A stretch of 63,268 nucleotides of DNA, filler included, from Asterionella formosa (GCA_002256025.1; 21 parts of 21 records of this genome joined end to end with filler, not necessarily neighbours in it); one strand, 5' to 3'; shown: positions 1 through 63,268, numbered from the whole stretch's first letter. Program-made: numbers and translations. Notes: generated by a model not told the origin, from the letters alone.

Positions 1-1693
1 AGCGTGGATGATAATGAGGTAGATACTGATGAAGTGGAGATCAGACTAGTCATAATACGGGGCATATGCCAGAAAGTTTGATCTTTGTCAAATTGGTGAG
101 CTTCAACGCTGATGACAGTAGGTTCACACAGCCACGGAGCAGCTTGACTGATATGTGAAACCGAAACTGTGGAACCCCTAGATACTTTTCTGTTGAATGC
201 AAGTGGAATATCCGGATATTGACGGAGGTATTTCGCAATTTGTAGCAACGCATCAAAATGTAATGATCCAGGAGCATTTTGATATTGAGCCAGCCTTTGT
301 ACTGCTGTTTGTATATCAAGCCTGGTCCATGGCATAGGTGTTGAAATTGCCCCAACAACGTCCCATATTCAAAGCCATAAAGTTGAATCGCTTTATGAAG
401 TTCACTTGGAGAATATGGTATACAACTAGCAAGTGCTTCTTCATGTTGTACGCCACTGAGCATAGGAATCATGTTGGTTCTCGAGATAATTTGTTTATCC
501 CAGGACGAACCATAAACATATTGAAGAACATCATGAACCATATGAGTTTGGTCAATTGTCATACAATTGGAACTAAACAGGAATCTTAGACAAAAAAAAT
601 GAGAGACTTGCCCCATATTGTGTATCTTCCAGTGAGATTCAAGAGTAGTAACAATATGGTTGTATGTAGCCAGTGACGAAGTTCCGACCAAAATATCATC
701 AGTGGCTCTGGCTAAGATGACATGACATTGATTTATTGTACCTTGGTAGATGCATTGATCTGCGCGATTTTTGATTAGGCCAAGTTGTCCACAGAGCACT
801 TTATCAACATGTTCTCCCCATTCTCGAGAAGCATCTTTGCGCCCTTGTACATGAGCAAACATTTCCACACCCAAGCTTTTCCAAGATTGTTTGGCCAGTG
901 GGAATGTGTGTTCAATATTTTTATATTGAACTGGGAATCTGGTTTGATACCAGAGCATATATTCAGGAAAAACTTTGAGCCAGATGCGGTTCCCTGCTGC
1001 ATTAGGTGGAGCAGGAGTATTTTGAAAGGCATTGCTAATATCAAGATGATAGAAATTGTAATGCATATACGTGCCAATGGCCAAAAAAACTTTGATCGAC
1101 ATGGCAAGTATGGTGGGAGCAAAAGATTCAGTATAATCCACTCCTTTAATTTGATAGCTGCCATTCACACATAGCCGAACTTTGCGATCATTTATCTGTT
1201 TGGCTGAATTCACCACATGTTTGAGAACCACCAAAACAGCTGGAAGCAGAGTTGCATCATGGGGTGGAAGGCCTGGAGCACCAAAGGTCCCAATGCTATG
1301 ACAGTTATCTAGATGATGAAAGAGCGCCGCAGTCCATTCTCCTCGAAATGGTCCTTTCATTGCTTCATGAAATGATCGTGGACAGAGTGTATTGGGATGA
1401 GAAGTGATGGAAGAGACAGTAAGTCCTGACCGAAGCACACTGATGTCCCCTGCACCAAAGGAAAATGTATCTTTCCAGTCATGGTTCGTTCGTGGTTTCT
1501 TCACCGACAGTAGAGTGAGGTTGGTGAGCATACCAGGAACGAATCGTGGATCATGAGGATCACTTAAAGAAAGACGCCCATGTGTAGCAAGGACATATCC
1601 ATCAAGTATCTCCTCAGCATCATTGATAGTGCGTACGTCATTTCCGTAAATCTGTAACAGCACTCTACCCTTTAATATTTGTATAGGGCCTTT
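1..1693 (-). mobile_element. Ty1/copia (CoDi-like) pol fragment, reverse transcriptase region, frameshifted
   Basis: ORF 50-1663 has PRSFHEAM, KVRLCVNGSYQIKGVDYTESFAP, LDISNAF and ATDDIL. Near 325 the RT-like sequence continues in another frame (WTRLDIQTAVQRLAQYQNAPG). Confidence 0.9.
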
Positions 1694-1793
1694 NNNNNNN
1701 NNNNNNNNNNNNNNNNNNNNNNNNNNNNNNNNNNNNNTTAATTAATTAANNNNNNNNNNNNNNNNNNNNNNNNNNNNNNNNNNNNNNNNNNNN
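1694..1793. other. Artificial contig linker (N-run + TTAATTAATTAA + N-run, 100 nt); first of 20
   Basis: Identical spacers start at 1694, 3487, 5280, 7071, 8862, 10653, 12444, 14234, 16024, 43599, 45389, 47179, 48968, 50757, 52545, 54333, 56121, 57909, 59696 and 61482. The 12-mer gives stops in all six frames. Confidence 0.98.
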
Positions 1794-3486
1794 GCACGTA
1801 GCCTTTCACTACAATACGTCCTTTGTATCGAATACTCTTATCCTGCTCGGATTTCTTCTTGAATACCCAGCGTGTGCCTAAGGGTTTTCTGCCCTTGAGA
1901 TTGTCACGAGGAACCATTTTCCAAACATTTCGCTTGTAGAAAATGTTGATTTCATTTTTTATAGCAACGGTCCACTGCTTGCTCTCGTCTCCTTTCATAG
2001 CCTCCTTGTAATGCTTTGGCTCCCCAGGATCGGAAGCAAGAGTTGTAGAATATGAATAGAACCTCTCTACTCCTTCTTCACTTTGAAATAGTTCATCATC
2101 ATCTTGATAGGCCGCTTCAGAATAATCTATTTCTTCAATTGATCCTTTGTTCTTGTCATCTAGTTGTAAGTTGCGCCGAGCACTGCGTTTGCCAGTAACT
2201 TCTTTCCAACCGTCAAGGCGTTTCAATTCTCGTTCCAATTTTGCTTTCTTCGAAGCATCTTTGTTGATCTCATCACCTAACTTCCCCACTGCTTCGGATA
2301 GTTGAAATCTTGTTTGTTTCACAACTGAAGCAGGTGTTTCGAAATCAATATCCTGTTGGATCGGTGGCACAACAGGAAGAACATCTTTGTCCTGCTTTTC
2401 ATCATCAATGGGAATAACAACCACTTCTGTGTCCCCTTCCACATTGAAATCCCTCAAACCTGCAATTGGACTTGTTTGGTCATGCCAATCAGCCCAGAGA
2501 ATGTTTCATCTATTTAAAATCTTTCTTGTCTGAGGGTTAAACATTCGGTAACAAGTGTCTCCAGCATGATCATGAGAATAACCAACCATCACACATTTAA
2601 TGGCCTTTTCTTCGAGTTTATTTGTTTTCTTAGCACCAATTTTCACCCATCCGATCCTGCCAAAATGCATTAGATGATCGTAAATCATTGGAACCTTTTT
2701 GTAAAACTTCTCATCTGCACTTTTTACATCATTAGATGTGGCCACAATGTTCGTGATTCGTGTGTTGGTGTTGATGGCCTCTGCCCAAAGTAAACCTTGA
2801 AATTCATCATTAAATTTTGCAGCAAACATTGCTGCACATGCTCGTTGACGAATGGTTACAAACTTTCGCTCCACAATTCCATTCTGTTGTGGTGTGTAGG
2901 GTGCCGTAAATTCGATTTGAATATTGAATTTGTCGCATAGTTTTGTCAAACCTGAGACGTTTTCACCCGCATTGTCACAACGGAGAAACTTGGTAACATA
3001 ATCAGCCGTTTTGAGTTTAGTCAACAAATCTTCAATCTTTGAAGCAAGCTGTGACTTCTTCTTAACAAAGAAACTCCAAGATTTTCCGGTGTAATCATCA
3101 ACAACAAGGATCCAATAGTCATTTCCTAAAATCGACTTTTTATATGGACCGCTGATATCTGTGCACAAACGTTCGCCTGGTTGAGTAGCCTTGCTCATAG
3201 TTATTTTAGGAACACTTTTTGCTTTAGCCTTAGCTAGCGCACATCCTTCACATGTATACATCACACCTGTCATTTTGATACCAAGCGATTTCATAGTAGC
3301 CCGCAATGCTGCTTCCCCAATATGTCCGTATTTAGCATGAGCTTCATTAATGTCCATACTGGTCAATTTAGTTGTGATGACCTCTGCAGATAAGATATCA
3401 CTCCCACCTGGGTAAATTCCACGAGTTCCTTGGAAATAGTACAAAACATCTGAATGATCACGTTTGAAATCTAGCGTCTCAGTTTT
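1794..3486 (-). mobile_element. Ty1/copia pol fragment (GAG-pre-integrase, integrase, RT start) with an in-frame stop
   Basis: HxxxGH...CEGC zinc motif, TDISGP, VVDD, RCDNAGE, TPQQNGIVER, then EPKHYKEAM and RWVFKKK. ORFs 2506-3444 and 1738-2457 share a frame and are split by TGA at 2506-2508. Near-identical to 45489-47178. Confidence 0.95.
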
Positions 3487-3586
3487 NNNNNNNNNNNNNN
3501 NNNNNNNNNNNNNNNNNNNNNNNNNNNNNNTTAATTAATTAANNNNNNNNNNNNNNNNNNNNNNNNNNNNNNNNNNNNNNNNNNNN

Positions 3587-5279
3587 AAGAATACACAGGT
3601 GAATTTTGTGTACAACGCAAGTCTGGCTTCTGATCCAGGATTACCAACAAGCTACGATGAAGCAATGGCAAGACCAGACAAGAAAGAGTGGATCAAGGCG
3701 ATCAACAAAGAATATGAAAACTTCCAGTCGAGAGGAGTGTGGAAAGTTGTCAAACGTGATGCTGTTAAGAAGCGAACACAAAAAACGAGATGGGTGTTTC
3801 GAATTAAAGAAGATGTGTTAACCGGGAAGACCATTTACAAGGCAAGATTGGTCGTGAAGGGATATGAGCAAATCCCAGGTGTCGATTTTACTGAGACATT
3901 TGCTCCAGTTGCAAGCGATGCGACAATCAAAACGGTACTCGCAGTGACGATGTACAACGGTTGGCGAGCGGAGGCTATTGATGTGGAAGCAGCATTTCTA
4001 AATGCTGACGTCGATGAGGACATTTATATTGAGCCCCCTCCTCAAGGTTTGATCGGAGTCGATTCCGATACACATGTTTGCAAGCTTGTGAAGCTATGTA
4101 CGGGATAGTACAAGCTCCACGATGCTGGTCCAGGACGTTTGCGAAATGTGTCACCAATAAACCAGGTATGACAAAGAGCAAGATCGACCCTATGTTATTT
4201 ATGCACCGGAACAAGGATGGACAAATTGATGGTCTACTTGTTAATTACGTGGATGACGGTATTGTATGTGGGACTCCAAGTGCAGTGGAGTATATGAAAA
4301 ATGTTATCAAGGAAGATTTCAATATTACCGAGCAGGGTATTCTACAGAAACACCTAGGAGTGGAATATGCTTGGAAAGAGGACAAGTATGGTGAATACTG
4401 GGAGGTGCAAATGCAGAAATTTCGTATGCAACTTCTACGCGAATACGAGAAGTTGACCGGTATGATAATTAAGTCGTACGCAACGCCGGGTGTACCAGGA
4501 AAGACATTGAACAAGAATGACGGTGAAGTCATTATGGAAGGAGAATATCGAAAAATTGTGGGCAAGTTACTATGGTCTACAAAGAAGGATTCGCCGGACT
4601 GTGCGAATGCGGTTCGGGAACTATCGGTTCATTTAAGCTGCCCAGGTGAAGAACAATGGCATGCAGTGGCAAGAGTCATTGGTTACCTATCCAATATGGA
4701 GGATAGAGTTCTCAAGTTGCGTAAGCCAAAAGAGTTAAGAGTCATTGCCTACGTGGACAGTGACTGGGCTGCTAATAAGGTTAACAGGAAGAGCACGACT
4801 GGCTATCTTGTTACTATTGGCGGGGCACTTATCAGTTGGCAGTCGAAGGGACAACAAACGGTTACGCTGTCCAGTACGGAAGCCGAGTATGTGGCGATGT
4901 CCCAGTGTGGACAAGAGATCAAGTTTATAGCAATGCTACTGAATGAGGTTACTGGTGGTAAGGTCATGTTACCAAGTATCCTACGAGAAGACAATACAGG
5001 AGCTATTTTTATCGCGAAGAATCAGCAAATCGGAACCAGGACAAAACATATTGATATTAAGTATCATCATGTAAAGGACATGATTGAGGATGAAGAATTG
5101 GAAGTCATTTTTATAAGGTCGGAAGATAATTTTGCGGACATTATGACCAAGAACGTGAAGGAACAGATTCATAAGAGATTGTCCGAACCAGTTCAGAGTG
5201 GAACGATGTTACAGCCTCTTGAGCGTGGCAATGGGGAGGATGTCAAGAATATTAGCCCGAGTCACAAGGATTGTGGACT
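3587..5279 (+). mobile_element. Ty1/copia RT-RNase H, polypurine tract and start of the 3' LTR
   Basis: KARLVVKGYEQIPGVDF, IDVEAAFL, YVDD, YVDSDWA, SSTEAEY, RTKHIDIKYH, ADIMTK. Frameshift near 4090 (KLVK/AMYG). PPT GGGGAGGA at 5233-5240 is followed by TGTC at 5241. Confidence 0.95.
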
Positions 5280-6184
5280 NNNNNNNNNNNNNNNNNNNNN
5301 NNNNNNNNNNNNNNNNNNNNNNNTTAATTAATTAANNNNNNNNNNNNNNNNNNNNNNNNNNNNNNNNNNNNNNNNNNNNGCGATTCTTCTATTGGCATAA
5401 TAAGGGTTTTTGGGCGATGTGTTCATTCCACAGTCAGGTATATCTGAATGATGAGGGTCTTCTCGTCTTGCTGCTGTTTGGTGCATGTTAGACAGGCTAG
5501 CGCGCTTTTGCAGACAATGCCCAATGATTATGAGACATATAATTGAAACTAGACTAATCTGTTATTGATTTGCGTCTTACTTTGGTTATTGTCAAACTGC
5601 ATTTATTCGTTTGAATATTTGCTGGTTTCCCTCAGTGGGTCGAGCCAAGATGGATCTGATGTTACTTTCCTGTCTCAATAGCCGGAATCGCTCATCCGTC
5701 ACTGCAAAAAGTTGTCTCGTGCTTCAGTGTCAGTGTCAATAGCTACCGGGTAGTGCATCATCCCGTATCATTCGAAGAAACAGGACTTTATCTTTATGGA
5801 ACACAAAAAGATGGAAAGCAACAGCGAGTCGGTTTTCCGTACATTTGGCTACATTAATTACTCGACATTTGATTCTTTCTGTGTACATAGTAGGTTGCCT
5901 TGTGCCAACATTCGGCTGTACATGTATATTATTATTCATAGTATATATATATTTTTATAAATGAATACACTGAGTTATTTATTCCAAGTCTGGACTACTA
6001 GAGTCCAAAGTCTGATGCCACCAAGTCAGACTTGATGACAAATAACCACAGTTTTGCATTATTTTAGTGAGGCAGTATTTATAACCTGGCTATTATATAC
6101 CAAGTCAGAAACACTGGACACTTTTATACAGGGATGGGGAGCAAGTTGCTAAAAAAATTATAAACAACTTCAATTACATTCAAG

Positions 6185-7060
6185 ATGAGATTGACAATGG
6201 TTTCACTATCATCTGGAGGGAAAACAGTAACAGAGGAATTGGAAAGATGTGTCAAATGGTTGAAAGAAAATGATCCAGGTTTGACTGAACTTCTTAGTCT
6301 CAGTTATAATTCAATTGGTGATGATGGCGCCAAGGAAATTGCATTGCTGGCCCTCTTGGTCAATGCTGTCTTGACCACACTTTTTTATCTTGGAGGTAAA
6401 TCTATTGTTGTTGATCATGCCAAGGCCATTGCAGAGGCCCTCCTCACGGTCAATACCATCTTGACTGCACTTGATCTCAGTATGCTACTATATCTCAATG
6501 GTAATTCAATTGGTAAGGAGGGTACCAAGGCCATCATAGCTGAGGCACTCAAGGACCATAAAGTCTGGATTTCACTTTTTGTCAAGTGAAATCCAATTCA
6601 TGATGATAATTTATTAACAAAATTTGAGGGACTTGTTAATCTAAACAAGAACTGTATTCACTAGGTCAATACTGACTTGACTATAGAAGAAATTACAACA
6701 ATTATGCCTTCTATGATGATGATGATGATGATGATTTCTTTAGGCAATGCTACTGGGCAAGAAGAAGGTCTCATGAAGCTTCAGAACTTCGTTGTGATTA
6801 ATGACAATAATAAGTTGATGATTGTTAAAGAAGGAGGTATCACTACAGTTTTGTCTGCTATGGAAGAACATCCAAAGATTGCTACTGTGCAAGAATATGG
6901 TTGTTCAATACTTGGGAACTTGGCTGTGAATTACAACAACAAAGCGAAAATTGCTGCAAATCAAGGTATCACTATAATTCTGTCTGCTATGAAGAATCTG
7001 ATATTGAATGATACTGTGCAGTACTCTATGCTTGCACAGCACATCGGAAATTGGTTGTGA
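6185..7060 (+). pseudogene. RNI-like LRR plus armadillo-repeat protein, degenerate
   Basis: LKENDPGLTEL, NSIGDDGAKEIA and NSIGKEGTKA LRRs, then ARM repeats (GGITTVLSAMEEH, VQEYGCSILGNLA). Both ORFs are in one frame, interrupted by TGA (6587) and TAG (6662). Confidence 0.8.
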
Positions 7061-7170
7061 ATACTGCCCANNNNNNNNNNNNNNNNNNNNNNNNNNNNNN
7101 NNNNNNNNNNNNNNTTAATTAATTAANNNNNNNNNNNNNNNNNNNNNNNNNNNNNNNNNNNNNNNNNNNN

Positions 7171-8861
7171 CGACAATGAAGACAGAATGCAAGTTTGTAT
7201 GGAAGATGACAGTGTGAATGCTATTGTTAAAGCAATGTCAGAACTTGTACTGGAAAGTACAAAGTCGTCAATCTGAGTACAAAGTCGTCAATCTGTTCTT
7301 ACCCTGTGCAATTTATGAAGTCCCCTCGTCTGAGTGAGAATCCAGCCGACATTTCGCCAGCGAAAGTATTCAAGCTTCAATGGCTGCCGACTGTCTCACT
7401 GCATCCCTACTATGCACCTGGAGACGGAATGGTACCTTAAGTGAAAGCAAGAAAGGTTGCTCAATACATTTCCGACAATGAAGACAGAAGGCAAGTGTGT
7501 ATGAAAGATATCAGTGTGAATGTTTTTGTAAATGTATTGTCTGCACCAATTGAACTGAACAAAACTACTGAATGAAGAACAAAAACTACCAAAATTACCA
7601 AAACAACAAAAACAACAACATGAAATTCTATCAAGTTCGGTTTGCTCGCTGTGAAATGTTTCCTTAGAAGACACACTCGATCGTTCAAGTAACAACTGGT
7701 TTGGGACCCAGTAACCCCTACGGAGGTACGCCCTCGAGTTCAATTGTCTTCTTCTGGTCTCATCTCACAACAGGTAGACCGTTCTAACAAACCAAATGAG
7801 GCGGCGAATTACAACAATTTATTATTATAGAGCTAAAGTCTTATGAAGCTTTTCTTTTCGTGGATGACTATTTTGTATTATAGCAGGAGGCATAACCTTT
7901 TTTTCGGTTATGATATGACAATAACTTTGTCTTATAGAAGCTATAGAACGATTGGAGTTATTTCATTTCATTTCATTTTATCGGTATCGGTATCGGTAGT
8001 CTTGAACGAGAGCATCATCATTGGGTTTTAGGGTTTTAGACAACGAATAAAGTGAACAACACTTGTTGCGATTCAAGACCTTAGCGACCGTAACTGATTT
8101 AAAAACTGGGCACCAACAGGCTTAGTGGCAGGCAACAGGCAACAGTTTCTCACCCGCCGTACCGTGATCTCCCAGGGAACCAACGTATAAATTAAATGTT
8201 TTCAATAAGAGGGAAAAATCCCCGAAGGCTCTTTTCCAACCAGACATGAGTTTGTTTATGTCAACGTAATCTCCAGAGTTCAATGAATCGAGCATGCTTG
8301 CCACACCGGACCAGGCGTACAAGTATCGAATAGGCTTTTGATCGGGTAGAAAAGAAAAGAAATCAGATGAAATCAGATGAGATCAGATGAGATGAAATGA
8401 GATCAAATCAGATGAAATGAGATCAAATCAGATCAGATCTGATCTCACGAAATAATCATCTCGTAATTAAAATCAAAAATCATCCAATGTTCCAACTTTG
8501 AATTACATATTTGTTGAACAGTTGTTGATAGGAGGCACAGTCCTTGGACACTTCGCTACCCGATGATGGAAATATAATGGAACCATTTTGATGCAGACAA
8601 TGGACAGTGGATTGTGTGGACACAAAATATCGAGAACTCTCATGGAAGCTTTTTTGCAGAGCTGATGTGACCGCGGGTGACCGCACGCTCGCGTATTCGA
8701 CTTTGGTATACTACCAGGTACCGGTAGCATCAGAGCAGCTTCTGTCAAGTCGACAGGACAAGGAGGAGGAGTTAGCGCAGCAATTTGAGTGAATCGAAGA
8801 ATTCATGGAAGGATTCAGACTTGTCATTGTATCGTGCATCGAGCATCGAGCATCGAGCATC
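7171..8861. repeat. Contig duplicated almost exactly at 8962-10652
   Basis: Same length (1691 bp), same ends, identical ORF translations. The only differences I found are 9 substitutions in 7298-7353. Confidence 0.95.
8350..8445. repeat. Pentamer-type microsatellite (AGATG/AAATC/AGATC); also at 10141-10236
   Basis: Read directly. Both twin contigs also end in a (GCATCGA)n heptamer repeat. Confidence 0.9.
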
Positions 8862-8961
8862 NNNNNNNNNNNNNNNNNNNNNNNNNNNNNNNNNNNNNNN
8901 NNNNNTTAATTAATTAANNNNNNNNNNNNNNNNNNNNNNNNNNNNNNNNNNNNNNNNNNNN

Positions 8962-10652
8962 CGACAATGAAGACAGAATGCAAGTTTGTATGGAAGATGA
9001 CAGTGTGAATGCTATTGTTAAAGCAATGTCAGAACTTGTACTGGAAAGTACAAAGTCGTCAATCTGAGTACAAAGTCGTCAATCTGTTTTTACCCTGTGC
9101 AAATTATGAAGTCCTTCCGTCTGAGTGAGAATCCAGCCGAAGGGTCGCCAGCGAAAGTATTCAAGCTTCAATGGCTGCCGACTGTCTCACTGCATCCCTA
9201 CTATGCACCTGGAGACGGAATGGTACCTTAAGTGAAAGCAAGAAAGGTTGCTCAATACATTTCCGACAATGAAGACAGAAGGCAAGTGTGTATGAAAGAT
9301 ATCAGTGTGAATGTTTTTGTAAATGTATTGTCTGCACCAATTGAACTGAACAAAACTACTGAATGAAGAACAAAAACTACCAAAATTACCAAAACAACAA
9401 AAACAACAACATGAAATTCTATCAAGTTCGGTTTGCTCGCTGTGAAATGTTTCCTTAGAAGACACACTCGATCGTTCAAGTAACAACTGGTTTGGGACCC
9501 AGTAACCCCTACGGAGGTACGCCCTCGAGTTCAATTGTCTTCTTCTGGTCTCATCTCACAACAGGTAGACCGTTCTAACAAACCAAATGAGGCGGCGAAT
9601 TACAACAATTTATTATTATAGAGCTAAAGTCTTATGAAGCTTTTCTTTTCGTGGATGACTATTTTGTATTATAGCAGGAGGCATAACCTTTTTTTCGGTT
9701 ATGATATGACAATAACTTTGTCTTATAGAAGCTATAGAACGATTGGAGTTATTTCATTTCATTTCATTTTATCGGTATCGGTATCGGTAGTCTTGAACGA
9801 GAGCATCATCATTGGGTTTTAGGGTTTTAGACAACGAATAAAGTGAACAACACTTGTTGCGATTCAAGACCTTAGCGACCGTAACTGATTTAAAAACTGG
9901 GCACCAACAGGCTTAGTGGCAGGCAACAGGCAACAGTTTCTCACCCGCCGTACCGTGATCTCCCAGGGAACCAACGTATAAATTAAATGTTTTCAATAAG
10001 AGGGAAAAATCCCCGAAGGCTCTTTTCCAACCAGACATGAGTTTGTTTATGTCAACGTAATCTCCAGAGTTCAATGAATCGAGCATGCTTGCCACACCGG
10101 ACCAGGCGTACAAGTATCGAATAGGCTTTTGATCGGGTAGAAAAGAAAAGAAATCAGATGAAATCAGATGAGATCAGATGAGATGAAATGAGATCAAATC
10201 AGATGAAATGAGATCAAATCAGATCAGATCTGATCTCACGAAATAATCATCTCGTAATTAAAATCAAAAATCATCCAATGTTCCAACTTTGAATTACATA
10301 TTTGTTGAACAGTTGTTGATAGGAGGCACAGTCCTTGGACACTTCGCTACCCGATGATGGAAATATAATGGAACCATTTTGATGCAGACAATGGACAGTG
10401 GATTGTGTGGACACAAAATATCGAGAACTCTCATGGAAGCTTTTTTGCAGAGCTGATGTGACCGCGGGTGACCGCACGCTCGCGTATTCGACTTTGGTAT
10501 ACTACCAGGTACCGGTAGCATCAGAGCAGCTTCTGTCAAGTCGACAGGACAAGGAGGAGGAGTTAGCGCAGCAATTTGAGTGAATCGAAGAATTCATGGA
10601 AGGATTCAGACTTGTCATTGTATCGTGCATCGAGCATCGAGCATCGAGCATC
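8962..10652. repeat. Second copy or haplotype of 7171-8861
   Basis: Offset +1791 from the first copy, with differences at 9089, 9103, 9115-9117 and 9141-9144. Confidence 0.95.
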
Positions 10653-10779
10653 NNNNNNNNNNNNNNNNNNNNNNNNNNNNNNNNNNNNNNNNNNNNTTAA
10701 TTAATTAANNNNNNNNNNNNNNNNNNNNNNNNNNNNNNNNNNNNNNNNNNNNTTCAACAAATACTACTACTTCTAGTTA

Positions 10780-11440
10780 GATACTTCACTTTGAATTCAA
10801 AAAGAGTCCAATTAGAATTAATATTGTTGATGTCCTCTCAAGTTCCAGTGGTCCCATTGATGAAGGATAACAACATACTAAACATCAAGATTCAAACTTC
10901 TTTGTGTATCCTTACAAGCCAGGTCGACATTTGGAGTCTTACAGCAAAGATATGATCAATTGACGCTCAGGGGAAGCTTGTTTATTGATTTCAGTAAATC
11001 CTGTGATATGGCTAACACATATATCTTCAGTCCAGCAGATTCCTTGCTTGTTCACCTACTGCTACAAAAGATGACTCATAGATATCGTCCTGTCTGACTG
11101 GATGAGCGTTGCAATACACTCAGATGCTCAGTCCCACCATAACAGTCTCAACAAGAAAGTCATAGTGATGTGACTGGAAGATTACCTTCTTCATGATATC
11201 TCTGAGAGTCAATAACAGTGGCTGGATGCCATGATATTACTCAATAAAACATTTCAACATGTTTATAATCAACTTCGTTGCCTGTCTCAAGACCTTAAAG
11301 AAGCTCCTAAAACTCATGATAACTCATCCAGAAGATCAAGAGGTTTCCGCCAAGGAAGATTTGAGGTTGATTGTCATTTTGCTTGATTGACAATTCGTGG
11401 CAACAAGTGTTTGAATGGAACAATGAAAAGAACACAAAAT
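10780..11440 (+). pseudogene. Highly degenerate coding remnant, possibly kinase-like
   Basis: Broken frames give FVYPYKPGRH and LFIDFSKS, with many stops and frameshifts. Confidence 0.3.
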
Positions 11441-12139
11441 AATTGATTCGCTTGGTTTTGGCTTACTTCGAGAGTCAACAATCATTCAATGATCAACTCA
11501 AGCACATCCTCAAGCATGAGTTCTACCATAAGCCGAAATCGACTTCGCATCGCTGAAGGCAGTCGTGTTATGTCGAGAGAACACGCGTGCCTGGTGTCAA
11601 TTTTCTAACACAAAATCGTAAATAAATAGTTGAAGTTGAAGACACTTCCATGACGTATCAAGAAAATAAGCGTGACTGGTGTCAATTTTAACAAAAGATC
11701 GTCTTCGCATTGCTAAATGCAGTCCTGTGATGTATCAAGAATACAAACACCATTTCAAGCGTAAATTTGTACATGATAATTTTATACTCAGGGGTGATGG
11801 CAGGGCACATGCATTTTAGTGCAGCCGGCCACGCATGGGATATGAAACAACGGTCAAACATAAGGTTCATGGAGTTCTTATCATTACTAACACTACTAAC
11901 TCTGTTCCTGTTCCTATGGCATGGAACTTCGACACGGAGCGAATTATCATACTAACACAGCTAACGCTATTCATGTTATTTCTTCCGTGCATGTTTTATA
12001 CAAGCAAATCCATGGGTTAACCCTATGATGATGTCTGGTTAGGGTACTGTGCCGAGGGCCATACCTGCCGACTTTTATGAATCTGCCCAGGAAATTTTAA
12101 TGGTCATGAACCCTCCTGTTGGTCAGTTAGTGGCCGATG

Positions 12140-12305
12140 TGCCTAATAAAAAACCAGCAGAATGCTGAACATATCGCCTTAACAGAATTATGTGCGACAA
12201 TAGCAACAATGCTATGATTTTATGCCTAATAAAAAACCAGCAGAATGCTGAACATATCGCCTTAACAGAATTATGTGCGACAATAGCAACAATGCTATGA
12301 TTTTA
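12140..12305. repeat. Perfect 83-bp tandem duplication
   Basis: TGCCTAATAAAAAACCAGCAG...GCTATGATTTTA starts at 12140 and again at 12223. Confidence 0.95.
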
Positions 12306-13855
12306 ATAATATACATATATATATATATATATATTTATGAGCGACAGCACATTGAATATGTCTTACGTCAATCATTACCTGAATAACTTTTGTTATTTAC
12401 AGGATAATTACAGGTTGGATATCACCGCTATTTTAACACGGGANNNNNNNNNNNNNNNNNNNNNNNNNNNNNNNNNNNNNNNNNNNNTTAATTAATTAAN
12501 NNNNNNNNNNNNNNNNNNNNNNNNNNNNNNNNNNNNNNNNNNNGGTCATCTGCTTCTTTCACTGCCAACATTCTTATTATTCATATGATGAATGGAAATG
12601 TCAAAGAGTAGCAGCTGCAGTCATCACAAAACAAAATCGCTTCTTGCTTGTTTTGACATATTTCATGTAGTAGGTCTGTGCCAATCATACTTCCCCCAGC
12701 CATGACCAATGACTACCCATTGAGCTATTGTGATTTAGTTTTCAAGGTCTAAGATGAGATTGGTTTCAACAAAGGATTTTTAAAAAAGGTTATTGACACA
12801 AGCTATCCCAAAATTAGGAGAACAGTAAACAGCAAACAGCAGCACCAGCCATGATAATGACAATAAGAGAAACAATCAATCTGTGATTCCATCATGGTCA
12901 GAAAAAGAAATGCACTTGGTGGCACCAAAAACAACAATCAGCAATCCCACCAATTTGGGACTTCACACTTTTCCTGTAATTTCGGCACATATGGCAGATG
13001 AGGCATCACACCACAGTATTGCAGAAATTAATGTGTGGATCAAAACATCACATATCTGAATTCTAGCGTGGCACAGGGATGGGGGATTCACTCTGGGAGA
13101 TCTGGATCCTATCTGTGCACACGAGAAGTGCTTGATGTGGTTCTGGTCGTGTTCCTCATGATCGGTCATTGTATCGTGCATGTACAAGACCAAATTCGAT
13201 ATGTTTTTCGGAGTGGTACGGGTAGAACAAAATGTCGATTACCAGGTACCAGGTACTAACTATCTGGCAAACGAATATGTGCAAGTAGATGCACGTGCTA
13301 AAGAAAGTTTGTGCACTTCTCTTGTGCATCATCATAATTAGTATCATTGCGTGTCAATTGCTTACCGGTCAAAGGACCTATAATTGTCATACGTATAAAT
13401 GAATTAAGATATATAGGTAAAATGGATGACCCAGCTTTTGGGATGTCATAGGATTATGTCGTAATTGTTCTTTATATTAGTCATTACTGATTCACGCTCC
13501 GATATAAACTTTTGCTCTCCTGTTTTTGTTACCCCTTGTACGCCCCAATGGTGGTCAGAAGTTGGTCATGCGTGCTGCCTCCGATTACGATAAATAGGTT
13601 CTTTATGATTGATGATGCCTTCAAAGAAAAACACATTTACACAAGAATGCATAATACCTTTTTTCGGTAGGAAAGCAAAACATCAATTCCCCTCGCACTA
13701 GTTGCTCCTTGTTCACCAATTTTCATCGCGTCATTCGTAACGCTTTATATACAATCTCTCTTCATCTGCCGAGTAACACATAAGTACAATTGGTAACTGT
13801 TTCTCACAATTATTGGAAGTCATTTCTCCAAAGAAATACTGGAAAATACAGCAAA

Positions 13856-14233
13856 ATGTTGGCCAGTCGATCTTATCGCCTCGTCCTACGATCACTGGCA
13901 CTTCTACTTGCAGCCATGCTACTCCTCTCTTCGCCGGTGAATGGAGATGCTGTTGTTGGCAACGAACCAAGAGTGTACGAGCTACCCAAAGGACGACGAA
14001 AGAACAGAGGAGGCATTGCTGTGGTTACAAATCCATCTCCCCCCATGAGCGCTGAAAACCAAGAAAGCAACCTCATGAAAGACCTTTCCAGAAGTTTCGA
14101 CAAGATATCATCCCTTGCTTCTGGAAGCGATGCGGTATCAGTTACTGTCCAGATCCGCTTCGACAACTTCGCCTCGGATAACTCTTGGAACATCGCCGAC
14201 GAAGCCAACAGTGTCATCATTGCAAGCGGATCT
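13856..14233 (+). CDS. Secreted protein, 3'-partial
   Basis: Signal peptide (MLASRSYRLVLRSLALLLAAMLLL) and the start of a VTVQIRFDNFASDNSWNI module typical of diatom extracellular proteins. Cut by the linker. Confidence 0.7.
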
Positions 14234-14363
14234 NNNNNNNNNNNNNNNNNNNNNNNNNNNNNNNNNNNNNNNNNNNNTTAATTAATTAANNNNNNNNNNN
14301 NNNNNNNNNNNNNNNNNNNNNNNNNNNNNNNNNTCTTCGCAGACTAATCTTCAGAAAGCTACA

Positions 14364-14891
14364 ATGAAACTATCTTTGATGTCATGCCTATTCCTGTTGG
14401 CTCACGGTGGTATCGTGAGTGCGCAAGAGGCGTCCACACCTCCGGAAGAAGGTGTTGCGCCCAAAGGCGAACACGGTGCTGCGCCGGAAGGTGATTACGG
14501 TACTGCGCCGGAAGGCGAACACGGTGTTAATGTGCGAATGGAGATTTTCCTTGACGAAAACCCACATGAATTCGCGTACGAGATTCGGGGTCCACTTCCC
14601 AATCTTGATGTAGTGGCCTACTCGGCCTTTGGAGAGTTCGACCAGCCCCACTCGGAAGTTGACGTGACTCATTACTTGAATCCAGGTGAAACGTTTTACC
14701 TCATGGTGTCAGATGCAGGCAACAACGGTATCGACGAGGGATTCTTACGAGTTTCTGCGTACTTCGACCCTGATAATGCTATTACGCTTATTGAAGGTCG
14801 CACTGACTTTGGATTCGGCAAGGTGTGGACGTTCACCGTCCCACATATACCTCTGTCCTTATACACCGAGCCCATTGAAGACGAGTTGTAA
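14364..14891 (+). CDS. Small secreted protein with 3 x 8-aa repeat and a beta-sandwich-like module
   Basis: Signal peptide MKLSLMSCLFLLAHGGIVSA, 24-bp repeats encoding (AP[K/E]G[E/D][H/Y]G), and the motif VRMEIFLDENP...VSDAGNNGI. Confidence 0.8.
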   Translation: MKLSLMSCLFLLAHGGIVSAQEASTPPEEGVAPKGEHGAAPEGDYGTAPEGEHGVNVRMEIFLDENPHEFAYEIRGPLPNLDVVAYSAFGEFDQPHSEVDVTHYLNPGETFYLMVSDAGNNGIDEGFLRVSAYFDPDNAITLIEGRTDFGFGKVWTFTVPHIPLSLYTEPIEDEL

Positions 14892-15305
14892 ATTGAGTGG
14901 GTCATTTATGATTCACACGAGACGTGATTTTTGATGGAGTGGTGAACCTATGAAAATATTTAATTCTACTGATTATGGTAGGAATTAGTTAATGAAATCA
15001 ATCAGAGATTTAAATGCCTATATTGGACTAATGGTAGGCTACTAGTACTTGATTTTATTTGTAGTGCCAGGATTATTCATTTGTAACTTAAAGCAAACTT
15101 GCTCAAGTAAAAACACAAGAACATCCCAGAAAGGATAACAAAAGGAGCAAGCAGCTACTCGATTCATTGCAGACACATCATCTATACTCAAATTTACTAC
15201 CGGTAGGAATGAATCCTTCTGGCACCAATGTGGTACATTGAGTCTGATTTCACCAATGAATAAAATAATGAATTGCCGAAGGATACACAAAATCAACTAT
15301 CCTTA

Positions 15306-15970
15306 TTACCCACTTCTAACACCACCAATGAAACCTGCAGCAAACCCGCCACCAGCAGGCATGTTAAATTGTAGCACTTCCATAATCTTGCTGCTTGCTT
15401 GTTCCATATCCTCTTTATCTACTGTCCCATCCTTGTTCAAGTCCATCATACTTTCAACACTGGTCTTGATGGCACTGTGGTCCACCTTAATGTATCCACC
15501 GTACTGTAGGCTTTGCAGGACCACAAACCCGGTGCCTGAAATGAACAAAGTAAGAGAGTGAGATTGACAAATGAAAGAATGGAAATTAAAATGTCTGATT
15601 TTCGTCACTCCCTAAACAAGGGTGGAGCCAAAGACTCACCTAGAACAACAGCAGCGACCTTCCCCACCTTCTTCAAAGCGTATCCGCTGCAGTATCCCAT
15701 GACAAAGCCATAACTTAACTGAGTTGGTAAACCTGAATCGATAGCGCCTTGAACACTATTGCCAGCTTCCATAGCGACCTTGTCCATGGATCCATTCCAG
15801 TCAATATTACCGTTGCGATCTTTGGCGAGAATCTTGTCGACAAAGGACTTATTGTCGTCACAAAGAGCAACCATTGGCGTTGTTATGGAAGATAGTCCCA
15901 GCACAACTGACAAGTTGCGACGAAGCGACAATGTGGCAATAGCCTGACGAAAGGCATGATAAGGCGACAT
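15306..15970 (-). CDS. FUN14: FUN14-family mitochondrial outer-membrane protein; exons 15970-15640 and 15535-15306
   Basis: QLSYGFVMGYCSGYALKKVGK...LQSLQYGGYIKVD...GGFAAGF. The GTGAGT...TTTCAG intron at 15639-15536 joins the two ORFs in frame. Confidence 0.9.
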
Positions 15971-16124
15971 GTTGATCTCAACACACTTGCCAGAATCTAA
16001 TCAAAAACGCAAAGAACATCAAANNNNNNNNNNNNNNNNNNNNNNNNNNNNNNNNNNNNNNNNNNNNTTAATTAATTAANNNNNNNNNNNNNNNNNNNNN
16101 NNNNNNNNNNNNNNNNNNNNNNNA

Positions 16125-16520
16125 TCAATATCTTCGAGTACCTGCCCGGCAATGGTGCGTAGTTGTAGCAATGACATTGCTGGTATGGTCATAAAGCGTC
16201 ACAAGCACTCCGACTAAGTTGGTATCACCACTGTCATTGTTGTCTGTATCTTCCTTGACACAGCCGGAAATTGAGCCAAGTTTCTGTGCACTAGGAGCAG
16301 GACTGATGACGGGCTGAAGACCTGGACGTTCGTCTACAAACTCATTGTTAAACGAGCTGCCGGATCTAATGTCAATGTCGATTGAATTGATATCACTACC
16401 GTCATTGTCCCCAACGTTGACGAATCCTGTCGTCGGGGTCTTCTGATCAATTGTGTATACACCTGGAGGGGCGTAAAAATGAACTTTCCAGCACTGTCCT
16501 TTAACGTCGTCATTGCAGGG
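16125..16520 (-). pseudogene. SdrD B / Cna B-like adhesin repeat fragment, frameshifted (not in the ORF track)
   Basis: Manual translation gives TTLKDSAGKFIFT / PGVYTIDQ...NNEFVDE...GSISGCVKEDTDNNDSGDTNLVGVLVTLYDHTSNVIATTT. Confidence 0.7.
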
Positions 16521-16947
16521 TTGTTGTGCTGTTGACTTCTTTGTGGCTTGCCATCGCCTGTGATGCGAAGCAAGTCAGCTGCCCGCGCTTTGGTCCGATG
16601 AGATTGACCCACCAGCAGCATGTGTAAATCACTAGCAGAAATAATTTCCGTTCGGAAAATATTTCTGCTGCCAGTTCCATCATGTTTGCAAGTGTCATGG
16701 AGGAGTCAACTAAGATTCGTGTGGCAAAAAAGTATTGGTGGTTTATACGAAGATTATGTAGGCTAGTAGGGTTTAAGGGGTTATCAAAAAGAGGGGGACG
16801 AAATATCGATATAGGGGGACGAAATATCTTTTTCCTAAAACAAGGAACGAAATATTTTTTAGTGGAGGCGAAATGTACCTTCACCTCAGCCATCGGAATG
16901 GTATGGAATACAAATCTGTTCATCATGCTGATCCAAGAAAGCTCATC

Positions 16948-17902
16948 ATGACGTTGCTGCTTTGGTTATTAGTTGCGTCTATTACCGATGGTCTTGACCT
17001 GTCACCGGCACTCCTAAGACCAAACATAAATGTGGAAAATCGTTTCAATGATCGTGGTGACTGTAACAAAGTTGTTCGACTTTCCACTGTTGCACCTGAT
17101 ATCTTTCATATTCAAAATCTATTGTCGATTTCTGACTGTCAACAGCTCATTTCTCAAGCCACCGATATGGAGACTGCTACAACCAGAATATCTCAAACAA
17201 AACAGGCCAGGACAAATTGTCAAGTATCATGGATGTCCAAAACCCCCTTGATCAATCGGATGATATCCACAACTGCCGACCTATTTATTCATCCGCTGCT
17301 GATGGACGAGTGTGAAATCGAGGATTTGCAGGTACTGAGGTATGAAAAAGGTGGACAATATACACTGCATCATGATGGAGAACCAAGGTTGCTTACTGTT
17401 ATCTATTACTGTGAGTGCGTTTTTCCTTTCATCAAGTGAGTGTTGAATGTCCCGTCCTTTCAACCTTTCTTACACACGAAACTTTTTTGCGTTTTTGTGT
17501 TGACCTTGATGGCTCAAACAATATCCAATAATTCTATATGTAGTAAATGGAGTTGCTGGAACATGGTTCCCTTTTGCAGGAAATCGAATGGTTCCAAATG
17601 CAAATGACTTACACCACGCTCTGAATAATTATGAAAGTGGAAAAATCACTCACATTGGAACTGATAGGGTGCCAGGTGTGGACGGTGTACTCATTAACTC
17701 GTATGATGCTGGTGTTTCTAATAATACCACGTCGTTTTCCATTGCACCAGGAGATGCTATTGCATTCTACAATTACAATGTTGACGGAACATTAGCTTAC
17801 CAAGCATTGCATACTGGCCTCCCTGCCTCAGAAACCAAATGGATTGCTAATCATTGGTACAGAATTCCAAGATTTTTGTCAGAGCTGAGAAAAAACACAT
17901 GA
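16948..17902 (+). CDS. Prolyl 4-hydroxylase-like 2OG-Fe(II) oxygenase; exons 16948-17410 and 17544-17902
   Basis: Signal peptide, LQVLRYEKGGQYTLHHD (HxD), and distal LH...KWIANHW. The intron at 17411-17543 (GTGAGT...TAG) restores YYLNG. Confidence 0.9.
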
Positions 17903-18651
17903 TTCGACTATAATACTTCTGGAAGGAAGCTCGGACTTTTTGTGCACATTCTTTAAAAACATTCTAACTTTGTCTCAGCTATCACTTCTACCTGTGGAGT
18001 ATACTCTGTCGCCATTACAGCCATTGGATGGCACTAATTGTTGGTGCCGGTCAGAATGATTTTGAACTTGTAAAGAAGTGTTGGTTCGTCACTCATTGAT
18101 GTGAGCATCAAACGGAATTTGTATAGAAATTGGCGGCGATGGCCACACGACAGCACCTTCATAATGGAGCCGACTTTGGTTTACAGTCAAAACAATCCTG
18201 AAAACTTTATATATATATATATATATATATTTATATTCATTTTAGACTCAAAATAGAAGTAACTGCGAGCTATCATATAGTACATTGTTTTCATAAATCG
18301 AATGAGCGTTGGCGAAATAATAATTGACCAATTTAGCTAGAAAAATATTGCTATAGTGCAAAGTCCAGCATTCTTTGGAAATTCCAAGTAGTCACATCTA
18401 GGCTAATAAGTAATGCAAATTGTAAGGTGTTGATCTTGACAGATGATCATCCCAAGCGCCTAGCAGTTTCTGTCCGTACTTTTCCTTTGAAACTCCAGAC
18501 ATTATGCAAATACAATTCGTGGTGTCAACAAAGGTCATGCATTCTTAACACGGAACCCCATCGAGAAACAGGTGTCCCTTGGACTTTGCGCTCATTATTG
18601 TGTTTTAATAAGGGGTTTCCATCAAACGGGATAATGCTTATGTTTCCCAGC

Positions 18652-19377
18652 TCATGCCATGGTTGATGTAGCCATATGAGCCAGTCCAATCATGTAACCT
18701 CCGTAGGCACTGAAAAGGTGCCACATTCCGTGAAAGATAATATAAGGCATCCCTTCCTCCCACACCCAACTAGCTCCCAGAAAAGCCACACCGAGGGCAC
18801 ATACCACTAACCCTTCCATTGGAATATCATAGGGAGAAAAGGCTACATAAATAGCACCAGTAAGTAGGGCTGCACCGGCAATGATGTAATCCACAAGTAA
18901 GGCCAGTCTCACGGCTGGCTGGTCTGGACCCAACTTGAGTTGGGTGAAGTGATAAACAAAGCTTGCAACACTAGCACATTCAGTGAGAAATCCCAATAGA
19001 CTTTCTCCGTGTAACGACAAGAGGACTCCGACCAAGGAATACGCAAGATTGGTGGCGAGAAAGACTATACCACTGGGTGTTTCGTGTGTTTCAGGCGTCA
19101 AATCGGCATAAGTCATGCCCCATCCGTCCGTGACGTTATCGATTAGAGACGAAACTGGTAGGAGCATCGAAGCAAGGCTTCCAGAGAGTTCCTGCAATGA
19201 ATCGTCTCGTTCCGCCTCGAGGTGGGTTAGTGATAGTCGCTGAAATTGTTCTTTGTTAGATCGAAAGGGTCGTTTTGGTCCCAGCGAGAGCCTAGGTGCT
19301 ACCCTGCATGAGGCAAACCCATGGCTGGTCTTTAGGGAAACCAGAAGAGCAAGGAAATGTAATGAAAGCGACCTCAT
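18652..19377 (-). CDS. Multi-pass membrane protein, CREST superfamily-like, probably plastid-targeted
   Basis: SxxxH (ASFVYH), a conserved D and HGMWH motifs in hydrophobic helices. N-terminal signal peptide ending SHG-F. Confidence 0.75.
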   Translation of the reverse strand: MRSLSLHFLALLVSLKTSHGFASCRVAPRLSLGPKRPFRSNKEQFQRLSLTHLEAERDDSLQELSGSLASMLLPVSSLIDNVTDGWGMTYADLTPETHETPSGIVFLATNLAYSLVGVLLSLHGESLLGFLTECASVASFVYHFTQLKLGPDQPAVRLALLVDYIIAGAALLTGAIYVAFSPYDIPMEGLVVCALGVAFLGASWVWEEGMPYIIFHGMWHLFSAYGGYMIGLAHMATSTMA

Positions 19378-22300
19378 AGAGCAATGTACTACCTTTGCTT
19401 GTCTACAATAAATGTTCCGTTATTGCAGATGCAGATGGTCAAGTTTTTATGTGTGCTATTTTGTGCGTAAAATTGATGGTTGTATTTGAAAAAACACCAG
19501 TACAGCAAGCAGTCCGTCTTTGGTGTACCTGGTACCAGGTACCCAATGATAATGATGAGTGAGTATATCCCACTTCCATACACAGCATCTTTGGTATCTG
19601 GTACCAGGGTACCTGCTACCTGGAAGCTAGGAGTTCCAGGTACCTTGTAGTTATACACATGTTCAACATACCGATATACATACTCTACAAACAAATATCT
19701 ACGTATGTGTGAATATCCTAAGATACGAACGCATTCTTATCCACATACCAGTATGTGCACAGCATGATCGATCGAACAACAGATCGTCACAATCGTATGT
19801 AGTATGAATATTTGATACTACGCACCGGTACTTTGCAGCCACGTACTCCCCTGTTACTCCGGAGCAGAGTGCTGGAACCAGTACCAGGTAACAGGTTCTC
19901 TCTACCCGGGGCTACCAGGTACCTGGTTACCTGGAGCACCACGTACCCTTCTCTTCACAATTGTGCTTATACCGGTATACGATATGTAGTGTCCAGTGCT
20001 TGAAATAAGGTTAGCTGTATTCTCCACCGAGTGTAAATCACCAATTGTTCTTACCGGACTCACTACAGCTTGTACGTCTTCGCTCAGCCAGCCATACATT
20101 TGGGAAGGTCGTCCGATACTAAAAACAAGACGGGAGGGATACAGAGATATCAACACCGGAACAAGCACAGACACAGACACAAACACATGGAGCACTTGCT
20201 TGTTGTGTCATGCAGATTCGATATTTTGCTGTGTCTTGTTGGAAGTTGAATTTTAACATTTTCCTGATCATTGCACAACACCAGAATATAGAAACTTAAG
20301 AACTACTGTCATCAACAGCTTGAACATTGAATCCACATGTCATAAAATGTCCAAACCAATGCTTGAGGGAAAAAAGCCATCACAATCTGATTTTCTTGGT
20401 TTGGTGATTGGCTGTTAATACCCATCTATAGAACCAATGAATCCGCGAAAAAAGACATTCCACAGACAAGGTGAATTTCAATGAGGTTTCCTCTGGCAAG
20501 TCAGAAAAGGCCAATGGTGAGGATCAACTCAGGATAACAAAGATGCTGAGTTGTTCTGTATATACAAGAACTTGTATTGATTTTATAGCATCAACTGTGA
20601 TGAAAGGTTGGAGTAGTTCCAGTAGGTGGTGGCTGATTAAAAGCTTGAAATGACATGCAATAATCACCATGTAACCTGCTCTCATGGAGAAGTTTTGAGA
20701 AATCCATGATTATTCCAGTCAAGTCATGACTGATGCTCCCATTTTGGAGATTGCACTGGCTTTGAGTTTCCATAAGATTAAAATTTGGAATAATGAACCT
20801 GCTGCAAGTACCAGAGAGCTCTGTTGGTCTTGTATTTCCTGTTATGAATCAAGAGTGTCTATGACAGCCCAACTGTCAGGTTCTTCCAGTAGTTTTTTCT
20901 TTGTTGTTTGATTATGATTTTGCTGAGTCTGAGTCCTGAGCGAACATGTTTGAAGAGACACGAAAAATACAGCTAACTGTTGTGGTGCTACTGAGATATT
21001 ATTGTGAAATTTATCTCTGAAAAGATTCAATATTTTTTTGGATACAAAAAAATGAATTTGTCTTTCTGTTAATGAGGTCTATCCATATCATGTACTCCTA
21101 TGTGTGTGTACACAAGAGCTAAGAATTACCAAAATTGGAGCAATTTAGTACTGGTACCACCCAATTTGGAGTCTAAATTGGTATTCTGAGTACAATAACT
21201 ACATTTGTTAGTCGATTGTATGGAAGCTGGGTAAAGCATTTGGTGTCAGGAGGGGGTCTATCGAAATATCAGAATTTACATGTGATAGGGTGTGACCATC
21301 GATATTTTGAATCGTCAGTGCACTGTGGTCCTTCATGCCAGTAACACAGGAAAAATGCTATTACTCTAAAGTACTGAGCGTAGGTACCAGTTAAAAATGG
21401 CTTTGAGCCACTTCGAGTGGCTTTGAGTCACTTAACGATATAATATTCACTGTGTATACATAGAATTTTTATAATTTTTCAGTTATGACTACTTTTAGTA
21501 CAACAAAGATGTTCCTGATGTTACGCCTGATACAACATATCTTGTTGTCGATTTAGTGTTGCTTGTGCTTTAGATAATCAGATAAATGTGTCGGAAAGTA
21601 GCGATCGGCCTGAAAGTGGCAAAAACAATATTATACCATTGAGTCAGCATCGACCGGAAATACACATATACATTTATGTAAGCAATTTAATATCTAATAT
21701 ATATTTAGTTGCGTTTAACCGCCATGGACCATGTACTATAGCAATAAATCAATCAATTAGTAACTCTTAGTAAATGAATGCAATATTTCTTGAAGGCCAA
21801 AGAATCGAGCCATATTTTATGTCAAAGACCATAGTTCACATCACAAATTGTTTCCAACATACCACAAAATGAAGCAAACCGCAGTCATCTCCTTAACAAG
21901 AACAATGAAACCTACAACAAGAAACAGCCTCAACCATCATCCAAAAAGTACAAGGTGATACCTAATACTTTGGATAAGACTTTCATGTCACTTATCTAAA
22001 ATAATATAGTTATGAAATTAGAAACTTTAAATGCAAATAGCAATGGCAAACTAGTACCAGCCATGTGGTGCAGTCTTGAATATTGTTTCATCCAAGGCGG
22101 CTACACTGCTGGCTTGGCTACTAACAAACAAAGCCTATGATCTAGTACCATTTGCAGAAGCTAAATCAGGCGGGAAAGGCAACTCTTTCACTAGTACAAT
22201 TACCTGTAACTATGACACTAAATTATTCACAGTCGTTGGCAGGACATACCTTATCAATTTTTACCCCTGACAACAATCCAAGTTTAAACATCCAAGTCAC

Positions 22301-23746
22301 GAAATGCAAGAGGGACTTACTCACCCCAAACAAGGAAAGGCGCCGTGCTGAATTTGCTGTTGGAAAGGATGATATTGTTGATCTGGTGTCGAAATCTTGG
22401 TGATGAATCCTTTGCCCATATCGCTACAAACCAAAAAGCTGGTACTGGGCCAGTTGACATGAGTGCACAATGATCGAGTGCACATGCAACCCTAATTGCA
22501 TTGTGAAACTTGTACATCACTAACATGAAATTGCTCTCCTGATAAGATTGCTAGCAATGAAACTTTTTTTGAAGGAGAGCTCCTGAGAAGGAACTTAAGG
22601 TAAGTTTTTTCTTGTTGACTTTATTGTTTTTTCTATATTCTATTATTTCCGAATTGACGACGTCATTAATATACATTGCTATACTTGTTGTGTTTTGATT
22701 CTATATTTACACGGCTATGAAGTGAACTAGGTATTTATAGAAGCTGGACACAAGATTGGGGACTGTTTAGGAAAAGGTTGTGCAACTAGAATTTGCGTAG
22801 TCCTTGCAACTGCTTCTGGGATGGAGAAGCCAGATCATTGCACAGCTCACAGCAGGAGAAAGAGCAAGATCTCTGCTCTTGTCAATTCAGCTGTTTCCCT
22901 TACAACCAAGATTGCTCTTGATAAATCTTTGCACTCTTTGGCCGAAATTAGCTCCAGATATCAGAAACATTCAATGGATATGCAAACTGTTTTGCTGTTA
23001 CTGAGATATATTTGTGAAATGAAAAAAATTGTGAATTGTATCTCTGTAAAGATTCGCTTTTTTGAGATACAAAAAAAAATTGTCTCGCTGGTAAGATTGG
23101 CCCTAAGTCTCAATCATTTTCCTGACCTTGCAGTGGAGATGAGTATTGGTATGTTCGTCTAGCTATGTATACTCTGATATTGCATAACTTGTCCCTGATA
23201 TCACCAGTTCGTCCAAAGGCACTCAAGACACACCAAATATCAATGTAACATTGCTTGATAAACTAGCGTTAGGCATTCTGGTAGACTTTCCTCGGTATGA
23301 GCTAAGCAACATGAGTGAAGGCAAAGGAGTAATATGCGCATGCTGGGGGGTGCAGTCGTGTAGCCAGTATGAAGTTTAGAAAGGGAGGCCTACATATATG
23401 GACAGGGTATATGGCATCAAGGCTACTGCATTAAAACCTTTGTATATACTTTAATGTCGTCTTGTATTCATTTTAGATCTATTCCAGTATATGTATATCT
23501 AACAAAACCTCCTTCGCAAAATCGGTTCAGTGGAATTTCCTCGCATGAGAAGCGTCACCTCGAACAGCATCAAAACGTCCCTTTTCATCAAATGAGCAAC
23601 AATGGTGCCGCCTTTGAGTCATTCAGGAAAATTAAATATCGCAGTTCACGACTTAGTTATCGACTGTTGGGTACTTTCATTGTCGACAATCGCAGGCGCT
23701 GGTGTTCACTGGCACAAATTATACACTCCATTCCTACACGGCACTA

Positions 23747-24328
23747 TTACCCTTCGTCACGTACAAAGTCATCATCGCTTTCTTTACCTGTCAGCTCAAG
23801 ATGAACATTGTCAAATTTTCTCTTTAATTTCCACGTGCAGTTTCCATTGTTGCATATCGACATTGCATTTTTCTCATCGTCGGATGACCAGGCTTCTTCA
23901 GTCGTTTCTCCCTCATTTATTCGCTCCGCCTCACGTTTCGCCATCTCCATTGCCTTTCTCATGGACCACTGTCCGAAAGGCTCCCACCCGGTGCGGCATC
24001 CATATTGTTCAATATTTTGTTTCCGGATAGTCGAGTGGCAGTGACATCCAAACATTCGCTCCACTGTAACTTGTGCTGCTCCAGTATCTTTTTCTTGCAC
24101 TATTTTGAATGAAAAGGGTGTATATTTCTTCTTACAAACGGGTATGCCTATAGTCTCACGACCATTCCATCGCCGAAAATCTTCCCCCCATTTCTCGTTG
24201 ATGGCTTGAATGGCCTTACCTTGGGGTGTGTCTGAGGCAGCTGATTTAATAAACATGGATCCTCCATACAGCTCTCCTCCAGTTCCTACTGGATAGCCGC
24301 AAATGAATCCCAAGGGTACCCTGTGCAT
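23747..24328 (-). CDS. Hypothetical protein exon; upstream exons unresolved or degenerate (to about 24844)
   Basis: 193-codon ORF preceded by an acceptor-like CACAG. The upstream MPRRRSKR ORF ends in TGA. No family recognised. Confidence 0.35.
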   Translation of the reverse strand: MHRVPLGFICGYPVGTGGELYGGSMFIKSAASDTPQGKAIQAINEKWGEDFRRWNGRETIGIPVCKKKYTPFSFKIVQEKDTGAAQVTVERMFGCHCHSTIRKQNIEQYGCRTGWEPFGQWSMRKAMEMAKREAERINEGETTEEAWSSDDEKNAMSICNNGNCTWKLKRKFDNVHLELTGKESDDDFVRDEG

Positions 24329-25454
24329 GTGTTTAGGAAAGGTATATTAGTTTGTAAAATTTTGTGAAAAAGGCGTTGTTCATGTTGCGGACGACAGCTT
24401 GTACGTATGTGCATGACCGCCATGACTACAGTATCTTATCCAGATTGGAACCTGTTTCGCCCTCATACATCTATAACGATTGTGTGTTTTTATTGGACTA
24501 CCTGTGTCGACGATACATTGGAGGAGAATATGTAATATTCCATAACCTGTCCCGGGATGGATGTGTAAATATATCTATCCAAACGGAACTGCCGTTTCTG
24601 TGTTCGACAACAAGTACTTGGAATACGAAAACACTTTTAATAGGCCTATTTCGTACCTCCTTGGAATAGCACTTGCAGCAACTCTCGATCAGTCCGATGG
24701 CAAGATTCCATAATCACTTCCAAACACCGCTTGCTCTTCTTCCATAACTGCAAGTTTGCGTTTCGATCGACGGAGTTGTCCACCAAATTCACGAGTAGCT
24801 CCAGACAGAACCGTCGAAGTTCGTTTGCTTCGTCGTCGTGGCATGATTGATGTACGAATAGAATATAGTGTGAGCGAAGTCAAAGGGAAAGATATATCGT
24901 AGAATTACAGTATGGACCGGTATACCTGTACCTGGTACTCAGTACCCTGATACCAAGGTACCCTGGTGCCAGGAGTACCAGGTATCTACTATACTGGTTT
25001 ACCGGTACATATATTGCATTAGCCCTCCCCCTATTCGAGATACGTGTTTCGGAAAGATTTCCCCAAAATCATGTCAAACCATTTTTAGATTGTGCTGAAA
25101 CTGTCGGAGGGTCTAATATTTTTATTTTTCCTTCCATGTATAGTATGTCAAAGCAGAGGTGCAACACAACATGGCACAGGAGGGCACGTACCGGTACATG
25201 CATCCTATCGACATGAGTTGCTGTCCACGAAACACGAAGATGGGTTCGCATGGAACCAACCACGATGTACAAATCGTGGCTCACTGAGGCGCGGCAGCGG
25301 TCGAAGGAGTATACCGGTATATATATTATCAAGTGGACATGATGTAGTTAGGATTGTAAACTTCTCCGCACATCACATGGCGGTGATGGCGCTTAGGAGT
25401 ATCGGTAGTGTGCTCACAAATAGCAAATAACATCAAAGAGCAACAACATCAGAA

Positions 25455-28163
25455 ATGATACAGCTCAAGGTACTTTTTCTGGTCCTCATCGGACAAGTTA
25501 AAGTCGTGTGCGCCATGAATGTCCGGGATGCCAATGGCGGAAATTGCATCGGGGTCAAGTCCTGCCGACCGCGCTGTATAACTTTTCGCCTGGATCGACA
25601 GGAAGAATGCAACGCAAGCGACGGTATCTTTACTGGCTCCTCTATTCTTAACCCATGGGATATTGCGCGCTTCCAATCACTCAACTGCCAGGCTACCAAC
25701 ACATGCTTCAATGACAAGTGCGGGCAAGGCTTGGATGGAGATTTGACCATAGAGATTGGAGAGAAGGGATATAGCGGCGGATACTTCAATACACTTGTGA
25801 TTTTGCCTGCGGGTCAAGACACTTTTACGTTTTGTTCCATATATCCATGCACCAAGGATGAATGCGCCCTTCCAGAACAAATGGTGCGTTACCTGAGACG
25901 AAGCACCTTGATTCTTACCCTTCCAGTGCATAGCTTCGGGTGCCAAAACTAATTCTTACTTCACTTCCGTCAACAGGGCAATGAGCTACAGTTATCATTT
26001 TTCCAAGGCACAATAGTGGACTTGAAAGACATTGTTGATCCTCTATTGGTAATTCAAATTTACCTCAAGGCTTCCTTTGTTGGTCAAGTACTACGGGAAA
26101 ACACACCGAACCACTATGGTCCTCTTCACGTCGAATGGATGGATGATCCAACAAATTGCCGCGAAAAAGTATTTTCACCATATGCTCCCATCGCCCCAAT
26201 TGTTGATCCTGTGGTTATCACCAACTCATCCGCGATAGACTCGCAATTGTACTGTGAAGGCGACGAATATCTGTCATTTCCCCTTCCTCAGACGAGCCCC
26301 CCATCTCCAGTTCCCAGCTTGTTTCCTACTCTTTCATTTTATCCAAGCTCGACGCCGATTAGCGACATTTCATCTGCTCCTAGAACCGATCCAACTTTGC
26401 CTCCAACTCGCCCGCCGACTTACTCCTCTGTGGGTGTCAAGCAACTTGAAGCGCTTAGATTGTTTTATAAATCTACTCAAATGGACAACAGCTATTCGTC
26501 GGCCAAACAGAATTGGTTCAAAATTGACGATTATTGCAGCTTTACTGGCATTACATGTGACGTGAACGGATACGTTATTTCGATTGATTTATTTAACAAG
26601 GGACTTGCCGGAACTCTTCCATTGACATGGGACAGCTTGAATCGACTCACCAAGTTCAAGGTTGCCGGCAACGAAATTTCTGGACCAATTCCATCAAATC
26701 TTTATGAGCTTGATAAATTAACCACAATTGAGTTATCAAACAATCGCTTGACTGGTGAAATCCCTCGAGAATTGCGTCGTATCAAGGGTCTTCGTCGTCT
26801 CTTCCTACAATACAATAATTTCAATGGAACTATTCACAAGGATCTTTGCGAGCTCAAGCAGTTGACAGTCTTTCTCATTGCTGGAAATGTAGAAATGTCG
26901 GGTGAGATTCCTGTTTGTTTCGGTGACTTACCTTTGGAAGTTTTTCGGGTTGACAATGTTGGTCTAGTGGGAGAAGTCCCTTCGCTGCTTTGCGGCGTCC
27001 GCCTTATGAATGGTTTGAACCCAAATCAGTTTGGATGTGATGGATTGGCATGCCCCGCTGGAACATTTGGAACGAGCTTCGGTCGACAACTAGACAATAA
27101 TACACAGTGCATTGCTTGTCCGATGCCATCCAATGTGATTGGATCATCTACATGTGCCTTCTTGGAAGGTAACGAGGTTGTTTCGACACCAACGGCGGGA
27201 TCACTCGCTCCAAGCTCGGTTTCTGTTTACGTGCCTTCTGCTCTCCTTTCCGTGGCTCCCTCTGTTCCATTGATGGATTCTGATGTTCCCTCCTTCGTCC
27301 CCTCCCCCATTGCTTCCAATTTTATAACTAGCTCCCCAAGTTATCCTGTCACACCAGCTCCATCCATAACCCTTGTTCCAACAAATTCACCAACCGCAAT
27401 ACCCAGCACAGCTTGGCCCATTGTCATTATGGCTGTCTCGACTGCGCCGTCAACTGTTCCATCCGATTCTGGATCATTTGTCGAGACTGTTGAGTTGACT
27501 TTAGTATTTGTTGGAGTTACGTCAGAACTGTCGGACACCGAGTCCTTTGCTGACGCTACCAAGATATTTTTGACAAATGACATCACCTCAATTTACTCTG
27601 TTGATGTAATTTCTCAGTCGGTTCAAGCATACTCCATGGAAGCGGCAGTTTCTATCTCTAACCGTCAATTGAAGGCGAAAGCCTTGTTTGTCAATATCAA
27701 GGTCGAGGGAAGTACTGACAATGGAAATTTAGCAGATGCTGTCAAAGATGGCTTACTTGACCTTGACACCTTTGTGACAAGTATTGGGTTGACAGAAGAG
27801 GTGAACCAAATTCTCCCCATAACTCCAACTCGACAAGTTGAATCACCACCGGGGAAGTCTTTCAAATGGGGGCTCCTTGGGTCAGCAATTGGACTTTCCG
27901 TAGTTGCCGTTGCCAGTGTCTACACGGTTCGTAGCAACCGTAGAAAAAGTGCACAGCAGAGGAGTCATTTTTCCACTAGCATCGCTCATCCAGCACTGAA
28001 TGAAGACAGCATTGATCATAGTGATGACTTGTCGGAAGAGAGCAACAGTGGATGGAGTTCGTCACGAGACGATGATGAATCCATGTCCGAAGATTGGTCA
28101 ACTCTCGAGATGTACACGGTGACGAAATCTCAGACTGACAGCAAGATCGATGAGATGCTCTAA
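25455..28163 (+). CDS. LRR receptor-like type I membrane protein without kinase domain; exons 25455-25883 and 25977-28163
   Basis: Signal peptide, Cys-rich N-terminus, LRR N-cap (W...CSFTGITC), plant-type LRRs (NxLTGEIP), P/S/T stalk, TM helix and acidic tail. A 93-nt GT-AG intron joins the ORFs in frame. Confidence 0.9.
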
Positions 28164-28534
28164 GTGACAGTCGTGGAGGGAATGCGTGGTCGTTGCTTTG
28201 GGGATGTAACCTTGTAAAAATGTGAGGGTATGGTACATAAAAGTGTTAAAAACCATTGACCCTTTTGTGCATTGATATTGCTACTCGGTATAGTGTGACA
28301 TCCCGAGAAAGAAATCTGAACGTACAAGTCCCACGGTACTAGCTGACGACGACACCATGGCAGATTATAATCTAAATCAATCAGATCCTTGATATAAACG
28401 CCATGTCGTCAATCAGTGTTCAACTATCACATGACGCAACATGCATGAAAGTATGACTAGAGAACAGTACTGTAAAAGTCCAAAACGAGGGTTGTTTACA
28501 AAATTATCTGTTTACGGAAAGCAGGGAACATCTG

Positions 28535-30106
28535 CTAAAAAGGCGGTGGTGGTGCCTCGTTTCCTTGGAACATTTTCCTGGCGCTAAATGCAGTGAAACT
28601 CTCTGATAGCGTTTCTGGGCTACACTCTATCTTCAACGAGCCTGATGGCTTGCTTGAAACAGGTGACATTCTCCATTTACTGGCAGTGTCCTTGGTTGCT
28701 CTATCCTTGTATGGTTTCTCTATAGGTATAGGTTCCTTTTTGATATGAGAATCTTTGCGCTGAAGAATGTGGTATATGCTCGATTTAAGTCGGAAGACAT
28801 CCAATACACTCTGTGGAGACGTCGTTCCTTTTGCCGAGGGCCGAACCCCATATTGGACTCGTCTTAGACTGGCAAGTAATGTACTTAGCAATCTATCGAC
28901 CGACTTGGTTGGTGGTAGGTTGACCAGGTACCGAAATGCTTCTGAGGGTGTTTGGCAGAGAATCTTGTCACGATGCAACCACAGGTAGCTGGCAGCACAT
29001 GTTTCTAGGACTTGCATCAATGAAAAATTTCCCATGACTATTTGGTTTGTGATGCCTGGTCGAGTATACCGGGAGGCATCTTCAAGGGATAAGATGGTTG
29101 AGTGCTCGGTAACAGCGTCGAAAAATATATCCCACATGACCAAGGAGTCTTGCCAATCAACGACTTCTCGCGAAAACATTAGTCGTACCCAACGAGCACA
29201 AAAGAGTTCTAGAGGCAAATGCATGTGTGTCAAGTGAATAAGAAGGAAATGCTCGCTAGAGACAAACTCGAGCGTGGACAGAATATTTTGGACCATGTCT
29301 TCGATTGGTGTATCACTTTCATTGACACCAAAGGCAGGTTGAAGTTGTCCAGAGACAAAGCAAAGCATAAAGTAGGCATCATGAACTAAAAAGTCTTCTT
29401 GACAAAGGATTGACGGTGCTTCTTGTTTATCATAGACATCGAGTTCAATCGCTAACATGAGAAGCGATGCGAGGTCATGCATGCCTTGCTGATAACCCAT
29501 TCGAGGGCACTCCCTGGCGTGAATAAAGAGGATTTCCTTGAGATGTTCGCATCGCTGTTGAACAGCAAGGGCGTAATCCATATCTTTGTGGTGTCCATGA
29601 AAGCATGAATGGTGGTCGAGCTGCAAACGATTTAAGTCTTTGGTGATAACAGAGAGTACTTCAGAGGGATCTAAGGCCGAATCGTCGGACGAATAGGTCG
29701 ACTGGTCGATCTCGGAATCGCTCACGTTTCTCGATTGACGAATCATGTCTCGCTCGGTGCGACGAAAATGGCGTTCCTCTCGTCGTTCCTGTATTTCCTT
29801 TTCGATAAGAAATATGGAAAGAGGATCCATGTCCTCTTCCTCTACCTCGTCGTCGAATTCCGCCGCAACGTCACAGGATGAATCTTGAAACCTGAGTTCT
29901 AGCTCTTCTGGCAGTGATAGTTCTGCTTTGTATTTCTCTTTAAGTGAAGCATAGTTTTCCCTTTGCTCCTTTACGCATGTTTCGTTCGCACTTTCAATGT
30001 CATTCAAGTGATCTGGTAGACACAGTAACCCCATTTGCAGTCGCCACCTTATCGATCGCTTCATCGTCGCTGATAATGTCAACAGTATATTGCGAGAAAA
30101 TGACAT
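28535..30106 (-). CDS. Rab-GAP TBC domain protein (TBC1D5-like)
   Basis: ITKDLNRL (R finger), GYQQGMHDL (Q finger) and RWVRLMFSRE. Start codon uncertain. Confidence 0.85.
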   Translation of the reverse strand: MSFSRNILLTLSATMKRSIRWRLQMGLLCLPDHLNDIESANETCVKEQRENYASLKEKYKAELSLPEELELRFQDSSCDVAAEFDDEVEEEDMDPLSIFLIEKEIQERREERHFRRTERDMIRQSRNVSDSEIDQSTYSSDDSALDPSEVLSVITKDLNRLQLDHHSCFHGHHKDMDYALAVQQRCEHLKEILFIHARECPRMGYQQGMHDLASLLMLAIELDVYDKQEAPSILCQEDFLVHDAYFMLCFVSGQLQPAFGVNESDTPIEDMVQNILSTLEFVSSEHFLLIHLTHMHLPLELFCARWVRLMFSREVVDWQDSLVMWDIFFDAVTEHSTILSLEDASRYTRPGITNQIVMGNFSLMQVLETCAASYLWLHRDKILCQTPSEAFRYLVNLPPTKSVDRLLSTLLASLRRVQYGVRPSAKGTTSPQSVLDVFRLKSSIYHILQRKDSHIKKEPIPIEKPYKDRATKDTASKWRMSPVSSKPSGSLKIECSPETLSESFTAFSARKMFQGNEAPPPPF

Positions 30107-30791
30107 CAAGATAATAAGGTCGTCGTGTTTTCTGTGGGGGTTTCAGAAAAGGGGCTATATCAAAGAATGGGATGTGCGATCGCAAGATACAAAACTATCC
30201 TTACATGAATTTATATATTTGTCAAATAGTTCCCGGTATATAGAAAACATAGCGAACATCGAATTGTGATACTACCGGGTAGATGACATTCTTATTTACA
30301 ACTTCCTTTGTCGAACTGTGTGCAAGAGGTTCCAGCTACCGGTAAACCGGGCGGTACTTCAGTATTTTTATTTATATTTGTGTCTGTGGGGTCCGAACTG
30401 CAACAAATGCATTATAACGTATATGAGAGACTTAAGAATACAGTATCGTCTATTTTCTATCTACATTGTCCATTTCCCACCAGTATGTAGGAGTACGTTC
30501 TCTCAGCAAAATGTCATCATGGTTGTGGGGGAGGGACAAAAAAAGCAAAAGACTACCGGTACATATATCTACCAGTATCACCGGTGCACCAACATGAATT
30601 GGTCATTCCAGTCATGTTCATACCACCGGAACCTGGTACCAGGTACCGGTAGTATTCTTCGTCCCCGTGCAGGTCTCTATATTTTAAAAAAACGGTAGTC
30701 TTAAAAAGGTGCGGATTCACGTTCTATTGTGCTTTCGTTTATGAATCCTTATTGATGGTATCAGGAACTGAGTAGCTTAGTTGCGGTACGA

Positions 30792-32287
30792 ATGATACTC
30801 GATAAGACTCTCCATGTGCTGGAAGAGCAATTGTCGCCGGCTCAGAGGAGAAGACGAACAGCACGAGCGGCTTTGCAGGAAACGTCCGAGCTGGCAGAAC
30901 TACTCATGCGGGAGAACGATGCCCCCCTTAAATCCACGAAGGCCATCGAATGCCAAGATTGTTGGTTTCCCCGGAATAACGATGAGTTTAACTGGGCACG
31001 CGGTGTCCATCATGCTATTCTGTTATCGCAAAGGGATAGGCTCAAATCATTAATGGTGATATTTCCAAGCAAACTCAATTGTTTGTTGCTCTCTGAAAAA
31101 ACAGCGGAAAAGCGGGAAATCAGGAAAAAGCAAAAGGACAAGAATTTTTTTTGTTAAGGCAAGCAGACGAGTTGACCAAATCAACTCCTTTACCAATTCA
31201 TCTTGCTGCTGCAATTGGAGAGCCTGATATCTTTGAAATACTGCTCTACTTGTCCACTCACTCATCACTCACACTCGCCAACTCCAGAGGAGAGACGGTT
31301 CTGCATCTGGCTGTCAAGAGGGGAAATCTTTCAATAGTTTTAAAAGCTGTCAATGCCTTTCCGATTGCCTGCAGTCATTTGGACGATGAAGGAAATCTTC
31401 CAATTCATGTTGCTGTAGGTGAAGTCTCGCGAAGGAACGGTGAAATACCCTTAATCACCAGTGCACTTCTCGCAAACTATCCCCGAAGTATGCTTATTAG
31501 AGACAGAAGCGGGTTTGCTCCCATACACATAGCTGCCATGAATGGCTTTGAGGCAGGCATTCGTGGGCTTCTTGCAGTAAATCCTGGATGTGTCAATGAT
31601 CGAACGTCAGTTGAAGGCTTCTTGCCTATTGACCTTGCCTTGCGAGGACACCGCCAAATTCTTGAAACTCTACATAAAATAAAAGGCCACGGTACGAGCT
31701 TGAATGACACTGTTGTTCCTCCTGATTCAGTGGAAGCTGATACGTCATTGAATATTCTGGTCGGTCAGTCGATTAACATCCTTGACAACGATCCTCTACT
31801 TCTGAGCGGATCTAAATTGCTAGACATGAAAGCTAGCTATGAAGAAAGCATTGAAATGTTGCTAATGTCTGTTCTATATTGTCGAGCAGTGTTTTGTCCA
31901 CGTGAAGAAGGCTTTGAGGACGATATTGACGCGTTGTTTTTCCTCCCTTTGCATGCTGCATTTGTCGCACGCATTCTCCCGGAAAGCTGGGATCACCTCA
32001 AATCAATGTACGGAGCGTTGCATATCCATGACGTGGATCGCTATGGACGGACAGTATTACATGCCTTGTCAGATGCGTGCCTTCTTGAGGATTCTTCATA
32101 TACGGAGGCCCAACTAGTAGATATGGTCAGGGACGTGGACAAGATGGACCCTAATGCCAGCATGCGGCTTGATGGTATTGGTTTGCTACCGCTTCATGGA
32201 GCGATCTTGAACGGGGCAAGTGCTAACGTGGTCAAGGCCTTCATCGAGATTAGACCAAAGGCGCTCAAATCGAGATTCATTGGATAG
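30792..32287 (+). CDS. Ankyrin-repeat protein split over two frames at about 31056-31157
   Basis: PIHLAA, GETVLHLAV, GNLPIHVAV, GFAPIHIAA, GRTVLH and GLLPLHGA repeats. The upstream ORF 30792-31157 overlaps the -1 frame. Confidence 0.8.
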
Positions 32288-32887
32288 CAGTAAATAGCTA
32301 GCATTACTAGACTACTTATTCCCTTGTATTCTGTCCTTTACTTCTTGCTTGTTTCCGGTTTATTCACTCTATTGTAGAGTATTTTAAAGGTTGACATTAC
32401 TCCTCTCAATTCACCCATTTCTTCACATCCAAAATTTTCCATTGGCGAAGAAATGAAATGGAGGACTCCCTATAGTGAAAATTGACATCTTGTGTGTTTT
32501 TAGTTGTCGAATTGTTCACTATGATGAAGAAACGAGAAAAAGGAGAAGACATACGGTATATATGTTGACATGTACCAATACCAATGTTATACTAGTATAC
32601 CCTGGTAGTCTATACTAGTCTAGTCCATGGACCTTTTATGGTAGTAGTCATACAACACATTCAGCACATCATTCGTAATTGCTAGAATAGTTGTTTATCA
32701 TCAGAGAAAGTGGATAATAATTATTTTTATCAATATATATAGAGGGGTTTATACCATGTTTACAAATGGTATACAATACTTTGGGGTGACACCTAGGCAA
32801 AAGAGTTGACCATGGGGTTTGTTTTGAATTCTTCGAGTCTTTTTGACTGCATGTTTTGCTTTCGCATTATTGCAAGAGGAACAAGTT

Positions 32888-33895
32888 TTACTTTTTCATG
32901 GCAAGAGCATTTCCACCACCACCAATACTACTGGCATATCCATCAAGAGAATATCCATATGATTCCATAGAAGAAACACTTGCAGCATCATTTAAATAAC
33001 TAGCCTGTTGTTTGTCTCTCAAGCTCATTTGCATACTTGTTGTTTTCCCTGACTTGTAGTAGGCAGTCAATGATGATGAGATATCTTCGGAAATGACAGA
33101 ATCTGGATAACCCTGATCATTGCCTTTGTCATTACCAATTTCTGATGGTACCACAACAACAGCTGGATCATAAGAATCTTGAACTGTTTTACTACCACTC
33201 TTCTTGGTACGTTGACGATTCCCACTCCATGCCATGTAGCAAGCAAAAATCAGTAAAATCACAGCAACGCTTGCAATACAAATAGCCACGATAATGATCA
33301 CATCCAAACCACCACCACTATTATTGGGATTGCCGGTGTCTGTTGTTGTATCAGCATTTGGATTAATTGTTGCACGAACATCAACAACAGCTGATCCTAA
33401 TCCACTAGCTGTGTCAGTTTCATTTGTAAAACTTGTCAACAACCTTGTGCGTGCTGTAGTTAAACATGATACTTCATATCCAGCCACTGTTGTTGCATCT
33501 GGAATATTAGTTGTATTGATATTGGTCTTCCAAATGGAAACACCCTTGAATGTAGCAACATAATTTTTTGTCAATCGTCGTCGTCTTGCTTCAACAGTCT
33601 TGATTGATTCCAACAATATTTGATCCAGTGCGTGCGACGACGAGCTGATATTTTGAATACAAACTGTCAAATCATTTGTTACCACTGCTGCAACGATTTC
33701 TGCATCAACTGTAGTTGTAGTAGAAGTACTATCATCAACAAGGACAATGGAAACATCAAATGGAATGAGATTTACAAATTGAGATAATGATGAAGTAGCC
33801 GCGGTAGTAGAAGTGGAAAAAGTGACAATAACAAGGATGAAGAATACAAATTGTCGTTGTACAACTGATTGCATCTTGTTGTTTCTTCTTGTCAT
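32888..33895 (-). CDS. Single-pass membrane protein of unknown function
   Basis: Signal-like hydrophobic stretch, RRRL motif, TM helix VIIIVAICIASVAVILLIFACY and a Ser-rich tail. Confidence 0.75.
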   Translation of the reverse strand: MTRRNNKMQSVVQRQFVFFILVIVTFSTSTTAATSSLSQFVNLIPFDVSIVLVDDSTSTTTTVDAEIVAAVVTNDLTVCIQNISSSSHALDQILLESIKTVEARRRRLTKNYVATFKGVSIWKTNINTTNIPDATTVAGYEVSCLTTARTRLLTSFTNETDTASGLGSAVVDVRATINPNADTTTDTGNPNNSGGGLDVIIIVAICIASVAVILLIFACYMAWSGNRQRTKKSGSKTVQDSYDPAVVVVPSEIGNDKGNDQGYPDSVISEDISSSLTAYYKSGKTTSMQMSLRDKQQASYLNDAASVSSMESYGYSLDGYASSIGGGGNALAMKK

Positions 33896-34446
33896 GATGA
33901 CGATTGCAAAGCCGACGATTGTTTGTTTGTTGATTAGAGAGAGAGAAAAGGAAGGAACTGTTGTGGCAGCTACCGACAACTGAATGATATTTTTAAATGT
34001 TTTTTTCATGAATAGTCTTGGTTGTCATTGTTTTTCTTGTGGCGTTGTTGACAATGTATTGCCGACTGGCTGGGTGGCACCACAGCCAGCATTTGTCGTT
34101 ACGTACGACAGATATCGGAATGTACGTAGGGTGTCAATGGCGATGGTGAACTCTTTCTCTCGTCAGGCATCATGCATCAGTTCAGTACCGGTACCTGGTA
34201 CCCGGCATTCTGTGTACGGAGTAACGGCACTAAATTTCAGAAACCATCAAACTGTTGATACCGGTACCTGGTAGTCAAAACGAACACGGTGAAGCTGTAA
34301 CGACTACATAGGAGTACATACGAATTACGTTACCTGGTACTTGTACTCGCTTCAAGATCCTTCGAAAACCGATCATTGTTCTGTCGCATCTGAATAAGAA
34401 TGAATCCAACAGCGAAGCTGAGCTGAAAGCTAAAAAATTTCTCAAC

Positions 34447-35896
34447 ATGCCATCAAGTACAATGTCTAACATTAAAGCTTCCTCCTTGGCAAGCCATCTG
34501 CTCCTGATGCTTCTTGTGCCTTTCCTCCGTTCGACTGGCACTACGGCCTTTTTCTCGTCGCCGCCCAACCAGATACGAAACAGATACATGGCGTCCAGAC
34601 ATAAAGCTGCGAGCACTACGACGACTAACCTCGCTTGGGGTGGGGACTATTCCGAAGAAGTGAAAGTTGCAGCCGATTTGGTGTGTGCAGCTGTTCGCTT
34701 GTGTCAAAAAGTGCAGCAAGACCTTGCAATTGCACGAGGCGACACGTCGCTTGGGACGACCGTGTCGGCATCATCGGCATCCTCTGGAACAGCCGATGTC
34801 AAAATGGATGGGACGCCCGTAACAGCTGCTGACTTTGCCATACAAGCATATGTTTCTTCCAAACTTGAATCCTTGTTCCCACATGATAGATTCATGGGCG
34901 AAGAAGATGCTACAGATCTGCGTGCTGATGCTGCGCTCCTGGAAACATCCATGAATATGGCTTCGGAATTATTGGAAGTGGAATCTCTTGATATGGATGT
35001 ATTCATTCATGCTGTGGACCGAGGAGTGGAGAAGCCGCGAGGATTAGGGGAACGAGTTTGGATTCTGGATCCGATTGATGGGACCAAAGGTCTCATTACT
35101 GGAAAACAATACATTGTTGGACTCGCCTTGACAATCAATGGTAAGGCAGTCGTTTCGGTCATGGGAAACCCAGCCGTCACTCCGGAAGTTATGGTCGCAG
35201 CACAAGGTCAGGGATTGCGGTATTGGCCTGCTGCTCCCAAGGGTGCAGCGGGCTGTATTGATTTGCCTCGTCACATTCCCAACAATTGGCACAAGCAACG
35301 ATATGATTTTACCAAGCTTGTTCCAGAAGGATCGTCTTCGTTTGGGTGGGGTTCTGGGAGTTCTGGACCTGGAGTTGCTGGTGTGGATTACCCTCCCTAC
35401 TTGTTATCCCGTCCAATGTCAGTAGGCTCACCATTGCCGTTTGGGCCCATGTGTGCTCCATCCGAAATATGTTGTGGGGCTCAGGTATGTTTGTCGTTTG
35501 TTAGACTAACATGTGTGATACATGGATGCGAATATATAAGATATGTCCTATCTATGCGGCATGGTCGATGTATCAATGTTACTATGTTTTTAACCCTGTG
35601 AGATTACTTTTATACTAAATATATATTTCTAGGTCAAATATTTCGCAGTGGCAAGAGGCGATGTTGCGGGTTTTATCCAATTTCAAACCAATCTCAAGTC
35701 TTGGGATCATGCTCCTGGAGTGTTGTGTGTTCAAGAGTCTGGAGGAATTGCATTGGATGCCAATGGTGCGGAAGTGTTGTTTACTGATCGTGAATTTTCG
35801 GTTTCCAAGGGGATTGTTTGTATTGCTGCTGAAGCAGATAGCATGACCCGTCAAAGACTGACAGCCTGTGTGGAGCAAACAGATGTAACTGTCTGA
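34447..35896 (+). CDS. 3'(2'),5'-bisphosphate nucleotidase / inositol monophosphatase family (SAL1/HAL2-like), probably plastid-targeted; exons 34447-35484 and 35633-35896
   Basis: PVTAADF, GEED, WILDPIDGTKG and WDHAPG motifs. Intron 35485-35632 (GTATGT...CTAG). Signal peptide ending TTA-FF. Confidence 0.92.
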
Positions 35897-37572
35897 CTCT
35901 CCACCATTTAGTCGATATAACCTCTGCAGGTCACTTGAAAGCAGCTCATCCATGTATAAGCTCTATTAATGTGAATGTTTCAATTCCATTTGGATGACAA
36001 TCCTTGGATCTGAAGCTTCATGCTAGAAACAGGGGATTGTGGCATGACTAACAGTATCTATTCTACGGTATGAGCATTTTTTCCTCTTGCTTCTAGACTA
36101 CAATAGAGACTGCTATTTCAAATATATTGGAGGAACAGGCAAATGACACAGACATGTTGTGACAGGATCAACCATTGGCAGGAAAACAGGAATTGGAACC
36201 TGTCAATACTGGTACATGTGCCATGTATAGAAAATCATGCATGCAACAGGGGGGTTCTTATCATTCTGTCATTGGTCATCATTAGTGTATCATCTCAGTT
36301 TTGTTTCAAAAATGACAGTTTGTATCATAATTTGTTTCACCAAAGAATTTTAAGTTGTGATCACAGCTGTATCAGTGATACAGCCACTGATTGCTGTATA
36401 TCATGTCCATTGTCACTGATAAAATAAATGTTAACGCTGCAGCATCACACTTAAATATTTTGCCTAATATATAATCTATATTGTCGGTGGTTGAAAATCA
36501 ACTTCAGCATCACAGCCCAACATGACAACACCAGTGCTGCAATTGATTGGTTTAATTGTAGTCCATGTGCAAGCTGTTATATAATTATTTAGCTGAGATA
36601 ATTTGATTTGTTTATTTATAGAAAACACTAGAGCATACCAGTAGTCATGATGAGTGGCTGGAGACTCCTTCATCATGTCATTTCAGTCTTGACTATGACA
36701 AAAATAGTGATTATCTCCATGAACATTAAGAATGACGCTTGCTTTCCTATTTTGCACATCTATCAAGCAAGACATAGACAGTACAATCATAAAATAATTA
36801 TTCTAATAACACTAATGTTGACAACAAAAATTGAAGTTGCCAATGGCACATTTTTCATATAATTTTGAATTGCACAATTTTTTAAATGACAATGGTTTGA
36901 GCAGATTCGACACTGTACAGTAGCCGTACAGCAGAAAATACAATGACTAATACAATAATGTGATTAATTGAAGCAAAGATGTGAAATAAGTTATTCATCA
37001 ACTGATAATTGATTGATTGTATCAGCAATTTGTGTAGTTGTAGATGCAGGTACTACTGGTGGCAACAAATGTGAAGCATGTTAAAACTAATGCTTTAATG
37101 TGTGGCAGCCCCTTCAAGGAGAAGTTCCTACTCATCTGGACAATGACAATGCTATAACGGGGCCTTGATGGGGCTGAGTTCAATGACAACAAGAGCAAAA
37201 GCAACGACATGTGCACGCCATGGTGATCGGGATTTGGTGTGGTAGCAATACACATTACGACCGTAGGCGATAAAAAACAATATTTAGGGTTACGGTTTAT
37301 TGAAATACCAGGCCAACGCGAGCCTACCCAGTGCTTCTGGAATTTGCATCATCCAGCAATGACATGGCTACCGTACATGGTACCAGGGTACCGGTATTGA
37401 ATATTCATGCATAAAGTATTTCTTTAAATCCTTCTGTTTTTTCAAAACCACAGTGGTTCCTTTCCTTGTTGACAAGAACATACCGGTAGTCTATAAGCTG
37501 GTCTAAACTACCGAACTCTTTCTAACTACAACTAATAAGCAGCACAACAAGAAACATTATCATCAACGAAAC

Positions 37573-38709
37573 ATGAATGAAACTACAGATAATAGCGGGG
37601 AAGGGGTAGATGGTTCCATCATCAACAATGACCCATGGGAAGCCACAGCATCTCCTGTCGACGAGACTACAACTGGAACAGCCACTGATACTAGTACCAA
37701 GAAGACGAAAGAAGGACCCAAGGTTTTCAAGGATTTGAAAGTGTCGTTTCGGAACCTTGGAGAGTCTAGCAAGAAATTTGGTGGAACCGCATTGAAGAAA
37801 ACGCTTGAAATTACTGCGAGAGGAATGAATAAGAAAAAGTCATCTGTATCACAAGGGCAAGAACAAAAAACCGAAATTATCTGTGCCACCAAAGAAGAAG
37901 CCTTGTTGCAACTTCAGGCTCTAGTTGAAACTGCGAAATTAGACAAGGACAACAACAACGATGCACGCCTTCTAAAGTGGAATTTCGCTACCTTGCCATT
38001 GGAATGTTTCGAAGCCACATTGGACGATGTGCTTAGAGCCTTTTGTGAATGGAGTCGTTTTGAAAAAGACGACACGACCATGTACAATGTTACCATGGCA
38101 TTTGAACGGTTGGAACAGTATGCGACATGGATGGATAAGACCAATCGTGATATGGTCGATCCTCCATTGACACCCGACTCCATTCGTGATGCATGGAAGG
38201 CTTGGGCCATGAAGGTGTCCTACGACAAGATTGGGCGCTTTGTTTTGTGGATTGATTTGGAAGCCATGGATATGGTCAAGATTAAGAAGGAGCTTACTGC
38301 GGTTGACAATCTTCGGCTCTTTGTGTGGTTGGCACATTACTGCATGTTCGACTCACATGCACAACAACATGGTATTTTGATTTGTAAGAACTTGAACCAC
38401 GCTAGCTTTTGGAGTTCTGTTACGTTGATTCCGACCAATTTGGTCATTAAGATTGATCGACTAACCATTGGGACTTTGCCTGTCAAAATGAAGAAGATTT
38501 ATGTCATTCAATCCCCCAAGTGGATCAAGAGGATGATGGGCATGGTGAAGCCCTTCATGAGTGCCAAAATGAAGACCAGAATTGTCACGATGGAGAATCC
38601 AACCTTGCTGGAAGAAGAACTTGGTACGGATTGCTTACCATCTGACTTTGGCGGGTGTCATGGCACTATGGAGCATGATTTGTTGTGGGATATATTTGTT
38701 GCCAAGTAG
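37573..38709 (+). CDS. CRAL-TRIO lipid-binding domain protein
   Basis: AQQHGI...LPVKMKKIYVIQSPKW...VKPFMSAKMKTRI...LPSDFGG. Confidence 0.9.
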   Translation: MNETTDNSGEGVDGSIINNDPWEATASPVDETTTGTATDTSTKKTKEGPKVFKDLKVSFRNLGESSKKFGGTALKKTLEITARGMNKKKSSVSQGQEQKTEIICATKEEALLQLQALVETAKLDKDNNNDARLLKWNFATLPLECFEATLDDVLRAFCEWSRFEKDDTTMYNVTMAFERLEQYATWMDKTNRDMVDPPLTPDSIRDAWKAWAMKVSYDKIGRFVLWIDLEAMDMVKIKKELTAVDNLRLFVWLAHYCMFDSHAQQHGILICKNLNHASFWSSVTLIPTNLVIKIDRLTIGTLPVKMKKIYVIQSPKWIKRMMGMVKPFMSAKMKTRIVTMENPTLLEEELGTDCLPSDFGGCHGTMEHDLLWDIFVAK

Positions 38710-38920
38710 TCCTGTAATAAGTTATTTCTACATAAACCTAAGGCGTTTTATTAAAAGCAGCTGTCGTAGCAAAAATAAAAGTCCTGCAATTGGAGTTGTT
38801 GGTAGTCCCTTGGAGTATCAACATAGATGAGAGTGGTGATCCTTTGCCCTCGTCTCCTTGTCATTTGAACAAATAATAGTAGGGGATAAACGTATCTAGC
38901 ATTCAGAAGTATCTTCTCGT

Positions 38921-39559
38921 CTACATCAAGTCATGACTCGTTTCATAGCTGGCTCCGGGCACCTTGTGATCGGATGGCATCCCTTGAGATTCATAAACAG
39001 TCTCGACTGCTTGTCGTTTCATTTTCATCCCCTTTCCTTTGAGGCCAACGAAGGAAAGTTCGGTAGCCAGCAATCCATCATCGTCATAGTTGTCCATAAA
39101 GAAAATCGTCAAGGAGTAAATGCTTTGAAAGCGTCCCGCCGGTCGTACTGGATAATCAATCGTGCCCTCCACGTCGTGATGAGGAGGCAGCAACTCCAAC
39201 GTCATTTGAGGAACAAGCTCTCGTGCTGTGTCAAAATCCAAGTCATCTCGATTCGTAAAGAGTCGAATGGTCTTGGGAGATGCCGTATCTTGAGACGCAA
39301 CCACAGATCGTATCGACACGGACTGGAGAGTTACTGATTCCGTAAAGGGTATGTACAGCAACAATTCTGGATCACCTTCAGGTGACAAGAGGGATGGCGA
39401 GATGGACAGTCGTTCTTCGTGCAGCTTTAAGACTCGTTTGCCGGAGTCGACAGTGTCTTCGTTGAGACAAAACACGCGAGGAAAGTCAATGAGCGGACGA
39501 AGGGATCGACCGAGCTCGTCTTCATGGTCGTGATCGTGGGAATGACCAGTGCACTCCAT
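38921..39559 (-). CDS. PITHD1: PITH domain-containing protein
   Basis: His-rich N-terminus, CLNE, DPELLLYIPFT, PKTIRLFTNRDDLDFD, FVGLKG and AVETVYES. Confidence 0.9.
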   Translation of the reverse strand: MECTGHSHDHDHEDELGRSLRPLIDFPRVFCLNEDTVDSGKRVLKLHEERLSISPSLLSPEGDPELLLYIPFTESVTLQSVSIRSVVASQDTASPKTIRLFTNRDDLDFDTARELVPQMTLELLPPHHDVEGTIDYPVRPAGRFQSIYSLTIFFMDNYDDDGLLATELSFVGLKGKGMKMKRQAVETVYESQGMPSDHKVPGASYETSHDLM

Positions 39560-40776
39560 TTTGTTGGTTCGATGTAGACTACAGGTACCGGTAACAGACT
39601 AACTAAATAATAATAATTTATGACACTACCACCCAGTTTTAACAGGTTTACCGCTACCGTAAAACCCGGTCTCGTTTACACCACATGTGTACACAGCCAC
39701 GATTGAGTTTACTTAGAGGGGGGGGGGGAAATGACACCCACCCTCTTTTGATCGTCAAACATTATGAGCAAACGCTTACCAACTACACAACCGCTGTCTC
39801 CATAGTCTAAAACATTAATGACAACATTAACAGAGATATTGTTTCAGGTTGAAACAGTTTCTAGGATTAATTGAATGTCCATTTTTGGTGCACTGGCATG
39901 CCCAAATTTCGTCAATGCTTCAATACCCCCAGTCATTCCTAGGCAGGGTGTGTACACTTCTGTACCTAATTCTACAATTGTAATAATTTGTGTAGGTTCT
40001 ATGGCTTGGATCATGATAGAAATTGAGGTTAGCCAACCAAATGATTTTTTGCAGTTTCATCAGCATGACAACCAAGAATTGTCTGTGCATGAGACAGAAG
40101 AAAAATAATAAACAATATCAAGGCAACACCTGAGCATATTTGGTTCAGCCAAATCAGATCCAGAGCTGGACATTGTCTAAGTTGGATGGTGCAATGGTTG
40201 GGTTTCCGGCAGTGGTGGCGGAGATTCCCCTCCAGGAGAATGTTTGAGTCATAGGCAGGTGTTGGTGAAAAAGTGTGCCCACCTGAGCATCTCAGTAAAA
40301 AGGAGACTGTTACTAACGACAGATGAATAGGACAAGAAGTGGATGCCACGAATCATTAGATTGTCTAATTTCTAATCATTTTTATTCAGTAATTCCATGT
40401 TGTCATATCTATCATTGTCAGTTCATTAAGATTTTTAGGAAACAAAATACAATAGAAAACATACAAATTGGTGATTTTCAAGCCCCCTCCCCCTATGTCT
40501 CGAGTAAATGATAATGTTTCTGTCCCATTTCTAGCCCTTTGCCTAGAGCAAGAAAGGTGATTATCAGCCCTAGGACTGCAGTTTTGCAATAAATTATATT
40601 TCCTGCTATCACAATATCAAGACTTCTATGCCTTTAAGATTGATAGGTGTTCGTACTTTGCTAATAGCGGTAGTGGACTCGCATAGCTGCAAGTCGTGCA
40701 TACGGTGCAAATTTGCAAAGGAACTGTGCTACCCAAACTTCACTTGTACCCAAAACAAATATAATGAGCGCATTGT

Positions 40777-42201
40777 TTACAACTCCCTGCGCCCCTTTTC
40801 CCTCCGTCCCGACCACAAGCAGAACTGAATGACCATGATATTGCTCAGCACAAAGAATAGCGCCGCGTAAGTGAACTGGCGCAAATCAATTTCGTGATCT
40901 TGGTCATACTTGTCCAATAGTTTACTGTAGCGAGTGGTACGTCCAGTACTATCGCTTTCCTGCTCCGATGCCACTGGTTCATTATTACTTGGAACTCCAT
41001 TCAATTTTGTCAAACGTTCTGCCCATCGCTTATCGTGGACGTGAAATTTCTGCATCCGTTCTCTGGCATCCTGTGGCATATGCTTCTTTGCTTCTTGTTC
41101 TAAGCCTTCCTCCACGTTGGCTTCTAATTCGCTCAATTCATGGAGGGGCTGAATCTTGTGCCTAGCATTCCGGTGAATATCCCGTCGATCGAATTGCTGT
41201 TCCATTCGTTCTTTCATTTGTTCATACTTATCTGGGTGCAAGCGTTCCTTCATTCGTTCCAAATAGGCCAGTTTCTTGTCCTTATAATTCGCCGACCCTG
41301 TTGGCAAACTCTTTCCCTTCAAGGCTTCCATCCTATCGTTGCCGGTGTGCAAATCTTCTCTAAATTTTCTAATTCTTTCGTCAATTTCCTTGGGTAGCTT
41401 AAGTCCAAGGTTTGCAAATTCAGCCACATTTGATAACTTAGCAAGCTTTTCCTTTATAGTGTCACTAGCCACCTTGTCTTTCAATCCTTCGTGCAGCTGA
41501 TGAGATAAATCTCCAATATCGGCTTCTTCGTCATCCCCAAGTTCTTCTGCAACGTCTACACGTTCATGTATTTCCGCTTCTACTTCTTCTTCGGTTTCAT
41601 GGGCGTTGTCGCTTGGTATTTGTTTTGTATCCTCAACACCTTCTGTTTTATCGTTTGCTGCTTCCTTGGCCTCACCAACCAAACCCTTCTTAAAGGCTTC
41701 ATTAATTGCAGCTCCCACTTGAGATGGGTCCGTTTCCAATGTCAAAACATCTGTCAACTGCACTGCTTCATGTCCTGTCGCCCATCCTCCCCATACCTTG
41801 ACCGGTAATGTATCAATAACGAGTTTGTGCACTTCACTAACACTACTTGATTTGCCTCCCACGCGTTTCTGATGATCGCATCGTCCATTTTCGAATCGTG
41901 CCCCCTCAGATGTTTCTATCACATACTGAACATCCGCGTGTCGATTGGGGTTCCTAAAGTATAGTTCGACAGTGCTGCCCACGAGCACGGCTTGGCCATT
42001 GTCCTTGATATCAATGTACATGGACTTGTCCGACGACTCGGTGAAGGGTACAACCGGATTGTTCATAATGACTTCAGATGGATCTAGATCTGTCATGCAA
42101 CCAACAGCAGTGTCAATGAAATGGCCAGGAAAGGCCAGTGTCATTGGTATAGCACATGCGGCGACGAGAAGCACCAACAGAGGTGGAGAATAACTTGGCA
42201 T
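40777..42201 (-). CDS. Type I membrane protein with reeler-like N-terminal domain and charged stalk
   Basis: Signal peptide from MPSYSPP, C...VIMN...QYVIET...RFENGRC...GGWATGHEAV, acidic then basic stalk, and a C-terminal TM helix with basic tail. Confidence 0.75.
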   Translation of the reverse strand: MPSYSPPLLVLLVAACAIPMTLAFPGHFIDTAVGCMTDLDPSEVIMNNPVVPFTESSDKSMYIDIKDNGQAVLVGSTVELYFRNPNRHADVQYVIETSEGARFENGRCDHQKRVGGKSSSVSEVHKLVIDTLPVKVWGGWATGHEAVQLTDVLTLETDPSQVGAAINEAFKKGLVGEAKEAANDKTEGVEDTKQIPSDNAHETEEEVEAEIHERVDVAEELGDDEEADIGDLSHQLHEGLKDKVASDTIKEKLAKLSNVAEFANLGLKLPKEIDERIRKFREDLHTGNDRMEALKGKSLPTGSANYKDKKLAYLERMKERLHPDKYEQMKERMEQQFDRRDIHRNARHKIQPLHELSELEANVEEGLEQEAKKHMPQDARERMQKFHVHDKRWAERLTKLNGVPSNNEPVASEQESDSTGRTTRYSKLLDKYDQDHEIDLRQFTYAALFFVLSNIMVIQFCLWSGRREKGRREL

Positions 42202-43900
42202 TCGTTTTTTGTGTAGCCACGCTCGGAGATGACTTATTTGAATGCCTGATGGGAAAAACGAGGAGGGAGGATCAAAGGCTAATAAGTACTGTGTGCAAAC
42301 CAGCAACGAAGGATGGAACAAGGAGCGATCTGATCAGATCAGCCAATTTGATTCTGTGTGTCGCACATCAAATCATACCGCTTGTAAAAAGGCAGTCGTG
42401 AAAAATCACAGATCGAGCGTTCCGTTTTCCAAAGCACCCGGATATTCATAAGCCCCTCAGCGCCACTCAGCCCATCGTCGAAGCATAAAAATACTCTGAG
42501 CACAAAGCAGGCTAGTACGGTGATGGTAATATATAAAATAATGATGCTTCCATTTCATACAATGATGCCTCTTGAGCCATGTGCCGGTATTTCTGTTTTT
42601 TCACATTCACCATCCTAAGGTCTCCAATGATGAGATTATTGCTTGCCAAAACAATTCAAAAGTTCGACGGAAAGGACCAAGAACTTGAATGGTTTTGAAC
42701 ATTCGTCTTTGATTTGTTCGTAGTCTACAAACAAATATATATCCCACACAGCGAAGGATGGGGTAAGTTTTGAATATATGTCTCTTTTGTGCATTCCGAG
42801 ACAAAAGAAACGAATGCGGATGACGGCCTTAAGAAACATCGAGAATGATTGCGCATGTACATATACACAATGATAGGTCATCAGATTCTCGTGTACAACG
42901 TCAAAATGGCCTCAGTGCAACGTAGAATACCATTGATGAGAAACTATAGAAGCGAATGACTCGAAACCATTAAACTAGGGATGGAATTCTCACATGATTA
43001 TTACTAACACGTTAATTATTTTCTCTAGAAATGAATGCCACATGCGTCTGTTATTGAAACCCATGAATGGCAATGGACAATTTTCACTCCATGTACATGC
43101 AAGACTAAGGTCTCAAAATAGGTACATGGATGGGAAATACAGTGGCAAGAACTTTCAATAACAAAAGCCAAGCCGGGATCGATTGTAAATTCTTCACGAG
43201 CGAGAGCTATTAGAAGTGCTGCTCCTTGGCCTAACATAAAATGAAACTACCATGTGTTCTGATTCATTTTTGAGATTTTTCTGCTATCGCAGGAGTGGCT
43301 ACATCAGATGAAATGGAATGGATGCGAGCGGAGGTCGATGATATGTTTTATCATAGGGAGAGTCGTCTACAGCTATAACATGCTAATTGGCAAGAGTCGA
43401 TGTCCCGAGTGCTATACTGTTATTCATATACCCGGTATGCTACTCCAGTACACAATTGTATTGCTATACTGAGTTGGTAGATGCTACGTATCTGTAGCTC
43501 TCACGCAGTAAAATTTGCTAGAAAAATGTTTCTACACAATTTGTTTGTTTTACTTTGTTTGCTAATAATTGTTTTTATAAAAGAGTGAGCTTAATGTANN
43601 NNNNNNNNNNNNNNNNNNNNNNNNNNNNNNNNNNNNNNNNNNTTAATTAATTAANNNNNNNNNNNNNNNNNNNNNNNNNNNNNNNNNNNNNNNNNNNNCA
43701 CCAAACAAGCAACCCTGATCATTCCATTCTGAGCAAGCGTGATCGCCACGCTGCTCCAGAACTATTGACTCTCTCTAGCTGAGTATTCATGTAGCTTCTG
43801 ATACGAACTCGTAGTAGAAATGTAGCAAAGCGCATTAGTACAAGAAAAGCATTGCTTGGCGGCAATATTGACATCATTGTCAACGACTATACCAATCAAC

Positions 43901-45042
43901 AAATATGATCAACAATGGCACAATACCACATCTTCAATGAGTAGTCATTGATAAATGCATTGGTTCTTATGTAGATATGTACAATCGAAACAAAACGACA
44001 GTGCGTAATGACAAACAACGATGGAAGCGATCAAAACAAACCACGGAAGCAATCAAATCGGAAAGTCGATAAATACGATCTACAATCCACATTCAGTATT
44101 GCACTGTTGTACTCACCGATCCGCTTCAACTAGCATAACAAGCAGCAGACGATGGGATCAAAGAAAGACGAATCTTGCCTATAGCAAGCCCGAATAGAGC
44201 AAAGGCAGGCAAGATAGAGTGAGAACTATATTTGTGAGGACGAAATTGGGCATACGGTACGTGAAATCAATGAATATGTGAACGATATAATTCAACATTT
44301 CAGGTCTCGTAAAAATAATACCGAGTCTACAGAGATAATATTATTACGTGTTCAAAGGAAGCGTTAAAGCATAGCTTTAACCATGCATGGTTGTTTTTAG
44401 TACCACGTATGTATGTAGACTAGATGACCACCGGTATCGGTAGAATATCCGTTAAGCATCATCACATACATGACCGGAGCAAAAACTTGCCACCAACATT
44501 AGATGTATCGATATCATCGTTCGTCCGACGAAATATGGACGATGCGACTACCGGTACATGAATACCTCGAGAAGACAAGCAATCCAACAATCAACCGCAT
44601 CCTTTAGGCAAAGAGTCGCTACTGGCATCATCGCGGAACTGATTTCGCTTCAAACCGGTCATGATGGACAACGATTGGCATGGTGAAAGGTGAATTGCCG
44701 GAGTCCACTTTTCATTAGACGAACAAAAACGAGGTGAATTCTAGATATAAATTATTAGAATCTGTATAGTATATAAAATGGTTTCCTTAAGTAGACCCCT
44801 TGCCGATTTCGGCAATCCCAGGGCTGGAAAAGCGAGGGGCAATTGGTGTCTGTTGTCTTGCCAAAATGCGAACATATGAAATATACAAAATATATTTTAA
44901 TGATGGGCAATATCGGACCTTTGGCAATTTTTCGAGGTGAAGATAGGAAATAAACAAAATATATTTTATATGATGGGCAATAGTAGGCTAAAATTGACAT
45001 GTATGCTAAATTTGTGGGCAGGAGGTAAGGGAATGACGCGAC
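43901..45042. repeat. Dispersed ~1.14-kb repeat, copy A (copy B at 54434-55567)
   Basis: Colinear and over 90% identical by eye. Contains ~40-bp direct repeats (AAAATATATTTT..TGATGGGCAATA). Homology ends at GAATGACGCGAC. Confidence 0.92.
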
Positions 45043-45044
45043 CG

Positions 45045-45162
45045 GCGCCACTCGTACAGTCAACCTACTCGCGCCACCCAGCCTCAAACACATGTATACT
45101 CGCAGGCAAGAGACCACCTCGGGCGTGTATTGCCTTCAGCAATCCCCACCCTAGCTATCGTC
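45045..45162 (-). other. Arm 1 of an imperfect inverted repeat, complementary to 55565-55681
   Basis: The reverse complement aligns to 55565-55681 in blocks (GACGATAGCTAG, CAATAC, CTTGCCT, GTATACATGTGT, GGCTGGG, GTAGG). Confidence 0.85.
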
Positions 45163-45488
45163 TTGCTTTTCGATGAGAACTGTTTTTGTCAAAGTAATTT
45201 TTGATGACTTTAAGTAATATTTTTATTTAGGGGCAATATGGGGCATAGTGGATTTTTTGGCAGTCAATTTTAAGTTTGAGCAGCAGGGACCATCGAGCAA
45301 AGTCACGAGTAGAATTTTCATGGGAAAAAGTTCGGACACATCAAAAATGCATGGACCACCGATTGCCGGTATATGCATGAAAAGTAGTNNNNNNNNNNNN
45401 NNNNNNNNNNNNNNNNNNNNNNNNNNNNNNNNTTAATTAATTAANNNNNNNNNNNNNNNNNNNNNNNNNNNNNNNNNNNNNNNNNNNN

Positions 45489-47178
45489 AAAACTGAGACG
45501 CTAGATTTCAAACGTGATCATTCAGATGTTTTGTACTATTTCCAAGGAACTCGTGGAATTTACCCAGGTGGGAGTGATATCTTATCTGCAGAGGTCATCA
45601 CAACGAAATTGACCAGTATGGACATTAATGAAGCTCACGCTAAATACGGACATATTGGGGAAGCGGCATTGCGGGCTACTATGAAATCGCTTGGTATCAA
45701 AATGACAGGTGTGATGTATACATGTGAAGGATGTGCGCTAGCTAAGGCTAAAGCAAAAAGTGTTCCTAAAATCACTATGAGCAAGGCTACTCAACCGGGC
45801 GAACGTTTGTGCACAGATATCAGCGGTCCATATAAAAAGTCGATTTTAGGAAATGACTATTGGATCCTTGTTGTTGATGATTACACCGGAAAATCTTGGA
45901 GTTTCTTTGTTAAGAAGAAGTCACAGCTTGCTTCAAAGATTGAAGATTTGTTGACTAAACTCAAAACGGCTGAGTATGTTACCAAGTTTCTCCGTTGTGA
46001 CAATGCGGGTGAAAACGTCTCAGGTTTGACAAAACTATGCGAGAAATTCAATATTCAAATCGAATTTACGGCACCCTACACACCACAACAGAATGGAATT
46101 GTGGAGCGAAAGTTTGTAACCATTCGTCAACGAGCATGTGCAGCAATGTTTGCTGCAAAATTTAATGATGAATTTCAAGGTTTACTTTGGGCAGAGGCCA
46201 TCAACACCAACACACGAATCACGAACATTGTGGCCACATCTAATGATGTAAAAAGTGCAGATGAGAAGTTTTACAAAAAGGTTCCAATGATTTATGATCA
46301 TCTAATGCATTTTGGCAGGATCGGATGGGTAAAAATTGGTGCTAAGAAAACAAATAAACTCGAAGAAAAGGCCATTAAATGTGTGATGGTTGGTTATTCT
46401 CATGATCATGCTGGAGACACTTACCGAATGTTTAACCCTCAGACAAGAAAGATTTTAAATAGTCGAAACATTCGCTGGGCTGATTGGCATGGCCAAACAA
46501 GTCCAATCGCAGGTTTGAGGGATTTCAATGTGGAAGGGGACACAGAAGTGGTTGTTATTCCAATTGATGATGCAAAGCAGGACGAAGATGTTCTTCCTGT
46601 TGTGCCACCTATCCAGCAGGATGTTGATTTGGAAACACCTGTTCCAGTTGTGAAACAAACAAGATTTCAGCTATCCGAAGCAGTGGGGAAGTTAGGTGAT
46701 GAGATCAACAAAGATGCTTCGAAGAAAGCAAAATTGGAACGAGAATTGAAACGCCTTGATGGTTGGAAAGAAGTTACTGGCAAACGCAGTGCTCGGCGCA
46801 GCTTACAACTAGATGACAAGGACAAAGGATCAATTGAAGAAATAGATTATTCTGAAGCGGCCTATCAAGATGATGATGAACTATTTCAAAGTGAAGAAGG
46901 AGTAGAGAGGTTCTATGCATATTCTACAACGCTTGCTTCCGATCCTGGGGAGCCAAAGCATTACAAGGAGGCTATGAAAGGAGACGAGAGCAAGCAGTGG
47001 ACCGTTGCTATTAAAAATGAAATCAACAATTTCTACAAGCGAAATGTTTGGAAAATGGTTCCTCGTGACAATCTCAAGGGCAGAAAACCCTTAGGCACAC
47101 GCTGGGTATTCAAGAAGAAATCCGAGCAGGATAAGAGTATTCGATACAAAGGACGTATTGTAGTGAAAGGCTACGTTC
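45489..47178 (+). mobile_element. Ty1/copia pol fragment (integrase to RT start), open frame
   Basis: Same family and same contig ends as 1794-3486, but uninterrupted. Confidence 0.95.
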
Positions 47179-47845
47179 NNNNNNNNNNNNNNNNNNNNNN
47201 NNNNNNNNNNNNNNNNNNNNNNTTAATTAATTAANNNNNNNNNNNNNNNNNNNNNNNNNNNNNNNNNNNNNNNNNNNNAGGGACGAAAATAGGAAGATTA
47301 AATTAAACGCCCAACAGGTATCCGGGCGACTCAATCTTCGTAATCCGGGCACTGCATGACACCTGCAAGTTGCCGTAATATTGCTGATACTAAATTTATT
47401 TAGCTATCTTTATCCGAAATTAAAATGTTTGTTTATGCAAAATGAGCGCTACTTGGTGAATAGAATATAAAATGAAAAGATTCGATTGCCGTATGGTATT
47501 TTCAGAGTGTGTCTGTTAGGCTGTTGATGTCGACAGGTGTCCAAAGACTAGGTAGTCTGAGGAATGTCTAAACGGAAATAGACAGGATTTCTATAGTAGA
47601 CATTCCAGGGCACGCTAGAGTAGGCGCCATATATTTTAACATGGTACCAGGTCGTGCGGTATTTAAGGGCGGTGGATACGAATTATATTCCGACCATGAT
47701 TCCAAACTGGTGAAAGACAGCTGTATCATGACTCAACTACGGTAAATTCGTCCATGACGATTGAACAAACAACCATGCCACATCATGAATTAAGAAATAT
47801 TTATAACCAAAGCGAGCCTTAACCAAATTCAACTTCCCAAAAACG

Positions 47846-48417
47846 ATGATGCGTCAAATCTCCCAATCCCTGTTGTTTGCCCTCACCATTTTCTTCTTAG
47901 AAGTGTTTCCGTCCCAAGCGACATTGAGTGTTACATGCGACAAAGAAACGTTGGCATTACGTGAAAACGCAACCCTAAAAGAACTTCAACGTGTAGTCTA
48001 TGCAAGTGTTTATGCGATTTAAATGCATGTTCCAAGCGTTTCGTCACTGTTTTTGAAAAAGAGCATAATTTGAATTTCACAGAAGCATGCAATGCAACAG
48101 GCGGAAAGATTCTCTCTCATAATTTAACCTTTAATTGTTCCGATAAAATAAAGGAGTACTCGAGATATGATCTAAGGTTCATCAAAGATGATGCTATTTG
48201 TGTGAGCAATAAATGTAATGCAAGCGAAGAGATGGAAATTCTTGTTAATTTTTCTGACTATCGCTATCCATTCATGGCTTCAACCACCGACGCAATCACT
48301 GCTGTGGTTTCGAGCTGCAACTTAATTGAGGAAACAAGCGGATCCAGTCACTGTGATGCCTACTTCGGATTGATCATATTTCTTTTCTCATCGCTTCTAG
48401 GTTTCTTGTTCTACTGA
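47846..48417 (+). pseudogene. Cys-containing secreted/surface protein with C-terminal hydrophobic (GPI-like) tail, one frameshift
   Basis: MMRQISQSLLFALTIFFLEVFPSQA...CDKETLAL stops near 48020. The -1 frame continues DLNACSK...EACNATGG...AICVSNKC...LLGFLFY. Confidence 0.7.
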
Positions 48418-49067
48418 ATAGTCATGCTGATAATTTCTGCGCGGATTCTTTTCATTCCAATATCAGTTCGGCACATTCATGTTAGTGTAACAACAGCAAA
48501 CTCATTCTTCATAAGTACAAGTTAATCCAAAGTCCTACTTTATGATCCATTTCCCTTGCATTTGATTTAGATTCTTCGGAAGGTTTTGGACAGAAGTTTT
48601 CATTGATGTAGCCTAATCGAACCTTTGAACTTTGGTCGAAGCATGGTAGTCATGCCAATTCTAATTAATTACGAATCTTTTGAGAAGAGTTGACCAATGG
48701 TAGAATGCAGATCATTAATTTGAATATGACAGCGAAAGTATCACATCCATATCTTCAGCATAAGTGAGTGTCCTTCATTCCAGCTTCATTATTTAGTTTT
48801 TATGACTATTTGAAATCATTCGCAGTATTAAGATCAACAATACTGTATTTATGCTAAGCTCGTAGTTCCACGTCGTGCAGATCGTTTCACTGGCTTTGTA
48901 TGTATTGCTTACATGCTGTCATGTATAAGAACTATTAGCAATAGTAATCAGTCATGAAAGCAGAAGCNNNNNNNNNNNNNNNNNNNNNNNNNNNNNNNNN
49001 NNNNNNNNNNNTTAATTAATTAANNNNNNNNNNNNNNNNNNNNNNNNNNNNNNNNNNNNNNNNNNNN

Positions 49068-50078
49068 GAAAATTCTAAATTCACCATGGAGCCAGTTTTG
49101 TTTTCTCTTGGGATTTTCCGTACAACTGTAAGGAACAAAGTCATTGCTTGGCTTTCCCTTGGTCTAATACCAAAACTTGATGGTCAGAGTCTTGCATTGA
49201 ACAAAAATATGACTGCCGACGATAAGTGCAAGGATTATCACACAATTTTGGCAATTATATTGTCGGGAGTTCAAGAGACTCAGAAATCTGGTGGCTTCAA
49301 CTATAATTTCAATTTCCATGGCAAACAGCATAGCCTGGTTGTAAAGGTACCGGTCGGGTTGGTGCTTGGCGATGCGGAAGGATTGGACAATCAGTGTGGG
49401 AGGATTAAATATTACCTGAAAACTTTTCGTCTCTGTCGGGAATGTGATTGTTCATACGACAAATTAGATAAACCATCAATCAAATGCTCTCCAGTAGGGC
49501 AAGTGGGTTATGCTGCCCTATTAGGAATGAACGACAAAACACTAATGGATGCCGTGTCACAACGTTTTATTACACCTTGCTGGTATGCGCTGGATTTTGG
49601 TGGAGATCCATTGGGAATCAATGGCCATTGCCCTCCTGAAAAGTTGCACTCAATACATGAGGGAATGATGCGTTATCTCATTCTTCTGTTCTCGGTAAAG
49701 TTCGGCACTGTTACCTCTGCTCAGGGGTTGAAAAATAGAACCGCTTTTGATACATTGTTCATAAAAGTGTCAAAGATGATGCAACATCAAAGCGATCGGG
49801 ATATGCCAAGGTGCAATTTTCATGGTGGATTCCATGGATGTTTTCCAAAGATTACAAGAAATGAAACCGTTGGGGTAATGCTTGTTGCTTGTTTGGTAAT
49901 GGCTACAGACGCCGGAATCAAGCTTTGCAAGGATGAGGTTGGAATGTCAATGCAGGAAATAAAAGACATCCAAATAATTTTCGAGGGCATGGTTTGTTAT
50001 AATTCCTGGTTCAGCCAAGAAAGTTACGCAAAGGCCAAAGCGAGCGTTGGTCAATGTGTACGACAGGGTCTCCAATAA
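49068..50078 (+). mobile_element. Plavaka-type (CACTA/Mirage/Chapaev-related) transposase fragment
   Basis: EPVLFSLGIF...RN...AW..LG.IP, GDAEGLDNQCGR, CRECDC, PPEKLH...EG and HQSDRDMPR. Recognised from motif pattern only. Confidence 0.75.
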
Positions 50079-50145
50079 ATCAGTTCTCGACCATGCCCGG
50101 AAGCCTTCCGAAATCAAGAAAATCGTTCCTTGCGTCTGCAAATAA

Positions 50146-50756
50146 AAAGTCGGTGTCCGTGTCATCCTCATCAATAGAGAGACAAGTTCTTTCGTTGGAA
50201 AAATTGGTACCGTATCCTATCTCGGTTTAAAAAAATCAATGGTGATCTCGAACAGCCTACGTGCATCCCGACTTGGAAGAATTATCCCCATTCTTCCAGT
50301 TCCACTTCCTGAGAACACATATTGGGTTGTGGTTAAATGGAGACTTCGAGTACTGCTTGATCAGCATCGTGACCACACTCACCGTATTTTACTTCGTCAT
50401 TTCCTACAAGGTCATGTCGAAGATACCGTGAATGCGGACCTTGATAGTTTATTGGACGTCATGTTTAGGAGACTGGAGTCAGTGAATTCGTCAACTTTCA
50501 TTAAAAAGAAGGGCGGAAAAAAGATTGGATGGCATGCACTTGTTATTGATCATAGCAATGTCAAGTTTGCTAGAAGCTTTGTTGATGAGGTTTGGCCTTC
50601 GAACCAATGTGACCGCATTAAACATCTCAACATTTTCTTACCAAAAGTTGCAGACGCGATGAAAACTGTTCATTTGATTATTGATGATGATTTCATGCTA
50701 CAGATTGAAGGGACTCTATCTTCCAAGATATTTTTGTTGAATTTGTCTTTCCTCCC
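50146..50756 (+). CDS. Hypothetical ORF, 3'-partial
   Basis: Frame is open from 50146 to the contig end. No family recognised. Confidence 0.35.
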
Positions 50757-50856
50757 NNNNNNNNNNNNNNNNNNNNNNNNNNNNNNNNNNNNNNNNNNNN
50801 TTAATTAATTAANNNNNNNNNNNNNNNNNNNNNNNNNNNNNNNNNNNNNNNNNNNN

Positions 50857-52315
50857 CCCCCACCCCGCACCTCGTTGTAGCCAGGGTACTAGCTCAAACA
50901 CTGGTATGGGTACCACAATTGCTGGGGGCATTTTGACATTTTCCATGATGTCATATACGGTCATATCTGTTGTGATATTGGACTTCCCATGCCACTCTCC
51001 CCACTTAATGTTCCTAGTATTGATCACTTTCTTGGTGTCTGGTTGGTACATTCTGTATGTGTCCCCTGCATGGTTGTCAGAGTACCCAATCATCATACAC
51101 TCAGTAGCTTTAGCCTCAAGTTTCTGGTATTTTCACCCAACCAATTCTTCCAAATTCAACAAGATTATCATATATCTCAGGACACTTCCCATAGAAAATC
51201 CAATCTGGGCTTTTCTGCATGTTGTTTGTGTTGCATACACTATTTGTGATGCGTGTGTGTGTGTTGATACTTTCTGTCCATAAGAGTCCTTGTGACTCAT
51301 CAGAAAATTTATCCTTCAACATTGCAGCGACGCTTCTGTCTCTAATAGTCACAAATTTGCGTTCCTCCATACCGTTTTGCTGTGGGGTGTGTGGAGCAGT
51401 AAATTCGATAGTGATATTAAGCCTGTCACACATTGCAGAAAGTCCCTTGATATTTTACCCAGCATTGTCACATCGCAGGTACCAAATCATGTAGTTGGCA
51501 TTGCCTAATTTAAGCAATAGTGGTTCCACGTAGCCGCCATCTGCAACTTTTTCTTGACAAAGAAACTCCAGGATTTTCCACTATATTCATCAACGACCAA
51601 AATCCAGTAAGTACTCCCAACAATATTCTTCTTGTAAGGGCCACATATATCTGCAACTAAACTCTCACCTGCCATAGTCGCTTTGTTAGTTGCAACTTTA
51701 GGTACAGCCTCTGATTTTGCTTTAGCCAAAGCACATCCCTCACATGGCTGTAGGGCGGCTCCACTGGTCTCAATACCAATTGACTTCAATGTAGCATGCA
51801 GAGCTGCCTCGCTAGTGTACCCTAATTTGTCATGTGCAACATTGATGTCCATACTTTTCTTAGGTGTAGGCTTAATAGGGTTGCCGGTCATTGGCGCAGC
51901 TTCCTCGTTGTTGTCCTCTGTGGACAATGCTGTTTCGTTGCCGTGCTTTCTAGTACCATGCATATGGTAGAGCACACCGTTGGCCTTGCTCTTGAAAGTT
52001 AGTCCGTCGTGCTCCCCTTCCTTGCGTAGGGTCATCTTGTCCTTGAGAATACCAACCTCGAAACTCCCATTTCGCACAAGCATACCGGCACTTAGTATAT
52101 TCTTGTGGAAGGTAGGTGTATATTATAGGACCTTCTGTGTAACAGTATCAGTGAGGAGGATGTCACCACGTTTGGTGCATAAAATTTTTGCCAACGCACG
52201 ATGACTTGAGTCTTGACTGTTTCGATATTTGTCATACCAACATCGCACGTAGTGATATGACTTGTAGCTCCTGTAGCCGCTAACCATTCTTCAGTCTTGA
52301 CATCATCACTCACAG
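50857..52315 (-). mobile_element. Degenerate Ty1/copia (protease, GAG-pre-integrase, integrase)
   Basis: WLAATGATSH (decayed DSGA), CEGCALAKAK, DICGP, TPQQNGMEER and GYSDNHAGDTYRM, with several frameshifts. Related to the 45489 family. Confidence 0.9.
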
Positions 52316-52474
52316 TCAGTATATCACTTGATGATGTAGCGATATATATAAGAGATTGAGTCTTAAATGGAAGGTAATGAAAACTAGAAATTTCCAGAAG
52401 ATTACAGATTGTAGAAGGATCCAAGGTTGTGTAGAACTTAAGTGACAAACTGTGTGAAAGGTCAAGAAGAGTGA

Positions 52475-52544
52475 ATCTTGTAGGGATTTAAGGTGGTGGA
52501 TCTTGTAGGGATCCAAGGTGGTGGATCTTGTAGGGATCCAAGGT
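52475..52544. repeat. 25-bp minisatellite (ATCTTGTAGGGATCCAAGGTGGTGG) x ~2.8, running into the gap
   Basis: Units start at 52475, 52500 and 52525, with a degenerate copy near 52408. Confidence 0.9.
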
Positions 52545-53227
52545 NNNNNNNNNNNNNNNNNNNNNNNNNNNNNNNNNNNNNNNNNNNNTTAATTAATTAA
52601 NNNNNNNNNNNNNNNNNNNNNNNNNNNNNNNNNNNNNNNNNNNNGTTTTCACTTACGTAATTGATCGCCTTTTGGTTGCAGAAGATTGAGATTTTATGAG
52701 TATTCGAATGACAGATTGCTTAGCGACGAGGTTCATAGCAACCAGCCCAAGCGTTCCTGTTTCAAATAAATCAATCAAATACAGCTCAGGCAAAGCGCCA
52801 GGGGAGGCTTCCAGGAACTACTGGTACCTGGTACTCGGAGTACATGCAATCATAATGGGATGAAGTAAAGCGATCTTTCAATCTCATCATTATAAAAACT
52901 TCCGTGTATATATATACGGTATGTAGACTGAAACATTTTAGTCATGATGATTTTTGTGTTTATCATGAACCCGGTATGTACCGGTATGTAGGATATAAAA
53001 AATCATTCTTAGCTATTATTTTATTTCATACGTACCGGTACACTTGCCGGTATGTAGGTAACAGCAAGTTGCGGTCATTTTGCTTGAACTAACATTTTAG
53101 TCTGGGATAAAAATAGCTAAATTTTTAGACATAAAATCGAAAAAGTGCTGTAAACGGCGTCTTAGATTTATTCGAAGACCGTGTAACTTATGTAATGTTC
53201 ATCCTCATAGTTTGTTACTGTGTAAAT

Positions 53228-53711
53228 AGCTATAATTAAACAAAACTATATACACCCAGCAAAGTTAAATAAATCCACGAGCTCTCCTAATCTAGATACC
53301 AAATCACTCGATGGATCTTACATGTAAAGATAGTGCAACAATATAAACTAATCTAGAGTCATGATTCAGTATAGACATCTAGTAGGACAAATGGTTGGCC
53401 TAGTCTGACAGATTACCTCTTCAGACCATTTACTACAAGATCTGATTTCGACGAAAGGTCTCATACATTGATTCCCTAATGATTAAGGGGTTATCTAGAC
53501 TAACTAAGACTTTTGCTCTAGAAAGCTGCACCCCATAAGTAATCTTTACTTAATATCAAAGCTACTAGGATTAAACCTAGCAAAGATTGTGAATGGACTA
53601 GATTGCCCTTATGCATAAACCAAGGGTAACAAGTCACCAGGGGTTCTCAAATGCTCCGTTTCCAAGATTAGATCTACCCAGCGAGCAAATATAGTTTAAT
53701 AACAATTAGCT
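53228..53711 (+). ncRNA. Putative structured non-coding RNA domain (nested multi-helix fold)
   Basis: Three nested long-range helices plus several local hairpins found by eye, and no ORF of 60 aa or more. Expression is unknown. Confidence 0.5.
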
Positions 53712-53767
53712 CACTCTTTTTATACTCCCTGAAAACGCTTGGACTGATCCCCACGTATCATAGGGCG

Positions 53768-54332
53768 GTGTTGCAATCAAAAGCACAGCCAAGCACCATT
53801 GGAAAAAACAACGTGGTGACGCAACCTGGACAGTGCGTGTCCATAGATCAGCTTGAATCACCGACGCCGGGATTTATCGCTCAGTTAAAAGGTGTTCCTA
53901 CAACGCAAAGATATAATTCCTCAATTATCTTTGCCCCGAACGAAACATATCAACATCAAATATCATCACTTTCAGGGGAATATCAGACGCCAATTGATCA
54001 AAATTGAGGAAGTTTCTACTCATGATCAGCTGGCAGATATTTTTTCTAAGCCACTTCCGTTATTTCTGTTCCGGAAACATTTATATGTATTCGAACATAA
54101 AGGAATATCGACTTCACATTTTAAACGAGATTCACTAGTGCAGCAGAGCGTGTTGATTCTCAGCACGGGCGGGGTTGTGATGTGAATTGTTAACTGATCA
54201 GTTCTCAGCGGTTGACTGATAGGTTCACAGGGGTTCATCCAACTTAGTGTAGAGTGCTCATAATAAATAGATCAGAATATATTTGTTATTTGCTAACTAC
54301 ATTTAGCTATTATCTAAATTCGCCTTAGCCTC
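53768..54332 (+). mobile_element. Internally deleted CoDi-like copia: integrase start fused to RNase H end, PPT-like tract and LTR start
   Basis: PGQCVSIDQLESPTPGFIAQLKG joins PRTKHINIKYHHF...QLADIFSKPL near 53930. GGGCGGGG at 54167-54174 is followed by TGTGA at 54176. Confidence 0.8.
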
Positions 54333-54433
54333 NNNNNNNNNNNNNNNNNNNNNNNNNNNNNNNNNNNNNNNNNNNNTTAATTAATTAANNNNNNNNNNNN
54401 NNNNNNNNNNNNNNNNNNNNNNNNNNNNNNNNA

Positions 54434-55567
54434 AAATACGATCAACAACGGCACAATACCACATCTTCAATGAGTAGTCATTGATAAATGCATTGGTTCT
54501 TATGTAGATATGTACAATTGAAACAAAACGACAGTGCGTAACGACAAACAACGATGGAAGCGATCAAAACAACCACGGAAGCAATCAAATCGGAAAGTCG
54601 ATAAATACGATCTACAATCCACATTCAGTATTTCACTGTTGTCCTCACCGATCCGCTTCAACTAGCATAACAAGCAGCAGACGATGGGATAAAAGAAAGA
54701 CGAACGTTGCCTATTGCAAGCCCGAATAGAGCAAAGGCAGGCAAGATAGAGTGAGAACTATATTTGTGAGGACGAAATCGGGCATACGGTACGTAAAATC
54801 AATGAAAATGTGAACGATAAAATTCAACATTTCAGGTCTCGTAAAAATAATACCGAGTCTACAGAAATTATATTATTACGTGTTCAAAGTAAGCGTTAAA
54901 GCATAGCTTAAACCATGCATGGTTGTTTTTAGTACCACGTACATATGTAGACTAGATGACTGCCAGTACCGGTAGAATATCCGTTTAGCATCATTACATA
55001 CATGGCTGGAGCAAAAACTTGCCACCAACATCAGATGTATCGATATCATCGTTCGTCCGACGAAATATGGACAATGCGACTACATGAATACCTCGAGAAG
55101 GCAAGCAATCCAACAATCAACCGCATCTGTTAGGCAAAGAATCGCTACTGGCGTCATTGCGGAACAGATTTCGCTTCAAACCGGTCATGATGGACGACGA
55201 TTGGCATGGTGAAAGGTGAATTGCCGGAGTCCGCTTTTCAGGAGACAAACAAAAACAAGGTGAATTCTAGATATAAATTATAAGAATCTGTATAGTATAT
55301 AAAATGGTTTCCTTAAGTAGACCCCTTGCCGACTTCGGCAATCCCAGGGCTAGAAAACCGAGGGGCAATTGGCGTCTGTTGTCTTGCCAAAATGCGAACA
55401 TATGAAATATAAAAAATATACTTTAATGATGGGCAATATCGGACCTTTGGCAATTTTCGAGGTGAAGATAGGAAATATCCAAAATATATTTTATATGATG
55501 GGCAATAGTAGGCTAAAATTGACATTTATGCTAAATTAGTGGGCAGTAGGTAAGCGAATGACGCGAC
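54434..55567. repeat. Dispersed repeat, copy B (homologous to 43901-45042)
   Basis: Direct alignment by eye. Confidence 0.92.
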
Positions 55568-55681
55568 GATAGCTAGAGCGGGAATTGCCTCAACAATACC
55601 CTTCTCGGCGGCTACTTGCCTTCTCGTATACATGTGTACTCGGCTGGGATGGCACTTGTAGGGTGACCTTCTCGCAGCGCT
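55565..55681 (-). other. Arm 2 of the imperfect inverted repeat, complementary to 45045-45162
   Basis: Blockwise complementarity to arm 1, with CTC/CTT interruptions at 55589, 55604, 55623, 55639, 55655 and 55671. Confidence 0.85.
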
Positions 55682-56220
55682 ACGACAACAGGAACTAGAA
55701 GCCGTCGTTTCTCTCAAAGAGCATTGACAAATACTGCTAAGCGCAAAGAGCCAGATGATAACCGGCGAGCTGCATTAGCAATGTGTGCACTAGAAAGGAA
55801 AAAGAAGCTTGGGTATGCATGTTGTTGATTGGTGTGTGCTTCCGCCCATGCTGGCTGACCGAATTTTCGATTTCATCCTAACATAATATTCAATTCATTA
55901 CATTCTTCTGTTTATTGGAATGGAATGAGGTTGTTGCAAATGCTGCAAGTAGTCCCGAAGTAGCCATTGATTGGAACAATGAAGAAATAGAATGGTGCAT
56001 TTGTTGTTGATTGTTGCATAATTGTGCTTCCATTGTGATTCATCTATCATTGATGATGCGATCACTCACAGTCGCATTGTTCCCTTTCCGGTCATTGTCA
56101 GCTTTAAAGAACCTTCTAAANNNNNNNNNNNNNNNNNNNNNNNNNNNNNNNNNNNNNNNNNNNNTTAATTAATTAANNNNNNNNNNNNNNNNNNNNNNNN
56201 NNNNNNNNNNNNNNNNNNNN

Positions 56221-56923
56221 GACCATTGGCAATGAATGATATGACATCCGACCGTCCCGCTTGTTCGACTTCAAGTAGTAATCTATGCAACTTCTCAGGG
56301 AAGGGCTCAATTACACCTCCTCGCATTCTTCTAGTATCATCACGAAACGATAACTGATGAGGAGATGGTAAATGTATTGCCCCTTGGTTTAAACCAAACA
56401 TGAGGGGATTCGGACCCATTAGTAGGCCAGCGTCTCCAATAAACGGACTCTGCGTCAAAGGGTCAGCCGGTGCCGAGACAAGTCTCTGTCGCCACTGATC
56501 CTCGAAGTGAGCTTGTTGCAGCTTTTGATCCATGAAAGACTTCAAGATGTCGGGCTGACGCGGTTGTTGTAGCTGCTGCTCAGGTGCAGCACAAGAAGAT
56601 GTAGGATTGAAGTTAGACACCTGCAGCTGCTGAAATTGGAGGTTGCCAGCATTCAAGGGGTGGAAAGCAGTAGCAGCAGGATTTGCGTCACCAGAAAGGA
56701 GAATCATAGAGTGTGGCGCAGTTCCTGACATGCTAATGAAATAATTCATCGACTTAGCAGGAGCATCAAGCATCTGGCTTGGTAAATGAAGAAGTTGATT
56801 CTGATAAACCATTCGATTGGGTTGCTGCAGATTTTGCTGATATAATTGCTGAGGCAGAGCAGGACTAGAATCATTGAAGGGATGTTGGTCCTGGCTGAAG
56901 TTTGCTGTGGTTGGGTTGCTCAT
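56221..56923 (-). CDS. HSF-type DNA-binding transcription factor, 3'-partial
   Basis: Q/P/N-rich N-terminus followed by RGGVIEPFPEKLHRLL...DVISFIANG, the start of a diatom-type HSF domain. Confidence 0.85.
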
Positions 56924-57417
56924 GGCTCCTGTCTTCGTGTAATTCTGTGAGATGACATTTGCTCTTTGTGTCCCCTGGACGAACAACCATTCATAGCAGC
57001 TGAAAACTGACACCAACTATTGTCAAATGACAAGAATACGGGGTTTTGTCCAGCTCTTTTTCCAAGTAAATCTTCAGTGGTTTTTTCACGTAGAGGACTT
57101 TCAAAGAACAATTCTCTATAGTACCTTCAATGCGAACCCTTGAATAATTAAAAATGTCGTAAAGAAGCGTTCTCTGTTCCTTACGACTCACCTTACTTTT
57201 CTGGCTATGTGACCTTTCTATATTTATAGCAAGTCCAATACAGTACCGGTAGGCCTTTCCATTCGCTCCGTCGCCCTTTGTTCATCGGACAGTATATGCG
57301 TCAGCAAGCCATTTCCAGATTCAGCTACAGTACACAGGAAACGGAAGTACCAGGGTACCCTGTTATGGTAATTTTTGGTACATTTTCAAGCGGTTTTCGT
57401 CCTGCGAATCCAGGCAT

Positions 57418-57894
57418 ACCTTGTATTGGGCGTTGCAAAGTTTTCCAATAAATAGGTGTGATGATTTCTTCTTCCAATACAAGGTGATTTAAAATTCCAG
57501 TACAATGTTCACCTTGAATTGGCAAAAGGTTGGTATGTCAAGTCCAATACAAGGTGAAAACATATCCAGGGACTCCAATTCAAGGTATTCCTTTATTTGT
57601 CATGAGAATATAGTCCAATACAAGGAATTCACTGTATTGGGTACTGTTTATTTCCCAATACAAGGTGGCAACATTTTGCAATTCAATGTTGCCCCTGTAT
57701 TTGGTTTTGACTATACTACGCCATGTCCCAATACAAGGTCATGAGTTCCAATACAAGGTGATAAGTTCCAAAACAAGGTGGCAATATTTTCCAAATTCAA
57801 GGTTGCCCCGCCCTGTATTGGGTTTTGGCGGTACTACATCTCATCCCAATACAAGGTGACAGCATTTTGCAAGTCAAGGTTGACCCTGTATTGG
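57418..57894. repeat. Array of ~20 direct and inverted CCAATACAAGG(TG)-like motifs
   Basis: Exact forward 11-mers at 57474, 57544, 57615, 57655, 57728, 57748 and 57846, an exact reverse copy at 57419-57429, and about a dozen variants. Confidence 0.92.
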
Positions 57895-58684
57895 TCTATA
57901 GTGCTGGTNNNNNNNNNNNNNNNNNNNNNNNNNNNNNNNNNNNNNNNNNNNNTTAATTAATTAANNNNNNNNNNNNNNNNNNNNNNNNNNNNNNNNNNNN
58001 NNNNNNNNGTCAGCATTTTCAGGGCTGCATCCTGTGGTTACAGAGGGGGTGCTCAAGAAATTCTTATCAGAAATTCTTTACTATTGATAACATTACATAA
58101 TCAAGGTACCTGAATGAGATCCAAACAATTTCTCCAATTCTCAAAATTAGGAGAGCATCTAGGGGATTAGCATAAAAATCTACAGTCTAAAGGCTAAAAC
58201 ATGCTGTAAGTGCCCTGCCATCTGAATCCTATCTGCGCACAACAAGAAGAAGTGCTCCATGTGGTGCACAAAAGTTTAGCTATATCACTTAACAATGTAA
58301 AACAAGTTTAATTATGTCCAGAAAGGCATACATTTCAACTTATCTACCGGTAGATATTTAACTTGGTACCTGGTACTAAAAGCCAATATGTCACCCCCCC
58401 CAGTACAGACCAGGTTAGTGCATTGGCATAAGAAAATCAATAGCCCAATATGATCCACATGTATCTCTATTTAGTCTAATACTTGCCATCATATCTAACT
58501 GACTAACCAATTGCCACCAGTAAACCAGTAATTTCGTCGACAATGCATATTACTTATAGAGCAAGGTACCAGGTACGCAAAAAGTTATATGATGAAGGTT
58601 GGATACAAACCAGTACCGGTATGCAAATTGGGCCATTGTGTTCCAACAACAAGCCTATCGACATTGTTCTAACAAAAGAAAGAT

Positions 58685-58764
58685 TGACAACAGTGGGATT
58701 TGAACCCACGCCAATGAAGAATACGACCTGAACGTACCGCCTTAGACCACTCGGCCATGTTGTC
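58685..58764 (-). tRNA. trnL-CAG: tRNA-Leu, anticodon CAG
   Basis: GACAACA/TGTTGTC acceptor stem, D arm GCCGAGTGGTCTAAGGC, anticodon arm GTACG-TTCAGGT-CGTAT, extended variable region, T arm GTGGG-TTCAAAT-CCCAC, discriminator A. Confidence 0.93.
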
Positions 58765-59173
58765 TTCAATAACTAATCATTGTCATTGTTAAGTATAAAA
58801 ATGTCGTATTTTGATTATCATCAAATAACAAACAGTATACCGTTATATTTCCAAAATTTGACAACCCTAAAACAAAGAGCGAAATCACATTAGACTGGTA
58901 CCGTTACATTACCACGCACTAGGTACTCTTCGAACGCACTGAGATAACAGGTACCATAGTGTATATAGTGTATGTATTATATGCATCAATTGGCATACCG
59001 GTATGTACAACAAGCTCAAGTGATCAGGACCTGGTACCAGGTATTGCTAGTCAAGGAGAAGAGCAGAAGGCATTCATGCAAACACTCTCCTTGTTTTCAC
59101 ATCAGCCATCTCGCAACTACTTTCCTAATAGCAATCAATCGTAGAGAGTTTGATACGTAGTTTAGCAAGAAAT

Positions 59174-59695
59174 ATGAGCAAGTATCTGCTGCCCATGTAT
59201 TATCAAGCCTTCCCGCAAGGCGGAGGTGGATATATGCGGCGCTATATGAATGTTCGGTACCAACTGTGGTCCAAATGGTTGGACGCTGCAACTCATCCAA
59301 AGCCAGGTCCCTTGATTCTATGGGACTTTAGTGATCGAAATGATGCAGCAGACGCCATGCGAATCAATGGTGGAGAAGACGGATGGAGGACATCGTCGGA
59401 TTCAGAATCTATCGGCGGATACAGCAAATGTCAATTTCGCTTTGTTGCTACCGAGCACGACTATCAGCGAATCCTAAATGGCGATCTAGAGCAGATCGAC
59501 ACCTCGAATCGACTCAGTAAGGAAGAAGACAGCGGCTATCGATTAACTATTCGACGTGGAGGCGACAGAATAGAAAAAGAGGAAATCGACCAAGACGACG
59601 ACCACAAACAAGGAGGATTTGTTCCATTTATTCGATGGTGGGGAACATTGGATACTAGGGTTGGAGAAAAGAGCCGCGCGATTCGATCAGGGTAT
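59174..59695 (+). CDS. NDUFAF1: Complex I intermediate-associated protein 30 (CIA30) family, 3'-partial
   Basis: LWDF...WRTSSD...IGGYS...GTLDT...RSGY motif order. Confidence 0.8.
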
Positions 59696-59936
59696 NNNNN
59701 NNNNNNNNNNNNNNNNNNNNNNNNNNNNNNNNNNNNNNNTTAATTAATTAANNNNNNNNNNNNNNNNNNNNNNNNNNNNNNNNNNNNNNNNNNNNGTAAT
59801 CACCAACTGTATCATTTATCGCAAACAAAAGAGTCATTTTGAAAATGTCAATGGGCTATTAATTGATATTACTATTTAAATAGATAGTCAAACAAGATTT
59901 GCTTCGAGAATTGTACACACATACCCCACAAGAAAT

Positions 59937-60608
59937 ATGCAATTACGCCTCTGTATTTTATGGAGTCAAAGGTATCAAAAATCATCTTCAGATTTTAAAG
60001 ATCTTGCATATTGGGACCTTGAAACAATTACCTCTATGATCCATTATATAATTCAAGAACTTCATCCAACTGATGTAAAGGTTATATTTGATCTGGATGA
60101 GAAACCAGAAAAGGGTAATAACAAACCATATACATACCAAGGTGATTGTCATCCACGTCATCATGACAGTAACTATGTGCTAATTGTGTATTGCAAAAGA
60201 TCAGATGAGGAGGAAAACAACCATTTTGTGCATTATCTTTTTGCTATAAATGATGGATTATGTCAAGTCCGTGATCGAGGAAAATATGCAAGTGTGGATG
60301 AACATTATGATCAAGTATTTCACCTTGCCCGTAAGTACTGCATCATCCCTGGATGCACCAAGGAATTGGAATTGTTATACACCGATACAGGATATCTTCC
60401 ACAAGAATCCCATATACCTGAAGAAATTGGTTTATCGGAATCTTTCTATACTGGCACCAAGGCACCATTGCAGATCATTATGGCCACTGAACATGATTCC
60501 ATGTTATTTCAACCAGAAGAACTCATTTTGGTACTTGCTTCTTTGTTCTATACCGGCAGTATTTGCCACATTTCGCTTATTTCCATGAACCTCTTTATGG
60601 TTTTTTGA
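59937..60608 (+). CDS. Hypothetical protein, possibly degenerate or element-derived
   Basis: 223-codon ORF in AT-rich DNA. No recognised family. Confidence 0.35.
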   Translation: MQLRLCILWSQRYQKSSSDFKDLAYWDLETITSMIHYIIQELHPTDVKVIFDLDEKPEKGNNKPYTYQGDCHPRHHDSNYVLIVYCKRSDEEENNHFVHYLFAINDGLCQVRDRGKYASVDEHYDQVFHLARKYCIIPGCTKELELLYTDTGYLPQESHIPEEIGLSESFYTGTKAPLQIIMATEHDSMLFQPEELILVLASLFYTGSICHISLISMNLFMVF

Positions 60609-60807
60609 AGACATTGTACTACCAGATAACTGTTGTCGTTGTCTTAAGTTTGATGACCTTAAAATCAGGTGTTGCTACAGTGAAATTAATCATCAGCCAC
60701 TACATATGCTATTTTACGCTGTCTAGATATGATACCATAAGACCAACAGTGCTATTTACATTATCATATACAAAATCAGAACCAAGTTTGAGTAATAGCA
60801 TGTCTTG

Positions 60808-61157
60808 CTTTCAATTTTACGATTATTCGATCCTGAAACTATGATGCTTTACTGTCCCGCTGCAGTAGCAACTGTCCTGAACATATGGTGTTAAGTTGCT
60901 CGCTTACTACTCCGACTACCCCCTTTCAATTTTACGATCATACGATCCTGAAACTATGATGATTTACTGTCCCACTGCAGTAGCAACAATCCTGAACATA
61001 TGGCTGGTGTTCTGTTGCTTGCTTACTACTCCGACTCCCCTCTTTCAATTTTACGATCATATGATCCTGAAACTATGATAATTTACTGTCCCGCTGCAGT
61101 AGCAACAGTCCTGAATATGTGGTGTTCTGTTGCTCGCTTACTACTCCGACTTCCCCC
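60808..61157. repeat. Tandem repeat, 3 x 115-119 bp
   Basis: Units begin CTTTCAATTTTACGAT at 60808, 60923 and 61042. Confidence 0.95.
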
Positions 61158-61581
61158 AGTATGTCACTTCCTACCTGCTACTGCTGGTACTCTGTATATA
61201 TATGATAAAATGTTATGATCATACTATGATGTACACATGAAGAACTCCCGCCCATAAAGGGGCTTGAATAATTAGCTACCAAAATCCTTGCATATAAATA
61301 ATGATACAAATGGGTTACACCAATTGAATGGTCTAAGTAATTAATTACAACGGACATAGAAAACATTGATGCAAACAAATTACAGAAACAATACCTGTAC
61401 ACGTAGTCATGGAAAAAAATGGACATATAGTGCATTGAATATTTTCGAATTATGTATATGCGAATATGATCATCTCAGCAANNNNNNNNNNNNNNNNNNN
61501 NNNNNNNNNNNNNNNNNNNNNNNNNTTAATTAATTAANNNNNNNNNNNNNNNNNNNNNNNNNNNNNNNNNNNNNNNNNNNN

Positions 61582-62955
61582 TACAATGCAGTCTCTTGCT
61601 ACAGATACTGAAGTCGATCGATTTGTTGACTCCCTCATACTTCCTGATGACTTTGTGCTTGATAGTGAAAGGACAAAGGTGATTTTCATCAAAGGTGTTG
61701 CAATGAAGCAGATCTTGGTCAAGGTTCTCCGAAAAATTTGCGTCAGATACAAAGTTTCTGGATACAAAAATGCGAAGAAGGCTTTCACTGTTGCTTTGAT
61801 TGCTCGACTTTTGAAGAGAGAAAGCTTGTCACAAAGGATATACCCTAGATCTTTCATTGTCAATGAATCAGACATTGAATTGGATAGTGATAATGATAAT
61901 CACGAAGATTCATCAATTAATGATGAGGAATTCAAAGACGATGAAGATTGCGAAGATGATAATGATGAAAGGAACGAAAAAGTTCAAGAGGCAACAGCAG
62001 TGCAGCCACATGAGTCTTTGGTCGATCCTCAGTTTGAACATGAGGAAGTGAACCCTCCTGTGAAAAAGGCAAAAAAGAATAAGGCACAGGCAAAGTCAAC
62101 CCCTCCAGATGCTGTGACCTGCATCAACACATACTTCCGTGTCATTAATGTCTACATGTGCAACAAGCATCGCAGTGATGTTTTGCGTCTAGGTCAGCCA
62201 CCAACTCCGGCTGAACTTGATGCAAGAAGATTTCGACACAAGTTCATTTTCGATCGACTTGTTGTCACATATAATGATGATGAGGATGACGACTGCATCA
62301 TTCTAGCATTTCCCGAAGATGAATACTGGGACCAAGTTGGAATTGATGCTGAATACGCAAAAAAATATGATGTCCTCACTTCCAAAGACTTTTCAATGGT
62401 AATGGGATACATTAATCATCATTATCAAGTTGCCTATCGAAAAAACAAACAATCAGGCAATCATGATGATTTTGTCAAATTTGTTGGGTCACGTCATTTC
62501 CTATATTACTACCATCTTTGGTTGTGTCAAGTTCCACATCTATTGAATTTTGCTGTACCACTGTTACCACAATATGCCTACCGTGAGAGTATAGACATTG
62601 ACGATACTGCCACTACATTGTCATCAAAATCAAAATCTTCAAGCAATTTCAGTGTTAGAAAGAAGGGAAGACATGCAATCTTGACGCAAAAACCTACATC
62701 ATCTTCTCAAAATCTTGCAAGTGCATTGGAATCATTTGAGAAGTCAAATGTTGCAAAACTCAGACTGCTAGAGTCTACAACTGCACTTATCAGGTCCGAC
62801 TAAGAGTTGCGCGGGAGGAACTGGAAGAACTCGAAAATAAAGATTATGACTCTTTAAGTTCTGACATTGTCCAAGCTCGTTTAGAAATTGCATTGTGTAA
62901 AAGAAAGCGTGATCAGGTCTTCAATCTCTTGTCTCAAGGTGACACATTGAAATGA
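61582..62955 (+). mobile_element. Probable PIF/Harbinger accessory ORF, with frameshifted coiled-coil tail
   Basis: 405-codon ORF with acidic tract and SGNHDDFVKF...YYYHLWL. After about 62795 another frame reads RLRVAREELEELE... to TGA at 62955. Converges on a transposase-like C-terminus. Confidence 0.55.
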
Positions 62956-62985
62956 ATAATTTGTTTTTCAACGATCAATTATAAT

Positions 62986-63268
62986 CTACATTAAATTTAA
63001 TTCATGTAATTCCAACCTTTTTCTTTCAATATTACCTGGAGGTCTTTGCAAACCCATGTTAGCAATTCTTTCAAGAATAACATCTCGAATGACAGAAGTA
63101 CCAGGCATTACATCCAATTTCTCAACCGTTGGCAAATATCCCCAACCAAGTGGAGAATTGTAGACTGGGGTGATTTCAGCTAAAATCTCCTGGATGTCAT
63201 CTGCCTCATCACTTCCAGGTAACCCAGAAATATCCTTATCAACTTTATTTTCGTCCATGACATAATTG
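62986..63268 (-). mobile_element. Probable C-terminus of a PIF/Harbinger (DDE_Tnp_4) transposase
   Basis: The frame enters from the window edge as NYVMDE (tail of an LHN[F/Y] motif) and ends IRDVILERIANMGLQRP. Confidence 0.55.

Follow-up and report, generated by a model that had tools for sequence, protein, structure and literature searches.

Results

The two arms lie on separate assembly contigs

The window, by which we mean the whole stretch of 63,268 nucleotides analyzed here, consists of 21 contigs joined by 20 artificial linkers of the form N44-TTAATTAATTAA-N44 (1694-1793, 3487-3586, and so on to 61482-61581). Twenty of the contigs are 1,686-1,693 bp long and stand in almost falling order of length, and the remaining one spans 27,475 bp (16124-43598). 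The large contig carries intron-poor eukaryotic genes (LRR, RabGAP-TBC, ankyrin, inositol monophosphatase and CRAL-TRIO), and several of the small contigs are fragments of Copia-type RT or integrase. An ESM Atlas look-up with one protein of the window returned the label 'inositol monophosphatase' and no useful taxon. Two pairs of whole contigs are near-duplicates, one in reverse orientation (1794-3486 and 45489-47178, 98.0% identity, encoding a Copia-type integrase and RT) and one in direct orientation (7171-8861 and 8962-10652, 99.5%). These are probably allelic or paralogous repeat copies that were left unplaced by the assembler. Tandem duplications were also observed, namely a perfect 83-bp duplication in contig 7 (1388-1553; window 12140-12305) and three 115-bp units of approximately 90% identity in contig 20 (1013-1362; window 60808-61157). 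For users of the assembly, this means that the window is a concatenation of leftover contigs, and that long-range features across linkers are thus not real.

The two arms studied here are located on two of the small contigs, contig A (1,690 bp, 43699-45388) and contig B (1,688 bp, 54433-56120). According to the linker map and the contig list, both are separate contigs of the assembly, bounded by artificial linkers. One linker (45389-45488) directly follows contig A, and eleven contig junctions lie between the arms. The order, orientation and 10.4-kb distance of the arms therefore carry no information, and the rod split by approximately 10 kb that was described in the initial annotation is an artefact of the joining. 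Neither contig contains an ORF longer than 126 amino acids.

All features of the two contigs are given on the plus strand. As the initial annotation had stated, the contigs share a repeat of approximately 1.1 kb, here called R, which was aligned by BLAST over 1,142 bp at 94.4% identity. In contig A it occupies 43901-45042 and ends in GACGCGAC, and in contig B it occupies 54434-55567. On contig A, R is followed by the arm 1 core (45043-45143), a distal stem (45144-45162) and a right-hand sequence, Y (45163-45388), which is itself highly repeated and contains GGCAAT motifs. On contig B, an 18-nt proximal stem (55565-55582), which shares the last 3 nt of R, is followed by the arm 2 core (55583-55680) and a sequence Z (55681-56120). 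The sequences that follow R are imperfect reverse complements of each other, as had been noticed, with 72.6% identity over 106 nt in BLAST (E 3e-7). When arm B was aligned globally with arm A in reverse complement, 83 Watson-Crick, 28 mismatch and 13 gap columns were obtained, and the inverted match reaches 3 nt into the repeat, through the GAC of GACGCGAC. The two end motifs of the hairpin were found nowhere else in the whole window except in the partner arm. Matches with three mismatches at 7534 and 9325 were rejected, being located in an unrelated duplicated contig.

Intact copies join the arms into one hairpin

A single scan of metagenome contigs with a pattern fitting both arms returned eight loci, three of which are members of the family: L001 (1,185 nt), L006 (1,134 nt) and L002. 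The other five (L003-L005, L007 and L008) all stem from a single unrelated locus with a chance match. Scans of genome contigs and of viral contigs with this pattern each gave 0 matches. In L001 and L006, which are independent contigs, R is followed without a break by arm 2, a GGG loop and arm 1, with the two arms side by side, and L002 begins inside arm 1. Thus, each arm is one half of a single imperfect hairpin of approximately 235 nt, which is located directly 3' of R and is made of an 18-bp outer stem, a core of approximately 100 bp per arm and a 3-nt loop. In the intact copy L001, the inverted repeat is located at 539-556 and the stem-loop at 557-758, with the boundary of the family at 757/758.

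Logan contigs of four runs (X1, X2, X11 and X16, the latter two being RNA libraries) were placed on L001. X1 may come from the same sample as the window. The apex of the hairpin is bridged by six listed records: record 6 of X1, record 30 of X2, records 14 and 15 of X11, and records 19 and 20 of X16. The prediction that both arms occur in cis in one molecule is thereby borne out by L001, L006 and the Logan records, but the interior that was expected between them amounts to the 3-nt loop only. Sequence Z of contig B starts exactly at the apex after arm 2, where it replaces arm 1, and it has no match in the intact copies.

In contig A, R is joined directly to arm 1 at the apex, and in contig B arm 2 ends at the apex and is followed by Z. 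Contig A looks like a copy with a deleted arm 2, as had been proposed, and similar joints exist in X1. The hairpin-centred joints in this run include L001 548>657 (with 5 letters between), 614>657 and 609>711, as well as a strand switch at 602/656, showing that half-hairpin variants exist in the reads. Contigs A and B may be such hairpin-tip deletion or rearrangement variants, or misjoins.

A four-base word of one polarity recurs at the mismatches

All twelve CTC or CTT sites that had been listed for the two arms are present on the plus strand. In arm A, the word is CTCG at 45051, 45068, 45099 and 45118, CTCA at 45083 and CTTC at 45135, and in arm B it is CTCG at 55604, 55623, 55639 and 55671, CTCA at 55589 and CTTG at 55655. 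The reverse complement, CGAG, is absent from the plus strand of both window arms. In the hairpin of L001, the plus strand contains ten CTCG and no CGAG. The CTCG are spaced at 19, 16, 16, 16, 21 (over the apex), 17, 15, 16 and 19 nt, with a mean spacing inside each arm of 16.75 nt. Ten of the words form five facing CTCG:CTCG pairs, in which the outer bases are closing C-G pairs and the inner two bases are mismatched, giving 2x2 loops. These loops are T.C/C.T on the plus strand and tandem G.A/A.G in a CGAG context on the minus strand. At the sixth site, CTCAA lies opposite CTTCA. The mismatches of L001 comprise 12 T.C/C.T on the plus strand (G.A/A.G on the minus strand) and 2 of the reverse type, in addition to 2 C.C, 2 A.A and 1 T.T.

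The pattern is not expected by chance. None of 20,000 mononucleotide shuffles of the L001 hairpin reached ten CTCG. Drift was simulated with 20,000 inverted repeats that received 29 random substitutions each, and we counted facing identical tetramers, whichever the tetramer, with the outer bases paired and the inner bases mismatched. There were 0 such tetramers in 18,537 of the simulated repeats, 1 in 1,410, 2 in 52 and 3 in a single one, as compared to 5 in the intact copy, all of which are CTCG. The claim that simple inversion plus drift would not give this pattern thus holds. The mismatch sites are also not random among copies, as they are found at the same positions in every copy compared, and the variants are confined to single copies with CTTG, CTCA or CTCA at one site each. 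We conclude that the regular same-strand CTCG mismatches are real and conserved, and as yet unexplained. If a word runs in one direction on both halves of an inverted repeat, duplication plus drift cannot be its origin, nor is it what a protein binding duplex DNA at inverted ends would select. It points to one strand, with both arms on it, as the molecule under constraint.

The minus strand folds better than the plus strand

The initial annotation had placed the structured form on the minus strand. Folded as RNA, L001 536-778 reached -151.7 kcal/mol on the minus strand (z -15.3) and -123.1 kcal/mol on the plus strand (z -11.9). The window arms, co-folded as two RNA strands, gave -157.4 kcal/mol for the minus pair and -119.8 kcal/mol for the plus pair. 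The difference of 28.6 kcal/mol between the strands was matched by 8 of 300 hairpins with random mismatches, so that the energies are suggestive of a strand preference of modest strength. In the minimum-energy fold of the minus strand, the CGAG:CGAG sites are symmetric 2x2 loops, and no helix longer than approximately 16 bp is left in the hairpin.

Purine.purine mismatches number 15 on the minus strand and 4 on the plus strand (binomial p 0.019, for sites that are not independent). A bias of G.U wobbles towards the minus strand had also been claimed. Its direction was recovered, but the counts are 7 versus 3, both in the window pair and in L001, rather than about 12 versus 3 (binomial p 0.34). 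A common A/G polymorphism at L001 616 keeps the base pair only on the minus strand. By a by-eye tally, six transitions between copies fall at paired sites, and four of these keep the minus-strand pair and two the plus-strand pair. Compensatory changes between the arms were not seen among the 3-4 copies compared, since the arms barely vary (97-98% identity). No Rfam family was matched in window 43699-56120, nor in L001, L006 and L002, and rows below the threshold (SCARNA7 at 17 bits, mir-2041 at 20 bits and CrcZ at 16 bits) were dismissed as chance. ARAGORN identified 0 genes.

A very abundant repeat family has the hairpin as its conserved end

A total of 91,976 of the 9.5 million Logan records of X1 were placed on the 1,185-nt L001, along with 5,025 records of X2, 1,036 of X11 and 115 of X16. 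The stretch is present in 20 runs from 15 studies, mostly freshwater metagenomes. The family, whose members are interspersed, non-coding and very numerous, belongs to a freshwater eukaryote that is probably an alga. Two points go beyond the initial annotation, namely that the hairpin is the conserved end of this family and that the boundary of the family is located inside arm 1.

The right-hand boundary lies at the base of the hairpin core, between window positions 45143 and 45144, which correspond to 757/758 of L001. Both L006 and L002 depart from the family at this position, and their flanks are unrelated to each other except for short GGTACC-type repeats. The flank of L002 runs into a tocopherol cyclase gene (Pfam E 6e-114). 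In all four runs, loose ends were found at L001 755-757 with an agreement to the consensus of only 0.36-0.5, which means that many different flanks follow the boundary. A 5' end with an unrelated upstream flank was seen in only 3 contigs, all from one RNA run (X16).

The identity between copies is 88-95% in R, 97-98% in the hairpin core, 74% in the 18 nt past the boundary and 70% in Y. The window cores agree with these values: the arm 1 core is 97% identical to arm 1 of L001, L006 and L002, and the arm 2 core is 97% identical to L001 and L006. The proximal stem is identical in L001 and has 1 change in L006. The distal stem is 74% identical to L001, and L006 and L002 diverge here. Y, also marked as repeated by its depth, is approximately 70% identical to Y of L001. 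Compared to R, the higher conservation of the core was significant in two comparisons with L006 (Fisher, p 3e-5 and 9e-5), whereas the comparison of the window with L001 was not significant (p 0.096). Of all parts of the family, the hairpin core is conserved best.

The 18 nt before arm 2 (55565-55582 in the window) have their complement in the 18 nt directly past the boundary, both in L001 and in contig A, and the complementarity extends weakly to L001 530/784. The distal stem on contig A may belong to an adjoining copy, as its 5' inverted repeat. The hexamer GGCAAT/ATTGCC occurs 12 times in L001, 10 times in contig A and 7 times in contig B, as compared to 0.5-0.8 expected occurrences (approximately 20-fold), and 28 times in the 59.5 kb of the rest of the window. 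It is located on both sides of the hairpin (window 44694-45367 and 55220-55506; L001 193-885), and from their placement these hexamers look like subterminal binding-site repeats.

Three further observations were made in the family and its flanks. R holds a 68-nt internal duplication (L001 369-411 and 437-480). Palindromic repeats of the type GGTACC(A/T)GGTACC are located at L006 719-800 and L002 68-330, within approximately 100 nt of the end of the element, and could reflect a target preference or a second repeat. In X16, a lake metatranscriptome, the summed contig depth peaks at L001 721-840, which covers the end of arm 1 and the start of Y, and one contig of high depth has a 92-nt go-back joint (811>720). 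Contig depth cannot rank expression, and depth in the RNA runs was not counted as evidence of expression.

Discussion

A proposed terminal hairpin with a Helitron2-like layout

The reading that we favor, while giving it somewhat less than an even chance, is that a non-autonomous transposon has this hairpin as a cis-acting signal at its end, that the hairpin is read in single-stranded form, and that the element has a Helitron2-like layout. That the hairpin serves as an end signal is suggested by the mobile family of which it is the conserved end and by the short subterminal repeats on either side of it. That the mobilizing enzyme would read it single-stranded is suggested by the four-base word, which keeps one polarity on both arms. 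The parts follow one another as inverted repeat, stem-loop and terminus, and some copies go straight on into the matching repeat of what would be a next unit, as expected of Helitron2/HLE2 rolling-circle elements at a head-to-tail junction. The complementary 18-mer that directly follows the boundary in L001 and contig A is placed as at such a junction. The regular mismatches would keep the long palindrome from becoming a perfect duplex and, at the same time, offer evenly spaced contacts of one polarity. The hairpin-centred deletions in X1 (609>711, 614>657 and 548>657) fit a structure that truly extrudes.

According to the cited parts of the descriptions, the 3' hairpin of Helitron2 elements is immediately preceded by a 3' inverted repeat, and their 5' end has a repeat at a distance of 0-2 bp (PMC3627910). 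HLE2 elements have the stem-loop downstream of the right repeat, insert between T and T, and show more diversity at the left end than at the right (PMC11417382). The same excerpt describes an 'HLE2-reverse' form whose 5' end bears the stem-loop, an arrangement also present in the oomycete proto-Helentron (PMC11417382), and tandem insertions and joined ends of Helitrons are mentioned in the cited part of another report (PMC5148889). As far as these sources go, our family resembles Helitron2/HLE2, including the 'HLE2-reverse' or proto-Helentron elements of fungi and oomycetes, in the inverted repeat directly upstream of a terminal stem-loop, in what may be the matching repeat at the other end of the unit, and in the conserved stem-loop end combined with a more diverse other end. 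Head-to-tail copies are known for these elements, and their non-autonomous derivatives far outnumber the autonomous ones. A T follows ...CAG(C/T)AA in 4 of 4 sequences, and this T could belong to the element.

The likeness claimed is one of layout, not of membership. The stem-loop of approximately 200 nt is about ten times too long as compared to the described elements, the 3' repeats of which are located 20-50 bp from the end in the cited passages (PMC3627910, PMC5148889). A 5' hairpin together with the 5' repeat, as in the definition of Bao and Jurka, was not seen in L001 756-815 (z +0.57) or window 45142-45201 (z +0.38), both compared to shuffles. No transposase or RepHel was found among the 15 longest ORFs of the short contigs, which comprised 6 Copia-type RT/integrase, 1 weak Plavaka and 8 with no hit. 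No left terminus, target site or empty site was seen in the copies at hand. The strand that folds better and bears the G.A pairs is the minus strand, which also argues against this layout, as a canonical 3' hairpin would be read on the plus strand. To our knowledge, no Helitron has a periodic same-polarity word in its stem-loop, and no description of such an element was found in the literature searched on diatom MITEs, Helitrons and Helentrons, introners, and G.A hairpins in transposons. A stwintron paper was set aside, as its cited part uses the word 'sheared' in another sense (PMC8469720).

Alternative explanations

Several other readings of the hairpin were weighed. It might be a tamed palindrome with no function of its own, that is, an old inverted duplication that survives because the mismatches stop cruciform extrusion, with its high conservation due to recent amplification or arm-to-arm conversion rather than to selection. 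The many hairpin-centred deletions and strand switches in X1, along with the breaks of contigs A and B at the apex, indicate that the palindrome is unstable, and the lack of any helix above approximately 16 bp is what a tamed palindrome would look like. However, any mismatch would serve this end, yet the five sites share their tetramer, polarity and even spacing. Moreover, the core is 2-5 times better conserved than R in the same copies, so that recent amplification alone is no explanation. We consider this reading improbable. It is likewise unlikely, in our judgement, that the minus strand is transcribed and that the hairpin of 235 nt works as an RNA, in which the five or six tandem G.A loops of the CGAG:CGAG type, approximately 1.5 helical turns apart, would be protein-binding or packaging sites, or interruptions that alter Dicer-type handling. 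The advantage of 28.6 kcal/mol for minus-strand RNA, the excess of purine.purine mismatches on that strand (15 to 4, with the dependence between sites noted above) and the polymorphism at L001 616 all point in this direction. One exact tetramer at all five sites would also fit a structural motif with sequence requirements, and contigs from two metatranscriptome studies (the X11 and X16 records that bridge the apex) span the hairpin. These contigs show neither strand nor level, though, and carry-over of DNA is possible at such a copy number. The wobble bias and the 4-to-2 split of transitions are slight, Rfam gave no match, and covariation is absent from arms that barely vary. A further view, also somewhat unlikely, is that the rod represents a novel class of cis element, a 100-bp stem where selection maintains an exact CGAG:CGAG loop of constant polarity every 1.5 turns. 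The loops would then be evenly spaced structured contacts on a single-stranded transposition intermediate of DNA or RNA, acting as a scaffold for measuring or oligomerization, or as a device that hides a long duplex from silencing and from structure-specific nucleases.

The two remaining readings concern other kinds of mobile DNA. A foldback or MITE-type DNA transposon, with the arms as long terminal inverted repeats bound as duplex by a DDE transposase, would agree with the long inverted arms, which have almost no loop between them, the high copy number and the short GGCAAT subterminal repeats. We regard it as very unlikely, as the family does not end at the arm ends: the right boundary is located inside arm 1, the left side reaches more than 1 kb further (R) or has its start at L001 520, and the ends are not inverted repeats. 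In addition, a transposase that binds duplex DNA would have its sites in opposite orientation on the two arms, whereas CTCG keeps one polarity, and no target-site duplication is visible in the copies at hand. The plus strand can also be read as an introner, a transposon-borne intron running from AG|GTAAGC to CCTTCAG|, in which the hairpin would join the splice sites. Transposons of many types, helitrons among them, have given rise to introners, which are found in stramenopile algae, as stated in the cited part of a recent report (PMC12130899). A donor-like AG|GTAAG is located 15 nt before the stem (45023-45030 and 55548-55555, plus strand) and an acceptor-like CCTTCAG| 4 nt before the family boundary (45133-45139, plus strand). 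Bracketing the module, the consensus-like donor is present in 4 of 4 copies and the pyrimidine-rich acceptor in 5 of 5. The listed pieces of two longer records cover just L001 520-759 (record 30 of X2 and record 14 of X11), and the element of L002 is located upstream of its gene in the same orientation. Nevertheless, 0 of 5 copies interrupt an ORF and 4 of 5 are joined to the non-coding body R. The splice signals, which were spotted post hoc, are on the strand that folds worse, with the acceptor base-paired in the stem, and we find an introner highly improbable. Replitrons, which have short direct terminal repeats and an 11-bp palindrome, were set aside; in the cited part of the report, their author did not detect them in any diatoms (PMC10288648).

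Comparison with known structures

Tandem sheared G.A pairs in a Y-GA-R context are stable in DNA and RNA hairpins and form the cores of K-turn and SECIS motifs. The minus-strand CGAG opposite CGAG, with tandem G.A/A.G closed by C-G pairs, has this form. A K-turn needs a 3-nt bulge beside the G.A pairs, and the suggested kinship to K-turn or SECIS cores was not upheld, the loops being symmetric 2x2 loops without an asymmetric bulge and without a match to an Rfam family. A regular array of G.A loops along a 100-bp stem is not a described motif in the literature searched.

Parvovirus hairpin telomeres have a mismatched 'bubble' in the stem, and the AAV terminal repeat carries tetranucleotide Rep-binding repeats. 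The telomeres and our hairpin have in common a long imperfect palindrome, which in parvoviruses is read by a single-strand nuclease, conserved mismatches that distinguish the arms, and a repeated 4-nt word. They differ in that the parvoviral structures terminate viral genomes of linear single-stranded DNA, contain one or two bubbles and have their repeats side by side, whereas the present hairpin exists in thousands of copies on chromosomes, its five or six loops are evenly spaced, and no viral gene accompanies it.

The instability of palindromes with breaks at the centre is attributed to hairpin-tip cleavage and deletion. The breaks of contigs A and B at the apex, and the many apex-centred deletions and the strand-switch joint in X1, resemble this process. 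It explains the split of the arms, but not the hairpin or its pattern.

Implications

A terminal hairpin of a transposon, the reading that we tentatively prefer, is of a known kind; it is the internal regularity that is striking and unexplained. Neither duplex DNA nor drift would leave a four-base word running the same way on both arms, and this points to a single-stranded molecule as the target of selection. The signature is found in a freshwater, alga-like eukaryote, where it marks the best-conserved end of a repeat that is among its most abundant. If the hairpin works as an RNA, it would be a natural array of tandem G.A loops for which a protein partner could be sought. If the rod is a new cis element, it would account for the great success of the family. 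If the Helitron2-like reading is true, rolling-circle elements can use a stem-loop approximately ten times longer than described, with an internal periodic code, and this would provide a handle for finding such elements in genomes of the stramenopile type, in which their annotation is poor.
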